The notes under the pieces were generated by a model. That model did no database searches. It saw only the letters and a list, made by a program, of their open reading frames with translations, and had not been told where the DNA came from. A program made the position numbers and the translations under genes. From Chlamydiia bacterium (lineage in GTDB: Bacteria; Chlamydiota; Chlamydiia; Chlamydiales; Rhabdochlamydiaceae), in assembly GCA_963804085.1 (NCBI GenBank), contig CAWDOQ010000002.1:301056-365055 (forward strand): a stretch of 64,000 nt of DNA, given 5' to 3'. This document shows, one piece after another, positions 1 to 64,000 of the stretch; position 1 is the first letter of the stretch, and each line of letters begins with the position of its first letter.

Positions 1-100
1 ATATCAATTTTATAAAATTAACTCAATGATTTATTGTTTAAATTCATAGCTATATATTTAAATTAATAATTTATAAAAGAATTGAGTGTTTCTTATTAAA

Positions 101-388
101 AGGCTAGGGAACTCGAGTCCCGCACGCGACACAAACTTTTGAGTCGCTTCCGAGCAAAAAAAATACCTGGCTGATGCCAGGTTGGAGCGGGATTTCCCTC
201 ACGGCCGCTAGCGGCCTCCGGGATGGCAGTCCGGCAGCATGCAGGCTGCCGCACTCGAATCCCACACGCGACACAAACTATCCTCAAGCGGGATTTCCCT
301 CGCGGCGCATTCGCGCCTCCGGGACGGCGGTTCCCCAGCACAAGGCTGGGGAACTCGAATCCCACGCGCAAGCCACACTGTGGCTTGC
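101..388 (-). repeat. Structured ~101-bp tandem repeat in the tRNA-Leu 3' trailer (units start at 186 and 287; partial third copy at 101-137)
   Basis: AGCGGGATTTCCCTC recurs at 186 and 287. ACTCGA(A/G)TCCC(A/G)C occurs three times and resembles the tRNA T-arm. Internal hairpins are kept in both units with different sequences. Confidence 0.8.
156..182 (-). terminator. Intrinsic terminator downstream of tRNA-Leu
   Basis: Minus strand reads ACCTGGC-ATCA-GCCAGGT followed by A and T8. Confidence 0.7.
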
Positions 389-413
389 TTCCAGCGCAAA
401 TTTTTTCAAAATT

Positions 414-496
414 TGCTCGGAGCGGGACTCGAACCCGCACGGGATTGCTCCCAAGAGATTTTAAGTCTCTAGTGTCTACCGTTCCACCATCCAAGC
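414..496 (-). tRNA. tRNA-Leu (anticodon TAA)
   Basis: Reverse complement GCTTGGATGGTGGAACGGTAGACACTAGAGACTTAAAATCTCTTGGGAGCAATCCCGTGCGGGTTCGAGTCCCGCTCCGAGCA has an acceptor stem, a TAA anticodon, a long variable arm and a GTTCGA T-loop. CCA is not encoded. Confidence 0.96.
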
Positions 497-512
497 AAAA
501 AGATGTATAAAT

Positions 513-546
513 GCTCTCGCTACTGCGTTTAAGCAATAGCGAGAGT
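513..546. other. Stem-loop between grgA and tRNA-Leu (possible terminator or processing site)
   Basis: CTCTCGCTA...TAGCGAGAG inverted repeat. Confidence 0.45.
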
Positions 547-569
547 GTATGTTGTGTAAGGGATAAAAT

Positions 570-1421
570 TCAAGAAAAGCTGCTTCCAAAAGGAGGCGGC
601 ATTTGGCCGAGGAATGACAGGCTACCTTCATAGGAATGGGTAGTCGTGGTCATGCGGCTCAGGTGGCTGCCACCAGATCCGGAAGATCCATCTTCGTCAT
701 CATCATCTTCTTTGCGGCTCATCTCTTCTTCTTCTTCATCTTCATCTTCGATTAGCGGCTTGGGAAGAATATCTCTTTCAGAAAGTGCTGTATCTTTGTC
801 TTTATACCTGCCGATCGTCTCTGAGATAAGAGTGGTGGGTGGAGGGATAAGTGTACTGAATATAGATGATGAAACTTGCGCTTCATCACTCTTACCACCT
901 CCTTGTTCTGTTGTCTCAGCTTCTGCTTGTTGTTCTTCTCCCTGAGCTCTGGGTCTCTCTTGCCATCTCTGGCCTTCTGGCGGCTGACGCTCATCGGAGG
1001 ATCTGCCCCCACGGCGGCGGCGGTGTCTACGGTCGCGTCTTCTTTCAGGGCGTCCTTCTGATGGAGCTCCTGGCTCGCCCTCTTGGCCCGCTTCTTCAAC
1101 AGCTTCTTCTTTCTCTTCGCGCTGTGCTCTAACGGGTGCTTCTCTTCCTCCTCCAATCTTAATGGAGCGCTCTACTTGGGCGTTTTTCAAGGCGACGCGT
1201 GTCTCCTTGACTTCTACGATCTCGTAGTCGCTCACTGGCACTAAAAAGGATTTGGGTCTTTCTGTAGAGCGGAAGAAAAAGGAGTGGCCAAATGAGACCA
1301 CTTCTATTGAGTCTACTAAGTACTCTTCTTGGCTCTCCCCTTTGCTACTGCGTACGGAAAGTTTAAAACCCTCCTTGGGGGTAATGATCGTTTCTATGAT
1401 AGGTTCTCTTGTAAAATTCAC
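570..1421 (-). CDS. grgA: Chlamydial general transcription regulator GrgA (CT504 family)
   Basis: N-terminus MNFTREPIIETIITPKEGFKLSVRSSK, basic central region and LIPPPTTLIS motif; next to gapA as in Chlamydia. Confidence 0.85.
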   Translation of the reverse strand: MNFTREPIIETIITPKEGFKLSVRSSKGESQEEYLVDSIEVVSFGHSFFFRSTERPKSFLVPVSDYEIVEVKETRVALKNAQVERSIKIGGGREAPVRAQREEKEEAVEEAGQEGEPGAPSEGRPERRRDRRHRRRRGGRSSDERQPPEGQRWQERPRAQGEEQQAEAETTEQGGGKSDEAQVSSSIFSTLIPPPTTLISETIGRYKDKDTALSERDILPKPLIEDEDEEEEEMSRKEDDDDEDGSSGSGGSHLSRMTTTTHSYEGSLSFLGQMPPPFGSSFS

Positions 1422-1448
1422 TGAATTTGTCCATGGTTTAGGAGTTTT

Positions 1449-2465
1449 TTATTTTTTTTCTTTTGACGCCATATATTCTAAAAGATCGGCTACACGATGT
1501 GCATATCCCATTTCGTTATCGTACCAAGCGATCAGCTTATAGAATCGGCTGTTCAAGGCTATCCCAGCACCCTTATCAAAAATGCAGGATGCGGTGTCGC
1601 CTATAAAATCGGAAGAGACTACCTCTTCGTCACAATATTCGAGGATACCCTTCATGGGGCCGTCGGCTGCTTGTTTCATAGCCTCACAGATGGCCTCATA
1701 CGAGGTGTCCTTACTTAATCTCACTGTTAAATCGACGACAGAAACGTCTGTCGTTGGAATGCGAAATGCCATTCCGGTTAATTTGCCCTTAACCTCCGGC
1801 AAGCACAAGGCAACTGCCTTTGCCGCTCCGGTAGAGGAAGGGATGATATTCACACTAGCTGCTCTTCCACCTCGCCAGTCTTTTTTCGATGGTCCATCTA
1901 CACTGGGCTGCGAGGCAGTAAGAGAATGAATTGTGCTCATAAGCCCCTCTTCAATACCAAAGTTGTCTAACAAGACTTTGGTAAGAGGAGCTAAGCAATT
2001 GGTGGTGCAAGAAGCATTGGAAAGAACAAAGTCTTTCTTGGGATCATACTTCTGATGGTTAACTCCCATCACATAGGTCGGCACCTCTCCTTTGGCAGGA
2101 GCGGTGATCATGACTCTTTTTGCTCCTGCTTCAATGTGCTTGTGGGCATCATGAGCAGTTGTAAAAAGGCCGGTAGATTCTACAACGTATTCAATTCCGA
2201 GTTCCTTCCAAGGTAGTTTGGCAGGATCTTTTTCGGAAAAAACACGTGTTTTCTTGCCGCCTGCGATAAGCATATCGCCTTCGGCTTTTACTGAAAATTT
2301 GGGTTTGCGATGAATAGAGTCGTGCTTTAACAGATAGGCTAAGTTATCTGCAGGAACGACGTCGTTAACTGCAACTATATCTAGATCGGGATACTTCTCT
2401 CGGATAATCCTAAAAACTAGGCGGCCAATACGGCCAAATCCATTAATCGCAACCTTGATGGGCAT
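1449..2465 (-). CDS. gapA: Glyceraldehyde-3-phosphate dehydrogenase
   Basis: [21 protein letters not shown] and WYDNE motifs. Confidence 0.98.
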
Positions 2466-2556
2466 AAGCGTTAAGCTCTCCTCAAGTAAAGCCTCATCAT
2501 AAAGGAAAAAGTGGGTAAAGTAAAGAGGGAATAAAAGGTTCTACTCTTCTTATATT

Positions 2557-2633
2557 CGTGCCTGTGCCCGTGCCTCTGCCTGTGCCCGATCCGGATTAAT
2601 TCGGGCAAGGGCACGGGCAGGGGCACGGGCACG
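2557..2633. repeat. Palindromic element of hexamer units, (NNTGCC)5...(GGCANN)5
   Basis: CGTGCC TGTGCC CGTGCC TCTGCC TGTGCC CGA ... TCG GGCAAG GGCACG GGCAGG GGCACG GGCACG; ~33-bp imperfect inverted arms. Confidence 0.85.
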
Positions 2634-2636
2634 TTT

Positions 2637-3065
2637 TTATTGAGGCAAATACTCAATGAAACAGGAAGGGGCATTATCCCCGACGCGGTTCTCTTTTTTG
2701 ATGATACGGGTATATCCGCCGTTTCTTGTAGCAAAGCGAGCAGACAGATCGCCAAAAAGTTTACCAAGCACCTTACGGTCAGTATTATAGGAAGAAAGAT
2801 CGCCCTTCTTCACGGCTTTCGCCTCTTTTGGCGTCAGCTTATTGTAGGTAAGCATAAGCTCTGCGCTAGCTTGTCTTTTGCTAGCCAGTGTGTTCTTCTT
2901 TGCCAGCGTGATCATGTGATCTGCATGGCGTCTTAACTCTTTTGCTTTTCTCTCTGTCGTCTCAATTCTCTCATGCTCAATCAAAGATTTGAGCATGTTA
3001 GCGATCATACAACGACGATGGGAAGCGGTTCTTCCAATTTTAAATGTGTCTTTTCCGTGTCTCAT
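2637..3065 (-). CDS. rplQ: 50S ribosomal protein L17
   Basis: MRHGK...GRTASHR and RNGGYTRI motifs. Confidence 0.97.
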
Positions 3066-4162
3066 GTTGTTTCGGCACCCTGTTTTGCACTGATGTATTC
3101 TGCCATCACCTCTTTGACATTGTCACGGGTGATACCCAATTTACTGAGGTCCATGCCAAGAGCTAAGCCCATCTCTTCGAGCTTCGCTTTGATCTCGTTC
3201 AAAGACTTTTTGCCGAAATTTCTAAATTTGAGCATTTCGGACTCAGGCATAACGACGAGCTCTGCAATCGTGTCGATATTAGCACCAGCTAAGCAGTTGG
3301 TTGAACGGACAGAAAGTTCGATTTCGTTAATTTTAAGAGCGAGTTTAGCAAGGATAGTATCGCGGTCTGTATCGAGCGTCTCTTCTGTTTGCTCAAATGT
3401 GATAGGCTGGAACTTGAGCTGCTCGAAGACTTGGAAGTGGAGAACGCCAATCTGCACCGCAAAAGAGAGAGCCTCTTCAGGTGTGATGCGTCCATCTGTT
3501 GTGACTTCCAAAATAAGACGGTCGTAGTCGGTATCTTGACCAACGCGTGTGTTCTCGACAAAGTAGTTGACGAGGCGAACGGGAGAAAATGCAGCATCAA
3601 TGAGAATCTCATCGACAGATTTATCGGTCATCTCTTGTCTTTCAGAAGAGAGGAAGCCGCGGCCCATTGCCACTTTGAGGATGACTTTGCGTGTCATCGG
3701 CTTTGTTACGTTAAAGATGACATGCTCAGGATTGACGATGTCATAATCAGTTTTACCGAAAAGATCTTTGAGTGTTACGGCATATTGCCCGCCGTTTTTA
3801 TCAAGCATATCACCGTTGATGTCCAAAAGTGTGGAGATCTGTTTGGTGTCGCGTGCACGTGGCTCTTCATCGGTTGGGAGCTTGCGTAGAAGCGCTGTTT
3901 TTAAATTCAGAATGATTTGGGTCATATCTTCGATAATGCCCTCGATCGCCATGTACTCGTGAGAGACGCCTTCGATTTTCACGGAGACGATCGCAGGAGA
4001 CTCCATAGAGTTCAACATGACGCGTCGTAATGCATTACCGACCGTGTGGCCATAGCCTCTTTCAAAAGGTTCGGCTATAAAGCGATTAAAATTTGGTTTT
4101 TTATCGCTCTCTTCGACTTTAATTTTACTCGGCAATTCAAATTTGCCATATTTCACTACCAT
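3062..4162 (-). CDS. rpoA: RNA polymerase alpha subunit
   Basis: [27 protein letters not shown] and [11 protein letters not shown] motifs. Confidence 0.98.
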
Positions 4163-4183
4163 GACTGCTCTCCTATGAATTTG

Positions 4184-4606
4184 TTATACACGGCGCCTTT
4201 TTCGAGCACGGCAGCCGTTGTGTGGCACGGGTGTTTCATCGCGTATGATAGTGATCATCAAGCCAGAGCTCTGCAGACCGCGTACTGCGGACTCGCGTCC
4301 TGCTCCAGGCCCTTTTAGATTCACTTCTACTTCTTTCATCCCCGCCGCGTTCATCGCGGTTTTTGCAGCGTCTTGTGCTGCAACTGTCGCTGCAAAAGCA
4401 GACGATTTGCGCGAGCCGGAAAAGTTGACTTTACCTGCAGATGCCCAAGAGATGACATTTCCTGACAGGTCTGTGATCGAGACGATCGTGTTGTTAAACG
4501 TGGACTTCACATGGACGATTCCCGCAGGAACAACACGCGCCACTTTTTTTCTAACTTTTGTGACAGGCTTTTTTACAATATTCTTTTCTGGTTCTTGCTT
4601 TGCCAA
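4184..4606 (-). CDS. rpsK: 30S ribosomal protein S11
   Basis: STFNNTIV and TPVPHNGCR motifs; TTG start. Confidence 0.97.
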
Positions 4607-4634
4607 GGTTCTTCTCCTTACCTGTTCCTAATGA

Positions 4635-5003
4635 TTATTTTTTCTTGCCAGCAACTGTTTTTCTCTTACCTTTGCGCGTTCTTGAATTCGAACGTGTTCT
4701 CTGCCCTCTCACTGGGAGGCCGAGACGGTGGCGCATACCTCTATAGGCATGGATGCTGATCAATCGTTTGATGTTATTTTGAATTTGACGGCGCAAATCT
4801 CCCTCAACAACATATTGAGACTGGAGGAGGGCATTGAGTTTTGCGATATCATCTTCAGTTAAATCGTGGGCTTTCATATTGGGATTGAGTCCCAATTTAG
4901 CAATGACTTCGTTTGAAACGCGTCTGCCGACTCCATAAATGTAGGTCAGGCTGATCTCTAAGCGCTTTTTCTCGGGGATGTCTATTCCAATCACTCTAGG
5001 CAT
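4635..5003 (-). CDS. rpsM: 30S ribosomal protein S13
   Basis: LTYIYGVG and [18 protein letters not shown] motifs. Confidence 0.97.
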
Positions 5004-5108
5004 GTGTAGGCTTTCCTTCTTCGCTGTTTAAAAGGGTGCTAGAAAATTTATCAGATGCTTCGTTAAACCACAAGGGCTTATCTGTTGCACTTGAGTTAAA
5101 TTAATTTC

Positions 5109-6473
5109 TTACCGTACTTTCGCCCTCTTCATGAACCCTTCGTAACGCTTCATGAGGAGGTGGGACTCGATCTGCTTAGTTGTATCGAGCACGACACCAA
5201 CTAAAATCAGAAGGGAGGTCCCTCCAAAAAAATAACTAATATTAGCATCTACGCCGATGAGCTTGCCGACCAACGTCGGTAAAATAGCGATAAAAGCGAG
5301 AAAAACTGCTCCGGCTAGCGTGATGCGATTCATCGTCTCTTCTAAATAATCTTGTGTGGGTTTGCCCTGTCTGATCCCGGGAATGAACGCGCCATTCTTT
5401 TTCATGTCGGAGGCGATCTGTTCGGGATGGAATTGGGTGGCTGTCCAAAAATAGGTGAAAAAAAGGATGAGTAGAACATAAGCCGCTGTATAGGCCCAAT
5501 TGCCAGGCGAAAGCAGGCTTGCAAATTGTCCCAGCCAGTTGCCGGTACCCAAAAATTGAGCAAGGGTTGCAGGAAACATCAGAAGCGAGGAGGCAAAGAT
5601 TACAGGTATTACGCCGGCATAGTTGATTTTCAAGGGAATATAGGCATTGGCCCGTGTATTTTCCTCTTGCCCAATGCTACGGCGCGCATATTGGAGCGGA
5701 ATCTTTCTCTGTCCCTGGATGATGAGAATGGTGCCTACGATGATCAAGACAAAGACACCGCTCAGTACGACAAGGGAGGAAAAAGAGAGCTGCCCAGGCT
5801 CCTGAGAGTCTAAGTTGAGTTGTTTGATGATCGAACCAAGTGTTGTTGGAAGTGAGGAGAGAATGCCTAGTGTGATGATAAGGCTAATGCCATTTCCTAC
5901 TCCCTTCTCGCTTATCTGCTCTCCTACCCACATCAAAAAGATAGTGCCGGCTGTCATGGTGCACATAACGAGGAGAAAAAAGAGCCAGGGTATTCCAAAT
6001 GCTTGTACGTCGATGAGTTCGCTGACGATGATTCCAGGATTGCCTGCGTTCAGCTGTACAGCATATTTGGCAAAGAGTCCTGATTGAAAAAAGGCTAAAA
6101 TGACTGTGAGGAAGCGAATCCATTTGCTGAGTTTTCTTCGGCCTACATCGCTATTTTCTTTCATCTCGCGCTGTAAAGATGGCACGAGCGCAACCATAAG
6201 CTGCATGATGATAGAGGCTGAGATGTAAGGCATGACGCCCAAGGCAATTACGGTCATCTGGGCAAAGGCTCCGCCCGAAAAGACGTCCATAAGCTGGAAT
6301 AGGTTTTGTCCACCGCCAGTTGCATGACGGAAGAGGTCTACTGCTGCTTGACCATTGATACCAGGAACCGGGATGTGCGCACCAATACGGCAGACGACCA
6401 ACATCAGGAGCGTAAAGACAATTTTTGCCTTGAGCTCAGAAATGGATAAAATGCGCCTGAGTCCTTCGATCAT
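5109..6473 (-). CDS. secY: Preprotein translocase SecY
   Basis: [33 protein letters not shown] and GGTSLLI motifs. Confidence 0.98.
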
Positions 6474-6496
6474 CGTTTGCCTTTAAATTTTTCTTG

Positions 6497-6631
6497 TTTG
6501 GAGTGCGGTGACTTGTCACCGCTTTTCTTTCCTAGCCTGATACAGCATCGAGCAGGGGCAGGGGGCTACTGCTCTGCAAACAAATGTGCCTATGGGCACA
6601 TTTGTTTGTCTCCGCAGCACCGCACTCCAAA
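6497..6631. repeat. REP/MITE-like palindromic element (TTTGGAGTGCGG family)
   Basis: 14-bp perfect terminal inverted repeat TTTGGAGTGCGGTG/CACCGCACTCCAAA. Internal hairpins GCGGTGAC-TT-GTCACCGC and CAAACAAATGTGCC...GGCACATTTGTTTG. Same family as 23415-23527. Confidence 0.85.
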
Positions 6632-6632
6632 T

Positions 6633-7094
6633 TTAAGCTTCTGTACTTACTTTATAGGAGATGGATTTCTTATCGAGTTTTTCTACAGCTGCTTTGGAAA
6701 ATGCGGCTGCTTCGATAGAAACTTTCTTCTGGATCTCTCCATTTGCGAGCACTTTAATTCCGCCGACTGCTCTTCTTGGAGCAAGTCCTTTTTCTCGTAA
6801 AGAGGCGTAGCTTACCAGCTCTCCATCATTGAAGTGGGCGTTGATAAGATCGAAATCGATTGGGAAAAACTCTTTGCGAAAGCGTGCATTTGGAAAACCT
6901 CTCACAGGAAGTTTTTTATAGAGTGGCGTTCCGCCGCCTTCTCTTCCGTAATTTCTCTCGTAACCGCGGCGTGCTTTATCACCCTTGTTGCCGCGTCCGC
7001 ACGTCTTACCTCTTTTGCATCCAACGCCTCTTCCGACGCGTTGCACCTTTTTTTTAGGGCGGTGGCTGTTCCTAAGTGTTGCGAGCGTAATCAT
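6633..7094 (-). CDS. rplO: 50S ribosomal protein L15
   Basis: RVGRGVGCKRGKTCGRGNKG motif; start taken at MITLATL. Confidence 0.96.
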   Translation of the reverse strand: MITLATLRNSHRPKKKVQRVGRGVGCKRGKTCGRGNKGDKARRGYERNYGREGGGTPLYKKLPVRGFPNARFRKEFFPIDFDLINAHFNDGELVSYASLREKGLAPRRAVGGIKVLANGEIQKKVSIEAAAFSKAAVEKLDKKSISYKVSTEA

Positions 7095-7594
7095 ACTGTA
7101 AGACCTCTTTCGGCTAAGCACTTTTTGCGGTTTCTCAAACTGGAGAGAGCCTTCAATGTGGCGCGTACTTGGTTTAATGGATTGTTAGAGCCAAAACTTT
7201 TGGCCACAACATCCTTAACGCCGCCCAGCTCTAAAACGGAGCGCACTTTCGACCCTGCGATAACACCTGTTCCTTCGCGAGCAGGCTTCAAGAGAACGCG
7301 TGCACCATCCCATTCGACGGTGATCTCGTGAGGAATGCTTGTGCCTTCCATCTCAAAGGTTAAAACGTTCTTTCGCGCAGCCTCGGTTCCTTTGCGGATT
7401 GCATCGGAAACTTCGTTTGCTTTCGCAAAGCCAAATCCGATGTGGCCTTGTCCATCCCCGATTATAATGAGGGCAGAAAAGCTAAACTTTCTTCCGCCTT
7501 TAACAACTTTGGAGCAGCGGTTGATGTAGAGTACCTTCTCTTCAAATTCCGTTCCAAAATCTTCGGCGCGCTGATGGTAGTTCATAGGGCTCAT
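7091..7594 (-). CDS. rpsE: 30S ribosomal protein S5
   Basis: KVVKGGRKFSFSAL and GTGVIAG motifs. Confidence 0.97.
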   Translation of the reverse strand: MSPMNYHQRAEDFGTEFEEKVLYINRCSKVVKGGRKFSFSALIIIGDGQGHIGFGFAKANEVSDAIRKGTEAARKNVLTFEMEGTSIPHEITVEWDGARVLLKPAREGTGVIAGSKVRSVLELGGVKDVVAKSFGSNNPLNQVRATLKALSSLRNRKKCLAERGLTV

Positions 7595-7608
7595 CTATTC
7601 TCTTCCTC

Positions 7609-7983
7609 TTAAAATTGCATTCCACCTTCACGGGCTGCATTCGCAAGTTCTGCAATAACGCCGTGAAATTTAAATCTGCCGCGATCAAAAACGACCGCTT
7701 TAATGTTCTTCTGCTTCGCAAGCTCGGCAAGTTTCTGCCCTACGCTGCGAGCTGTTTCTTTTGGCTTCACCTTGCTCTTCTTGTTCGTACGGAGCTCTTT
7801 GCTCATTGTACCGAAGCTAGCAAGTGTGATCCCATTCTCATCATCGATGATCTGCGCAAAGAGATTGCGGTTTGTCTTATGAACAGATAAGCGGGGCTTT
7901 AGAGCTGATCCGCGCACCTGTTTTCTCACACGCCACGCTCTCTTTATGCGTTTCTCATTGCGTTTAGTTAAGTAATTATCCAT
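7609..7983 (-). CDS. rplR: 50S ribosomal protein L18
   Basis: PRLSVHKTN and VVFDRGRFKFHG motifs. Confidence 0.97.
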   Translation of the reverse strand: MDNYLTKRNEKRIKRAWRVRKQVRGSALKPRLSVHKTNRNLFAQIIDDENGITLASFGTMSKELRTNKKSKVKPKETARSVGQKLAELAKQKNIKAVVFDRGRFKFHGVIAELANAAREGGMQF

Positions 7984-7994
7984 AGGTTTTTTCT

Positions 7995-8549
7995 TTAAGC
8001 TGCTGCTGTTTTACCTTTTGCTGCTTTTCCGGCTTTTTTGCGGACAAACTCATCCTCATACCGGATCCCCTTCCCTTTGTAGGGTTCTGGGGGTTTCATC
8101 GCGCGCACGGCGGCTGCAAATTGGCCTACCGCATGCTTGTCGGCTCCTGTGATCACGATCAACACGCTCTTGTCGATCGTTATCTGCACATTGCTAGGAA
8201 TGCGAATCTTTGTGGGATGGGAAAAGCCGAGTTGCAAGTCGAGCATATGTCCTTGCATCGCTGCTCTATATCCTACTCCGATTAGGGAGAGGCGCTTTTC
8301 AAATCCTTTGCTAACACCGATCACCATGTTGTTCACTGTAGCGCGATAGCGTCCGTGTGTCGGCTTGGGCATTTCGACATTTTCATCTTTTACGACTACT
8401 ACTTTGTCCCCTTCAATGTTTAAAGAGATGCCCTTTACAAGAGGATATGTAAGCGTCCCCTTGGGTCCCTTCGCATGAATCGCATCGCCCGTTACTTTTA
8501 GCTCTACCCCTTTTGGGAGAGGAATTGGTGATTTTCCAAGTCGTGACAT
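7995..8549 (-). CDS. rplF: 50S ribosomal protein L6
   Basis: MSRLGK, GVGYRA and PEPYKGKGIRY motifs. Confidence 0.97.
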   Translation of the reverse strand: MSRLGKSPIPLPKGVELKVTGDAIHAKGPKGTLTYPLVKGISLNIEGDKVVVVKDENVEMPKPTHGRYRATVNNMVIGVSKGFEKRLSLIGVGYRAAMQGHMLDLQLGFSHPTKIRIPSNVQITIDKSVLIVITGADKHAVGQFAAAVRAMKPPEPYKGKGIRYEDEFVRKKAGKAAKGKTAAA

Positions 8550-8571
8550 GTATTACCTCTTTACTAAATTA

Positions 8572-8964
8572 CTACCAGACCAAGCAGAGTAACTCTCCGC
8601 CTACCTTCAGCTCGCGTGCCTTTTGCCCATCGATAATCCCAGCAGGTGTCGAAAGGATGGCAATCCCGAGTCCGCCTAAAACTACGGGGATCTTGTTATA
8701 TCCCACATACCGTCTGAGGCCGGGAGAGGAGATTCTTTTCAGGTCTTGAATTACAGGCTCTCTTCCTTGCCCATATCTTAAATAGGCGCGGACTTTGCCC
8801 TCTTCTTCATTTACTAAAACTTTATCGAGAAATCCTTGCGCTTCCAAAACTTTGACGATACTAAGCTTTTCTCTACTAAATCTAAAATCCACAAATCGAT
8901 GCCTTGCCATTTTGGCATTGCGTATGCGTGTCAAAAGATCAGCTATCGGGTCGCTCATAGACAT
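8572..8964 (-). CDS. rpsH: 30S ribosomal protein S8
   Basis: DPIADLLTRIRNA, SSPGLRRY and GGELLC motifs. Confidence 0.97.
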   Translation of the reverse strand: MSMSDPIADLLTRIRNAKMARHRFVDFRFSREKLSIVKVLEAQGFLDKVLVNEEEGKVRAYLRYGQGREPVIQDLKRISSPGLRRYVGYNKIPVVLGGLGIAILSTPAGIIDGQKARELKVGGELLCLVW

Positions 8965-8967
8965 CTC

Positions 8968-9519
8968 TTATTTCTCCGTTTCTGGCTTTTTGAAGGGAAG
9001 GCCGAGCATTTTCAAAAGCTCCACGCATTCCTCATCGGTAGTTGCTGTTGTGACGAAGGTGATATTCATCCCCTGCGTGCGTTTAATCTCATCAAGATTG
9101 AGTTCAGGAAAGATGATCTGCTCTTCTATTCCCAAAGAGTAGTTACCGCGTCCATCCGACTTTAAAGGAAAACCTCGAAAGTCGCGGATGCGTGGAGAGA
9201 CGATATTGCAAAAACGGTCGAAAAAGTCGTACATGCGCTTGTTACGCAGTGTGACTTTAAGACCGATCGTCTGTCCCTCTCTCAATTTGAAATTGGCAAT
9301 CGCTTTCTTTGCTCGTGTTGCAATCGGCTTTTGGCCTGAGAGTAGTGTCATCTCTTTAATGCAATCTTGGATCGCATTCTTATCTTTGGTCGCTTCTCCT
9401 AGCCCCATGCTAATCACAATCTTTTTAAGCTGAGGAACCAGCATTATATTGGGGTAAGCGAATCGCTCTTGGAGCGCGCCTTTTACTTCCTCTTTGTACT
9501 TCTTGTATATTCTAGACAT
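8968..9519 (-). CDS. rplE: 50S ribosomal protein L5
   Basis: [13 protein letters not shown] and PRIRDFRG motifs. Confidence 0.97.
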
Positions 9520-9535
9520 CTCTTCTCACAAAAAT

Positions 9536-9868
9536 TTAAGCTTTCTTTCTTACTGAGCGATAGAGCACCTCTTTTTCACCTGCTCGGTAAAAAAGCTCTT
9601 TTTCGCCCTTCTTTGACTCTCTAACTTTTAGCTTCACTGGTTTTCCATCGTCATCGCAAACGGCGACGTTGGAGATATGCATCGGCATTTCCATTTCCAT
9701 CACTTCAGGCTTCGGTGTCTTAGTTTTGCGTTTGACATGCTTTTTACGGATGTTCAAACCTTGAATGACAACGCGATCACCTGCACGTGAGAGCACCTTA
9801 CCAACACGGCCGCGCTCATTGCCTGCAATGACAACTACTTTGTCATCTTTGCGTATCCACTTGCTCAT
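9536..9868 (-). CDS. rplX: 50S ribosomal protein L24
   Basis: KOW motif DKVVVIAG and PMHISNV. Confidence 0.96.
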
Positions 9869-10233
9869 AGAACCTCCGGTGCGAGTGAGGTGATTTTTAC
9901 AAAACCTTTTTCACGCACTTCACGCGCTACAGGTCCAAAAATACGGGTCCCGCGTGGATTGTCTTTATCGTCGACAATGACGCAGCTGTTATCGTAAAAG
10001 CGTAAAAAAGAACCATCCGCTCTTCGGATATAGCTCTTAGTACGGACGATAACCGCGCGGACAACCTCTCCCTTTTTGACGCTTCCTTGGGGATCCGCTT
10101 CTTTAACAGAACAGATGATGATATCGCCGACATTTGCATAGCGTCTTCTAGAACCGCGCAACACTTTAAAGCAGCGAACCTTTTTGGCTCCTGAGTTATC
10201 GGCAACGATAAGATTGGTCTCTTGTTGAATCAT
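9865..10233 (-). CDS. rplN: 50S ribosomal protein L14
   Basis: [15 protein letters not shown] and SLAPEVL motifs. Confidence 0.98.
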
Positions 10234-10236
10234 GAC

Positions 10237-10491
10237 TTACTCCACAATGCTCAGCACACGCCAGCGCTTCAATTTTGATATTGGTCGGGTTTCCATTATT
10301 TTTACGCGCTGTCCTACTTGGATATCGTTATTTTCGACATGTGCGTAATACTTTTTGCCGCGCGTTACTACTTTATGAAAGAGAGGGTGGCGAAAAGTTC
10401 TTACCACTTTGACTGTGACTGTCTTATTCATCTTGTTAGACACCACAACTCCCTCTTCCACTTTACGCCTCATTTCAGGCTTGTTTTCCAT
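10237..10491 (-). CDS. rpsQ: 30S ribosomal protein S17
   Basis: [11 protein letters not shown] and [11 protein letters not shown] motifs. Confidence 0.97.
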
Positions 10492-10500
10492 AAATCGTCC

Positions 10501-10701
10501 TTAAATTTTTTCGCTCTTTTGTGAGAGTACTGTCAAAATACGTGCGCGATCTCTCTTCTTCTCGCGAAGCTCATGCGGCTTTTCGATCTTGCGGGTTGTT
10601 TTCAGCTCGCTATTCATCTTGTAGATGTCGCGCGCTAGCTCCTCGCACTTCTTTTGCAGCTCCTGCACGGTCTCTTCTTTTAATTCTTTTGCTTGCAGCA
10701 T
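10501..10701 (-). CDS. rpmC: 50S ribosomal protein L29
   Basis: 66 aa, ARILTVL motif, lies between rplP and rpsQ. Confidence 0.93.
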
Positions 10702-10703
10702 CT

Positions 10704-11123
10704 TTACACTCTCTCCACACGCTCTACAAAGCGTGTTTTTATCGCTATTTTAGCGGCTGCGCGTCTTAGCGCATTTTGTGCCATCTCTTTGGGTACGCCA
10801 CCCACTTCGAAAAGAATTCTTCCTGGGCGAATGACAGCTACCCAATGGTCAGGTGCGCCTTTTCCTTTACCCATGCGTGTCTCGGCAGGTTTCTTACTCA
10901 CCGACTTATCAGGGAAGATGCGGATCCAGACCTGACCTCTACGATTGAAGTAGCGGTTGATCGCAACGCGACACGCTTCAATCTGATGGTTGGTAAGGCG
11001 TCCTCTTCCTAAGGCTTTCATTCCAAAATCGCCAAATTCGACAAAATTGCCGCCTTTGCTCAATCCCGTATGTTTTCCTTTTTGCATTTTGCGGAACTTA
11101 GTCCGCACTGGCATCATGGACAT
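10704..11123 (-). CDS. rplP: 50S ribosomal protein L16
   Basis: WIRIFPDK and RMGKGKG motifs. Confidence 0.98.
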
Positions 11124-11125
11124 AA

Positions 11126-11770
11126 TTAGCCTCCAGCCCTTTTCACTGTCTCTTCACCTTTGTTAATCCACACTTTGACACCAATCGATCCGTATGTCGT
11201 CTCGGCTCTGCCCATCGCATAATCGATATCTGCGCGGAGTGTGTGGAGAGGAACGCGTCCCTCTTTGTACCATTCGGTACGCGCAATCTCAGCGCCCCCG
11301 ATGCGTCCTGCAACTTGAACTTTGATCCCTGCAGCTCCAGCATCGCGTGCTGCTTGCAGCGCTTTTTTCATAACTCTTCGGAATGGAACCCGTCTTTCGA
11401 GTTGTTTGGCAATTCCATCTGCAACAAGTTTTGCATCTAAGTCTGGGCGCTTGATCTCTTCTACTTCGATCCAGATCTCTTTTCCTGTCAGCGCCTTAAG
11501 CTCCTGCTTTAAAATGTCGATGTCTGCGCCTTTTTTCCCGATCACAAGACCTGGTTTTGAGGTGTGGATCGTGATCTCGATCTTGTCGCTCATTCTGCGG
11601 ATGGTCAACTGAGAAGCACCTACGCAGCATGGCTTTGACATGAGAATTTTACGCAGTTTATAATCTTCACCTAAAAGTGTGCCGAACTCCTGTTTGTTTG
11701 CAAACCAGACCGATCTCCACTTTTTGGTGAGCGCTAATCTAAATCCTATTGGCGATGTCTTTTGTCCCAT
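11126..11770 (-). CDS. rpsC: 30S ribosomal protein S3
   Basis: [22 protein letters not shown] and [11 protein letters not shown] motifs. Confidence 0.98.
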
Positions 11771-11772
11771 GT

Positions 11773-12108
11773 CTATTCGGCTCCTACTACAATAGTAAAA
11801 TGGCTTGTGCGTTTCATGATCGGCACACGGCCTCCCTTGCTTTTGGATTTCGCTCTTTTGAGCACAGGACCGGCATCCACTCGAACCTCTTGCACTTTCA
11901 AATCACGTCTTTGAACGTTATGCTGCGTCTCGGCATTAGCGACGGCGCTGTTTAAGGTCTTCTGGAGCAGTCTTCCTGCTTTTAACTTGCAGAACGTAAG
12001 CTGAAGTGTCGCCTCTTCTACAGTCAAACCACGGATAAGATCCGCAGCAAGCCTTGCTTTGCGAGGAGGGATTCTAATGTTCTTCGTCTGAGCGCGTGCT
12101 TTTGACAT
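11773..12108 (-). CDS. rplV: 50S ribosomal protein L22
   Basis: PRKARL, SAVANAE and KRTSH motifs. Confidence 0.97.
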
Positions 12109-12113
12109 ATGCG

Positions 12114-12494
12114 TTATACCTTACCTTTTGGTGCACTAGCGGCAGGTGCAGCGGCAGCGGGTGCTCCAGCGGCCCCTGATGAACCAGCAGCTCCGGCTGC
12201 AGGAGCAGAAGCGGCAGCAGCAGCTTCGGCAATTTTCTTCGATCCGTGGCTCTTAAAGATGCGTGTCGGAGAAAATTCGCCCAGTCTATGCCCTACCATG
12301 TTTTCTGAAATAAATACTGTTATAAATTTGCGACCATTGTGGACTTCAAACGTATGGCCAATCATGTCGGGGATGATCATCGATCTTCTGGACCAAGTTT
12401 TCACAACTTTTTTGGTCCCCGTGCTATTTTGTTTAGTCACTTTGTCTAAAAGGTGGTGGTCGACAAAGGGTCCTTTTCTTAGTGATCTCCCCAT
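12114..12494 (-). CDS. rpsS: 30S ribosomal protein S19 with Ala-rich C-terminal extension
   Basis: [16 protein letters not shown] and [11 protein letters not shown] motifs, then ~35 aa rich in Ala/Gly/Pro. Confidence 0.97.
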
Positions 12495-12502
12495 AAAATC
12501 CT

Positions 12503-13348
12503 CTATTTCCTTCTATCCTTTACGAGCCATTTAGTAGTCTTTCTCTTATTACGGGTGCGATAACCCTTCGTATACATCGCCCAGGGTGTCTGGGGTAAGT
12601 AGCCGTTATGTTTACCTTCGCCTCCCCCGTGTGGGTGGTCGACAGGATTCATCGCCGTACCGCGCACAGTGGGACGGATCCCTTTCCAGCGCATACGGCC
12701 CGCTTTACCTTCGACACGGAGATTTCTCTCCGCATTGGAGACTACTCCAAATGTCGCACGGCAATCTTCGTTGATCATGCGGATTTCGCCGGAGGGCATT
12801 TTTAAGGTGACATAGCCACCGCTGCGCGCCATAAGCTGCGCACTGAGCCCTGCAGAGCGGACTAATTTTCCGCCGCGTCCGGGATGCATTTCAATGTTAT
12901 GTACAACAGAACCGAGCGGCATAGACTTAAGTCTCATGCAGCAACCTACATCAAAAGGAGGCTCGTCGCTTGTTGTGATCGTGTCTCCTGGTTTCAAACC
13001 TTGCGGAGCTAAAATGTATCTCTTTTCACCATCCACATAGTGGAGGAGCGCGATATGCGCACTGCGGTTAGGATCGTATTCGATATAGGTCACCTGCGCA
13101 GGAATATTTTCCTTATCTCTTTTGAAATCGACGATACGGATAAACTTTTTATGTGCGGCACCCCCGCGGTGGCGGCAGGTGATATGTCCATGGTGGTTGC
13201 GTCCATTGGTACGTATCTGGCGCACGACAAGAGATTTTTCTGGCTCAACAGTTGCGCGCTTGGACTTGCCCACACGCGTCAACGCCTCGTTGCTTGTTAA
13301 AACAAGCTCGCGGCTGCTAGGTGTTACGGGTCTAAATTTCTTTGTCAT
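12503..13348 (-). CDS. rplB: 50S ribosomal protein L2
   Basis: IEYDPNRSA and [17 protein letters not shown] motifs. Confidence 0.98.
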
Positions 13349-13363
13349 ATCGCAAATCTCTTC

Positions 13364-13696
13364 TTATTTTTCTTCAATGCTATTGCCGGGCTGTAAGGTC
13401 ACCACAGCTTTTTTAAAGCCGGCTTTAAATCCGACTCTTCCGCGCACACGGCGCTCTTTTTGCTTTACTGTGATCGTGTTGACTTTCATCACACGCACCT
13501 TTTTGTCTGCATAAATCTCTTCGACTGCTTGCGCAATCTCCTGCTTATTCGCTCTCTTGTCGACGATAAACACGTATTTAGGAGAGTCGCATTTTTTCAC
13601 ACATGGATTGCTCTCATTTGATTTGAGCTGCTCCAGCATTTTTGCTTTTTCAGTGAGATAACGGGACTTGATAACGTCGTAAGGGCTTTTTTTCAT
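13364..13696 (-). CDS. rplW: 50S ribosomal protein L23
   Basis: TEKA, ANKQEIAQAVE and KKAVVTL motifs. Confidence 0.96.
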   Translation of the reverse strand: MKKSPYDVIKSRYLTEKAKMLEQLKSNESNPCVKKCDSPKYVFIVDKRANKQEIAQAVEEIYADKKVRVMKVNTITVKQKERRVRGRVGFKAGFKKAVVTLQPGNSIEEK

Positions 13697-13699
13697 AAA

Positions 13700-14425
13700 T
13701 TATGCCTTTCCTCCCATTAACACCATGAGTTCATCTACAGCGGGCTCTAAAAGCACGATCTCGTAGCTTACGGCGATGTCATATCCGCTGGCATTAGGAA
13801 GAAGAAGGAACTGTGTTTTAGGGATGTTGCGTAAGCTTTTGTGAAACGCGCCATATTTTTCGCCTGGGAGCATGCTCGCTTGCACAGCTTGCCCTTCGCT
13901 CTTTTTTGCACCCTTCTTTTTAGATGCTTTTTCGGCTGTTACAACTCCTTCTCCTAAAAAGAGAATGCGCTTTCCAACGAGCTCTCTAGTTTTAAGAAAA
14001 TCGGCGACACTCTTTGTCTTTGGAGCGTCAAACTTATCGAATGTCAAAATGTGAATATTGTTTTGCTGGATCTTCTCTGCAAGAAGTGTGCGAATTGCTG
14101 CACGCTTCTCTTTTCTATTGATACGGACGTGCTGATCAAATTTAGGACGTGGCGCATGGACTCTTCCGCCCCCTTTGTACTGAGGAGCTCCGAGATATCC
14201 TTGTCGTGCGCGTCCTGTGCCTTTTTGCGGATGCGGTTTCTTACCGCTATGGCACACTTCTGCTCTAGTCTTAGTGTTTGCAGACCATTGGCGCGCATTA
14301 GCACGCAGGGCCACGATATAATCTTTGATCATCTGATTGTTTGATTTCGTGTCGAGAAGGTCATCCGCGATTTCCACCTTCCCCACTTCACTGCCTGTAA
14401 GATCGTATTTCTTTAGAATCGCCAT
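13700..14425 (-). CDS. rplD: 50S ribosomal protein L4
   Basis: KPHPQKGTGRARQG motif; Lys-rich insertion EKASKKKGAKK. Confidence 0.97.
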   Translation of the reverse strand: MAILKKYDLTGSEVGKVEIADDLLDTKSNNQMIKDYIVALRANARQWSANTKTRAEVCHSGKKPHPQKGTGRARQGYLGAPQYKGGGRVHAPRPKFDQHVRINRKEKRAAIRTLLAEKIQQNNIHILTFDKFDAPKTKSVADFLKTRELVGKRILFLGEGVVTAEKASKKKGAKKSEGQAVQASMLPGEKYGAFHKSLRNIPKTQFLLLPNASGYDIAVSYEIVLLEPAVDELMVLMGGKA

Positions 14426-14431
14426 AAAGCC

Positions 14432-15088
14432 CTATTTCTTTACCTGCTGAGATGCGTTTTTTTTCTTTGCTTTAGTGATGTAGACGAGTCTTCCACGTGC
14501 GCCAGGAATTGCTCCTCTAACGATAATCACTTGTTTTTCCGCATCGATTTTTACAACTTTTAAATTTTGCACGGTGACTGCCTCGGCACCCATGTGGCCC
14601 GCCTTCTTTTGTCCAGGCAAGCAGCGTCCAGGAGAAGTACGCATACCGCAAGATCCGCCGTGTCTATGGAAACCAGAACCGTGTGCAGCAGGTCCGCCGG
14701 CAAAGTTGTGGCGCTTAATAACACCCTGATATCCTTTACCTTTAGAAATCCCTGCAACGTCGACGTACGTGCAATCTGCAAACTGGGCCACGCTGATCTC
14801 CTGACCTGGTTTAAACTCTTCCACTTTCTCTACGTGCGATTCAGCAAAATATCTTCTGGGTTCAACTCCTGCTTTTGCAAAGTGTCCATGCATCGGTTTC
14901 GTGATGCTCTTTGGCTTAGGCTGTTTAAAAGCAGCGAGCTGCACGGCATTATACCCATCGATCTCTTTCGTCTTGATTTGAGCGACGACATGAGGCTCGG
15001 CAGAGATCACGGTACAGGGGACTAGATTGCCGTTCTCATCGAACAGCCTCGTCATTCCCATCTTTTTTCCCATCATTTTTAGCGTCAT
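14432..15088 (-). CDS. rplC: 50S ribosomal protein L3
   Basis: GKKMGMT, SKGKGYQGVIKRHNF and VRGAIPG motifs. Confidence 0.98.
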   Translation of the reverse strand: MTLKMMGKKMGMTRLFDENGNLVPCTVISAEPHVVAQIKTKEIDGYNAVQLAAFKQPKPKSITKPMHGHFAKAGVEPRRYFAESHVEKVEEFKPGQEISVAQFADCTYVDVAGISKGKGYQGVIKRHNFAGGPAAHGSGFHRHGGSCGMRTSPGRCLPGQKKAGHMGAEAVTVQNLKVVKIDAEKQVIIVRGAIPGARGRLVYITKAKKKNASQQVKK

Positions 15089-15233
15089 AAACTTATCCTT
15101 TATCCATTATTCGCCGTAAAACACTCGTGTAATAAGAGTGGAGAAAGCTAAGCGAAGAGGCTAGCAAAATTCTTGATTTTCAGACAATCGAAAATGTTCT
15201 ACTGAATTAGAAAGATACTCAAGAAGTGCCATT

Positions 15234-15614
15234 TCACTCAACTTTTTTCTTCTTTGGCCCCCTTTTTGGAAGGGTAGTTTTAGCAGGGACAAAGAGGGTA
15301 TCTGAAGAATAATAGACCCTTTTTATTTTTAATTTCCGCCTATCGGCATTTTTTTGTAGTTTTACTGTTTTTAAGACCTCGCGCAAGGTGATGCCGGGTG
15401 GAAAGTGGTAGATACCGGGCGAGACTACAGCCCCTTCGATTTTCAAAGAGAGGAGGGGTGCAGACTGGCGAAAACCGACCTGAATCTCTTCTTTTACGAC
15501 ACGGTCCGCTCGCCAAGAGATGGCTCCTAAAGAAAAGATGATACCGCCCACCAAGACTACAGCTATCCACTCGCGGATTAAGAGCTTAGCTTCGGGCAGA
15601 TCCCGATCTGACAT
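15234..15614 (-). CDS. Membrane-anchored SLBB-domain protein (like the ComEA N-terminus)
   Basis: N-terminal TM helix, then IEGAVVSPGIYHFPPGITLREVL; no helix-hairpin-helix seen. Confidence 0.7.
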   Translation of the reverse strand: MSDRDLPEAKLLIREWIAVVLVGGIIFSLGAISWRADRVVKEEIQVGFRQSAPLLSLKIEGAVVSPGIYHFPPGITLREVLKTVKLQKNADRRKLKIKRVYYSSDTLFVPAKTTLPKRGPKKKKVE

Positions 15615-16192
15615 GTTCCTCCGGCGTTTAAGGCAGAGAAGAAACTCAAGAGAAAAATACTGGTGTTCCAGACCTCAAAAAAGGGAATCCCCACAAACAT
15701 CGCGACAATTCCTAAAATCGCTAAAACAAGGGTACAGACGCGCGAGACCAGATAAAAGAGAGCCGCATTTCTTTTTTGATACCCCTCTATCTCAGTCTCC
15801 TTGACCTCCATGAGCTCCCAGGCATTGCCGAGCTTGTACGCCTCTTCTGCAATGCCAAAACAGGCGATGAGGGCAGACGCCCCATAACCAAACAGTTTGG
15901 AGACAGCGAGAGCTGTTTCTCCTAAAGAGATGACTTTTACAGAGTCTGCCCAAGTCGCAAGAGTTGCGCTTCCATAGACAAAATTGATCCCATTTCGCGC
16001 AAATTGCATAGGAGCAACTCTTTCGCCACAGAGGCACGAAGAGGTGTCGCAGACGACGCGAGCCGCGCTATCAACCCAAATAGCTGCCCAAAAAATGCCG
16101 AAAATGGTGTTGGCGGGGCTGGAGGTCACTTCATCAAAGCCAAGCCAAAATGGAGTCGGCGCAACCGGTGTTGTAAGGGAAATAGATGTCAT
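15578..16192 (-). CDS. Hydrophobic membrane protein, tandem paralog 3 (Cap1/Pex11-like by inference)
   Basis: Shares a (W/L)xxxxxIxLG motif and a long C-terminal hydrophobic segment with the neighbouring ORFs. Confidence 0.7.
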   Translation of the reverse strand: MTSISLTTPVAPTPFWLGFDEVTSSPANTIFGIFWAAIWVDSAARVVCDTSSCLCGERVAPMQFARNGINFVYGSATLATWADSVKVISLGETALAVSKLFGYGASALIACFGIAEEAYKLGNAWELMEVKETEIEGYQKRNAALFYLVSRVCTLVLAILGIVAMFVGIPFFEVWNTSIFLLSFFSALNAGGTCQIGICPKLSS

Positions 16193-16198
16193 ATTAAA

Positions 16199-16879
16199 TC
16201 ATGCAGGTTCAAAGCACATGCGCTCATAAAAAACTGCTGATATTTTTGCAGAGATGTAAATAGTAGACAAGCCAAGAGTCACGGGGGGCATCAGAAAAAT
16301 AACCCCGAATGCAGCCTCGATCACAAGAGCTAACAGCCCAAGCGCTGCCATCGCAATAGAGGCGATGTCTCGCACCAGCTTCAAGAGCGGAAGCCAGGGA
16401 TCCTCTTCTGTATACATCTTTTGAAGCAGCTCATTAAACGATGCCACATCGGAATAAAGAGAGGTAGCATTGTAGATCCCATCCAGAATCGGAAAAGAAG
16501 CTCCTCCCAAATGGATCCACTCGCGCGCATGCAGATGCATGGCTGCTTTACAGCCTCTATTTACAAAATCGGCTCCTTGCACAAACGCGCTATCCCACGC
16601 CTTCTGAACTTTTTCCGGGTTCGGATCGAAGAACTCTTTTGCACAAAGCGCATCGATAAATTTAGCGCCTTCTGCAAACGCAACAGGCCAAGCCATAAAT
16701 GAAGAGCCGTCTGCACTCATGTTCTTGATGCAGTCTAAAACCCCGCCCTTGCTTCCGCTTTCGGGCGAAAGCGTTTGCACCCAATGCGCACCTGTATGGA
16801 AAATTTCGAAGAAATCTGTCGCGCCGCTTGTGGTCGTAAAATAGGACCCTATTTGACCGCAAAAACTTAGGCGCGACAT
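16199..16879 (-). CDS. Hydrophobic membrane protein, tandem paralog 2 (Cap1/Pex11-like by inference)
   Basis: Start at MSRLSF, just after the upstream stop. FTTTSGATDFF and LLKLVRDIASIAMAALGLLALV segments. Confidence 0.72.
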   Translation of the reverse strand: MSRLSFCGQIGSYFTTTSGATDFFEIFHTGAHWVQTLSPESGSKGGVLDCIKNMSADGSSFMAWPVAFAEGAKFIDALCAKEFFDPNPEKVQKAWDSAFVQGADFVNRGCKAAMHLHAREWIHLGGASFPILDGIYNATSLYSDVASFNELLQKMYTEEDPWLPLLKLVRDIASIAMAALGLLALVIEAAFGVIFLMPPVTLGLSTIYISAKISAVFYERMCFEPA

Positions 16880-16883
16880 GTTA

Positions 16884-17660
16884 TTATTTGTCAGTAGGAA
16901 GAGGAAGAGCTCTTCGTGTAAATTCTTTGACAATTGTAAACACCGTTGCACTCGTTGAACATATCAAAATATATGTTCCGGCCGACGCGATGGCGATAAA
17001 GAAAGCTGAAATCAACGCGATTGAAGCAAGTGCCACGTAAGAGATGTTTATAATCAGATCGATGCTAGCACGCAAAACGATCGTATAACCCTCTTTGAGG
17101 GTTTTAATTTTCTCTGCTTCCAGCATATTTCTCTCTAATGTTCTCACTGGAGTATCGGGCCAATCTGTATAGATCTTATTGATTCCATCGCCAATTTTGC
17201 AGATGTTTTCGTAAGTGCCCTTAATCATGTTGAATAAAAGAGCGCCTGAATTTATCTGGCTAACAGCGGCCATTGTGGCAGGAGCAAAAGATGCCACACG
17301 CGCATGGTACCACTCGGTGAGGTCGACGATAGGCGAGATGATGTCTATAGAAGAAAAGAAGAGACCTCCTATTGTGTTCACATCGGGGCAATCGTAGACT
17401 GCAACTGCACTTCCCAAGATCTTGTTGACTTTGCCAGGAACTTCACCTGCCGCCATTAAGTTTTTTGCTTCTTTGGTAGCATTGCGCACATGCATCAGCT
17501 CCGGAGAGATTTGCGCTCCAGAAAACTTCATCCCGTCGACGACATGGTAGGTAGGTTTCAAAATACCGTTTTTAATTCCGGCGGCGCTCGTTCCCCAGTC
17601 AGAAGCTTCGGTTAACCATCCTCTCCAGGAGTGGTCCATAGGTAGTCTCATAGTGGCCAT
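16884..17660 (-). CDS. Hydrophobic membrane protein, tandem paralog 1 (Cap1/Pex11-like by inference)
   Basis: AGGAG RBS, amphipathic N-terminal part and bilobed hydrophobic C-terminus; between rplC and fmt. Confidence 0.75.
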   Translation of the reverse strand: MATMRLPMDHSWRGWLTEASDWGTSAAGIKNGILKPTYHVVDGMKFSGAQISPELMHVRNATKEAKNLMAAGEVPGKVNKILGSAVAVYDCPDVNTIGGLFFSSIDIISPIVDLTEWYHARVASFAPATMAAVSQINSGALLFNMIKGTYENICKIGDGINKIYTDWPDTPVRTLERNMLEAEKIKTLKEGYTIVLRASIDLIINISYVALASIALISAFFIAIASAGTYILICSTSATVFTIVKEFTRRALPLPTDK

Positions 17661-17764
17661 AATTCAGTCTCCTTTAAAAATTGAGCTAAAAGTTTACCAT
17701 TTTCAGCAATAAACGAAAATAAGAATTAAATTTTTACTTTAGCTTTCCCTCAGAGAATATTATT

Positions 17765-18736
17765 TTAATTTTGGATAAAAGAAATTTGTTGACGGATTCC
17801 ATTGATAAATCCATCGACAGGCATCGCTTTTTTGCCTTCTAGCTGCACCTCTAAGAGAGCAAGCGCCCCTTCGCCGCAAGCGACGACCCACCCTTCCTTG
17901 GCATCAAAGGAGAGAAAAGAGCCTGGTTTTCCGGATTTCTCCGGGGCAAACTTGGTGCGTAAAATTTTCAAACGTTTTTTCTCGCCGCCTATTTCTACGA
18001 AGCACCAGGCTCCCGGACGCGGAGAGAGCGCTCGGATCTGGTCGTGGATCTTGCGTGCAGGCCTATTCCAATCGATCTTCTCTTCGAGGGGTGTGATTTT
18101 GGGGGCGAAGGTAGCATGGCTCGGATTTTGTGCTATCTTTTGAATACTCCCCTCTTCTTTGGCATGGATCACTTGTACGAGCGCAGGACATGCGAGGGTA
18201 CAGAGCTCCTTATCTAACTCGCCCAGTGTCATGTTTTCGGGTATGGAGAGCTTCACCATCTCCAAGATGTCACCTGCATCCATCTCAAGCACCATCTCCA
18301 TAATCGTCACTCCTGTCTCTTTGCAGCCGTCCATAAGTGCGCGCTGCATGGGGGCCGCTCCTCGGTATTTGGGAAGCAAACTCGCATGGACATTGATATT
18401 TCCTAGTTTTGGAATGTCGAGAAGATTTCTTTTGATGATCTCTCCGTAGGCCACTACGACAAAAAGGTCGGGCGCATAGGACTGCAAAGTGGCAGCAAAT
18501 TCGGGTGTGGAGGCTTTTTCAGGCTGATAAAGAGGCAGTGTGGATCCCAGCTTCTCTAAAGCAACTTTCACAGGCGGTGCACTAGATTTTAAAGAACGGC
18601 CGAAAGGACGATCGGGCCTTGTGACAACAGCAACAATGTTCTCTCCCTCTTTCAAAAGATAGGAAAGAACTTCTGCTGCAAAAGCGGAAGTACCGAAGAA
18701 TATTATTTTAGACTTCTTGCTCGAGGAGCTCTTCAT
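17765..18736 (-). CDS. fmt: Methionyl-tRNA formyltransferase
   Basis: [25 protein letters not shown] and MDAGD motifs. Confidence 0.97.
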
Positions 18737-19550
18737 ACTCGGCAAAGTCCTCTTGCGGCTCATGTGTGATGCCTTGTAGGCCGATCAAGCCGCGACGGGA
18801 ATTGCGGCAAAACTCTACCCAGTGGAGGACATGCGGGTTCATCTCAACCTCTTTTTCGATAAGGTCGAGTGCTTCTGAGAGACGAAGCCCGGAGCGATAG
18901 GTCAATTTAAAGGCACGTGTAAGCGCCCTTCTGACCTCAATAGGAAAACCGTGGCGCTTGAGTCCGATGAGATTTAAACCACCGAGCTTGTAAGGTGCGC
19001 CGGCACCCAGAGAGTAGGGAGGCACATCGTGCGTGATGCGGCTAAAGCCGCCTACCATCGCATACGTGCCGATGCGCGAAAATTGATGAACGGGTGTCAT
19101 TCCCCCGATAATGGCATAATCTTCGACGACAACGTGTCCTGCGAGCATCGCATTGTTTGCCATGATGACGCGATTGCCGATCTCGCAGTTATGCGCGACG
19201 TGGCAGTAGGCCATGATGAGGCAGTTGTCTCCAATTTTGACTACGGAGTTTTCTTGGCATGAGGAGTTGATCGTCGCAAATTCGCGAATCTCGCAATTTT
19301 TGCCGATGACGACGTAGGTCTTCTCTCCACGAAATTTGAGATCTTGTGTCTTTGTACCGATGCTAGCAGAAGGCCAGATGATGGTGCCTTCGCCGATAGT
19401 GGTGTTTCCATCGATATAAGCATGCGACTTTACTGTAACCCCATCATGAAGCGTCACCGTGCTCTTGATGACTGCGAAGGGTTCGATCGTGACGTTTTTA
19501 CCGATCTTGGCACCAGCTTCGATCACTGCTTGAGGGTGTATATTTGCCAT
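18708..19550 (-). CDS. lpxA: UDP-N-acetylglucosamine acyltransferase
   Basis: Hexapeptide repeats; QDLKF, HVAHNC, LAGHV and VHQF motifs. Confidence 0.97.
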
Positions 19551-19589
19551 GTGCAACCAAGGTTGTTAATTTATAAGAGGTCTATCATT

Positions 19590-20057
19590 TCACAGCTGCT
19601 CTTTGTGAACAAGTGCAAATCCCACTTCTGCCTCGACAGCTAGCTGGTCGTTTACCATTGCTTTGGCTTGCACTCTGCCCCCTTTGTTGCTCAAATGAAG
19701 CCCGACGACGTGTAAAGTGAGAATATCGCCAGGCACTGCTGGCTTGCGGAATTTTACATTATTAACGCTCAATAAAACAGCGATCTTCTCATTATATCCT
19801 TTCTGGTGCGCTAAGATGCCGCCTGTCTGAGCCATCGCTTCTAAAATAAGGACGCCGGGCATAATCGGTGCGCCGGGGAAGTGGCCCTGGAAAAAGTGTT
19901 CATTTACTGTTAAATTTTTTTGTCCAATGATCGTGCTCTCTTCCAAATTGAGATAGGTAATCCTATCGACAAGTAGGAAGGGATAGCGGTGAGGTAAGAT
20001 TTTTAATATATCTTTCACATCTAAAACGGGAGACTGGCGCGACGTATGGATGGTCAT
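19590..20057 (-). CDS. fabZ: 3-hydroxyacyl-ACP dehydratase
   Basis: LPHRYPFLLVDR and FQGHFPGAPIMPGVLILEAMAQ motifs. Confidence 0.98.
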   Translation of the reverse strand: MTIHTSRQSPVLDVKDILKILPHRYPFLLVDRITYLNLEESTIIGQKNLTVNEHFFQGHFPGAPIMPGVLILEAMAQTGGILAHQKGYNEKIAVLLSVNNVKFRKPAVPGDILTLHVVGLHLSNKGGRVQAKAMVNDQLAVEAEVGFALVHKEQL

Positions 20058-20972
20058 CTAAGAACTCTCCATTTTAATATGATTTAGCAATTCTCTCGCA
20101 AAGGCGACGTTCGAGGCATGACCTGAGCGAATAGCGATAATATGTGCCAAAAAAGGAATTGCTACAAGTGATAAATCGCCAATCAGATCTAAAATTTTGT
20201 GACGGACCATCTCATCTGCAAAGCGTAAACCCTCTGGGTTCATCACGGCGTTATCTTTAATCAGAATAGCATTTTCTAAGGTGCCCCCTTTCAACATCCC
20301 CTTTTCAATAAGAGGAGCGATCTCCTCGTATAAAGAAAAAGTGCGGCAAGGAGCGATCTCCTCTTTAAAACGGCTCTCTTCGACACAAAACGAGTAGTAT
20401 TGCGAACGCAAAAAGGGCGAATGAGGGTAGTGAAGCGTATAGCTTACACGATACTCATCCGATGGAAGAGCCACTAGATGGACATCTCCCTTAGACCAGA
20501 AGAGCGGTTTTTGCAATGTCCAAAACTCCTTCTCCTCCTTTTGCAAAGAGACGCCCGCCTCTTCGATCAGTTTGCAAAATCCGAGCGCGCTGCCATCCAA
20601 AATGGGAATCTCGGGTCCTGTTACCTCTATTAAGAGGTTGTCGATCTGGTAGGCCCGCAATGCAGAGAGAAGATGTTCGACAGTCTGGACAAGAATGCCT
20701 TCGCTGCCCAGCTTGCTATTACCGATGATAGTGCAACGCGGCGTACCCTGCACATAATCCAACGTCGCAGGCAAAAAAGGCTTATGCGGAAGGTCAAGAC
20801 GCTGAAAAAGAATACCCGTATCAGCCTCTGCAGGAGATAGCCGTACAGTGGCATTCTCTCCTAAAAAAAGACCAACTCCCGAAATGGAAATGGAACGTTT
20901 TAGAGTCCGCTGCTTCTGTTTGGATAGAGCAGCTGTTTTACGCGCAGGTAAAACACTACTAGATGCTGACAA
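20058..20972 (-). CDS. lpxC: UDP-3-O-acyl-GlcNAc deacetylase
   Basis: TVEHLLSAL, EIPILDGSA and RHKILDLIGDL motifs. Confidence 0.97.
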   Translation of the reverse strand: MSASSSVLPARKTAALSKQKQRTLKRSISISGVGLFLGENATVRLSPAEADTGILFQRLDLPHKPFLPATLDYVQGTPRCTIIGNSKLGSEGILVQTVEHLLSALRAYQIDNLLIEVTGPEIPILDGSALGFCKLIEEAGVSLQKEEKEFWTLQKPLFWSKGDVHLVALPSDEYRVSYTLHYPHSPFLRSQYYSFCVEESRFKEEIAPCRTFSLYEEIAPLIEKGMLKGGTLENAILIKDNAVMNPEGLRFADEMVRHKILDLIGDLSLVAIPFLAHIIAIRSGHASNVAFARELLNHIKMESS

Positions 20973-20989
20973 AAGAATTCCTCAATAAT

Positions 20990-22657
20990 TTAATTCTTCA
21001 AAAACTTATCCGACCTCTTTATTTTAAACAAGAAAGAAAAAGCAAGACTTAAGAAACAAAGGGTGATCAAACACCCATCGCCCCAGTAGGTATATAAAGT
21101 TTTATAATGGTAAAGCGAAAGCGGAAGAGCGACCAGACCCATCTGTAATTTATTGTTCTCATCTAACTCTCCCAACTTTCCTTTGACACGTCCTAAACTA
21201 TCAATCGCAGCTGTTATCCCCGTGTTGCAGGAGCGAACCAGCGGCACACCATTTTCCACTGTACGTAAACGCGCATGGTCAAAATGCTGCTGAGGCAAAC
21301 GCGAAAATGGGTAGTAGTTGTCGTTTGTCAAATTGATGAATAGAGAGGCGCCTTTCATCCGACTTAAGCGCATCAAATGGGGAAAGGTCTCCTCATAGCA
21401 GATCGAAAGAGCGATCGGTCGTGCCCCCTGAAAGACCTTGCTCTCCTCTCCCTTAGTAAAAAATTCTGCGATTCCATACTTTTTTACATAGGGCAGGCAC
21501 CAGTTAAAAGGCAGGTACTCTGCAAGAGGAAGCAAGATCTGCTTCTCATATCTTTCACAAGAAAGCCTGCTAGGTAAAAGATGAAATGCTGCATTGTAGT
21601 TTTCTTTTAACACCGTCTCGCGATCATCTAACCCAATTACCACTTCCGCATCAAAATGCGCAGCAATAGTTTGGGCCCAAAAAAGGTTGGAGACAAGCCA
21701 CCTCTCTTTTCCTGCGATCTCCTTCTTTTCTGCGTAGGGTGGATGAAGCGGAGGAAACAGTTCTGCGCCTAGCTCTCTTTGCAACATCTTCACCGCATCT
21801 TCTATTGGATAAAGTGGCTCCTTAGCTAAAAAGGGAAGAGCTGCTTCGGGAAGAACAATCAGATCGAACTTCTCCTTCCCCTCTTCTTTTAACAGCCTCA
21901 GGATTCGCCGCCACTGCTCCCAGGGAGAAAGAAAATCTTTAGCACGGCCACCCATCGGTATTTTTTCCGAAGGAAGAAGACCGGTCTGGACGAGGGCAAC
22001 AGAGAGCTCTTCACCCGGCATATGCGCATGGTAAGCGAGATGAGCGATACCGAACAGATAAGGAAAAGAGAGAAAACCTAAAGAGAGAATAGCCGTTTTG
22101 CGCACACGCCCGCGGACAAAACTATATAGGGCAGCATTGGTCAGCATCACCCAAAAAGAGAGGCCGAGCACACCCCAGACGCTCGCGAGCTGCAGTGAAG
22201 GGAGATAGGATGTCAAGCTGATGCCCACAAGATTAAATGAAAGGCCGCAGAGAAAATAGAAACGCACCCACTCCATCAGCGTCCACAAAGAGGCAACCGT
22301 GAGCATCTCCAAGAAACGCATTCCCCGATCTTTTGGGATAAGGAGGGTGAGCAGGCCAAACTGCAATCCTAAAGCAAGTGCAAGTAAAAGATAGACCACC
22401 AGAATGTAAACACCCTGGTACTCGATAGAAGTCATCCAAGAGAGCTGCACAAGCTGGACAGCTGCAAACCAGATAGCTGCTTTATAAAAACGCCCGCTGC
22501 CACGCACTCCATACCAAAAGAGCGCAAAACCGCACGCAGCGGCTACCGGCCCAAGCCATGGCAGCCACCCGGGCTGCCCGAATGCAACAATGATAAAGCT
22601 TAAAAAACTACTTAGAAGCGCTCTCTGGTTTTTTAACAGGTAGATCACCCTTTCCAT
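20990..22657 (-). CDS. lnt: Apolipoprotein N-acyltransferase
   Basis: Multi-TM N-terminus and nitrilase triad (LPE, YEKQILLP, ICYE); start approximate. Confidence 0.93.
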   Translation of the reverse strand: MERVIYLLKNQRALLSSFLSFIIVAFGQPGWLPWLGPVAAACGFALFWYGVRGSGRFYKAAIWFAAVQLVQLSWMTSIEYQGVYILVVYLLLALALGLQFGLLTLLIPKDRGMRFLEMLTVASLWTLMEWVRFYFLCGLSFNLVGISLTSYLPSLQLASVWGVLGLSFWVMLTNAALYSFVRGRVRKTAILSLGFLSFPYLFGIAHLAYHAHMPGEELSVALVQTGLLPSEKIPMGGRAKDFLSPWEQWRRILRLLKEEGKEKFDLIVLPEAALPFLAKEPLYPIEDAVKMLQRELGAELFPPLHPPYAEKKEIAGKERWLVSNLFWAQTIAAHFDAEVVIGLDDRETVLKENYNAAFHLLPSRLSCERYEKQILLPLAEYLPFNWCLPYVKKYGIAEFFTKGEESKVFQGARPIALSICYEETFPHLMRLSRMKGASLFINLTNDNYYPFSRLPQQHFDHARLRTVENGVPLVRSCNTGITAAIDSLGRVKGKLGELDENNKLQMGLVALPLSLYHYKTLYTYWGDGCLITLCFLSLAFSFLFKIKRSDKFLKN

Positions 22658-23072
22658 AAGCCAATAGGATGAGCAAACCGCCAAAAATACTCAAATTCTT
22701 TAAGAACATAATCATCTGAAGCTCCCGATCGGCTCCTTGCAGCCACCAGAAGTGGTGACAGAAAAAAGTAGCAGGGAGCAAAAAGAGGAGCAAAAGAAAA
22801 GCCCCAAAGCGCACTTTGACACCAAAAAAGACCAGAAGCCCGCCGAAAATCTGGAAAAAGACAGCCACAAGAAGCAAGAGATGCGAAAGAGGTAGCAGCA
22901 TCCCCATCATCGAATGGAGCTCACCGCCTGGCTGCAAAAAGTTAACCGTCTCCGTCATAGCATTCGCCACCAAGCTCTCTGTCCCCTCCCAACTCATCAT
23001 CATATTAATAGCCGACAGAATAAAGATCAGGCTAAGACAAACCCTTCCAAAAAGCGCCACAAGCGATTTCAT
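22608..23072 (-). CDS. DoxX family membrane protein
   Basis: GRVCLSLIF, HHFW and FLKNLSIFGGLL motifs. Confidence 0.88.
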   Translation of the reverse strand: MKSLVALFGRVCLSLIFILSAINMMMSWEGTESLVANAMTETVNFLQPGGELHSMMGMLLPLSHLLLLVAVFFQIFGGLLVFFGVKVRFGAFLLLLFLLPATFFCHHFWWLQGADRELQMIMFLKNLSIFGGLLILLAYGKGDLPVKKPESASK

Positions 23073-23139
23073 TGCAAACTCCTATTAAGAATAATTTATA
23101 AATAACAGAAATGGAAAATAGGTGAAATCTTTTTAAGTA

Positions 23140-23799
23140 GCTGACCCATACACATGTCGGGGGACGAGCGATTCTCGTCCCGCCCCCCTGCTGGCCCCCT
23201 TGCGCCTCACCTCGCTGTGCCAAATCACGTGCTCGTCGGGGGGCCGTGTATAACACGGCACCGCCACGCGCTTTCGCGCTCTCCTGCGGCAGTGATTTTG
23301 CTGTGCGATCTGAGTCGATTGGCTGCTCGGCGCATTCCCTCCCCACTCCTTCGTCGCGGGGCCCCTTCCATGTCGGCTCGCAGAGCCATCCTTAAAGAGT
23401 GTATCTTTCTTGTATGGAGTGCGGCGACTCGTCGCCGCTTTTCTCCATCGGGACTTGTCACGATGCCTCTTTGAAGAGCAGCGACAAGTCGCTGTCTAAC
23501 AAAGCGGCGACGAGTCGCCGCACTCCACATAAGAGTGTATCCAAGCATTGACAGGCTCTGCGACACGACGCGAGGAGGGACCCGCGCTGAAAGCGTGGGA
23601 GGTGAGCGCGCGAGCAGCCATTCGACTCAGATCGCACAGCAAAATTGTACCACAGGAGAGCGCGAAAGCGCGTGGCGGTGCCGTGTTATACACGGCCCCC
23701 CGACGAGGACACGATTTGGCAAAGCGAGGTGAGGCGCAAGGGGGCCAGCGGGGGACATGCGCACGAAGTGGCTTGTCCCCGACATGTGTATAGGTAAGC
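23140..23799. repeat. Large nested palindrome: ~245-bp imperfect inverted arms around a REP-like element
   Basis: 23140-23387 is the imperfect reverse complement of 23554-23799, for example GGGGGCCGTGTATAACACGGCACCGCCACGCGCTTTCGCGCTCTCCTG. Confidence 0.9.
23415..23527. repeat. REP/MITE-like element (TGGAGTGCGG family) at the palindrome centre
   Basis: 27-bp perfect inverted repeat TGGAGTGCGGCGACTCGTCGCCGCTTT/AAAGCGGCGACGAGTCGCCGCACTCCA, flanked by the direct repeat AAGAGTGTATC (23395-23405 and 23531-23541). Confidence 0.88.
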
Positions 23800-23801
23800 C
23801 C

Positions 23802-24254
23802 CTAAATAGATTTTACAAAGCTTTTGTAATAGTCTAGGGCTTCTTTGCCGCCGATGATTAGGGGGAGGTGGAGGGCTTGGGCGGGGGTTACCCATCTGGC
23901 TTCTGCGTGTTCGTTTTGGGCGAGGAGTAAAGCGGGGATCTCTGCAAACTGGGTATGAAAGAGGTAGAAGATGTAGTCCATTTCGGGGAGGCACATGTAG
24001 AGAGGGCCCATGTCGGTCAAGGCTCCGTCTGGAATTTTCACTCCCACCTCTTCGTACACCTCTCGAATGATAGCTGCGCGAGGAGTCTCTCCCTTCTCCA
24101 GCTTACCTCCGGGTAGACACCAGGTGTTGGGTTGAGGTCTGCCCTGCTGTCTTTTTAAGAAGAGAATTTTGTCACCACACACGCAGTAGCAACCGGCGAC
24201 TTCCATCGCAGGAGCAAAATCATCGGGACGTTCTGTACAAACTTTGTATCTCAT
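23802..24254 (-). CDS. NUDIX hydrolase
   Basis: Nudix box GGKLEKGETPRAAIIREVYEEVG. Confidence 0.93.
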   Translation of the reverse strand: MRYKVCTERPDDFAPAMEVAGCYCVCGDKILFLKRQQGRPQPNTWCLPGGKLEKGETPRAAIIREVYEEVGVKIPDGALTDMGPLYMCLPEMDYIFYLFHTQFAEIPALLLAQNEHAEARWVTPAQALHLPLIIGGKEALDYYKSFVKSI

Positions 24255-24332
24255 AGGAATGCGGGCAATTTTAGACCAATCTTCGATTTTCCACTAGATT
24301 TTAAGAAAGACAGAAGGCAGAATCTTTAAAAT

Positions 24333-25805
24333 ATGAAATTTTTCACAAAACTTGCCAAAGGCCTATTCGCAAAAAAGTCGATAGCTGCCGTACTAGAAGA
24401 AGCATCCGATAAAAAAGAGGGGCTAAAACGCGCCCTCGGCCCTTTAAACCTGACCGCCATTGGTATTGGTGCGATTATCGGTGCCGGACTTTTCGTCTTA
24501 ACGGGCGATGCTGCAGCAAATGCTGCGGGACCCGGCGTTCTCTTCTCGTTTCTTATCGCTGCCATCGTCTGCTGCTTTGCAGCGCTTTGCTACGCCGAAT
24601 TTGCTTCTCTTGTGCCGATTGCAGGTAGTGCTTACACCTACGCCTACATCGCGATGGGTGAATTCTTCGCTTGGATCATGGCGCTTGCCCTCACCCTGGA
24701 ATATCTTTTTTCGTCTGCGACAGTCTCGGTGGGTTGGTCCGGTTATTTTGCCAGCTTAATGCGCGACTTTGGCATCGACTTGCCTGCAGTTCTTTCTAAA
24801 GCCCCCCTCATGCACACTGCACAAGACGGTTGGGTGCTGACAGGCGCTTTTATCAATTTACCAGCTGTGATCATCATCGGCCTCCTCGCTATACTTGTTT
24901 CTCGAGGCGTGCAATCTGCAGCATTTCTAAATAACATCCTTGTCTACGTAAAAATCATCGTGATTCTGCTCTTCATCGGATTTGGCGTCTCTTTGATTAA
25001 GAGCGACAATCTCTTCCCTCTCATTCCTCCTAATACCGGAACGTTTGGAGAGTTTGGCTGGAGCGGAATCTTGCGCGGGGCAGGGATCGTCTTCTTTGCG
25101 TTTTTGGGATTTGACTCTGTCTCTACTCTTGCTCAAGAAGCCAAAAATCCAAAGCGGGATCTTCCCATCGGTATGCTCGGATCGTTAGGGATATCCAGCG
25201 TCCTCTACATGATATTTGCAGTTGTATTGACCGGAGTTGTGAGCTACAAAATGCTCGGCGTAGAAGATCCAATCGCCGTCGCCGTAAATGCCTTCGGCCC
25301 TCAATTTAAATGGCTGCGCTACATCGTCAACTTTGCTATTTTGAGCGGTCTTACCTCCGTGACCCTCGTGATGCTCATGGGACAAGCGCGCATCTTTTAC
25401 ACTATTTCACATGATGGACTTCTCCCTAAAGCATTCGGAACGGTCCACCCTAAATTCCGCACACCCTATTTTTCCACATTTGTAGTGGCGATTACCGGTA
25501 TGGTCCTTGCCGGCTTTTTCCCAGTAGGAATTTTAGGCAAACTCACCTCTATGGGCGCGCTCTTTGCCTTTGGCATGGTCTGCTTGGGAGTTTTCATTTT
25601 ACACTTCTCACAGCCGAAATTGCACCGCCCCTTTAAAACTCCTTGGTCGCCTTGGATCCCATTGCTCGGCACACTCTCTTGCTTCACGCTGATGGTACTA
25701 ATGCCAGCTGTTATCTGGTTACAGCTCGCCATCTTCCTTGTACTTGGGTGCACCTTCTACTTCTTGTACGGCAGGAAGCACAGCAAACTGCGCCAGAAAC
25801 AATAG
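24333..25805 (+). CDS. APC-family amino acid permease (cationic amino acid transporter-like)
   Basis: GIGAIIGAGLF, CYAEFAS, GSAYTY and FFAFLGFD motifs; about 12 TM segments. Confidence 0.94.
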   Translation: MKFFTKLAKGLFAKKSIAAVLEEASDKKEGLKRALGPLNLTAIGIGAIIGAGLFVLTGDAAANAAGPGVLFSFLIAAIVCCFAALCYAEFASLVPIAGSAYTYAYIAMGEFFAWIMALALTLEYLFSSATVSVGWSGYFASLMRDFGIDLPAVLSKAPLMHTAQDGWVLTGAFINLPAVIIIGLLAILVSRGVQSAAFLNNILVYVKIIVILLFIGFGVSLIKSDNLFPLIPPNTGTFGEFGWSGILRGAGIVFFAFLGFDSVSTLAQEAKNPKRDLPIGMLGSLGISSVLYMIFAVVLTGVVSYKMLGVEDPIAVAVNAFGPQFKWLRYIVNFAILSGLTSVTLVMLMGQARIFYTISHDGLLPKAFGTVHPKFRTPYFSTFVVAITGMVLAGFFPVGILGKLTSMGALFAFGMVCLGVFILHFSQPKLHRPFKTPWSPWIPLLGTLSCFTLMVLMPAVIWLQLAIFLVLGCTFYFLYGRKHSKLRQKQ

Positions 25806-25858
25806 TTTTTTTTAATTTTCCAACGAAATAAGAATTGGTGTATAAATGAACAATTATT

Positions 25859-26992
25859 ATGCACAACTCTTTTCAAAAACGACATATATTTGACATTCTT
25901 TCTTCCTACGAAGAACAAAGGTCTCCTTTAGACCTATTCTTAAGCGGGTATTTCCGCGCTCACAAATCCGTAGGCGCAAATGATAGACGCCTCATCTGCC
26001 AAACCGTCTACGGGATGATCCGCTGGAAAGGGCTCCTTGACCACTTTGTTGGAAAGACTCCTTGCTGGGAGGGCAGGTACGCCATTTTTGTCGGAATAAA
26101 CCCCCTCGATTTTCGGGAAAAAGAAGAGATCCCTATTCACGTCCGCGCCAGCTTTCCCAAAGCCTATTTTGAACTTTTAGAAGAAAATTATGGGCAGGAA
26201 AAAGCGTTAGAACTTGCGCTTATCAGCAATCAGGAAGCGCCCACCACAATTCGTGTGAATCTTTTGAAGACTACTCGCGAAGCACTCTTCGAAAAGTGGA
26301 AAAAAGAGTATGCCGTGTCCCTCTCTACCCACTCTCCTTGGGGCATCCATTTCCATAAAAAGATCAACTTTCTGGCAACAGATGAGTTCAAACAGGGCCT
26401 CTTCGAAATACAAGATGAGGGGAGCCAACTCATCGCACGCCTCGTCGGCGCCTCTGCCGGCCAAGAAGTATTAGATTTTTGCGCAGGAGCAGGAGGCAAA
26501 ACACTTGCTTTTGCTCCCATCATGCAAAACAAGGGACAGGTCTATCTACACGACATCCGTCCTTTGGCTTTAGAGCAGGCAAAAAAAAGACTGCGCCGTG
26601 CAGGCATCCAAAATGCGCAAGTCTTGCTGCCAGACTCACCTAAGAAAAAACTCTTAAAAAAACGGATGGACTGGGTGCTGCTAGATGTGCCTTGCTCCGG
26701 ATCAGGCACATTGCGGCGCAACCCCGACATGAAGTGGAAATTTGACACCGCAATTGTGGACAGACTAGTCGAAGAGCAAAGACGCATCGTAGAAGAAGCG
26801 CTCGTCTATTTGCGCCCGGACGGCTTTTTAGTCTATGCGACTTGCAGCCTCTTTAAACAAGAGAATGAGGAGCAGATCGCCTTTTTCGAAAAAACATTTA
26901 ACTTAAAGTGTGTAGGGACCCCGTTTTATTGCCACCCACAGAGCGGCGGCATGGATGGATTTTTTGGAGCACTTTTAAAAAGAGCCTTTTGA
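25859..26992 (+). CDS. RsmB/NOP (Fmu/Sun) RNA m5C methyltransferase
   Basis: QDEGSQ, DFCAGAGGKT, DVPCSGSG and YATCS motifs. Confidence 0.93.
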   Translation: MHNSFQKRHIFDILSSYEEQRSPLDLFLSGYFRAHKSVGANDRRLICQTVYGMIRWKGLLDHFVGKTPCWEGRYAIFVGINPLDFREKEEIPIHVRASFPKAYFELLEENYGQEKALELALISNQEAPTTIRVNLLKTTREALFEKWKKEYAVSLSTHSPWGIHFHKKINFLATDEFKQGLFEIQDEGSQLIARLVGASAGQEVLDFCAGAGGKTLAFAPIMQNKGQVYLHDIRPLALEQAKKRLRRAGIQNAQVLLPDSPKKKLLKKRMDWVLLDVPCSGSGTLRRNPDMKWKFDTAIVDRLVEEQRRIVEEALVYLRPDGFLVYATCSLFKQENEEQIAFFEKTFNLKCVGTPFYCHPQSGGMDGFFGALLKRAF

Positions 26993-26993
26993 T

Positions 26994-28061
26994 ATGCTGA
27001 CCAACATGAAAATGGTAAAACCTCTTTTTGTTCTTTTTTCATTGCTTGCTACGCAAAGTCTTATTGCGGACAGCTCGTCTCCTCTTCTCTTCCCTGAACA
27101 AGACGGTCATGAGCTTATCGTAAATAACCGGATTCTTGCTAAAGTGCATGGCAAAACTATCTCTGTCATCGACGTGATGAAAAAGATGGATGTATTTTTA
27201 TCACGCGCCTATCCGGAACATGCGGACTCAAAAGTGGCTCGCTTCCAGTTTTATTCGACGCAGTGGAAAAACACCCTTTCGCAGATAATCGACAGCGAAC
27301 TCATGCTCGCCGATGCCGAAGGGATAGAGCTTAAGATCAGCGATGGGGATGTACGCGAGACTTTGCAAGAGCGCTTTGGCCCCAATGTGATGCTTAACTT
27401 AGAGAAGATCGGCATCAGCTACGAAGAGGCACGCCAGATGATCCATAGCGAGATCGCTGCACAGCGCATGAGCTGGTACCGCATCCAATCCAAAGCACTG
27501 CTGAGCGTCAATCCGCAAGATATCAAAGCTGCCTACAAAGAGTACTGCCAAAAAAATCCAGCTATGGAGACTTGCAAGTATCAAGTCCTATCCCTGCGCG
27601 CCAAAGAAGAAGCTGCTACAAAAGAGGCCGCTCAGATGGCATACGAGAAACTTCTAAAGAACGAGACAGATCTTGCTAGCGTCTACGAGTCTTTAAAAAA
27701 TAACCCCGATTTTACTGCCACTCTCTCGCAAGAGTACACTGCCGAAGAAAAAAGCTTATCCGCCTCGCACAAAGAGGTTTTAGCAACGCTGACCCCGGGC
27801 TCTTTTAGCTGTCCTGCTTGCCAGACCAGCCGTGTCGACAAGAGTGTTGTCTTTCGTATTTTTAATCTAAAAGAGCGCACCCGCAAAGAGCTTCCTCCTT
27901 TCGAAAAGATGGCAGACCAGCTGCATGAGGAGCTTGTCGACAAGGCGATTGCAAGAGAGAGCGCTGTCTATCTCCCCAAATTGCGTGCGCGGTTTAACTT
28001 CGACACAAAATCATTGGAAGCCTCTATCGGGCCCGACTTTCAACCCTTCTCCCTCCGATGA
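26994..28061 (+). CDS. SurA-like periplasmic chaperone (SurA N-terminal domain)
   Basis: Signal peptide, NNRILAKVHGKTIS and LSQIIDSELML segments; upstream of rsmA. Confidence 0.7.
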   Translation: MLTNMKMVKPLFVLFSLLATQSLIADSSSPLLFPEQDGHELIVNNRILAKVHGKTISVIDVMKKMDVFLSRAYPEHADSKVARFQFYSTQWKNTLSQIIDSELMLADAEGIELKISDGDVRETLQERFGPNVMLNLEKIGISYEEARQMIHSEIAAQRMSWYRIQSKALLSVNPQDIKAAYKEYCQKNPAMETCKYQVLSLRAKEEAATKEAAQMAYEKLLKNETDLASVYESLKNNPDFTATLSQEYTAEEKSLSASHKEVLATLTPGSFSCPACQTSRVDKSVVFRIFNLKERTRKELPPFEKMADQLHEELVDKAIARESAVYLPKLRARFNFDTKSLEASIGPDFQPFSLR

Positions 28062-28939
28062 GCCTCTTCCGACCTAGCACACTTCTCCCACATCTTGAAG
28101 CGAACAACCTGCATCCTAAAAAGAGGCTATCCCAAAACTTTTTAATCGATGGGAATATCATACGCAAAATTGTCCAAACAGCTCGCGTTGAACAAGAGGA
28201 TCTTGTCGTAGAGATCGGACCGGGCCCAGGCGCATTGACACAAGCCCTTTTGCAAAAAGGGTGCCAGCTGCTTGCGGTTGAAAAGGACGATGCGTTTGCA
28301 GAGGCCTTGCAAGCCCTTTCTACATCCGATAACCGTTTAGAGATCTTCGCAGAGGATGCCCTCACCTTTCCTCTCGAATCCTTGCTGCAAGAGAGGCTTA
28401 AAATTGGGCAGAAGGCAAAAGTCGTCGCAAACCTGCCCTATCACATCACCACACCTATTTTGAGTCGCCTGCTTCCCCTACACTCTCTAATCGACTCACT
28501 CACCTTGATGGTTCAAAAAGAGGTCGCTTTGCGCTTTGTCGCCAAGAAAAACTGCTCCGATTACAGCTCCCTCACTCTCTTCACCAACTTTTACAGCACA
28601 CCTACACTCGCCTTTACAGTCGAACCCACCTGCTTCTATCCAAAACCCAAGGTGCAGTCGGCAGTTGTCCATTTTGTTTTAAAACAGCCGCCCTTAGAAA
28701 CTCCTCTACACCCTAAGTTCTTCAAGTTGACTAGATCCACCTTCCAGAAGCGGCGCAAGATGCTCCGCTCGTCACTAAAAGAGCAGTGCAGCCCTTCTTT
28801 GTTGGAAGAGCTTCTAAAGGAGCAGGGCCTCTCCGGACAAGCAAGGCCCGAAGATTTGGATTTAAACGACTTTCTTGCGCTTTTTCGAGGGCTTAATGGT
28901 GCGGTAGATGAGAAAGCCGAAGAGTCCGAGCACTCCTAG
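28058..28939 (+). CDS. rsmA: 16S rRNA adenine dimethyltransferase
   Basis: KKRLSQNFLID, VEIGPGPG, VANLPYHIT and MVQKEVA motifs. Confidence 0.96.
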   Translation: MSLFRPSTLLPHLEANNLHPKKRLSQNFLIDGNIIRKIVQTARVEQEDLVVEIGPGPGALTQALLQKGCQLLAVEKDDAFAEALQALSTSDNRLEIFAEDALTFPLESLLQERLKIGQKAKVVANLPYHITTPILSRLLPLHSLIDSLTLMVQKEVALRFVAKKNCSDYSSLTLFTNFYSTPTLAFTVEPTCFYPKPKVQSAVVHFVLKQPPLETPLHPKFFKLTRSTFQKRRKMLRSSLKEQCSPSLLEELLKEQGLSGQARPEDLDLNDFLALFRGLNGAVDEKAEESEHS

Positions 28940-30140
28940 AACGATAACCACTTTGTTTCTGAAAATTGCTTGAAGACGCGCTCCGATACTCAAAGTGACA
29001 TCTGCTTTTGCCAAAAGCGGAGCTGCTTTTAAAAGATGCCCCTTTTCTGTGATAAGACGCACCTCTCCCACCGGATCTCCTTGATGCAGCGGCAGCGTGA
29101 TCTTATTCCAATGCGTCTCGGTTTTAAACTGCGGCTCCTCCGATGGATAGTAGGCAAGCTGTAGATCCTCTTTCAACGTCGCTTCCAAAAGAGTCTTGGC
29201 TCCCTTCACTTCCAAAGAGAAGCGGTCATACCCTTTGGCAAAAACGGTGCGCGTCATCTTTTTCTCTCGAAAAGCCATTTCAAAAAGCGAGATCGCCTCT
29301 TGATACCTGCGTATGCACATCAGAGCATCCCATAATCACCACGATGAGAGAGCGAGAGCCATCCTCGGCTGCAGCGACGAGATTGTGTCCTGCGCTCACA
29401 GTATAGCCCGTCTTGACTCCAATCGCCTTCGGGTAATGGTGAGGACTTCCCGGCTTTAAAAGCGCATTCGTCTGGACAAGAACCGTCTCCGGCTGCTTGT
29501 TGCTCTCTTTCTTGGTATAGCGCACTGTGCGCACAATCTCACGAAAAACAGGGTGCTTCATGGCCACCTGCGTCATACGAGCTAGATCGTAAGCCGTGGT
29601 CTTATGTTCTGCATGGGGCAGCCCGTGAGGCGTAAAAAAGATAGTCTCATTGCAGCCGATCCGCTTGAGGTAGAGATTCACCTCTTCCATGAACTTAGGT
29701 ACACTTCCTGAGACATACTCCCCGATTAGATTGGCCGCATCGTTTGCCGAGGCCACCATAAGGCCGTGAAGAAGAGTGTGAAAGGTGAGTTCTTCTCCTA
29801 CCTTAAGGCCCATATGCGAGCCGCCAAACTCCAGTCTATGAGGAGGGTGCTTTTTGGTCCTACGCACAGCAGGCGAGACAGCCGCGACTGCCTCATGTGT
29901 AGCCGAGATAACCTGGCCTAAACAATCCCCCTTCTTGGCGAGTGCATAAAGAGCCGTTGCAATCTTTGTCGTGCTCGCAGGAAAGGAGGGGACATGAGCG
30001 TTTTTCTCATAGAGGACTGCCCCTGTTTCTGCATTGATTAAAATAGCCGATGGGGAGGTGATATCGCTTTTAAGACGCTCCCCTGCAAAAGAGCTCGCGG
30101 CAGCAAAAAAGAAGATAGCCAATAGAGCAAATAAACGCAT
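28862..30140 (-). CDS. D-alanyl-D-alanine carboxypeptidase (peptidase S11), split by one frameshift near 29310
   Basis: STTK, SAN and KTG motifs in 29280-30155; C-terminal domain and TM anchor in 28862-29320. Removing one base gives ...CSDVHTRYQEAI. Confidence 0.9.
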
Positions 30141-30241
30141 GTTGTTAATTATCAATAAGAAGGAAAATTAATCCACTACAAAATGCTTGACAAGGAGATT
30201 TTTGAAATATAGACTAAAGAGATAGAGCTGAGGAGAAAAAA

Positions 30242-30676
30242 ATGGTCAACCCCATCCAACTGGAAGAGGCGTATAAGGAATTTACTCAGAATTTGCAAAA
30301 GTGGATACCGGACGGAGTTATTTCGGTAGATCTCACTCTTTTGCATGAGCTTGGGCTACTTTCTTTTGCAGAACTTGAACAGGCAACTCAGGACCCGATC
30401 AGCCACTACTTCCACGTGATTGAAACAAGCGACAAGGTCACTTTATTTAACGAGCAGTTTGCTATCTGGATCGTGCCTAAATCAGAAGAACCGACCCCCT
30501 CAACACTGACCTTTATCGCGCTTCTGCATGCAGGAAAGCCTCATCTAGAGATCGTCTTCTCATCCTCCGGCGTCTATAACTCCCCTAAATACATCCTCAA
30601 AGTGCTCCAGCACTTCCTGACAGAGGTTATCGACACCGAAGCGATCATCGCTGCCATCGGAAAGAAAGCACTATGA
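30242..30676 (+). CDS. Conserved chlamydial hypothetical protein (CT550-like by position)
   Basis: GAGGAG RBS; divergent from dac and near rsbW as in Chlamydia. Confidence 0.7.
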   Translation: MVNPIQLEEAYKEFTQNLQKWIPDGVISVDLTLLHELGLLSFAELEQATQDPISHYFHVIETSDKVTLFNEQFAIWIVPKSEEPTPSTLTFIALLHAGKPHLEIVFSSSGVYNSPKYILKVLQHFLTEVIDTEAIIAAIGKKAL

Positions 30677-30709
30677 ACTTATGAAGACGATTTCTTATTA
30701 AAAAAATCG

Positions 30710-30728
30710 AGGCGGGCTTCGCCCGCCT
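30710..30728 (-). promoter_or_regulatory. GC-rich hairpin with GAA loop (candidate DGR target hairpin and/or terminator)
   Basis: Minus strand AGGCGGGC-GAA-GCCCGCCT, 47 nt after the stop of the F-box gene, followed by CGA and T7. Confidence 0.6.
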
Positions 30729-30775
30729 TTCCAAAGACCAAAAGATCAATGCCCTTTTGCAAAAAGACCAAGTGT

Positions 30776-31760
30776 TCAAGGACCAAGTACCAGAACTTCC
30801 GCAGGCACCAAACCCGCCACACCAATGTCGTCGACGGCGGAGTTGACGATGTAGTAGTCGACGCGGAGAACGCCCGGGGCGGAGCCCCCAACAACCACAT
30901 ACCAAGCACCATATCTGATCCTCTCCACCATCGCTTGTACGTGTGTAGGTCAACTGCGGCGTTTGAGGAAAGAGGCAAATCTTGTAGCGGGCATAATGAG
31001 CCACTGTGCTGACGGTATAGTAAAGTGCTCTTCCTAGCTGGTTAGGATAATCTTGTTCTGCTTGGGCTTGTGTCTTGCCTCTACTTCCAAGCTTTACTTC
31101 TTTTTCCATCCATACCCAGAGGGCTTTTTCTGTAGCCTCGTTTCCATATTTTTCTGCAATGCCCTCCCAAATACTCCAATTTCATGCCGGCTTTCTCTGC
31201 AAGGGGAGCGAACGTGTTAAAACTGAGCGGCTGGCCATTGACGGTTTTAGGGATGAGGGTGAGGATGTGCGTTTCTTGGAGTTTGTGAGCTGTTTGTAGA
31301 CTTGAGGAGGAAGATGCGGAGCGATCCCCGGGTCTGCTTTCAGGTGCTCTTTCCACTCTTTTTTCCCAAAGGCCATAGCGTGAATCTCTTTGAACCGCTC
31401 TTTAAATTTTCCGCTTGCGGGGGCTGTCATGTTGTAGTTTGCGCCTTGCGCTTGCCAGAGGCGCTCATCTTTCCACGATTTGCAGACGGCTTCGCATTGG
31501 ATGATCTCTATGGGCTCGAGGAATTGTGTCATCTGGCGAAAGGCATCGAAGCTCTGCTTGGCAAGATTGCGGTTGGATGGAGAGCTTGATTCTATTGTGT
31601 TTCTTTCCCCAAAAAAGAGCTGGCTGGCTAAGTCACAGATCCATCTACACACGGCGTTCCAGATCGCTTGGATGCGCTCGAAAAGCTCATCAATGCAGGG
31701 CTTGTCTTGTGCGAGCGGTAAAGTATTAATTGTAGGATTTAAACCTATTGCTGGTGCCAT
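30776..31760 (-). CDS. F-box protein with putative C-type-lectin-like C-terminus; candidate DGR target; three frameshifts (~31290, ~31172, ~30930)
   Basis: Reconstructed across frames: F-box (FRQMTQFLEPIEIIQCEAVCKSWK), AFGKKEW, THILTLIPKTVNGQPL, WVWMEKEVKLGSRGKT, TYTRTSD, VVVGGSAPGVLRVDYYIVNSAVDDIGVAGLVPAEVLVLGP-stop. Confidence 0.72.
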
Positions 31761-31857
31761 AGACCAAAAATTATAGCATTAATATGAAAAATAGAACAAT
31801 GCTTGTTTGTAGCATTAAAATTTTTGTTATAGATAAAATGGACTGGCACAGAAGAAG

Positions 31858-31986
31858 GTGGACTAAGTGGACTTGGTGGACGGTGTGGACTTTAGTGGAC
31901 AGCGCCAAGAAGAAGAGCCGGAAGAGATCCCCGTCCACTTCGTCCACTGAAAGCCCACTCTTCTCTTCCGTCCACTTCGTCCACTA
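31858..31986. repeat. GTGGAC/GTCCAC ~9-nt-period palindromic repeat
   Basis: Five GTGGAC units (31858-31900), then four GTCCAC units (31933-31986). Confidence 0.8.
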
Positions 31987-32002
31987 GGGGTCTTCTATCC
32001 AC

Positions 32003-34023
32003 TCATAAATGAATACGGCGTAAGCGGAGTGCATTCCAGATCACAGAAACGGAACTGAATGCCATTGCAGCACTCGCTACGATCGGGCTTGCTGTAAGCC
32101 CGAAGAAGGGATAGAGAATACCAGCAGCAAGCGGAATGCTGAGGGCATTATACAGAAAGGCAAACCAGAGATTCTGGCGGATGTTCTGCATCGTGGCACG
32201 GCTTAAAATGCGGGCGCGTACAATTCCTCGCAAATCACCTTTTAGCAGTGTTATATCAGCGCTTTCAATCGCCACATCTGTGCCGGTTGACATCGCAATG
32301 CCCACATCCGCCTGCATGATAGCCGGAGCATCGTTAATCCCATCGCCTGCCATAGCGACCTTCTTGTTTTTTTGCTGATATTTTTTTACGATCTGGTTTT
32401 TCTCTTCAGGCAGAATCTCTGCCTCTACGGCATCGATCCCCAGCTCTTTTGCAATGCGCATGGCCACAGATCTGCGGTCTCCCGTCACCATGACGACCTC
32501 TACCCCATCTTCGTGGAGCATTTTGATCGCCTCAAAAGAGGAGCTCTTGATCGTGTCGGCTACCGTGAAAAATCCTGCAAGTTTGCTGCCAATGGCCATA
32601 TATAAAATCGTCTCCCCCTCAAATTCTGCTCGCTCCTGAGGTAGAGAGATTTTCAAATCTTGCATCATCTTGACGTTCCCAAGTGCGATCTCTTTAGAAC
32701 CTACTTTACCTCTCACCCCTTTGCCAGAGAGTGAATGGAATCCCTCCACATGCTCCTCCGGTGCACCCCTTTCGCTTGCAGCTGCCACGATCGCCGCCGA
32801 GAGTGGATGCTCGCTTCCCGCTTCAAGACTCGCTGCCCACCCTAAAAGCTCCGCTTCTTTCCATTCACCTAGCGATACAATCCTCTTCAATCGCACTTTC
32901 CCTTCGGTCAATGTCCCAGTTTTGTCGGTAAGAAGCGTCTGCACCTCTGCCATCTTCTCTAGTGCCTCGGCATTTTTAATTAGCACGCCGGCTTTTGCTC
33001 CTCGACCCACTCCCACCATGATCGACATAGGTGTCGCAAGACCCAGCGCACAGGGACACGCGATGATCAGAACCGAGACTGCATGGACAAGCGCAAGTGT
33101 CGCTTGAGAAAAGAGAAAGAACCAGACTAAAAAAGTGATCAGTGCAACTAGAACAACTGCGGGAACAAAGTAGGAGGAGACAGTATCCGCCAGATTTTGA
33201 ATAGGAGCACGGCTCATCTGTGCAGCTCGCACCAAAAACACGATGCGCGCAAGAAGCGTCTGGTCTCCCACTTTTTCTGCCTGCATGGTGAAGCTTCCAT
33301 TCTGATTTAACGTCGCGCCAACCACCCTATCTCCCTTTTTTTTCTCCACAGGCAGCGCTTCTCCTGTCACCATCGATTCGTCGACAAGACCGGTTCCCTC
33401 GATCACCACTCCATCGACAGGGATCCTCTCTCCCGGGCGCACACGCAGTAGATCTCCTACCTGTACTTCAGCTAAAAGTACTTTTTTCTCTTCTCTATTC
33501 ACATCGATGCGAGAAGCAGTCTCGGGCGAGAGGTTGAGTAGCGCTCTAATTGCTGCGCCCGTTTTTGCACGCGCATTTAGCTCGAGCAGCTGCCCTAAGA
33601 GAACAAGTGTCGTGATAACAGCGCTCGACTCAAAATAAAAACCGATCTCGGGGTAAAAAAGGGCGGCCAAGCTGTAGCAGTAGGCAGCACCTATTCCTAA
33701 GGCGATTAATGTGAACATATTCAGCTTACGGCGCACTAAAGAGAACCAGCCGCGCTCAAAAAAAGGAGCACCACCCCAGAGACAACAGGCGTTGCGATCA
33801 CTGCTTGAAGCCAGCCGCTTTCTTTTGCGAGCAGCATCGTTAAAATAAGCAAGAGGGTGAGAGCAAAAGAGACCCAAAACCTTAGGCGCATCGCTTTGAG
33901 TTCGGGATTTTCCTCTTCTTTTGCCGAAGGATGTTTTGGCTCAAGCGCCATGCCGCAGATCGGGCAAGAGCCGGGCTGCTTCTCCTCTACTTCGGGATGC
34001 ATCGGACAGGTGTAAAGGGTCAT
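32003..34023 (-). CDS. copA: Copper-translocating P1B-type ATPase, one frameshift near 33783
   Basis: [37 protein letters not shown] and YN...MxxSS motifs; frame restored by one extra C (GTC CTC TGG). Confidence 0.92.
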
Positions 34024-34433
34024 GCGATCTTTTTGATAAGCGTGAGAATATTATAAGAATCTTTTCTCTCGTAGTGGATCTCATCCATATACTTTCGCAT
34101 CATCACAATCCCCAACCCTCCCAAAGCGCGCTCTTCTAGCGAGCTTTCGAGCTCTGGAGCTTTTACCAAAAGCGGATTAAAGGCCTTTCCGCGATCTTTA
34201 AGCGTAAAAGCGATCTCTTTAGCTGACACGATCCTACAAGAGAGCTCTATCTCCCCCTCTTTTCCGTTATAGGCGTGCAAGATGATGTTGACAAGAGCCT
34301 CTTCTAAAGCAAGCTCCACACGCTTCTGAATATTTAAAGGAAGGCCACTATTAGAAAGAGCGTTTCGTACCCAAGCCAGCATCTTCGGAAGCGCAGCTTG
34401 TTGTGCTGGGAATCTAATCATGCTGCAAAACAC
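34020..34433 (-). CDS. rsbW: Anti-sigma factor / serine kinase RsbW
   Basis: [20 protein letters not shown] and GGLGI motifs; chlamydial synteny. Confidence 0.88.
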
Positions 34434-35004
34434 CCTCTACAATTTTTTCCGCAAGGCGGCGGTAGAGAGGTGCAGAGACATCATCTTGGGCTCCTTCGAT
34501 CGCATCGAGCTGGCCCAACGAAAAGCTAATCGTCTTCTGCGGTCCCGTAGGTGTGATGGTCAAAAGATCGCGGATCGAGTTGTAGTCGACATAGTCATAC
34601 TCTGCGTCTGCCTTTACAGCGACCGGCTCCATCAGAATCTCGCTTGTGTGACCATTTAATAGCGTCACATGCGCGACAAGAGTTCTTCTTGTGCCGACAG
34701 GGACAAGGCGGTGGATCCGCTTGCCTTTTGGATCTTTGTGTTCATAGCGATAGTCGATCTTTTCGCTGTTGTTTGCAACGATTGCAACATCGATCACAAG
34801 ATCAGGATCGTGTCTAACGCAATTAAACCTGCCGGATTCACTGAGTGCATGAATAAGAGCTGCAGTAAGAAGACCATCCGAGTCCCCCTTGATGTAAGGG
34901 ACAGAGACATTTCTCACCTCACCCGAAGAAACAACTGCCTCCTCGTTGAAGTGGTAACCACACCCGGTTAAACATAGAAGAGTGAGTAATAGAGATCGTT
35001 TCAC
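34414..35004 (-). CDS. LptE-like LPS-assembly lipoprotein
   Basis: Lipobox LTGC followed by GYHF; C-terminal LAEKIV; GTG start inferred. Confidence 0.75.
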   Translation of the reverse strand: MKRSLLLTLLCLTGCGYHFNEEAVVSSGEVRNVSVPYIKGDSDGLLTAALIHALSESGRFNCVRHDPDLVIDVAIVANNSEKIDYRYEHKDPKGKRIHRLVPVGTRRTLVAHVTLLNGHTSEILMEPVAVKADAEYDYVDYNSIRDLLTITPTGPQKTISFSLGQLDAIEGAQDDVSAPLYRRLAEKIVEGVLQHD

Positions 35005-35025
35005 TAATAACCAAATTGTCTGATC

Positions 35026-35101
35026 TTTGCGTCTTCGCGCCTTTGCGTCTTTGCGTTTCATCTTTTTTCAATGCAAAGACGCAAAGGCGCGAAGACGCAA
35101 A
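35026..35101. repeat. Octamer-unit palindrome (CTTTGCGT)n...(ACGCAAAG)n
   Basis: 32-bp arms at 35026-35057 and 35070-35101 are reverse complements with one mismatch. Confidence 0.88.
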
Positions 35102-35111
35102 AAAAATTGTG

Positions 35112-36134
35112 TTAGTTGACTGTCTGCTCTTCCGGAGAAGACACCTCTGTTTCGAGAGTTTCTTGTTGAGCTACTTTTTTGTGCTTCTGAAGCGCTTCGA
35201 GCCTTTTACGCGCAAGAGTCGCGCATTCCGTATCCGGATAGACTGCTACCACTTTTGTGTAGTAGATGATCGATGCATGCGGCTTTTTTGTGCGCTCAAA
35301 AAATTGAGCCGTCTCATACCAGCTGCGCGCATAGATCTCTTTCATGTTGCGTAATTTTTTATCCGCGCTTTCGACCTGCTCATCTCCAGGAAAATCTTGA
35401 CGAAACTTTCTAAGATTGATCTCTGCTAAATCCAAAAAGTCGGGGTCCGGATATTCAGCTTGGCATTGCGTCAAATAGACATCTGCAACGCCCAAGTAGC
35501 TCTCAGTTGCAAGAGCGTGTTTGGGAAAACGGCGAATCAGCGTCTGATAAGTCTCGACACTTGCTTTGTAATCTTCATCTTTAAAAAGAAGACGCGCCTT
35601 GCCAAAAAGAGCCTGGGCTCCTAAATCGTGATGAGGAAGAGCGGTGATAACCTCGTCGTAGATCGCAAGAGCCTCTTCGCGAGCAGGCGCCCATTTGGGC
35701 AAGCTCTCCCAGCCCATCAGGTGCCGCTTGGCCCCTTTGTGGAACTTTTCTGCGATTGCAAACTTGTACTGGATCGCCTCTTCAAAGTGTTTCGGCGTCG
35801 CCTGCTTCTTCAAGTAGTTAGCAAACTCTCTATTGGCAAGCTCGAAATCCTTCTCGTGGAAATAGCCCACCGCCAAATAAAAGACCGCCTCTTGTGCGAA
35901 AGGAGTTGTCGGAAAGTTTTTAATCACAATCGTCGCTTGCTTGACAAGCTCTCCCCACTTCTTTTTCTGGTAGGCTTCCATCGCAAAGCTGTAGTGCTCT
36001 TGCACAGAGTGTGTAGCCATCTCATTCTTATTGACCAGCTTGCCATCTTTCACAGTGTAGGCAGCGCGCGCCTCCTGGGGAAGAAAAGCGCTAAGACAAA
36101 CTATGGAAAAGAAATAATAGTGAATTAATTTCAT
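35112..36134 (-). CDS. Outer membrane protein assembly factor BamD-like TPR protein
   Basis: Signal peptide, TPR-like helices (FPTTPFAQEA, YPDTECA) and YYTKV; chlamydial synteny. Confidence 0.78.
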   Translation of the reverse strand: MKLIHYYFFSIVCLSAFLPQEARAAYTVKDGKLVNKNEMATHSVQEHYSFAMEAYQKKKWGELVKQATIVIKNFPTTPFAQEAVFYLAVGYFHEKDFELANREFANYLKKQATPKHFEEAIQYKFAIAEKFHKGAKRHLMGWESLPKWAPAREEALAIYDEVITALPHHDLGAQALFGKARLLFKDEDYKASVETYQTLIRRFPKHALATESYLGVADVYLTQCQAEYPDPDFLDLAEINLRKFRQDFPGDEQVESADKKLRNMKEIYARSWYETAQFFERTKKPHASIIYYTKVVAVYPDTECATLARKRLEALQKHKKVAQQETLETEVSSPEEQTVN

Positions 36135-36413
36135 ATATACAAACTAGGAAAACTACCCAATCTTGTCAATGAGAAACGAAATTGAAGAACTCCTGCGTTA
36201 ACGCAGGAGATTCTCCCCATCCAAGGGGCTCTGAAGGGGCGGGATTGCGCTCGAGCAAAATGCTCAATCGGCGTAACAAGGAGCGACGCTCCATGTAGCA
36301 AGGCCTATCTTGCACAAGGGCGGGAGCGCTAGTTTTAAAATTTAAACTTACTACTGGTATCATAGACAAAAACTATACCACGCGCAGGACAAGAATCAAC
36401 TATCTATCTCAAG

Positions 36414-36725
36414 TCAAACCGGCTCGCAAAAGTCAGAGAGGAATGTCCCTGCCAATCTTCCGAGCCCTAATCCTCCGGCCAAGCGTTCAAGTTCTTGATC
36501 AGAAAGTTCAGCAGCCTGCGCAATTGCAGGCGGCAGGACAAACGTGAAGGCCTGTGGTTTATCCTCTACCACTTTGATCTGAAAATTCTCTGGAAGATCA
36601 AGACCCATCTCCTTGAAGGCAGCACGCGGATTCTTTAAAAGCTTCTCCTTGAAACGCGGATCTTTCCATGCGCGGACAATAGTTTTTGCGCGGATCTTCT
36701 CAAAGTTGTTAGACTCTTTAGCCAT
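36414..36725 (-). CDS. NHLP (nitrile hydratase-like leader peptide) RiPP precursor
   Basis: RAWKDPRFKEKLLKNPRAA...VVED...VLPP...ELSDQELERLAGG double-Gly leader; core LGLGRLAGTFLSDFCEPV; GGAG RBS. Confidence 0.9.
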   Translation of the reverse strand: MAKESNNFEKIRAKTIVRAWKDPRFKEKLLKNPRAAFKEMGLDLPENFQIKVVEDKPQAFTFVLPPAIAQAAELSDQELERLAGGLGLGRLAGTFLSDFCEPV

Positions 36726-36844
36726 ATGCACTCCTCGAGTTAAGGCATCTAAACCGCAAGGTACGGTGTACGCGTATTTTTGGCAAATAAGAAGGCCTGG
36801 AGAATTTCTCGTATTGGACAAAAAATTAATGCAGAAGAATTTCT

Positions 36845-36919
36845 ACAGGACGGCAGGATCAGCAGGAAAAAATATCCGATTGTTCTTTCTTTCTCATCCT
36901 GTAAATCCTGTTATCCTGT
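36845..36919. repeat. CAGGA/ATCCTG 8-10-nt-period palindromic repeat
   Basis: ACAGGACGGCAGGATCAGCAGGA ... ATCCTGTAAATCCTGTTATCCTGT. Confidence 0.7.
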
Positions 36920-36940
36920 TTTAACTCTTTGTTTGCCAAA

Positions 36941-39900
36941 TTAATGAGCAACGAGAACAGAGCAGGCTTTTAAGGCTCTTTCGAGGGCTTCGGAGGGCTC
37001 AACGCCCCATTCGGAGGCGATGTCAATGGAGGCGACTTTTTTTTCTTCGCTATAAAACTCTAGATTCACGGGAGCTGCTCCCGCATGCTTACGCAAGAGT
37101 TTTTTGAGCTCTACGATATGGCTAAAGCGCGCCTGGTCGGCATTGATACGTAAAGTGAGTTGAGTTGGAGCCTCTTTTTTCATCTCTTTTCCTTTAGCAG
37201 CTTGAGAGCGTGCCTCGCGCGATTCTTGCATTTTAGTATGGAGCTTAGCGCGATCGTAGGCGTTATCGCAAGCTCTTTGCATTTCTGCATCTGCTTTTGT
37301 CAGATCGCCCAGCCAGCGGCACTGTAGCTTTATGTTCCCCTCATCCATCTCGACCTGAAGGACTGCAAAGATGAGCTGGTTTTCAGAAAGAAGCGCGTTC
37401 TTCTCCTCAAACATGTCAGGCCAAACGGGCAGCTCAAATCTCTCTTCGCCATCGCTAATTAAAAGAACGGCAAACTTTCTCTGGCTTTTGGAGGCGACCT
37501 TCACAGCACACGTCTCGATGATAAAAGCAGCTCTTAGGACACTGCCATCGTCCATCTCCGATATGCGAGAGAGGGGAATGCAAGAGAGCTCTTGCATCTG
37601 TCTTTTAAATTCATTCAAAGGGTGTCCGGTGAGGTAGAAGCCCAAAAGCTCATTTTCTCGTTTCAAAATGCTCTGCTTGGAAACAGGCGTCTTAATTTGA
37701 GGCGGCTGAAGAAAGCGTTTTTCTAGATCATCTTCGATGAGATCGAAGAAGTTCATTACCCCGCGCGCCTCTTCTTGCTGCTGCTTTGCAAGTGCGACAT
37801 GAAGCGGATCGACACACTCTATAAGCGCTTGTCTCGACCATTTAGTAAAATCAAAGCAGCCCGCTTCAATCAAATGCTCGATCGTCTTCTTTCCCACTTT
37901 GCGCATGTCGACGCGTTTGAAAAAGTCGTAGAGCGATTTGAACGGCCCTTTTGCTTGTCTTTCCGAGAGGATCGCATCGACTACCCCCTCTCCCACGCCT
38001 TTGATCGCTGTCATCGCAAAGCGTATGCCTTGCGCTGTCGCCACAAACTCGGTTCCCGACTCGTTGACATCAGGCGGCAGGATTGCAATATTCATCTCTT
38101 GGCATTCGTGGATAATCTTAGAAATTTTAGAGATGTCATCGCGATCAGATGTCATTAAAGCTGCCATCCATTCGCCGGGATAATTTGCTTTTAGATAGGC
38201 TGTGACATAGGTCAAAAAGCCGTAAGCTGCGGCATGCGATTTATTAAATCCGTAGGAGGCAAACTTTTCGATCTTGTCAAAAACCAGCATCGCCGTATGC
38301 TCGTCGATCCCTTTCTTGAGCGCTCCTGTTCGGAACTTCTCCCTCTGGCGCGCCATCTCCTCTCTATCTTTTTTGCCCATCGCTCTTCGGAGCACATCGC
38401 CCTCTCCCAAACTGTAGTTTGCAAGAAGGCTCGCGATCTGCATCACCTGCTCTTGGTAGACCATGATCCCATAGGTCTCTTCCAAGACATCTTTCATAAG
38501 AGGGTGTTCGATCTCGATCGGCTCTTTGCCATGTTTTCTTGCGACAAAAGAGGGGATCATCTCCATCGGACCCGGACGGTAGAGCGCACCTACCGCGATG
38601 ATCTCTTCAAACTTATCGACATGCAGCTGCTTGACAAGTTCCTGCATCCCGCCCGATTCTACCTGGAATATCCCGAGTGTTTTACCCTGGTTGAGAAGAT
38701 TAAATGTCGCTTTGTCATCGAGAGGTAAGTTGACCCAATCGACCTCTTTTCCTCTATGTGCTTTGATAGCTTCTACTGTTCTTTGAATCGAAGTGAGAGT
38801 CTTAAGCCCCAGAAAGTCGATCTTCAGCATCCCGACAGACTCGACCGGCTTCATCGAGAACTGGGTCGCCATGATCTCGGTGTCTTTGGCCGTGCAGACG
38901 GGGATCCTGTCCATGATCGGATCGGCCGAGATGATCAGACCCGCCGCATGGATACCGGTGTTGCGCACCGAGCCCTCTAAAATTTTGGCGATATCGATCA
39001 GCTGGCGCACCTCCTCGTCCACCTCATACTGGCGCTTAAATTCCGGGTCGAGCTCAAGTGCTTTTTCGATCGTCATGGTGGGATCTTCCGGCACAAGCTT
39101 TGCAATTGCGTTGACTTTCGATAGAGGCACGCTGAGCACACGGCCCACATCTTTAATCGCCATCTTTGCCTTCATCGTGCCAAAGGTGATGATCTGCGCT
39201 ACCTTCTCTTTGCCATACTTTTGCACCGTGTAGTCGATCACCTCTGATCTGCGCTCCATGCAGATATCAACGTCGATATCGGGATAGGAGATCCTCTCCG
39301 GGTTGATGAAGCGCTCGAAGAAGAGATTAAAGCGTAAAGGCTCGATGTCTGTGATGCCGATTAGATAGAGAATGATCGAGCCGGCTCCTGATCCCCTGCC
39401 GGGGCCCATCGGTATTCCCTGCCTTTTTGCCCACGCGATAAAGTCGTAGACGATAAGCAGATAATCTCCCATCCCTTTAGACAGAATCAGATCTAGCTCG
39501 CCTTTGAGCCGCGTCTTAACGACTTCCAAAGGATCTTTCGTCGGATACTTCTCCTGCACTTTTTTAAGCTGCTCTGTACCGTAGCGCTTTTTGATCCCCT
39601 CAAAACAGAGATCGCGCAAAAACTTCTCCGCCTCGCGTATCCTCTCCTCGCTAGAAAAGGTGCGTCCCTCCAAAGAGGGCGGAATAAAGACCGGATAGTA
39701 TTTAGATTTAAAATCGAGCTCGAATGTGCACCGGTTTGCGATCTCTTGCGCAAGATCCACCGCCTCCGGAAAATCTGAAAAAAGAGCGCGCATCTCTTCC
39801 GGAGATTTAAAATGGAGTGCGTGTGAAGGGCTCGTACGCCGTTTAGGATTTAAGATCTTTCTTTTCGGATTGCCCTGAGAATCTCTCTCCCATATCTCGC

Positions 39901-40657
39901 ATGGCTCGCCCGACTGGATGTTCATCAAGATCTCGTGCGCCTTCCAATCCCCGCGTTCGATGTAGTGCGAGCCATGCGTCGCCACACAGCCGACTCCCAA
40001 CTTTTTAGAAAGAGACTTGTAAAGTGCGATCAACTTCTCTTGCTGCTTGATATGCTCTTGGTAGCTCTCTTGGACCCAAGTCTCTTGATCCATCTTATCA
40101 GCTATAACATCCTCTGGAAGCATCAGATGGCGCTGCACTTCGAGAAAAAAATCCCCTTTGAACACACTCTGAAACCATTGGATCTCGGAGAGTAGCTCCT
40201 CCTCTTTTCCGGAGGTGGCAAACCTTCCTAAAAAACCTTCGACCGGCCCTGACAGACAGATCAGCCCCTCGCTATATTTTGCGAGAAGATCCTTGTCGAT
40301 ACGCGGTGTGTAGTAAAACCCTTCTAAGTGAGCAAGAGAGGAGAGCTTGCAGAGATTCTTATACCCGGTTGCATCTTTGGCTAAGAGAAGAAGAGAGTAG
40401 CCGGGTGCAAGACCGGGAGTCCGTTTTTTTTCGAAGCGCGATGTTGGTGCGCAGAATAGCTCGCACCCCAAGATGGGCCGAATGCCCGCCGCTTTACACG
40501 CCTTAAAGAATTCGACGGCGCCATACATGTTGCCCTGATCGGTCAGGGCAAGAGCCGGAAGGCCCAAAGAGACAGCTTTTTTTACGAGAGCTTCAATTGA
40601 ACAGGTAGCATCTAAGATCGAGTACTGAGAGTGGACATGCAGGGGAACCCAAGCCAT
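36941..40657 (-). CDS. dnaE: DNA polymerase III alpha subunit
   Basis: PHP LHVHSQYSILD, GPGRGSGAGS, PDIDVD, KIDFLGL and YGFNKSH motifs. Confidence 0.98.
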   Translation of the reverse strand: MAWVPLHVHSQYSILDATCSIEALVKKAVSLGLPALALTDQGNMYGAVEFFKACKAAGIRPILGCELFCAPTSRFEKKRTPGLAPGYSLLLLAKDATGYKNLCKLSSLAHLEGFYYTPRIDKDLLAKYSEGLICLSGPVEGFLGRFATSGKEEELLSEIQWFQSVFKGDFFLEVQRHLMLPEDVIADKMDQETWVQESYQEHIKQQEKLIALYKSLSKKLGVGCVATHGSHYIERGDWKAHEILMNIQSGEPCEIWERDSQGNPKRKILNPKRRTSPSHALHFKSPEEMRALFSDFPEAVDLAQEIANRCTFELDFKSKYYPVFIPPSLEGRTFSSEERIREAEKFLRDLCFEGIKKRYGTEQLKKVQEKYPTKDPLEVVKTRLKGELDLILSKGMGDYLLIVYDFIAWAKRQGIPMGPGRGSGAGSIILYLIGITDIEPLRFNLFFERFINPERISYPDIDVDICMERRSEVIDYTVQKYGKEKVAQIITFGTMKAKMAIKDVGRVLSVPLSKVNAIAKLVPEDPTMTIEKALELDPEFKRQYEVDEEVRQLIDIAKILEGSVRNTGIHAAGLIISADPIMDRIPVCTAKDTEIMATQFSMKPVESVGMLKIDFLGLKTLTSIQRTVEAIKAHRGKEVDWVNLPLDDKATFNLLNQGKTLGIFQVESGGMQELVKQLHVDKFEEIIAVGALYRPGPMEMIPSFVARKHGKEPIEIEHPLMKDVLEETYGIMVYQEQVMQIASLLANYSLGEGDVLRRAMGKKDREEMARQREKFRTGALKKGIDEHTAMLVFDKIEKFASYGFNKSHAAAYGFLTYVTAYLKANYPGEWMAALMTSDRDDISKISKIIHECQEMNIAILPPDVNESGTEFVATAQGIRFAMTAIKGVGEGVVDAILSERQAKGPFKSLYDFFKRVDMRKVGKKTIEHLIEAGCFDFTKWSRQALIECVDPLHVALAKQQQEEARGVMNFFDLIEDDLEKRFLQPPQIKTPVSKQSILKRENELLGFYLTGHPLNEFKRQMQELSCIPLSRISEMDDGSVLRAAFIIETCAVKVASKSQRKFAVLLISDGEERFELPVWPDMFEEKNALLSENQLIFAVLQVEMDEGNIKLQCRWLGDLTKADAEMQRACDNAYDRAKLHTKMQESREARSQAAKGKEMKKEAPTQLTLRINADQARFSHIVELKKLLRKHAGAAPVNLEFYSEEKKVASIDIASEWGVEPSEALERALKACSVLVAH

Positions 40658-40662
40658 GTTTT

Positions 40663-42040
40663 TTACCCTCCTGTAGGAGCCGGCGCGGTGTCAACCTTTG
40701 CAGGCTCTTCTTCCTCCATGTAGCGCGGATTGCTCTTGATCGACCAGAGGGGGATCAGCAGAAGAACACTCGCCGCACCGCACACCCCAAGCGTGACAAA
40801 GAAGCCATACCAGCCCCACTCCTGCGCCATCTTCCCGAGCGGGTAGCCGGCAGTAGCAGCTCCAAGGTATGCAATCCAACCCACAAATCCCGTTGCAGTG
40901 CCAGCCGCCTTTTTATGTGAAAGCTCTGCTGCTGCCATGCCGATGAGCATCTGGGGCCCAAAGATCAAAAAGCCGATCGCAAACATCACGACAAAACCTA
41001 TTAAAGCCGAGCCGGCAGGTGCCAGCCAGAGAGCGGAAAGAGCAAAGATCACCGCCAAACTAAAGATCACATTGATCGGGCCGCGCTTACCGGAAAAGAT
41101 CTTATCCGATGCCCAACCGGCGGCTAAGCTTCCAAAGATCCCCCCGATTTCAAACCAGAAGACACAAGCCCCTGCAGTTAAAAGCGAAAAGCCCTTTGTT
41201 TCCACAAGATACAGCACGCTCCAGTCGTTAATCGCCGTGCGGATGATATAAACAAAAAAGTAGGCGACAGCCAGCTGCCATATGTAGCGATTCTTTAAAA
41301 CAAACTTAAAGAGGATCTCCTTCATAGAGACCTCTTTCTCCTGCTCCTTGTTTGCAGTCGGATAGTCATTCTTATATTTTTCAATGGGCGGAAGAGCAAG
41401 CGACTGCGGCGTGTCGCGCAGACAGAACATCACAAAAAAACCGATTAAAATACAAAGAGCGCCCGGAACATAGAGTGCAAAGCGCCATCCCCAAGATCTG
41501 CGCACAAAAAGCTGCGATAAGAGGGATTAAAGCACCACCCACACTATGCGACGTGTTCCAAAAACCCCACCAAGTCCCGCGCTCCTTTTGCGAGTACCAG
41601 TGCGTGAGAAGACGCGCGCAAGGAGGCCACCCCCATCCTTGAAACCAGCCGTTTACCCCCCAAAAGAGAGCAAAAAATCCCAGCGAGGAGGAGAGCCCAA
41701 AACAGATATTAAACACACCTGTGAGCATCAATCCAATCCCCATAAAAAAGCGTGGGTTGGCCCGATCTGAAAGAATCCCGCTCAAAAACTTGCTGCCGCC
41801 GTAAGTGATAGAAAGAATGCTCCCCAAAATCCCCAAGTCAGACTTTGAGAACCCCAAGTCCAACATAAGAGCCGGCATCGCAAACGTAAAACTTTTACGC
41901 GTAAAATAGTAGAAGATATAGCCCACATACATCCCGACAAAAACACGCAGACGCCAATACTTGTAGCGCTGTTTGACTTGCGCTGCATCGGTCATCTCAG
42001 GTTTGTAGGGAGCTGGCTTAAACCAGTCAAATAGCTTCAC
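40663..42040 (-). CDS. uhpC: Hexose-phosphate MFS transporter UhpC, one frameshift near 41495
   Basis: YYFTRKSF, GWFQGWGWPPC, HWYSQKERG and GPQMLIGMAAAE motifs; adjacent to dnaE as in Chlamydia. Confidence 0.92.
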
Positions 42041-42161
42041 AATTATTTATTACCTTACTTAAGAAAAAAAGAGCAAAGTTAAAACGAAATTGGCCCAATG
42101 TCAACCTCTTTTTCCTTCAAGTTTTTTGGGCCATATGGTTAATTGTTTTTTTAGAGCGCCT

Positions 42162-42776
42162 ATGCCTGAAAGAATAGAACCAGACAAAAATAAAGAGTGG
42201 ATGACCCCACCCTCCCAATCGATCCAAAAGGATAAAAAAGGGAAGGAAAAGTCGCGTAAACTCACTCCGGAAGCATCTAAATTCATACTCTTTGCCACAT
42301 TAGCCATCTATTGCAAAAAATTCTTAGCAGTTTTTACAGACAGAAGACGTACCGCGCTCGTCGACCTCCAACAAATCCTACAAGACCTCTACGCCTTCAA
42401 AAAAACGCTTCACAATCTTGGACAAGAAGACCAGAGCCATAATCCAAAATTCACTTTACAGTTATCAGAATTATGGCACCACCTACTTGAAGACCAGTCC
42501 CTCATACAAGCCTTAGAAGAAGAGCAGCCCCAAATCACACCCAAGATCAACGCCCTCATCGAAGCGATGAACAACTACCCGCCCAATGAAGAGCACAACT
42601 TAGGCTTCTACCTCACCCAATACGTCGGCGCCAAATGGCTCCCCTTTCCCTTCATGGATCTGCTTCAAAAACTCCACCTCGAATACCAAGAGAGCCCCGC
42701 CACCTCGATTCTCAGCAACTGGCTCGCCCTTCTAGACAGCGCGATCAGCGCCATCTCGTCTAAACCTTCACAATAG
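42162..42776 (+). CDS. Hypothetical helical protein
   Basis: ORF of ~200 aa with coding-like composition; start uncertain. Confidence 0.6.
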   Translation: MPERIEPDKNKEWMTPPSQSIQKDKKGKEKSRKLTPEASKFILFATLAIYCKKFLAVFTDRRRTALVDLQQILQDLYAFKKTLHNLGQEDQSHNPKFTLQLSELWHHLLEDQSLIQALEEEQPQITPKINALIEAMNNYPPNEEHNLGFYLTQYVGAKWLPFPFMDLLQKLHLEYQESPATSILSNWLALLDSAISAISSKPSQ

Positions 42777-42813
42777 ACAAAAAAACCTTCCACGGCCTAA
42801 CATTCTTTGCCTA

Positions 42814-43179
42814 ATGGCAGCCGTAATCAGCTTTTCTATACCTTCGCAACTACCTACCCACTGTGTTGCCATTTGTTCAGATGATACATTCATTGTAGAT
42901 TTTGCAATAGAACACGAAGCAGAAGGCAGAAAAGAACATATTGTCATAGACGTCTACAATCTTCCCTCTGAAGAGCGCAGCGAATTTGTCTCTCTATTCA
43001 ATCGTGCCCTATTCCATGCCAGCCAAAGAGATGAAGAAGAACGCGCTGCCATCGAAAGACAAATTACAGCCATTCCTGCAGAGATGCAGATCGAAGCCTC
43101 CTGCCCTGTCTGCACTATAGCCTTTATGGTCTGCGTTGTTGCAGCAATGATCTTTTTAATCATTCGCACTGCCACTTAA
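42814..43179 (+). CDS. Small tail-anchored protein, paralog of 50874-51299
   Basis: Shared SFSIxS..P..C..I, DVxxLxxxERxEF and IExSC motifs plus a C-terminal TM helix. Confidence 0.72.
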   Translation: MAAVISFSIPSQLPTHCVAICSDDTFIVDFAIEHEAEGRKEHIVIDVYNLPSEERSEFVSLFNRALFHASQRDEEERAAIERQITAIPAEMQIEASCPVCTIAFMVCVVAAMIFLIIRTAT

Positions 43180-43250
43180 AAACCCTCCCCTTGCCTGAAA
43201 AGCTTCCAATTGTTAACTTTCGGACAAATTAAAGACCTGTTGAGGCAATT

Positions 43251-44390
43251 TTGCAATTTAGATTCTTAAATATCCCAGTTAAAGTCGAACCCACCTTCTG
43301 GCTCTTTTTAATATTTTTTTCGAATATCTATCGCAACCCGTCCTTGGAAAGCGTCATTTTATGCGCCATCATGTTCTTTAGCCTCCTCATACACGAATAT
43401 GGCCACGCCCTCACCGCACTCTTCTTTGGTGCAAGCCCCTGGATCACACTCGAAGCACTTGGCGGTAGAGCCGAATATAACGGCTACGGCATGACACCCA
43501 AGCAGCAATTCCTCATCACCCTCAACGGCCCACTTTTGCAGACCCTATTAATTTTCATCCCCTACGCGCTACTTAAATCAGGCAACTTCGAAAACCACTA
43601 CTACATCCACTACCTCCTGAGTGCGACAATGCAGCTCAACATAGTCTGGTGCCTACTCAACCTCCTCCCCATAATTCCTCTAGACGGAGGACGCCTCCTA
43701 CACTATATCCTTGCAGGCAAGTTTGGAGAAAAAGGCGCTCGCGCCAGCATCCTCATCGGACTCCTCTTCGCCACCATTGCAACCCCCTACCTCTTTTTCC
43801 ACGGCTACACCTTTTTTGCAGTCCTGATAGCCATGATGGGACTACAAAATTTACAGATACTGCAACAAATCAAAAACCCCTCTAGCACCTCCACCCCCTT
43901 CGCAAACTACCAAAACGCCCTCAAAGCAATAGATAACAACGAGCTAGAAAAAGCAAAAACACTCCTCAAAAAACTCCTCAAAACCAAAGACAGCAAAGTC
44001 AAACACCTCTCCACAGAAGCCCTCGCCAAACTCCACTACCAGCAAAATGAAAAAGAACAAGCCTACGACCTGCTAGTAAAAACAGACCCCGAACAGATCC
44101 GAGAAGCCAAACCCCTTCTCTGCAAACTCGCTTACGAAAAACAAAACTACCCTCTCATCGCCCAGCACGCCCGCGACATCTACCAGATCGAACCCACCTA
44201 CGAGATCGCCCTACTCAATTCAAAAACCTTCGCCCACCTCAACCAACCCAACCCCTCCGGTGGCTGGCTACTTACAGCATCACAATTCGGCCCCGACCAG
44301 CGCCAAGACGCCCTGCATCAGCTCACCCAGCACCCCTACCTCGCCCTCAAAGACCACCCTCTCTTCCAAACCCACACCACCCAAATCTGA
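43251..44390 (+). CDS. Site-2 protease (M50) with C-terminal TPR-like region
   Basis: HEYGH and NLLPIIPLDGG motifs; TM helices. Confidence 0.92.
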   Translation: MQFRFLNIPVKVEPTFWLFLIFFSNIYRNPSLESVILCAIMFFSLLIHEYGHALTALFFGASPWITLEALGGRAEYNGYGMTPKQQFLITLNGPLLQTLLIFIPYALLKSGNFENHYYIHYLLSATMQLNIVWCLLNLLPIIPLDGGRLLHYILAGKFGEKGARASILIGLLFATIATPYLFFHGYTFFAVLIAMMGLQNLQILQQIKNPSSTSTPFANYQNALKAIDNNELEKAKTLLKKLLKTKDSKVKHLSTEALAKLHYQQNEKEQAYDLLVKTDPEQIREAKPLLCKLAYEKQNYPLIAQHARDIYQIEPTYEIALLNSKTFAHLNQPNPSGGWLLTASQFGPDQRQDALHQLTQHPYLALKDHPLFQTHTTQI

Positions 44391-44457
44391 CCCATCCCCA
44401 ATTGCATTTTAATTCCCGCTTTTCTAAACTCTCCCCTTCAAAATCGAAAGGATCTCC

Positions 44458-44841
44458 ATGAAAAAACAACCCCTGTGCATTCTCGCCCTCCTGCTGCTAT
44501 CAGCCTGCGGAACCAACTACCATGAAAAAGACATGTTCGGCAACGGCTTCTCCGAGATCAACACAGGCGAAGACTCCTTCATCGTCAACTTCCAAGGCAA
44601 CACCTACTCAGATAATGACAAAATCATGCAGTACGCCCTCAAACGCGCCTCAGAACTCACACTCGCAAAGGGCTACAAATACTTCACCATCATCTCCGAA
44701 AACAACCTCTCCAAAGTAAAAATCGCGAACAGCACCATCTCCACCCGCCCCGGCATCAGCGTCCAAATCAAGTGCTACAAAGAAAAATCAAGCGAACCCA
44801 ACCAGATCGACGCTGCCTACTACCTCGCCCACAACCGCTAG
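44458..44841 (+). CDS. Small lipoprotein (CC0125/CC1285-like)
   Basis: Lipobox LSAC; FQGN...ALKRASELTLAKGYKYF. Confidence 0.78.
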   Translation: MKKQPLCILALLLLSACGTNYHEKDMFGNGFSEINTGEDSFIVNFQGNTYSDNDKIMQYALKRASELTLAKGYKYFTIISENNLSKVKIANSTISTRPGISVQIKCYKEKSSEPNQIDAAYYLAHNR

Positions 44842-45715
44842 CTGCTGAAAGCGATACCAACTAGCTTGGTATTTAAGCTTAGCCAATCGTTAATCACAGC
44901 TATAACTTGAGCAACAAGTTTTGGAAGACTTTCAGCATTCTCTGCACGCAAATTTTTTAAATATTCGTTCCAAAAATTTTGCATTTGCTCCATTTCATCT
45001 TCGGCATACGTAATCGGTAAAGTAAGCGGGGTCTCTCGATGCTCAAATACCAATCGTATAATCCCTTCTAAATTATGAAATGATGGCAAACGTGAAGAGG
45101 ATATCAAGGAATAAAGATCGTGAAAGTCTTTCATGCGGCTATTGAATGATCCTCGATAGATAATTGTCTCTAACTTTTCAGCAAAAATAAATTCTTTTGG
45201 ATAGCAAGATAGCTTGACATTGCTTTCAAAAAGGACACCTTTAGAATATGCCGTAAGCGGAATCGAATATTCAACAGCATCGACAATGTCTCCAAAGCCA
45301 ATATCAACAGCTACTTTAAATCTGGTTTTTCCAAAATAGGCCATCATTGACACTTCAGCTCCTGGATATCCCATATGAGGATGTTTAAGTTCGCTTACCT
45401 TAATCTCTTGAAAGACAAACCCATCCGTGAGGTCAATGTTTACAATTTCCTCAAAAACACTCTTAATCCGGCAATTTCATTACTGAATCTTCGTACGAGA
45501 AAATCTAAATCAGTTGTTTCTCTTCCAATTTCGATATATTTAGAGAGAAGAATACCTCCTTTCAAGACGAAATGCTCTCGATGTTTCGAATTAGCCAAAC
45601 GCACTAAAAAGCGCTCAAGTGTGAGGCTTTGCCAAAGATCAGCGGGATCTCGATTTTTTTCTTTTGCGATGGCTCGCAGTTTTGCTTTGAATGATTTTTC
45701 TAAATCTGATGTCAC
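44838..45715 (-). CDS. abiEii: AbiEii/AbiGii nucleotidyltransferase toxin (type IV TA), one frameshift near 45463
   Basis: ERFLVRL, FVLKGG, RETTDLDF, VDIGFGD, AEKLE and SRMKDFHD motifs. Confidence 0.9.
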
Positions 45716-46305
45716 GTCGTATACGATAAGATGTATGGGGTTATGTTAACACGCAACGCTTTTGCATATGCGCCTAATTTCTTGGGATCTGGCTTCCATT
45801 CAGTGCTCTGAAAATATCTCTGAATTGCTTTTATCGCAATTTCTTTGCTGAGATAGCGAAATGCATCAACAACGCAACGTTCTCTATCAAAAATATGGAC
45901 GTTATATTCACCAAGCGCAATTTCGATTTTCCCCAGCTTAACATTGCGCATTCTGATGATTCTTGTGTTGGGTCGTTTAGGAGGATAGGATGCGTGCGGT
46001 ACAGCAATCCAGACCTCTCGCATAACTTGATCCGTCAGGTCGTAGTAACACAGTGCAGAAATTAAACAAATGACCCCATTGGGAATACTGGCTGCGACTA
46101 ATGCCAAGTTTTCCCACTGAAACTCAACTTCTGGTTCATATTGAGAGAAACGATAAGCGCCAGGATAAATCCTTTCTAAGGTGCCCCTTTTTACTAAATA
46201 AGCTAGGGCATGCCTAGGGACACCCTGTTTTTCTGCCTGTGCTGAGGTAAAAAGAGGGACATTGATAAACGGCTCTAATTTTCCCAGGTACTTTAATTGT
46301 CTCAT
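45712..46305 (-). CDS. abiEi: AbiEi antitoxin (type IV TA)
   Basis: Winged-helix LERIYPGAY, CLISALCYYDLT and ERCVVDAFRY motifs; overlaps the abiEii start. Confidence 0.9.
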   Translation of the reverse strand: MRQLKYLGKLEPFINVPLFTSAQAEKQGVPRHALAYLVKRGTLERIYPGAYRFSQYEPEVEFQWENLALVAASIPNGVICLISALCYYDLTDQVMREVWIAVPHASYPPKRPNTRIIRMRNVKLGKIEIALGEYNVHIFDRERCVVDAFRYLSKEIAIKAIQRYFQSTEWKPDPKKLGAYAKALRVNITPYILSYTT

Positions 46306-46311
46306 TCCATG

Positions 46312-46360
46312 ATTCTACAAAACCTACCCAATTAAGTCCATTGGGTAGATTTAGAAGAAT
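46312..46360. promoter_or_regulatory. 21-bp inverted repeat, probable AbiEi operator
   Basis: ATTCTACAAAACCTACCCAAT-N7-ATTGGGTAGATTTAGAAGAAT (18 of 21 positions match), directly upstream of abiEi. Confidence 0.7.
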
Positions 46361-46443
46361 TCACGCAAAAAGCCCAACCCAATAAATTTTATCTTTAACT
46401 ATTTGAAATTGAATGGCTTATAGAGTTATCTACCGCTAGATGT

Positions 46444-46797
46444 TTAACGCTTAATCTGAAACTCTTCGACAATCTTGCCGCCAATCAAATGCTGCTGCAA
46501 AATCTTTTCCAAGACCTCTGGCGTACAAGAATGGTACCAGACACCCTCAGGATAGACGACCGCGATAGGACCCATCGCGCAGACGCGCAAGCAGTTGGCC
46601 TTCGTCCGCCAAAGATGCACTCGCCCCTCCAAGTTAACCTCTTCAATGCGCCGCTTCAAGTAATCCCAAGCAGCCAGCCCCGCCTCCTTCTGGCAGCACT
46701 TAGGCATACTCTGATCGCAGCAAAGAAAAATGTGCCGCCCCGGCTGTCCCAGCTTTAATTTCGCCGCCGCCTGAGCTAATCTTTCAAAATCATCCAT
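46444..46797 (-). CDS. Thioredoxin-like [2Fe-2S] ferredoxin
   Basis: HIFLC, CC, CLRVC, GP and VVYPEGVWY motifs. Confidence 0.9.
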
Positions 46798-46913
46798 AAA
46801 TTATGTGCAGATTCTAAAGCTGCCCCATCAAAAAGTAAACCGAAACAACATCGACACTGCTCAAGAACAAATTGACAAAATTTTTCACTTACACTTAAAA
46901 TTTTCCTTTCCAA

Positions 46914-47357
46914 ATGGGGGAGATTGTAATGACTACGGCATTAGGGTTAAATGCACGCATCGAAGATAGCCTAGCGAGCGGGTGGACACTGATTGATGTT
47001 CAAGTCAGAGACGATGATGAACTAGATTTAACAATTATCCAACTTGTCGACAAATTGACTCACACCGTCAATGCACAAGCAAAAATCATTAATCATTTAT
47101 CAAAAGGAGTCGACAAACTGGGATCTCACACCCGGGGAAATATACTTGCCGTTGAAAATGATGTACGAGAAGAGCTCGAAAATGCCCGGGAAGAACAACA
47201 AAATTCCATACAAGATCTTCAAGGCAGAGTGCAACAAATTGAGCATGCAGTAGGGGGAAACACCGGAAATTCTGATTCCCCACTAGGCCTTGTACTGATG
47301 TTACCTATTTGTTACGTAGCCAACAAAGTGTGCAGTGCAATAAGTTATTTCATATGA
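46914..47357 (+). CDS. Coiled-coil protein with hydrophobic C-terminus (putative effector)
   Basis: Heptad-rich helices and C-terminal LGLVLMLPICYV; ATGA overlap with the next gene. Confidence 0.65.
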   Translation: MGEIVMTTALGLNARIEDSLASGWTLIDVQVRDDDELDLTIIQLVDKLTHTVNAQAKIINHLSKGVDKLGSHTRGNILAVENDVREELENAREEQQNSIQDLQGRVQQIEHAVGGNTGNSDSPLGLVLMLPICYVANKVCSAISYFI

Positions 47358-47779
47358 CTGCCATCGCCCTAAATGACAAAAAACAAGATTTATCTCCACC
47401 GGCTGTTCCTACCCCACCAGAACAGATCACATCTACTGAATCACTCATCGAGAAATTAAAAAGTCTAAACCAGCAAGCGCAAGCAAGCTTAGAAGTAGCT
47501 AACAATACCCTAGCAAAGCTAAACGCCGTTGAAATAGACATTTCGGAACAACTCGATGGACTTGGAGATGCAATCAAAAGTGAAATCGAAACGTCCAGAG
47601 AAACTTGGAAACAGGGCGATGAAAAAACAAAACAAGGTGTCGATAGAGTCGCCCTCACACAAACTATTACCAACCGCCACGTGGAAATTCAAAATGCCGA
47701 CAGAGACAAATGCCAGTGCCTTATCATCACAATCCTCGCCCTAATCGTCTTAGCCTTGCTCGCAATCGCCTTCCTTTAG
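47354..47779 (+). CDS. Tail-anchored coiled-coil protein, SNARE-like
   Basis: EQLDGLGDAI coiled coil ending in KCQCLIITILALIVLALLAIAFL-stop. Confidence 0.7.
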   Translation: MTAIALNDKKQDLSPPAVPTPPEQITSTESLIEKLKSLNQQAQASLEVANNTLAKLNAVEIDISEQLDGLGDAIKSEIETSRETWKQGDEKTKQGVDRVALTQTITNRHVEIQNADRDKCQCLIITILALIVLALLAIAFL

Positions 47780-48132
47780 AGCCCCTTGCAAAATTCCAAA
47801 AAATACACTCCTTTGGTTTTTCCACTTGCCCAAATACAGTTCAACTCACACAAGTGAAAGTTCGCCGATTTTTGAAATTTAAGCCCTTTCTTTGTGATCT
47901 TGTTGAATTGCACTCGCAGTAGAACCAAATTGCTGACCTGTCACAATGATCAGATTCTTTCTATTTAACGTTGTTCCCAACCTTGGCTCCGCATTTGTGA
48001 TACCGTGATTTTGTATAGTATTACAGCTCAGGCTTGACCGATCCTTTTGTTTAGATCAGGTCATTTTCCGCGACGATCGCCTGGAAAATTTTCAATATAG
48101 CTAAGCGAGAGTTGTGTGCTTATCCGAGAGGT

Positions 48133-49308
48133 TTAACTTGAATAGCCCAGAAGATTACGCGCTCCCCTTACTAGGGGTTCTATGAAGGTCATAATCATCA
48201 GATTCCAGAATAATGCAAAAGTTCGAAATGCCAAGTGGCCAATGTTTTGAATGGTCCCACAAAATCCACCTTCTCTATTTATAGGCCATATGCTATTTAC
48301 AAAATCGACAGTCAAACAAAAAGTCTCAACGAACCACTTCCGAAATGGCGGTATCGCAGGCATTGCTGATAGGCATGCATCTTCTTTGGCTTGTTGGATC
48401 TTCTTGGTTTTTAAAGATGCGTTCTCCTCGCGATATCTGCCATGCGCTATATCTTCAAAATCTAAAAGTCCTTCTAGAGCAAAAGCACCTACCCACCTTC
48501 CCCAAAAAGCATTAATACATTGATCTTTACCGTTCGGCATTCTAAATGCGTCTCTTTTTTGTTCTTCTCTAAGCTTAGCATAGCAGGCAAAAATATTAGC
48601 TTTGCCTTCTCTAGATTGGCCATCTTCGATCATGATCCGTTTAGCTCTGCATACAAGATCGGATTCGCTCTTACCACTCGCATTGAATGCAAATTTCATA
48701 ATTAGCTCATCGTGCGAACATGTCTCTGCTTTACAAAGATCTACCGTTAAACGTTCGATCATTTTTTTTGAGGTTTCAGAGCACATCGCGCCTGTTACTC
48801 GACTTGTGAACTCCGCAAAAATACAATTTAAATCCGCATGGCGTGCTGAAATTGCAGCATCTCTCGTAATTTGCCGTGAATTTTCTACCAATTGCCTTAA
48901 GCCATTATCCTGTAACATATTCATTCTGTATAAATACCGATCCTCGAATGTCTCCTGCTCTTCATTCCGAGATATAGCCACATCAACAATAGGTTCTTGT
49001 TTTAAGACTTCGATTCTTTCCTTTAGCCTCTCTAAAGAAGTAGACAGCCGGCTGAATGTTTCTACTTGGATCGGCATTCTCGCTCTTACTTTCTCCATAA
49101 AAGACGGCTCAGAAAAATTAAGAACAGCGTCCGCTAGCATCCTATCTACAGGCCATTCCTGCCACATTGCTTCAGATAATGCATCTTTAAAGGCCTTACT
49201 TACGCGTGCAAGAGCAACGACATTGGGAGCATTGCTTATATAGCCGAGAATTTTTCCGCCAAGTACAGGGGGCAAAGAAGACCAGCTGGCTCTTAGTGCT
49301 TGTGTCAT
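48133..49308 (-). CDS. F-box-like protein (putative effector)
   Basis: WSSLPPVLGGKILGYI...VALARVSKAFK at the N-terminus. Confidence 0.7.
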   Translation of the reverse strand: MTQALRASWSSLPPVLGGKILGYISNAPNVVALARVSKAFKDALSEAMWQEWPVDRMLADAVLNFSEPSFMEKVRARMPIQVETFSRLSTSLERLKERIEVLKQEPIVDVAISRNEEQETFEDRYLYRMNMLQDNGLRQLVENSRQITRDAAISARHADLNCIFAEFTSRVTGAMCSETSKKMIERLTVDLCKAETCSHDELIMKFAFNASGKSESDLVCRAKRIMIEDGQSREGKANIFACYAKLREEQKRDAFRMPNGKDQCINAFWGRWVGAFALEGLLDFEDIAHGRYREENASLKTKKIQQAKEDACLSAMPAIPPFRKWFVETFCLTVDFVNSIWPINREGGFCGTIQNIGHLAFRTFALFWNLMIMTFIEPLVRGARNLLGYSS

Positions 49309-50034
49309 AATGGTTAAAATTTTAATCAAATTTACAGATATAAATAGTAGCATATTCCGCATATTTATTAACTTTAATTATATTTTACAATAACAATTAA
49401 AAAGTTAATTTGATGTATTTATAATTTCGTTTTAACAAATGCCTGGTCATAAAAAATTAATTACAATCGTGCGCTTGCTTATGGAAAGGCGACCGATGAA
49501 ATCGAAGGTGTCTATAAGAAAAATCAATCACTTAAAAGGTCACCTTCTCTTGAGTACCAGTTCACAAATTCTGTGCGAATTACGAGAGTCAAACTTGACT
49601 TGCACAAATAGGGAAATGTCCAGGTAACTTCATAAAAGCTACGTGGATATTTAGATGCTGAATCCTAATAGACAAAACAGCCGGAAAGGATTTTGTTCGA
49701 TAAGACAATTTACTCCGTCCCCTATCTCGTGCGCTGCGTAAGAGATCGTTTCTATAGACTTTTTCACCTCTTTTTCACAAACGCCTTCGAAACACAAGTG
49801 TGAAATATCAATACTCACGATCTTTTTCTGCCCCTAACAACGAAAATAAATTTTAATAGATAGCGATACAAATTGTTTTGATTTGCATATATTTTATTTC
49901 TAATTGACTTAGTTTTGTTGTCGTAGTTATTGTCCTGCGCGCTTAACCAAAAGCTTAGCTTTGGCGCAGCGTGAAGCAAGAGAGATAATTCTCTGGTTCA
50001 CTGAAGTGGAGACAAAAACATAACATCAAGGAGA

Positions 50035-50859
50035 ATGAAAATGACATCGGGTGTAAAAAGCAACAATGGCATGACTATGGAAAATGATGGCGTTCAAGCT
50101 TGGGAGTGTGTTTTAACTTATGATGTGATCAAAGAACCTGTGGTAGATGAGTGTGGTTGTATTTATGAACGAAATATGATTAATGAAGTATTCAAAAGAG
50201 CAACTGAGGCAAGAGCTGCGGCAGAGAAGCGTAGAGCAGAGCAATTCCTGTTGCCAGGAGATGAACGATTACTTCAGTATGCACCTGGAGAAATACCTTG
50301 CCCTAGAACCACGAAACCTATTCATGCAAACCGACTTATTAAAAGTGAACAAGTTCGCGAACTCTGCAAGCACATTACTACGCCCCAACCAGCGCAACGC
50401 CAACCAAGCATGCCAGCAGGTGCTTCTTCCTCTACAGATAAGATAGAAGCAATGTTTGATTGTTTATTGCAAAAAATGTCTTCTCTCGAAAATAGAATGG
50501 GGACCCTCGAATCAGTGATTGCTGTTCAACACAAACAATTAAACAATGCATTCAACATTTCAGGCTGTGAAATGGTAAGATTGCTATTGCCAACATCGGT
50601 TTGCGGCATACCTCTTGGCGGAATAAACATGAAAGATGTAACGGATAAAAATCTTTCTGAACGCGATTTCACTATTTTATATCATCACGAGCTAAATAGC
50701 TCATCTTTACCGAGAAAAGAAAGCGATATTGCGTTATCAAAAGAAGGAAATACTTCCAAGCCAAAGATTGCCGAAAAAGTACAAACTAATCATTCTATGC
50801 AGGAAGGTTATGGTATAGGCAGCCTTGACACGAAAGAAAATGACAAAAAATCCGCTTAA
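50035..50859 (+). CDS. U-box-like E3 ubiquitin ligase protein
   Basis: CVLTYDVIKEPVVDECGCIYERNMI...CPRTTKPI...LI...VRELC; AGGAG RBS. Confidence 0.75.
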   Translation: MKMTSGVKSNNGMTMENDGVQAWECVLTYDVIKEPVVDECGCIYERNMINEVFKRATEARAAAEKRRAEQFLLPGDERLLQYAPGEIPCPRTTKPIHANRLIKSEQVRELCKHITTPQPAQRQPSMPAGASSSTDKIEAMFDCLLQKMSSLENRMGTLESVIAVQHKQLNNAFNISGCEMVRLLLPTSVCGIPLGGINMKDVTDKNLSERDFTILYHHELNSSSLPRKESDIALSKEGNTSKPKIAEKVQTNHSMQEGYGIGSLDTKENDKKSA

Positions 50860-50873
50860 GTAAAAGGAATTAT

Positions 50874-51299
50874 ATGAGCATGGCCATGGCATCAACGGAT
50901 GTGATGAGTTTCTCGATTTCATCAAATCCGCCCATTCAATGCACTTCCATTCAAACAAAAGAAGGAAGGATTGTATTTTTCGAAGAACAGCTTTCATCTT
51001 CCGAAACCATTCTAAAGGCAGTCGTAGATGTAAACAAACTCTCTCCTGATGAAAGAGCGGAATTTTCATGTACGTACATTTCTTTATTGTGCAAAGAATG
51101 CCTGCGTCAACAGCAAGAAATGTTGCAAAGGCTAGATAGTATTTCGGATAGGATTACAACCCTAGACCAAGAAGTTGTCAGAACTTCTCAACTGTTGGAT
51201 CTCGCCGGTCAACATATAGAAGAATCCTGTCAATGGGCATTCATTGCCTGTCTTGTGGTCATTGTTGTTCTCGTGATTTTCGCACTGGCAGTTCTCTAA
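50874..51299 (+). CDS. Tail-anchored protein with Qc-SNARE-like coiled coil
   Basis: RQQQEMLQRLDSISDRITTLDQEV...QWAFIACLVVIVVLVIFALAVL-stop. Confidence 0.72.
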   Translation: MSMAMASTDVMSFSISSNPPIQCTSIQTKEGRIVFFEEQLSSSETILKAVVDVNKLSPDERAEFSCTYISLLCKECLRQQQEMLQRLDSISDRITTLDQEVVRTSQLLDLAGQHIEESCQWAFIACLVVIVVLVIFALAVL

Positions 51300-51303
51300 A
51301 ACT

Positions 51304-51331
51304 CCCCGGGGATACATTCCCCGGGGTTTTT
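51304..51331 (+). terminator. Intrinsic terminator
   Basis: CCCCGGGGA-TACAT-TCCCCGGGG followed by T5. Confidence 0.75.
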
Positions 51332-51429
51332 CTACTTGTTTCAATCCATTTCAAGCTTTTCAAATCTATTTTTGTTGCCAAAAATTATTCTAAACGCTCA
51401 GAATCGCGCGAATAATTTGAGTGGTTAAG

Positions 51430-54400
51430 ATGAAAACACTTATTTTCTCATTGCTCGTAATTAACTCTGCTCTTTTTGGTCACGTTGCTGTGACCGAAAA
51501 CGAACCGAGCGCTCTTGTTGAAGGTATTGTCAATGCAGTTACAGGCGATCTCTACGTCGTCGAAGACGACATCGTCATTCAAGGGGCTGAGCCTCTGCGA
51601 TTGCGAAGAAGTTACATCAGCGCTAACGGAGAGGGTAATTGGGGTTTCATTGAAAATCTTTTTGCTGTTCTGCGCCCGCCAATTCACAGACTGACTGTCT
51701 TCGAGCCAAATGGTACGCGGTTAGATTATCTCTACGAGATACAAAATACTGACAAAAAGAAACACAAAAAGAAAAAGCCCAAGGCAGCTCAGTATGACTT
51801 TCATCCCCTCAACGTTGCCCAAGACGCGCAAGGGCTCACAAATACCGCTCGTGGAAAAATCTCTGCTCATACCAACTTGAAGAATCAATATATCAGGATG
51901 GATGGGGATCATGAGCGATTCACCGTCATTTGTCCCAATGGCACCAAAAGAATCTACGTCGCGCTTCCCAATCAAAAACCTGAAAGGGTTGGACCGCACC
52001 ATGGTGGTTTAGAAGTTTACATACATTATCACTATGTTTTGCAATCAGAAGAGCTTCCAAATGGCAACAGAATCATTTACGACTGGCACAAAAACAAATT
52101 AACATCGATTCGTACAACGGATCCCAGCGGCCAGAAAACTTATGCCCAGGCGACGTTTCATTATCACGGTAAAATCAAAGAGAAGCACCATCAATCCTAT
52201 TTGAATAATGCCGATTTCGACGTTCATACGAGCGATGGCCGCACATTGCACTATCACCATATTTGCGAAGGAAAACCTGAAAAAGGAGGCCGCTGGCATC
52301 TCCATCAGATCACTTCTTCAGATTTCCCTGTGGAATTCCTTCATTATCACGGGCCTGACAAGAATCGCAAATCGATCCTCGGCGCTATCACTCTTCCTTT
52401 AGGACGAGGTCTTCATGTTGGTTATTACCAGAGCGGTAATGACCCTACATGCAGCCGCGTGCAATCGCTTTCCGCTCCCGTTGCTAAAGACGCCACTCCT
52501 CTTGTAACCCATCGTTTCCATTATGATTTACCCAAGCGCCAAACCACTGTCTTGGATGTTAACGGCGCTCCCACTCGCTACTCGTGGGATCAAAACCTTC
52601 GATTAACTGCTATCGAACGTTATACGACCTCAAATGCTCTTTACGCCGGTTCATTGTTTGCATGGGGCACCGGCCAAGATGAAGCTAACCTTCGTTGCAA
52701 AACGCTCTTCGATGAGAATCGCAAGCCAATTTATGCCACCAGCTATTCTTACGACAGCCGTGGTAATGTCGTTTTTGAGAAGTTTTACGGAAACCTAAGC
52801 GGCCAGGGGATTGCCCTCTCTTTGGACTCTCAGCATTTACCCATTGAAAATGGCGTCGAATTTTACACAAATAAATTTGAGTGCTCTCAAGATGATCGAC
52901 ATCTGCTCCTTCGCAAAGAAGAAGGAAATGGCCTTGTTGTCACTTACGACTATCTTCCCGGTACCGATCTTCCAACCGCAGAATTGGCAGCTGATCGGGA
53001 GGGCATCAAAAGACGCAAGTTTTATGAATACAATGCCGATCATATTCTTGTTCGAGAGATTACAGATGATGGAAGAACAAGCGACAAAAATGATCTAAAC
53101 AATGTCACTACGCGTAAGATCTTGCAGATTCACCTAAAGCAAGACGCACCCTATCTCAATATGCCTCAAGTCATTGAAGCGAAGTATTGGGATGGACGGG
53201 AAGAGCGCCTTCTCAAGAAGATTCTCCTTCACTACACGACAGGAGGTCGCATTGAGAGAAAAGATATTTACGACGGGTCCGGCCGTTTTCGTTACAGCCT
53301 CTCTTACAAATATGATGCAAAGGGCAATTTATCCGAAGCGACTAATGCCCTGGGACAAACTGCAAAACACAACTACGACGAGTTGGGAAATAAAACCTTC
53401 TTCCAAGATTTTGGAGGAAGAGCACATTCTGAAATGGACTATGATTATTCCAATCGTCCCATCCAATCCAAGGAAATTGGAGAAGATGGAGCTGCGCGCA
53501 CCTCTCGATATGAATATGACAAGAAACATAACAAGACTTTAACTGTCGATTTTCACGGATACGCAACCGGTTATGCTTATGATGACTTCAACCTACTAAA
53601 AGAAGCTCATCTTCCTATGTTGGAAGACAGAGAGCCGGTTATCAGATCCTCGTACGATGCAGCTGGTCTGGAAATTACACGCACAGATGCCAAAGGTTAC
53701 ACCACACATACCATCTACAACGCATATGGAAAGCCTACTAGCATCCTGCACCCGAATGAGACCCAAGAGAAGTTTATCTACAACCTCGATGGCACGTTGC
53801 GCACCTATATCGATCAAAAAGGTGTGGAAACAAGCCACACGTACGATATTGTTTAAACGCCCCACCTCCACAACAAAAAGTTATCATGGAGAAATTCTCT
53901 CTCAAGAGCTTTTCACCTACGATGCTTATCACTTAATTGCTAAAACGGATGCCGAAGGCAACGTAACAACTTATACCTACGATGGCGCCGGCAGAAAAAT
54001 CTCAGAAGAATTGAACGGAGAGCAAAGCGAGTTTGCATACGACTCTCTTGGCCGTCTTGATCTGGTCAAGCAGGACCAGCTACTCAGCGTGACCGAACAC
54101 GATCTCCTAGATCGCATTGTAGAAGAGCGAAAAGAGGATTTGCAAGGGCATGTGCTCTCTAAAATCGTCTACGCCTATGACAATGCAGGCAATAAAAAAA
54201 CGGTTACCCGTTTTATCAATGGTAAAGATGCCTCTGAACAATTTGAATATGACAGCTTAAACCGTCTGATTAAAAAAGAAGATCCTCTTGGCAATATCAC
54301 AAGAACAACTTTTGACGACGAGCTGCACCTTCAAACAACTATCGATCCTCTTGGCCTTCAAACCATCGAACATTTCAATTCTCATTATCTTGCTGCCACC

Positions 54401-56725
54401 ATCGAAAAGCGCTCTTGCCAAAATGAGATTTTGATCCGCGATGAGAACGCCTATGATAACAATGACAATCTCATTGCTAAAACAACTACCCTTTTCCATC
54501 CAAAACGCATCGTTACCACCCTGTGGAATTATGGTCCATTGGACCAACTGCTTTCACAGACAGAGGCAGCCGGAACTTCAGAGCAAAAAGTCACGCGATA
54601 CAGTTATACGCCAACAGGACAGCTCTTTCAAACGATCAAGCCAAGTTCAGTTGTGCTCACAAACACCTACGATCCTCTTCAACACCTCTTATCGCAAAGC
54701 TCCTCTGATGGCACAGTTCGCTATACCTATCAACACAACCGTCTTGGACATCTTATACGAAGTGTAGATGAAAGAAACCAGACCACACTCATTCGCACCT
54801 TCGACCCGAAAGGCCGACTTCTCTCTGAAAAGCTTTCAAACAACCTCTTCGTGTGCAATCACTACGACACCCAAGGACGCCGCGTTCGTCTTGATCTTCC
54901 CGATAGATCTTTCATCTCTTATGAACACGATCCGTTACATCTCCGTAGTGTGACGCGCTATGACTCTTCCGGTCATCTCGTCTATGCCCATTACTATACA
55001 AATTACGATCTTGCCGGAAATCTTCTCTCAGAAACCCTCATCGGAAACCGCGACCGCGTTGTACATAGCTATGATCTTGCAGGCCGCCCAACTCTTCTAA
55101 CTTCTCCTCATTTTACTCATGCTATTTTAGAATACGATGCCGTAGGAAACGTCCTCCGATCAGAACTTAATAACGAAATCCTCGACTATTCCTATGACGA
55201 TCTCTATCAGCTCACCTCCGAAAAAGAACACACCTATGCCCACGATTCGCTCTATAACCGCCTCCAAAAAGACTCAGCAAGTTATGCAGTTAATGCGCTC
55301 AATCAACTTTCCTCCGTGTTTAAGTACGATGAAGACGGCAATCCCTACAGCCATGGCAAAGCTCGTTACACCTACGATGCGTTCGATCGACTTATCTCCA
55401 TGGAAGATCACTCAACAAAACTCCACTTCGCGTATGACTCCTGCCATCGCCGCCTTTCTAAAACAGTCTACCGCTTCGAAAATGGCGTCTGGGAACACGT
55501 AGAGACTCGTTTTTTCCTGTATGATGACCAGAACGAAATTGGTTCCGTGGATGCTGCAGGCAACATCCAAGAGCTCCGTATCCTTGGACGCACACCCCAA
55601 GCAGAGATTGGATCTGCCATCGCCATAGAACTGCAAGGAAAGATCTTTGCACCCATCCATGACCTTTATGGGAACGTCTCCATGCTCCTTTCACTTGCCG
55701 ACAAAAATCACGAGCACTATTGCTACACAGCCTTTGGAGAAGAAAGAAACCCCTCACCTACGATCAATCCCTGGCGCTTTTCCTCCAAACGCATCGATGA
55801 TGAAACAGGCCTCGTCTATTTCGGCAGGCGCTACTACCTTCCCACTTACGGACGCTGGCTCACTCCCGACCCCCTCGGTCTCGATGCAGGACCCAACCTC
55901 TATGCCTACGTCTTCAATGCCCCGCTTACTCACGTAGACCTCTACGGCCTTTTCGCACTGAACAACTCCGAAGACTTTAAACAAACTGGCATCGGAGCTG
56001 CACACGGCCTAGGCCACTTTGCATTGAATACCGCAACTGCTATATCAACCATCGGCTGGGGATTAACAACCCCTGTGCGTTCAATGAATTGGATCACAGG
56101 CAAAAGCAGCTTTTCCCAAGATTGGAACTCCTTTCAGCAATCGAATAGAGCATTCCACGATTTTGGCGACCGCTGGATGCATCGCGCGCTCCCAGGCAAT
56201 ACCTCACATGACAATTTCCGAACTATGCGTTCCGGCGTCAACGACGGCCTCGAAATTAGTAGTATCTTCACAGGCGCTGGGCTCGCCAAAGGCGCAATTT
56301 CGGTCACACAAAAAGGCTTCTCCCTAGCCAAACAATTTCCCGGCATGCAAAAAGTCGCCCGACCTTCTGCGTCAATGACGAATATTACATCAAGAACGGC
56401 TTTCAGCAGCGGGGCGGAAAATGTTAATGCCGGAATTAGCTTGTCAAAAAAATTATCGCAACTTGAAACAGCACAACAGTTTGCAATACGTTCTCGGATG
56501 GTACATGGTGACAGAATCCGTTATTATAATAGCGAAACCCTAGCCTCTACACCCGGACCAACACGCGGAAGAACCTTTGTGACAGAATTTGACTCATCTA
56601 AATCACGAGTAAGAACGTGGATGGAATGTTATGATCATTATGGAGTGGTAAATCGTGTGCATCCAAAACAGATTAATGGACAAAATCTCGTTTCTCCTCA
56701 TTATCCTCCTATAGGAGGCGAATAG
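51430..56725 (+). CDS. RHS/YD-repeat polymorphic toxin with signal peptide, one frameshift near 53850
   Basis: Many YDxxG repeats; core GLVYFGRRYY...GRWLTPDPLG...NLYAYV...DLYGL; distinct C-terminal domain RIRYY...GPTRG...RVHPK...HYPP. Confidence 0.92.
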
Positions 56726-56735
56726 TTGCATAAAT

Positions 56736-56985
56736 ATGATCTATACAAAAAAACAGTTTGGATCCGAGTTAAAGAAAATGTTGTTAACAGGGAATAATTC
56801 CAAAGCGATTTCCAAATGGGGGCTTTCAAGTTTACACAGATTATGGATTAGATTTTGAAAATGGCCTCGATTACTTTGCACTAAAATTAATGGCCATGGA
56901 AGAAGGCCCAGAATTTGTTCTTTCCAATGAAGAGCTTACTGTTTTAGCTAATGAACTCCTTGGAGAAAAGCAAGAAAGCATACTG
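56736..56985 (+). CDS. Putative cognate immunity protein (frameshift near 56820; not in the ORF track; 3' end uncertain)
   Basis: Reconstructed MIYTKKQFGSELKKML...ISKW-x-FQVYTDYGLDFENGLDYFALKLMAMEEGPEFVLSNEEL, 10 nt after the RHS stop. Confidence 0.65.
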
Positions 56986-56995
56986 ATGGCGCCAT

Positions 56996-57364
56996 ATGCA
57001 TGCAAATTAAAAAGTTGGTATTGCCCAGATATCGAAGATTTTATCCAATTACTCCCCTCCTCAACGTGATAATTTTTGTTTTCTCTTTAGAGCTATGGTG
57101 GGTCTAGAGGAAAAAGAAGGAAAAGAGTCGTTTGATATTCAAATTTGCACTCCCAACTGGTTATTATCCAATTTGAAAAAGGATGATGTTATATCTGGCG
57201 GACATTTCCTCATAACACCCGAATATAATTACGAAAGAATTCTTCAGAAAAGTAAGAGCCTAATAGAATCTTGCAGCGGGAATACCTGGGGTGAAATCCC
57301 AGAAAAAGTAAGCCGTATCGGTTTTTGGGAATTTGAAGACTACAAAGATACCGAACTTGTATGA
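56996..57364 (+). CDS. Imm8 family immunity protein (5' part frameshifted)
   Basis: KLKS..CPDIED, DNFCFLFRAMVG, ESFDIQICTPNWL and W.E..EKVSRIGFWEFEDY motifs. Confidence 0.8.
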
Positions 57365-57632
57365 CCTCCGCAGAATCAGCATCTTCTTTTCCCTCGTCTA
57401 CCTGGCCCAATATCTCTTCACGCTCCTCCTTCCGATGTATACAACCCGTCACTGGCTCCCCTCTTCATTCCGCCCTATCCTTTTCAAAGTAATTAACTTA
57501 AGCATTCGATTTTAATTAAAATTACCATAAATAAAATTTCAGAATGGAGACTGTGATTTAAAGAAAATTTAATCGTTTGCAGTGAAAACTGTGAAAGGAT
57601 ATGCTTCTGCGATAAATTTAGGGAGGATTGCT

Positions 57633-58037
57633 ATGACAAAAACTTTAGCGATTGAGGAGCTTCAAAAAAAAGCTCTAGACTTCGTGCAGAAGAGGGAGTG
57701 GGAGCAATACCAAACTGCTCGTGATATTTGCATGGCTCTCAGCATCGAAGCATCTGAACTTTTAGAAAATTTCTTGTGGTTAAAAGATGATGAGGTAATG
57801 TGCATAAATAAGGACCTTAAAAAAATGTCTTCAATAAAAGAAGAAGTCGCTGATGTATTTTATTGGCTTATTCGTTTATCAGATATTCTAAAAATTGATT
57901 TGGAAAATGCTTTTGTTGAGAAAATGAAAAAAAACATTTTAAAATATCCCATTGACTTGAGTAAAGGAAATAGAAGTAAGTATACAGAATTATCAAAAAA
58001 TTTAGAGTCAACAAAAATTGACAAACAATATCGTTAG
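57633..58037 (+). CDS. MazG-like nucleotide pyrophosphohydrolase (dCTP pyrophosphatase type)
   Basis: REWEQY, ALSIEASELLENF, EEVADV and KMKKN..KYP motifs; GGAGG RBS. Confidence 0.9.
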   Translation: MTKTLAIEELQKKALDFVQKREWEQYQTARDICMALSIEASELLENFLWLKDDEVMCINKDLKKMSSIKEEVADVFYWLIRLSDILKIDLENAFVEKMKKNILKYPIDLSKGNRSKYTELSKNLESTKIDKQYR

Positions 58038-58040
58038 AAT

Positions 58041-58631
58041 ATGTTGATTTTTAGAAAGCTCAATGCAAAAGCTCCTATCTTTCAGGAAATAAAAAGTTTT
58101 TTCTTGAATACAATCGAACCATTGTATGGCAGCCAAGAACATGCTATTCAAAAAATTGCCGCTGCGAAAGATCGAATATGCATTGTTTTGACTCAGGGTA
58201 CCGATTTGATAGGATTTATAGTATTTAAAAAAACATTAACGAATGAGTTTAGAAAGTTTGGCCTGCATAATTTTTTAGAGACTAAGACTCTCGCGCTGGT
58301 CAACCCAGAATCGATGTCGGGTAAGCGCTATGGCAGTCTACTCCTTCTTTGCTTAGCTAAAGAAGCTATAGAAAGGAGTGCTCATGGGATATTTGTTACA
58401 GTGTCCTCTGGAAAACCCGAGGCATATGAATTCTTTAAAAAAAATGGTTTTAAAATAATAAAAAAAATCAAAAATCTATATAAAACTGGGTTTGATGAGT
58501 ATTTTTTCATTCATAATGACCCAGCAGGGCTGATTAATTCTTTAAATAACAAGATTGAGCACGCATCCTTAAACACACCTCCACGCAAATTCATGAATAA
58601 ATCACCTTTACTTTCAAAAACAAAATCATGA
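58041..58631 (+). CDS. GNAT acetyltransferase
   Basis: SGKRYGSLLL acetyl-CoA loop, AYEFFKKNGF and YKTGFDEY. Confidence 0.8.
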   Translation: MLIFRKLNAKAPIFQEIKSFFLNTIEPLYGSQEHAIQKIAAAKDRICIVLTQGTDLIGFIVFKKTLTNEFRKFGLHNFLETKTLALVNPESMSGKRYGSLLLLCLAKEAIERSAHGIFVTVSSGKPEAYEFFKKNGFKIIKKIKNLYKTGFDEYFFIHNDPAGLINSLNNKIEHASLNTPPRKFMNKSPLLSKTKS

Positions 58632-59629
58632 CAGCACACCAAGATGACATTTGCTCAATTTGTTTAAACCATCGAGGAACCCAGAAAATTTTTGCAAGGG
58701 AAATGGTAAAGGGAACTCGAGAGGAGTTTCCGTATATTCTTTGCTCCTCTTGTCAATCTCTATCTATTGAACATATTCCCGAAAAAATTGAAGAAATGTA
58801 CGATTCATACCCAAGTTTGGAAAATGCAGTTATACCGAAGCAATCTTTCAAAAACTTTATAAAGAATAAAATTAAAAAATATACTTTGCTCCATCGGAGT
58901 CGATTGTCAAAATTACTACTCAGTCTGCTAAATTCATACGATGATTTAAGAGTAAAAGCGTTATTTTCATGCGATCTAAAGAAGACAAGCAGAATTTTAG
59001 ATGTGGGCGCAGGAAGTGGCGATTTTATTTACGAAATGTTTTGTTTAGGATTTAAAAATATCGTTGGCATCGATCCTTCGTTAAAGAAAAGCAAGATATT
59101 TTATAATGGTGCAAAGGTCTTAAAAAAAACAATTTTCGAGATCAATGAAATTTATGATATTATTACTTTTCATCATTCATTTGAGCATATGCCGCATCCA
59201 TCTTTAGTTTTAGAAAAGATCTCTTGCTTGCTTACAAATGGGGGCGTCTGCGTAATCCGCTTACCTAATATAGATAGTTGGTCATTTCGAAAATTTGGGG
59301 AAAACTGGTCTGGAATTCATGCACCATATCATTTGTTTCTTCCATCAACAAAAGGAATGAAATTGCTTGCCGAAAGAGCAGGGCTAAGAATTCAAGAAGT
59401 TAGATGGGAGCAATTAACAGAGTCTTTTCTTAGAAGTGTTGGTCATTCACTCAACTTTGCTGATTTTGAAAAAAATGGCATTAGAAATCTTTTACAAGAT
59501 TTACCTCTGGGCTCTAGGATACCAGCATTTTTTACAAAAACAGAGATAAAATATTGGAAGCAAAAGAGAAGGTCGGTTATTAAAAGTGAAATCACCGACT
59601 ATATCTCTTATTACCTGCAGAAGCCCTAA
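58628..59629 (+). CDS. Class I SAM-dependent methyltransferase with N-terminal Zn ribbon
   Basis: Two CxxC pairs; ILDVGAGSG, HSFEH and APYHL motifs. Confidence 0.88.
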   Translation: MTAHQDDICSICLNHRGTQKIFAREMVKGTREEFPYILCSSCQSLSIEHIPEKIEEMYDSYPSLENAVIPKQSFKNFIKNKIKKYTLLHRSRLSKLLLSLLNSYDDLRVKALFSCDLKKTSRILDVGAGSGDFIYEMFCLGFKNIVGIDPSLKKSKIFYNGAKVLKKTIFEINEIYDIITFHHSFEHMPHPSLVLEKISCLLTNGGVCVIRLPNIDSWSFRKFGENWSGIHAPYHLFLPSTKGMKLLAERAGLRIQEVRWEQLTESFLRSVGHSLNFADFEKNGIRNLLQDLPLGSRIPAFFTKTEIKYWKQKRRSVIKSEITDYISYYLQKP

Positions 59630-60807
59630 ATTTGCCAAGCGTAATCAACGCGGCAAAAACCAATAGGGGTAAAACAACATACAGCTCTAAATCGCCATGA
59701 TAATATATGGTTAGAGCTAACAAGGCAGGACCAAGGAATTCAGAGAGAATTTGTATAGACTCAAGAAAACCATACGTCTCTCCTTGCTCGTGAATTTTTG
59801 CTAATTTTCCATAATAGGAATAGATGAGTGGGATTCCAATCCCACCAATCCAAGTAAAAAGGAGAAAGAATTCGGTAGACATCCATAAAGGTTGATGCAA
59901 TATCGAATTAATTAGCCAATTGAAAAGATAAATAACAACTGGTCCTAGAAAAACGCCTGAAAATATATTTAGGGGTTTTAATCTATAGATTTTGATTGTC
60001 ATTACTCCTGCAAAAAACGCCAAGCCCACAATCGCAAAATAATACAACTCGAGAATTTCTGAAGACAGCGTTTTTTCACTGGCGCTTAGAATAATATGCC
60101 AAGCTGTATTCCATGCTAACATTGCCAAAATGATACGAAAGCAAGTGGAATTAAAAAATTGTGATGAACTAAGCCTTAAAATTAGAGGCCTGATAATTCT
60201 GCTTTTGACATCTCGCATATCAGTAAAAAACAACCATATTAAAACTAACGAGATTAACGAACCGAATATCACTATCATTGATGCGTAATTAATAAAAACC
60301 ATTCTGTTAAATGATAACAATATCCATGGAATCGGTTGGACAAGAAAAGTATTTATAACTGCTCGATCATGGGAATGCGGTATTAATATCTCTGAGTCTG
60401 CGTTTACACCATTTCTACGCCTATAGAAAGTATATAAATCACCATACGCTGCTCTTGCAACTGCGATAACATTCGCACATATCCCATTGATGAGGACTGC
60501 GCTCCATAAGAAATCTAGACGTAAAAGAACAAGTGAGGCCAGCAAAAAAAATATAGTGATGCACAGCGCTTTTTTTCGACAGTATCTGTCAGAAATGATT
60601 CCAGTAAGATATGAAGAAATAATTTGCAATGAAAACCATAATGGCACAATCAGGAAGTAAGAATGATCAACTTTTTCTACAGCGATTAATTTATCGATAA
60701 ATACAAGCTTCCCCCCCCTCGCGTACGATAATGCAGAGCAATGGCAAAAAACTATATATTGACCATGATATTTGTGATTTATGTATTGGTGTAAGTTTGG
60801 TTGACAT
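59592..60807 (-). CDS. MFS-type transporter, frameshift in a G8 tract (60711-60718)
   Basis: GIISDRYCRK motif A and many TM segments; with G7 the frame opens from ATG 60807 (MSTKLTPIHK). Confidence 0.75.
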
Positions 60808-61551
60808 TGCCAACTATTATTTGCCTCTAAAAAATGAAACTAACAAAAAAGATGCCGCAACGTTTGTGAAAATCATATTTAAATATTTTAACAATCTATC
60901 GCCATGTATAAAATCAATCGAACAAATTAATAAAGAAGCTACAAATACAGCCAACACAAAAATTTTTGACTTATGCATTTTTATCTTAGAAAAATAAAAT
61001 TTATTGAACACAACTATACATCTCCTTTGAATTCAAACACGCTTCGCTTTCATGAATAATTCGCGAATTCGCATGCTTACTTTTACAATAAGCATATACA
61101 ACGCCGCGCTTTTTAAAAAGAGATTAATCCAATTTAACATAATATCCACATAATATATGTCAAATAACAAACAAAAGAAGTTCTAAAGATAAATTGTGTG
61201 CTTCGATTATGCCGAAGCCAGCCTCCTCATGTTGTAAATCATTGTGATTGATCCCAAGTTTTTGCAGAAAAGCCAGTTGTATATCGATGTGTTTCGTCAT
61301 AGAGAAAGTGCATTATTCGAGCGTTCTTCCTTTAGCCTTACCATGGATAGAACTTATTTGACGACCAAATTGTCATGACCTCCATTGTAAATCTGTCATT
61401 TGGCAGTTCCAAAAATTGATTTTCCGAATCACAAAATAACAGAATAAGGTCTACTCAAAAATCTCGGTGCTAGCACTTTCTTTCACTTTATTCCTCGAGA
61501 TTTTCATTTCACATTAGCGGTATTTCGCGAATGCGATCTTGTTTGGCTTAT

Positions 61552-62082
61552 TCAGAGATCTTTCAAATATCGTATGCCAATAGCCGCTACGCCATATAGA
61601 TGGACACGGGCTGCATCTGGAAATTCTCGATAAATATTTACGCCTTGCTTGAGCAATTCTTCTTCACCTTTTTGTTCTGCAACAGACTTTAACTGTGGGA
61701 GCATTGTAAGAACGCCTTTGGCTGTGAGCATTTCTTCGAAACTTTGATAGACATCTTTGCTTAATATTTCACAAATAATGCCGCGTTTGGTTTTTTTATC
61801 GTAAAGCTTTAAGTGATCGCCAACACGAAAATTTGAGCATGGGGGTTCATCAACTCTTCCTTCGAATTGCTTTAACCCTCTTTTGATGTACTCCAAATAG
61901 ATAGTTCCTTTGATCGGAAGAGAATGGATTTGGATTTGAGAGCTAATAGAACGTTTGCTTACTCTGGACCTTTTTGAATGGTTGTAAGAATAACCAGGAT
62001 TTTTTCGCGAGCCGTTCTTACAGGAGCTTTTCTGATGATCTTTTCGACCTAGGCCAATGTTCTGTTTGTCAATGTTTCTCAT
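61552..62082 (-). CDS. ASCH domain protein
   Basis: YLEYIKRGLKQFEGR, FRVGD, YQSFEEML and YGVAAI motifs. Confidence 0.85.
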   Translation of the reverse strand: MRNIDKQNIGLGRKDHQKSSCKNGSRKNPGYSYNHSKRSRVSKRSISSQIQIHSLPIKGTIYLEYIKRGLKQFEGRVDEPPCSNFRVGDHLKLYDKKTKRGIICEILSKDVYQSFEEMLTAKGVLTMLPQLKSVAEQKGEEELLKQGVNIYREFPDAARVHLYGVAAIGIRYLKDL

Positions 62083-62529
62083 AATTCAATTCCTCAATCA
62101 ATACTGGAGATGGGGGTATAATTATAATCGATACAGTGTTGTCATATGTTCTTGATTAAACGTACAAAGTTTTATCGAGAGGCATGCATGCATTTCTCAC
62201 CTAACACGAGTCTAAAAAATTAGAATCTTTTTTGCCTCTTTTTCACCCCAATTCATCTATAAATCCGTGACAATTTTCTTATCGTTAGCTTCGTATTGTC
62301 CCCTGCTTTTTCATACAAAAAACATTAAAAATTTATCAATGTTTTAATATCGCATTAACCCCATAGCACATTCTTTGATAAAACATTGTGGGGTTCATAT
62401 GCGCGCCGACCAATAAAAACTCGACCAGGAGAACCATGTGCACAAACTCGATGATCAAGAACAGAATGACATTCAATTACATGCTGCTGATTTAGTGAGA
62501 ATATTTCAGTTCGAGCGTTGAGATATTTG

Positions 62530-63305
62530 CGGAAAATTAATGGCTGCTGGGGGCGAAGAGGTAGCCTTGCTTGGTTTTGAGGCGGGAAGGGGCAGGCGAG
62601 GAAGATGAGGGCTGTGAGGGGGAGGATGAGGATGAAGCTGGCGGGTTGGCCTGTGGTTTTGATTAGGCTGTGGATCAATATGGGAGAGGCGCCGACGATT
62701 AGGCTGTCGCAGATGTTGAAGCTGAATCCTAGGCATGTGTAGCGGACTGTTGTGGAAAATAGTCGGCCACTTAGGGCGGGAAAAAGGCGAAGGCGATGGA
62801 GAGAAAAAATATCAGGAGTGCTTGGAATGTTATTGTCCAAGCGAGGGATTGCTGATGGATGGAGGCGTAGAGGAGGAGCGATGTGAGCGCTGCTGCGATG
62901 GCGCTGTTTCGGAGTATTCGTGGGCGGTTTTTTTTGATTGTTCCAAAGATGGGTAGGAGGATGGTTCCTAGAACGAGGGAGCATACGACGATCACTATGT
63001 TCTGGTTGGCGCTGAGGTTGAATATTTTTGAGAACTGCTCCATGGGAAATACGGCCACGAGGAAAAAGCCTGTCACTTCGTAAAAGGGAAAGTCCTGACG
63101 CAAAGGAGCATTGTTTGCCAATGGTGTTGGAAGGCAAATTGGATGGGGTTTGCGACTGTTTTATTCTTCTCCTTGATGCTAGCAAACGAGTGGCTTTCGC
63201 GCATTTTACGCCGAAGAACGAAGCCAATAGGCCGAGTATTCCTCCTACGAGAAATGATAATTTCCATCCCCAAGTTAAAAGATCTGCTGGGGGAAGATAC
63301 TCCTT
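62530..63305 (-). pseudogene. 5'-truncated, multiply frameshifted MHS/ProP-like MFS transporter fragment
   Basis: LTWGWKLSFLVGG, RRKMRES and VRYTCLGFSFNI segments lie in different frames; the N-terminal half is replaced by unrelated high-GC DNA. Confidence 0.7.
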
Positions 63306-63529
63306 AAAGAGCGGGGCCAGAGCCGTGGCCGCGTCAGCCACGTCCTCTAGGTCGGTGTTCTCGCGGCGCACGATCAGCAATCGGCCGGTGAAGCCCTCCA
63401 GTGAGAACGGCGCCTCCGGCTGGGGTGTGAGCAGGCAACGCGCCAGGTAAGCCCAGGCGCCGGGATTGCAGAGTCCGCTGATAGAGTCGACCATCCGTGC
63501 GGATTTTAACAAAAAGCTATAATCGCCGC

Positions 63530-64000
63530 ATGCTGAAATGGGTCGAGATCGACCTCGACGCCGTCTCCGCCAACACGCGCTGGGTGCGCTCGCGCCTTGA
63601 GCCGGCGACCCGCCTGATGGCCGTGGTCAAGGCCGACGCTTACGGCCACGGCGCGCTGCGCGTGGCCTGGGCCGCCCTGGCCGCGGGCGCCGAGAACCTC
63701 GGGGTCCTGACCGTGGATCAGGCCCGCAGCCTGCGCCGTGACGGGATCAAGGCGCCCATCCAATTGCTTTCTCCGATCCTGCCCGAGGCAGCGCGCGAGG
63801 CGATTCGTCTCCGCCTTGGTCCCGACAGTCGACGACCTCCAGCAGGCTTCGGCGCTGGGCTCGGCGGCCGGTTCCCGGGGCCTGGCCGTTCACGTGGACC
63901 TCGATTTCGGCCTAGGCCGCTGGGGCAATCCCGCCCCAGGACCTGCCCGCTTTCATCAAGGGCTTGGGACGGCGGCGGCTGCGCCTGGCAGGGATCTCCA
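63530..64000 (+). CDS. alr: Alanine racemase (partial, high-GC, apparent frameshift after ~63815)
   Basis: MLKWVEIDLDAVSANTR...LMAVVKADAYGHGA PLP-lysine motif; later VHVDLDFGLGR. Confidence 0.9.
   Translation, partial: MLKWVEIDLDAVSANTRWVRSRLEPATRLMAVVKADAYGHGALRVAWAALAAGAENLGVLTVDQARSLRRDGIKAPIQLLSPILPEAAREAIRLRLGPDSRRPPAGFGAGLGGRFPGPGRSRGPRFRPRPLGQSRPRTCPLSSRAWDGGGCAWQGSP

Follow-up and report, generated by a model that had tools for sequence, protein, structure and literature searches.

Does a chlamydia-like bacterium of soil possess F-box proteins whose substrate-binding tip is written by a DGR, a retroelement that copies an AAC-rich template repeat (TR) into the variable repeat (VR) of a target gene, and, if so, is the F-box gene studied here a target on which such an element still acts? 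The question is raised by a run of C-ending codons near the 3' end of a fragmented gene in a window of 64,000 nt (the whole stretch of DNA that was analysed), which belongs to a genome termed G000 in the following (24 contigs, 91% complete). From the letters of this stretch, the original prediction had joined the split ORFs of the locus to one protein of ~325 aa and regarded it as a remote DGR target, by which a symbiont could diversify the choice of host proteins that it sends for ubiquitination. G000 encodes the type III secretion (T3SS) export gate SctV and three TLC nucleotide transporters, which show its predicted lifestyle to be that of an obligate intracellular, chlamydia-like bacterium.

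The Window Gene and Its Broken Frame

The joining of the split ORFs proved correct, as the locus contains a single minus-strand gene (31760..30776) with three single-base indels, which starts with an ATG at 31760, ends with a TGA at 30778-30776 and would comprise ~327 codons if read through. Its four pieces lie in three frames (frame order 1->3->1->2), and an alignment with five paralogs places the indels at ~31292/93, 31174 and 30912-14, with long homopolymers being absent at all three sites. The tail of the protein reads as earlier described, namely TYTRTSD...YGAWYVVVGGSAPGVLRVDYYIVNSAVDDIGVAGLVPAEVLVLGP followed by the stop. The locus comprises the following features:

30776..31760, minus strand: pseudogene, a paralog of the F-box and C-type-lectin-fold family (from frames, three indels against five paralogs and the family profile)
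31611..31697, minus strand: N-terminal hydrophobic helix, possible membrane anchor, ~aa 22-50 (inferred from alignment to helix H22-48 of the model of paralog P0001)
31443..31571, minus strand: F-box, ~aa 64-106 (from a sub-cut-off Pfam match, the family profile and the model)
31292..31293, minus strand: first frameshift site, differing by one base in length from the paralogs (from the five-paralog alignment)
31174..31174, minus strand: second frameshift site (from the five-paralog alignment; two Logan contigs of run X1 are one base shorter here)
30912..30914, minus strand: third frameshift site, which closely precedes the variable repeat (from the five-paralog alignment; three contigs of run X1 are without one base at 30914)
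30776..31272, minus strand: domain of C-type-lectin/FGE-type fold, from THILTLIP... to the stop, across two frameshifts (from residues 145-310 of the P0001 model)
30791..30896, minus strand: TR-homologous stretch, the variable repeat broadly defined (C2:331846-331951, 75% to G000:C14:2552-2651)
30824..30868, minus strand: hypervariable core of 14 C-ending codons and ATT (from codon reading and paralog comparison)
30729..30790, minus strand: conserved non-coding 3' element, possible IMH or target-recognition region (from cross-genus alignment of 3' flanks)
30701..30728, minus strand: GC-rich hairpin (8 bp, GAA loop) and T-run, terminator-like, possibly also a DGR inverted repeat (from the fold and cross-genus stems)

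Pervasive indel error in the assembly is unlikely, because five of five long housekeeping genes of the same assembly (EF-G, Tsp, MnmE, the SecA N-terminus and Psd) form one unbroken frame. The family profile matches the window copy at C2:331943-332815 with an internal stop inside the match, and a Pfam search with pieces B-D of the gene returned nothing beyond a chance match to Scm3 (E=0.21). Among the seven copies with TR-matching VR flanks, only C17:36618 is intact, the other 6/7 being broken, and other close paralogs are broken differently, by an IS insertion, by stop codons or by 5' truncation.

The locus is partly present in Logan contigs of soil metagenomes, with shares of 0.23, 0.16, 0.05 and ~0 in four runs, and none of the runs listed is of RNA. 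Run X2 contains a near-identical strain at a depth of 2-3, the contig of which ends at 30795, short of the VR, and its near-identical contigs do not span the frameshift sites decisively. Run X1 contains paralogs or a ~95% relative; the VR interrupts its contigs, whose loose ends have the sequence of other NNC-rich VRs, and those that lack one base at 31174 and 30914 possibly derive from paralogs or a related strain.

The F-box and the C-type-lectin Fold

The N-terminal F-box that had been proposed for the gene is weak in the window piece alone, in which the Pfam F-box-like model matches aa 79-98 with E=0.0071 and 16.5 bits (cut-off 24.3), and is supported by the sequence profile and the model of the family. 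PF12937 is matched by 16/28 family members at E<=0.01 (best 2.4e-7) and PF00646 by 4/28, and when the family profile is compared with PDB sequences, F-box proteins account for 17 of the 18 matches at E<=1, the best being FBXW8 (2.6e-5) and likewise FBXW7 (~3e-5). The fold of the window gene was read from an AlphaFold model of the intact paralog P0001, which is ~70% identical to it; the model has a pLDDT of 87.9, with 93-98 for residues 145-310. Residues 50-115 of this model match Skp1-bound F-boxes, namely Fbw7-Skp1 (Z 6.5), FBXO31-Skp1 (6.3), FBXO3-SKP1 (6.2) and Cdc4-Skp1 (6.0), as well as FBXW8 (5.0, 34% identity), all of these values being below 8, where common arrangements can score in VIA-align.

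While the lectin fold had previously been suggested from pattern only, a fold of the C-type-lectin type is now predicted for the P0001 model, with moderate Z values. In VIA-align, residues 145-310 match the C-terminus of Bd2740 (Z 7.7), EgtB (7.5) and pFGE (6.9), and, among DGR proteins, TvpA (Z 6.9, rmsd 3.6, 125 aligned), Mtd (6.2) and TaqVP (5.4), which lie in the same range below 8. When the PDB was searched with the model by Foldseek, nothing reached E<=1e-3, but the top rows have the same fold, and the C-terminal domain is not matched by any model of Pfam or NCBIfam, that of FGE-sulfatase included.

The Variable Repeat and Its Template

The 14 consecutive C-ending codons reported at 30868-30827 were recovered by direct codon reading. 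In long ORFs of the genome, the share of third-position C is 0.294, while 12 of the 13 codons before the GVA of the window gene have a third-position C and all 13 have C or T there (binomial p=4e-6), and chance or codon bias was rejected as the source of the NNC run on account of this difference from the background. In five close paralogs, 11-12/13 of these codons end in C and 13/13 in C or T, and distant paralogs grade down to the background of 3-5/13. The expectation that paralogs vary preferentially at these codons holds, as variation is concentrated in the NNC run and the flanks stay ~90% identical; the length of the VR across paralogs is 12 to 14 codons.

The adenine-specific template for which a BLASTN-type search had been proposed is present in the genome, as a stand-alone AAC-rich TR of ~100 nt on another contig (G000:C14:2552-2651), which sits between hemB and the start of a paralog and reads CTC AAC GTC AAC AGC AAC AAC TAT GCC AAC GAC AAC AAC GGC. 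TR and VRs were compared over 94 nt, consisting of 19 TR adenines and 75 other positions. The VR at C17:150225-150324 differs from the TR at 8/19 adenines and 2/75 other positions (p=2e-5), the VR at C14:4878-4977 at 12/19 and 3/75 (p=4e-8), and the VR at C16:10973-11072 at 12/19 and 7/75. For the window VR, 10/19 adenines and 9/75 other positions differ (p=3.6e-4), and it is 6 nt (two codons) longer than the TR; its nine non-adenine mismatches correspond to ordinary paralog divergence, compared to 2-3/75 in the clearly cognate VRs. The window VR thereby departs from the rule of Wu et al. for non-adjacent targets (A-to-N changes only, with minor exceptions, and equal length), to which C17:150225 conforms and C14:4878 nearly so. 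A scan of the genome for AAC/AAT-rich in-frame stretches yielded 28 places with at least 6/14 such codons, of which only C14:2574 is a family member, and no 14-codon TR fitting the window VR. The 6-nt excess alone is compatible with past homing from the C14 TR, because differences in length between TR and VR are known in DGRs, as are indels opposite AAC tracts (Wu et al., 2018, legend of Figure 4, PMC5758913), and the VR of the related genome G010 is one codon longer than its TR.

The C14 TR is orthologous to the TRs of four relatives (G004, G010, G009 and G024), and the alignment extends to the TR-specific 3' end, at which TRs carry GCGGAAATCCTGT and VRs carry GCGGAAGTTC. The resulting IMH-type distinction between VRs that end with ...GCGGAAGTTCTGG and TRs that end with ...GCGGAAATCCTGT is kept in G000, G004, G010, G009 and G024, and we infer that the 3' end of the VR may act as the IMH. 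A 10-bp hairpin downstream of the TR is shared with those relatives, with 49/50 cells paired and compensatory changes in 5/10 pairs; the observed values are reached by 1/500 shuffles, and slid controls give 38-54%.

The 3' Element and the Hairpin

Downstream of the window gene, the hairpin at 30728..30710 has the 8 pairs (7 G-C) and the GAA loop that had been described, followed by CGATTTTTTT. The caveat that it could be just a terminator was well placed, as a GC-rich stem-loop with a subsequent T-run at the 3' end of a gene is what defines an intrinsic terminator. Like Rho-independent terminators, it combines an 8-bp stem (7 G-C) and a 3-nt loop with a T-run and lies between convergent genes, and the corresponding hairpin of the related locus L045 has an A-run on one side and a T-run on the other, as in a bidirectional terminator. 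Unlike such terminators, the window hairpin ends a ~95-nt element that is conserved between genera. The part of this element at 30729..30790 contains GAAGTTCTGG... and three TTGGTCYTT-like motifs; it can be aligned to the sequence 3' of targets in G004, G010 and L045, though the proteins are only ~25-30% identical, and the stem sequences differ yet stay complementary in G004 T2 and L045. Element and hairpin thus form a non-coding unit whose cross-genus conservation is far better than that of the coding sequence, which suggests that the unit may have a role beyond termination. The stem of the hairpin fits that of phage DGRs, for which Guo et al. (2011) give a 7-10 bp stem, a 4-nt GRNA loop and a distance of 4-34 bp from the VR, but its GAA loop has 3 nt, and TR homology ends ~62 nt away from it, outside this range. 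Both parts of the unit are retained intact by the window copy, which might stay addressable if the machinery exists.

DGR Machinery in the Genome and Its Relatives

That RT (reverse transcriptase), Avd and TR are absent from the window, as originally noted, agrees with genome-wide searches, in which the sole TR-like stretch lies on another contig. PF00078 and PF22296 have no matches in the assembly, a tblastn search of the assembly with the RT of G004 retrieved only a 41-codon 3' remnant (C14:5199-5077), and the same search with the Avd of G004 gave nothing below E=3.9. The remnant is 78% identical to the G004 RT, corresponds to aa 318-358 of it, and is preceded by 61 nt of unrelated sequence with a stop. 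The end sequence of C14 is unique and not an IS edge, and in a scan of metagenome contigs with the G004 RT, none of the 80 loci listed has more than ~81% DNA identity to C14. Six genes for TIGR02436 four-helix bundles were considered as Avd and rejected, having no PF22296 match and not being of the bAvd type. A full RT and Avd could sit in unassembled DNA, and assemblies are often interrupted at DGR loci and repeated families.

The prediction had been made dependent on a DGR RT in the genome or its relatives, and in relatives RT, bAvd and TR are indeed found beside F-box targets. In four related genera, the orthologous TR lies next to genes for bAvd and a DGR reverse transcriptase, and full RTs are present in G004, G010, G068, G141 and G069. 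PF00078 is matched at 1.7e-20 by the RT of G004, in which the motifs GNVTSQ and YCDD are present, the Avd of G004 matches PF22296 at 1.8e-19 and NF033474 with 87.9 bits (cut-off 80), and 7 of the 8 mismatches between the TR and VR2 of this genome within the repeat are at A, while the cassette of G010 is apparently intact. The order of the cassette is TR, avd on the opposite strand, and RT in G004, G010, L044 and L045, and the closest RTs outside the chlamydial family are those of Patescibacteria/CPR and a nanoarchaeon, with 43-49% identity. F-box targets adjoin the DGR RT in the three genomes checked: the target of G010 matches PF12937 with 30.4 bits (cut-off 24.3), the second copy of L045 matches PF00646 with 24.3 bits (cut-off 20.5), and the F-box match of the G004 target is sub-threshold.

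A Probable Relic of a DGR-written Family

On the basis of the adenine-specific relation between TR and VRs, the full cassettes of relatives, the F-box, the lectin-type fold and the breaks in the gene, we regard the window copy, with a probability of roughly three in four, as a decayed F-box/CLec (C-type-lectin) relic of a DGR-written family, the cassette of which is apparently degraded in this genome. For the gene family, the DGR reading is well supported, namely that of F-box proteins with a DGR-written binding tip, so that the original prediction of a DGR target stands at this level by virtue of the TR, the relatives' cassettes and the fold. It is not supported for the window copy as a working remote target, because of the three frameshifts, the 6-nt excess of the VR, the 9/75 non-adenine mismatches, the RT that is only a remnant and the lack of an Avd. 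According to the proposed mechanism, the ~20 paralogs would consist of an N-terminal hydrophobic helix, an F-box and a CLec/FGE-type domain, whose last 12-14 codons before the conserved GVA would be the DGR variable repeat; adenine-mutagenic reverse transcription of the AAC-rich TR would have written the VR and thereby produced its NNC codons. The retroelement is probably a CPR-type DGR, TR-(avd)-RT, which appears intact in related chlamydia-like genera with F-box/CLec genes convergent with the RT, while the G000 cassette would have been rearranged and apparently degraded, with the TR and its 3' hairpin kept, the RT reduced to 41 codons and Avd not found, and drift would since have altered the window copy, a former or remote target. 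We further infer that the family proteins may be secreted and bind host Skp1, with the variable tip selecting host substrates.

Were the window VR still rewritten by an RT and Avd encoded in unassembled DNA, with frameshifts that are tolerated, recent or artefactual, the intact TR with its structured 3' hairpin would be expected, as would the conserved 3' element and hairpin of the window copy. Homing was recent, given two VRs whose differences from the TR are almost solely at adenines, and completeness of the assembly is no more than 91%; the sections of PMC5758913 drawn on here document DGRs in which TR and RT are on different strands or targets are remote, as well as VR indels opposite AAC. 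We nevertheless consider an active target unlikely, in view of the longer VR with its level of ordinary paralog divergence, the three frameshifts compared to clean housekeeping genes, the 41-codon RT and missing Avd of the assembly, and the breakage of 6/7 TR-like copies. The relic would also have to be abandoned if the gene were intact and expressed, with frame changes that are assembly or consensus errors and a functional F-box/CLec protein whose historically DGR-written tip is now fixed. A repetitive family with ~90% identical flanks is error-prone, and the X1 contigs that are one base shorter at 31174 and 30914 fit such errors, though they may stem from paralogs or a related strain; three independent indels within 1 kb, none in a long homopolymer, the 5/5 unbroken housekeeping genes and the close paralogs broken in other ways make this very improbable, and the near-identical X2 contigs, at depth 2-3, are not decisive across the sites.

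An origin without any retroelement, through diversifying selection, gene conversion between paralogs and codon bias, with the AAC-rich segment of C14 being the tail of a paralog, would account for the fact that paralogs clearly exchange or keep ~90% identical flanks, and for VR lengths of 12 to 14 codons, which are not simply explained by a single TR. It is hardly credible in the face of a C14 segment that measures only ~100 nt and has TR boundaries, an IMH*-like end and a downstream hairpin, of matching TRs that adjoin RT and Avd in four other genera, of adenine-specific mismatches with p down to 4e-8, and of a 12/13 NNC/NNY bias against 0.294, which is the outcome of an AAC template. A decayed copy within a DGR-written family is therefore the reading that we retain for the window gene.

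Significance and Comparison With Known Systems

[quoted passage not shown] Tentatively, and with more doubt than confidence, we suggest that a CPR-type DGR might generate host-directed specificity in these bacteria by rewriting a CLec tip that is fused to F-box heads or, in one relative, to NADAR heads, so that a clonal population would carry a library of adaptors for ubiquitination, in which paralogs of the window type would be frozen past specificities, maybe re-addressable via the 3' element. Provided that the proteins enter the cytosol of the host, this would amount to targeted hypermutation of effector specificity, a new way to keep pace with host proteins, and the family would offer a natural scaffold in which a degradation handle is paired with a diversifiable binder. 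CPR-type DGRs of the order TR-(avd)-RT are extended to chlamydiae, and the life history of a DGR can be followed from an active cassette via paralog expansion with fading NNC scars to RT loss and pseudogenes. In the literature searched, no paper was found that links DGRs with F-box proteins or describes a chlamydial DGR, while supplementary tables of large surveys may list such elements.

The family resembles the DGR CLec proteins (BPP-1 Mtd, Treponema denticola TvpA and Thermus TaqVP) in a VR that is C-terminal within a fold of the CLec/FGE type, in TR AAC codons that correspond to VR NNC codons with adenine-specific differences, in the distinction of IMH and IMH*, and in a putative GC-rich inverted repeat downstream; several targets are non-adjacent, as in the Treponema DGR. 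In contrast to these proteins, the N-terminal partner is an F-box of the eukaryotic type instead of a phage tail fibre or a lipoprotein or surface signal. In Legionella, LdtA is a DGR variable protein with a C-type-lectin fold, and AnkB is an F-box effector of an amoeba-associated bacterium, with ankyrin repeats. The cassettes of G004, G010, L044 and L045 share their order with CPR/DPANN cassettes of architecture B3, TR-(avd)-RT, as set out in the passages of Wu et al. (2018, PMC5758913) used here. They differ from these in their host, a chlamydia-like obligate intracellular lineage, and in their targets, which are F-box or NADAR fusions, and G000 deviates further in being rearranged, with a TR directly upstream of a target and an RT that is a remnant. 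The F-box-LRR proteins (NEX1) of Neochlamydia, the description of which does not mention a retroelement, reverse transcriptase, lectin or hypervariable region in its text, likewise form a many-copy paralog family with an F-box in an obligate intracellular bacterium and are presumed substrate adaptors for the host SCF ligase (Domman et al., 2014). In the family described here, substrates would be bound by a CLec domain whose tip is DGR-written and not, as in NEX1 and AnkB, by LRR or ankyrin repeats.

The F-box gene and its frame breaks

The ORFs listed at the locus are fragments of a single minus-strand coding sequence of ~327 codons, as the original prediction had proposed from three joined frames, and three-frame translation follows it through frames 1, 3, 1 and 2. 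Alignment with five paralogs places three single-base length differences along it, and these breaks are taken as real because none lies at a long homopolymer and five of five long housekeeping genes of the same assembly (EF-G, Tsp, MnmE, SecA N-terminus and Psd) keep an unbroken single frame. The features of the locus, in window positions, are:

31760 to 30776, minus strand: F-box gene, from ATG at 31760 to TGA at 30778-30776
~31292/93, 31174 and 30912-14: single-base length differences in this gene
30868-30827, minus strand: 14 C-ending codons in a row
30728-30710: downstream hairpin of 8 bp, then a T-run
31858-31984, directly upstream of the gene: five copies of GTGGAC spaced 9-10 nt apart, then four of GTCCAC
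32003-33877, minus strand: copper-type P-type ATPase ORF, 624 aa, TTG start, without the usual N-terminal metal-binding region

The codon run and the hairpin, both noticed at the outset, are confirmed: of the 13 codons preceding the GVA motif, 12 are C-ending and the remaining one T-ending (p=4e-6), against a third-position C of 0.294 in long ORFs of the source genome (G000). On the G000 assembly the window is C2:301056-365055. The 5' end of the neighboring ATPase ORF may have suffered a truncation or a frameshift. The hexamer array is one of 27 GTGGAC-type clusters (≥6 hexamers within 150 nt) in G000, the other 26 including C2:46507-46677, and one paralog of the F-box gene, at C2:46397, also has a cluster just upstream; the hexamer is not over-represented overall (803 observed vs ~1040 expected), and the array could represent a palindromic element dispersed among intergenic regions, or else a set of binding sites.

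A template repeat elsewhere in the genome

Among close paralogs the tail flanks are ~90% identical in DNA alignment, and the 12-14 codons flanked by ...GGCGTTCTC and GGCGTGGC... are scrambled, although almost every one of them is NNC. The reading of the gene as a target of a diversity-generating retroelement (DGR) called for an adenine-specific template repeat (TR), and a genome-wide search found one: C14:2552-2651 is a stand-alone ~100-nt copy of the variable stretch, with the sequence CTC AAC GTC AAC AGC AAC AAC TAT GCC AAC GAC AAC AAC GGC. Judged by sequence comparison, the adenine-biased mismatches of the variable repeats (VRs) are the signature of a DGR TR and its VRs.

Mismatches of G000 VRs with the C14 TR over 94 aligned bases (19 TR adenines and 75 other bases)
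VR; at adenines; at other bases; p
C17:150225; 8/19; 2/75; 2e-5
C14:4878; 12/19; 3/75; 4e-8
C16; 12/19; 7/75; –
Window gene (6 extra bases); 10/19; 9/75; 4e-4

An F-box joined to a predicted lectin-type fold

The proposed F-box holds at the level of the family, as 17 of the 18 matches of its profile to PDB sequences at E<=1 are F-box proteins (best FBXW8, 2.6e-5, and FBXW7, 3.2e-5) and Pfam F-box-like is found at E<=0.01 in 16 of 28 members. In related genomes, the target adjacent to the reverse transcriptase (RT) of G010 lies above the Pfam cut-off, and at locus L045 the cut-off is passed by a second paralog, ~2.5 kb beyond the RT-adjacent copy. The lectin fold, originally deduced from pattern, is recovered in an AlphaFold2 model of an intact paralog, P0001 (pLDDT 87.9). 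Foldseek with this model returned nothing at E<=1e-3, its top rows being EgtB, FGE, snake C-type lectins and Mtd. In exhaustive VIA-align comparisons, residues 145-310 matched the C-terminal domain of Bd2740 (Z 7.7), EgtB (7.5), pFGE (6.9), many animal C-type lectins and the DGR proteins TvpA (6.9; rmsd 3.6, 125 aligned), Mtd (6.2) and TaqVP (5.4), and residues 50-115 matched the Skp1-bound F-boxes of Fbw7 (6.5), FBXO31 (6.3), FBXO3 (6.2) and Cdc4 (6.0). For this model the Z values are moderate and the match lists homogeneous; the VR falls on the final strands and loop of the predicted C-type-lectin/FGE-type (CLec) domain.

The CLec module is present in 51 of 121 family genomes, often terminal in much longer proteins, and is combined with different heads. 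At L059, in a related MAG, a CLec-type tail is joined to NADAR (PF08719, 3.3e-12) rather than to an F-box (L059:5707-7269, minus strand), and a truncated RT adjoins it (L059:4968-5567). G000 has genes for three TLC nucleotide transporters and for a type III export gate and is a chlamydia-like intracellular organism; the family proteins would presumably be secreted, bind Skp1 and choose substrates.

DGR cassettes in related genomes

TR-like DNA occurs in 7 of 61 genomes (60 related genomes and G000), and the DGR RT sought in close relatives lies beside the TR in four (G004, G010, G009 and G024). The cassette of G004 is complete, with two tandem F-box/CLec genes, an RT (362 aa, convergent with the targets, PF00078 1.7e-20, motifs GNVTSQ and YCDD), an Avd gene (PF22296 1.8e-19; NCBIfam DGR Avd 87.9 bits vs a cut-off of 80) and a TR reading CTC AAC GTC AAC AAC AAC TAC GAC AAC GAC AAC ATT, from which the adjacent VR2 differs at eight positions within the repeat, seven of them adenines. 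In the RT-proximal target the VR has exactly the length of the TR and the hairpin is intact, whereas in the upstream tandem target (L039:7165-7390) the VR exceeds the TR by two codons and the 3' hairpin is degenerate, a contrast that parallels that between active and decayed copies in G000. In the apparently intact cassette of G010 (locus L040, on contig C75; TR ~7600-7673, VR ~9200-9300), all TR/VR differences other than one extra VR codon fall at adenines; the extra codon may have arisen by slippage of the RT on AAC tracts, or the TR may have changed later.

The G000 TR aligns with those of the relatives. Shared features are an upstream block, a 3' end specific to TRs, GCGGAAATCCTGT, where VRs read GCGGAAGTTC, and immediately downstream a hairpin of 10 bp. 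Pairing holds in 49 of 50 cells of this hairpin, with compensatory changes at 5 of its 10 pairs, values attained by 1 of 500 shuffles; slid controls are 38-54% paired.

State of the element in G000

Downstream of the TR hairpin, relatives continue into avd and RT, whereas in G000 there follows the beginning of an F-box paralog, which is interrupted by an insertion sequence (IS; C14:2843-4025, with a 379-aa transposase ORF), whose 100% identity to the copy at C19:209440-210622 points to recent transposition. Beyond this paralog lies a convergent RT remnant of 41 codons that shares 78% identity with the G004 RT C-terminus, and the 61 bases between it and the contig end are unrelated and contain a stop. 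Because this remnant is the only RT found in the 91%-complete assembly, which also yielded no bAvd, and an F-box paralog replaces avd-RT, the cassette is rearranged and may be dead, although an unassembled copy is conceivable. Short RT 3' remnants (~aa 290-347) recur in G064, G079, G117, G121, G107 and G115 and twice in G069 (C1:486478-486651 and 210471-210653), there a few hundred bases or less from matches to the CLec module; target duplications would tend to bring the neighboring RT end along. Six G000 genes of TIGR02436, a four-helix-bundle family of the 23S rRNA IVS-protein type, lie at C7:6858-7172, C10:17658-17969, C19:343702-343983, C10:160360-160665, C7:2075-2287 and C19:346295-346501, one of them in a 1121-aa open frame; none matches the bAvd profile PF22296 or is linked to the DGR.

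The assembly (2.13 Mb, 24 contigs) holds ~20 paralogs of the window gene (24 tblastn clusters, five of them short fragments; 19 profile matches), many of which keep an unbroken ORF (305-340 aa). Of those most closely related to the window copy, most are broken:

C14: IS insertion and frameshifts
C16:10961: 5' end altered
C17:149316: one frameshift
C17:35686: many stops
C22:94919: stops
C17:36618: intact

C-ending codons number 11-12 of 13 in five close paralogs, 8-9 in the next tier and 3-5 in distant paralogs, many of which still have 10-11 C- or T-ending codons, and non-adenine divergence from the TR climbs from 2/75 to 9/75 and beyond. This gradient looks like the outcome of repeated duplication of DGR-written targets, which would then have become detached and drifted; the window copy is in the detached, decaying part of the series. 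The original prediction of a remote DGR target thus stands for the family, with its TR, cassettes and F-box/CLec proteins, but probably does not describe the window copy as it is today. The 6-nt excess of the window VR is not proof of inactivity, since VR indels opposite AAC are documented, as are TR and RT on different strands (Wu et al., 2018, PMC5758913), and the VR of the intact G010 cassette is one codon longer than its TR.

The 3' element and comparison with known DGRs

Some 95 non-coding bases 3' of the VR, terminated by the hairpin, can be aligned among targets of G000, G004, G010 and L045, the proteins of which are only ~25-30% identical. The stems differ across genera with complementarity kept (GGCGGGC/GCCCGCC, GGCCGGC/GCCGGCC and CCCGGC/GCCGGG), and the element fits a DGR target-recognition region; in BPP-1, stem structure counts and stem sequence does not (Guo et al., 2011). 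The window hairpin also scores as a terminator and may serve both roles.

A search of the literature, covering text passages, found no description of a chlamydial DGR, for which a catalogue entry is possible, and no paper linking a DGR with an F-box, the two terms being unrelated where they occur together; a term search of the paper on chlamydial F-box expansion (Domman et al., 2014) returned no retroelement, reverse transcriptase or lectin. The nearest RTs outside the chlamydial family belong to Patescibacteria and a nanoarchaeon (43-49% identity), and the element is a CPR-type DGR in chlamydiae with F-box/CLec targets. The order TR-(avd)-RT of the relatives' cassettes is that of CPR DGRs, architecture B3, which is called typical of them (Wu et al., 2018, PMC5758913). 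The hairpins described for phage DGRs have a 4-nt GRNA loop at a distance of 4-34 bp (Guo et al., 2011), whereas that of the window gene has a GAA loop at ~62 nt.
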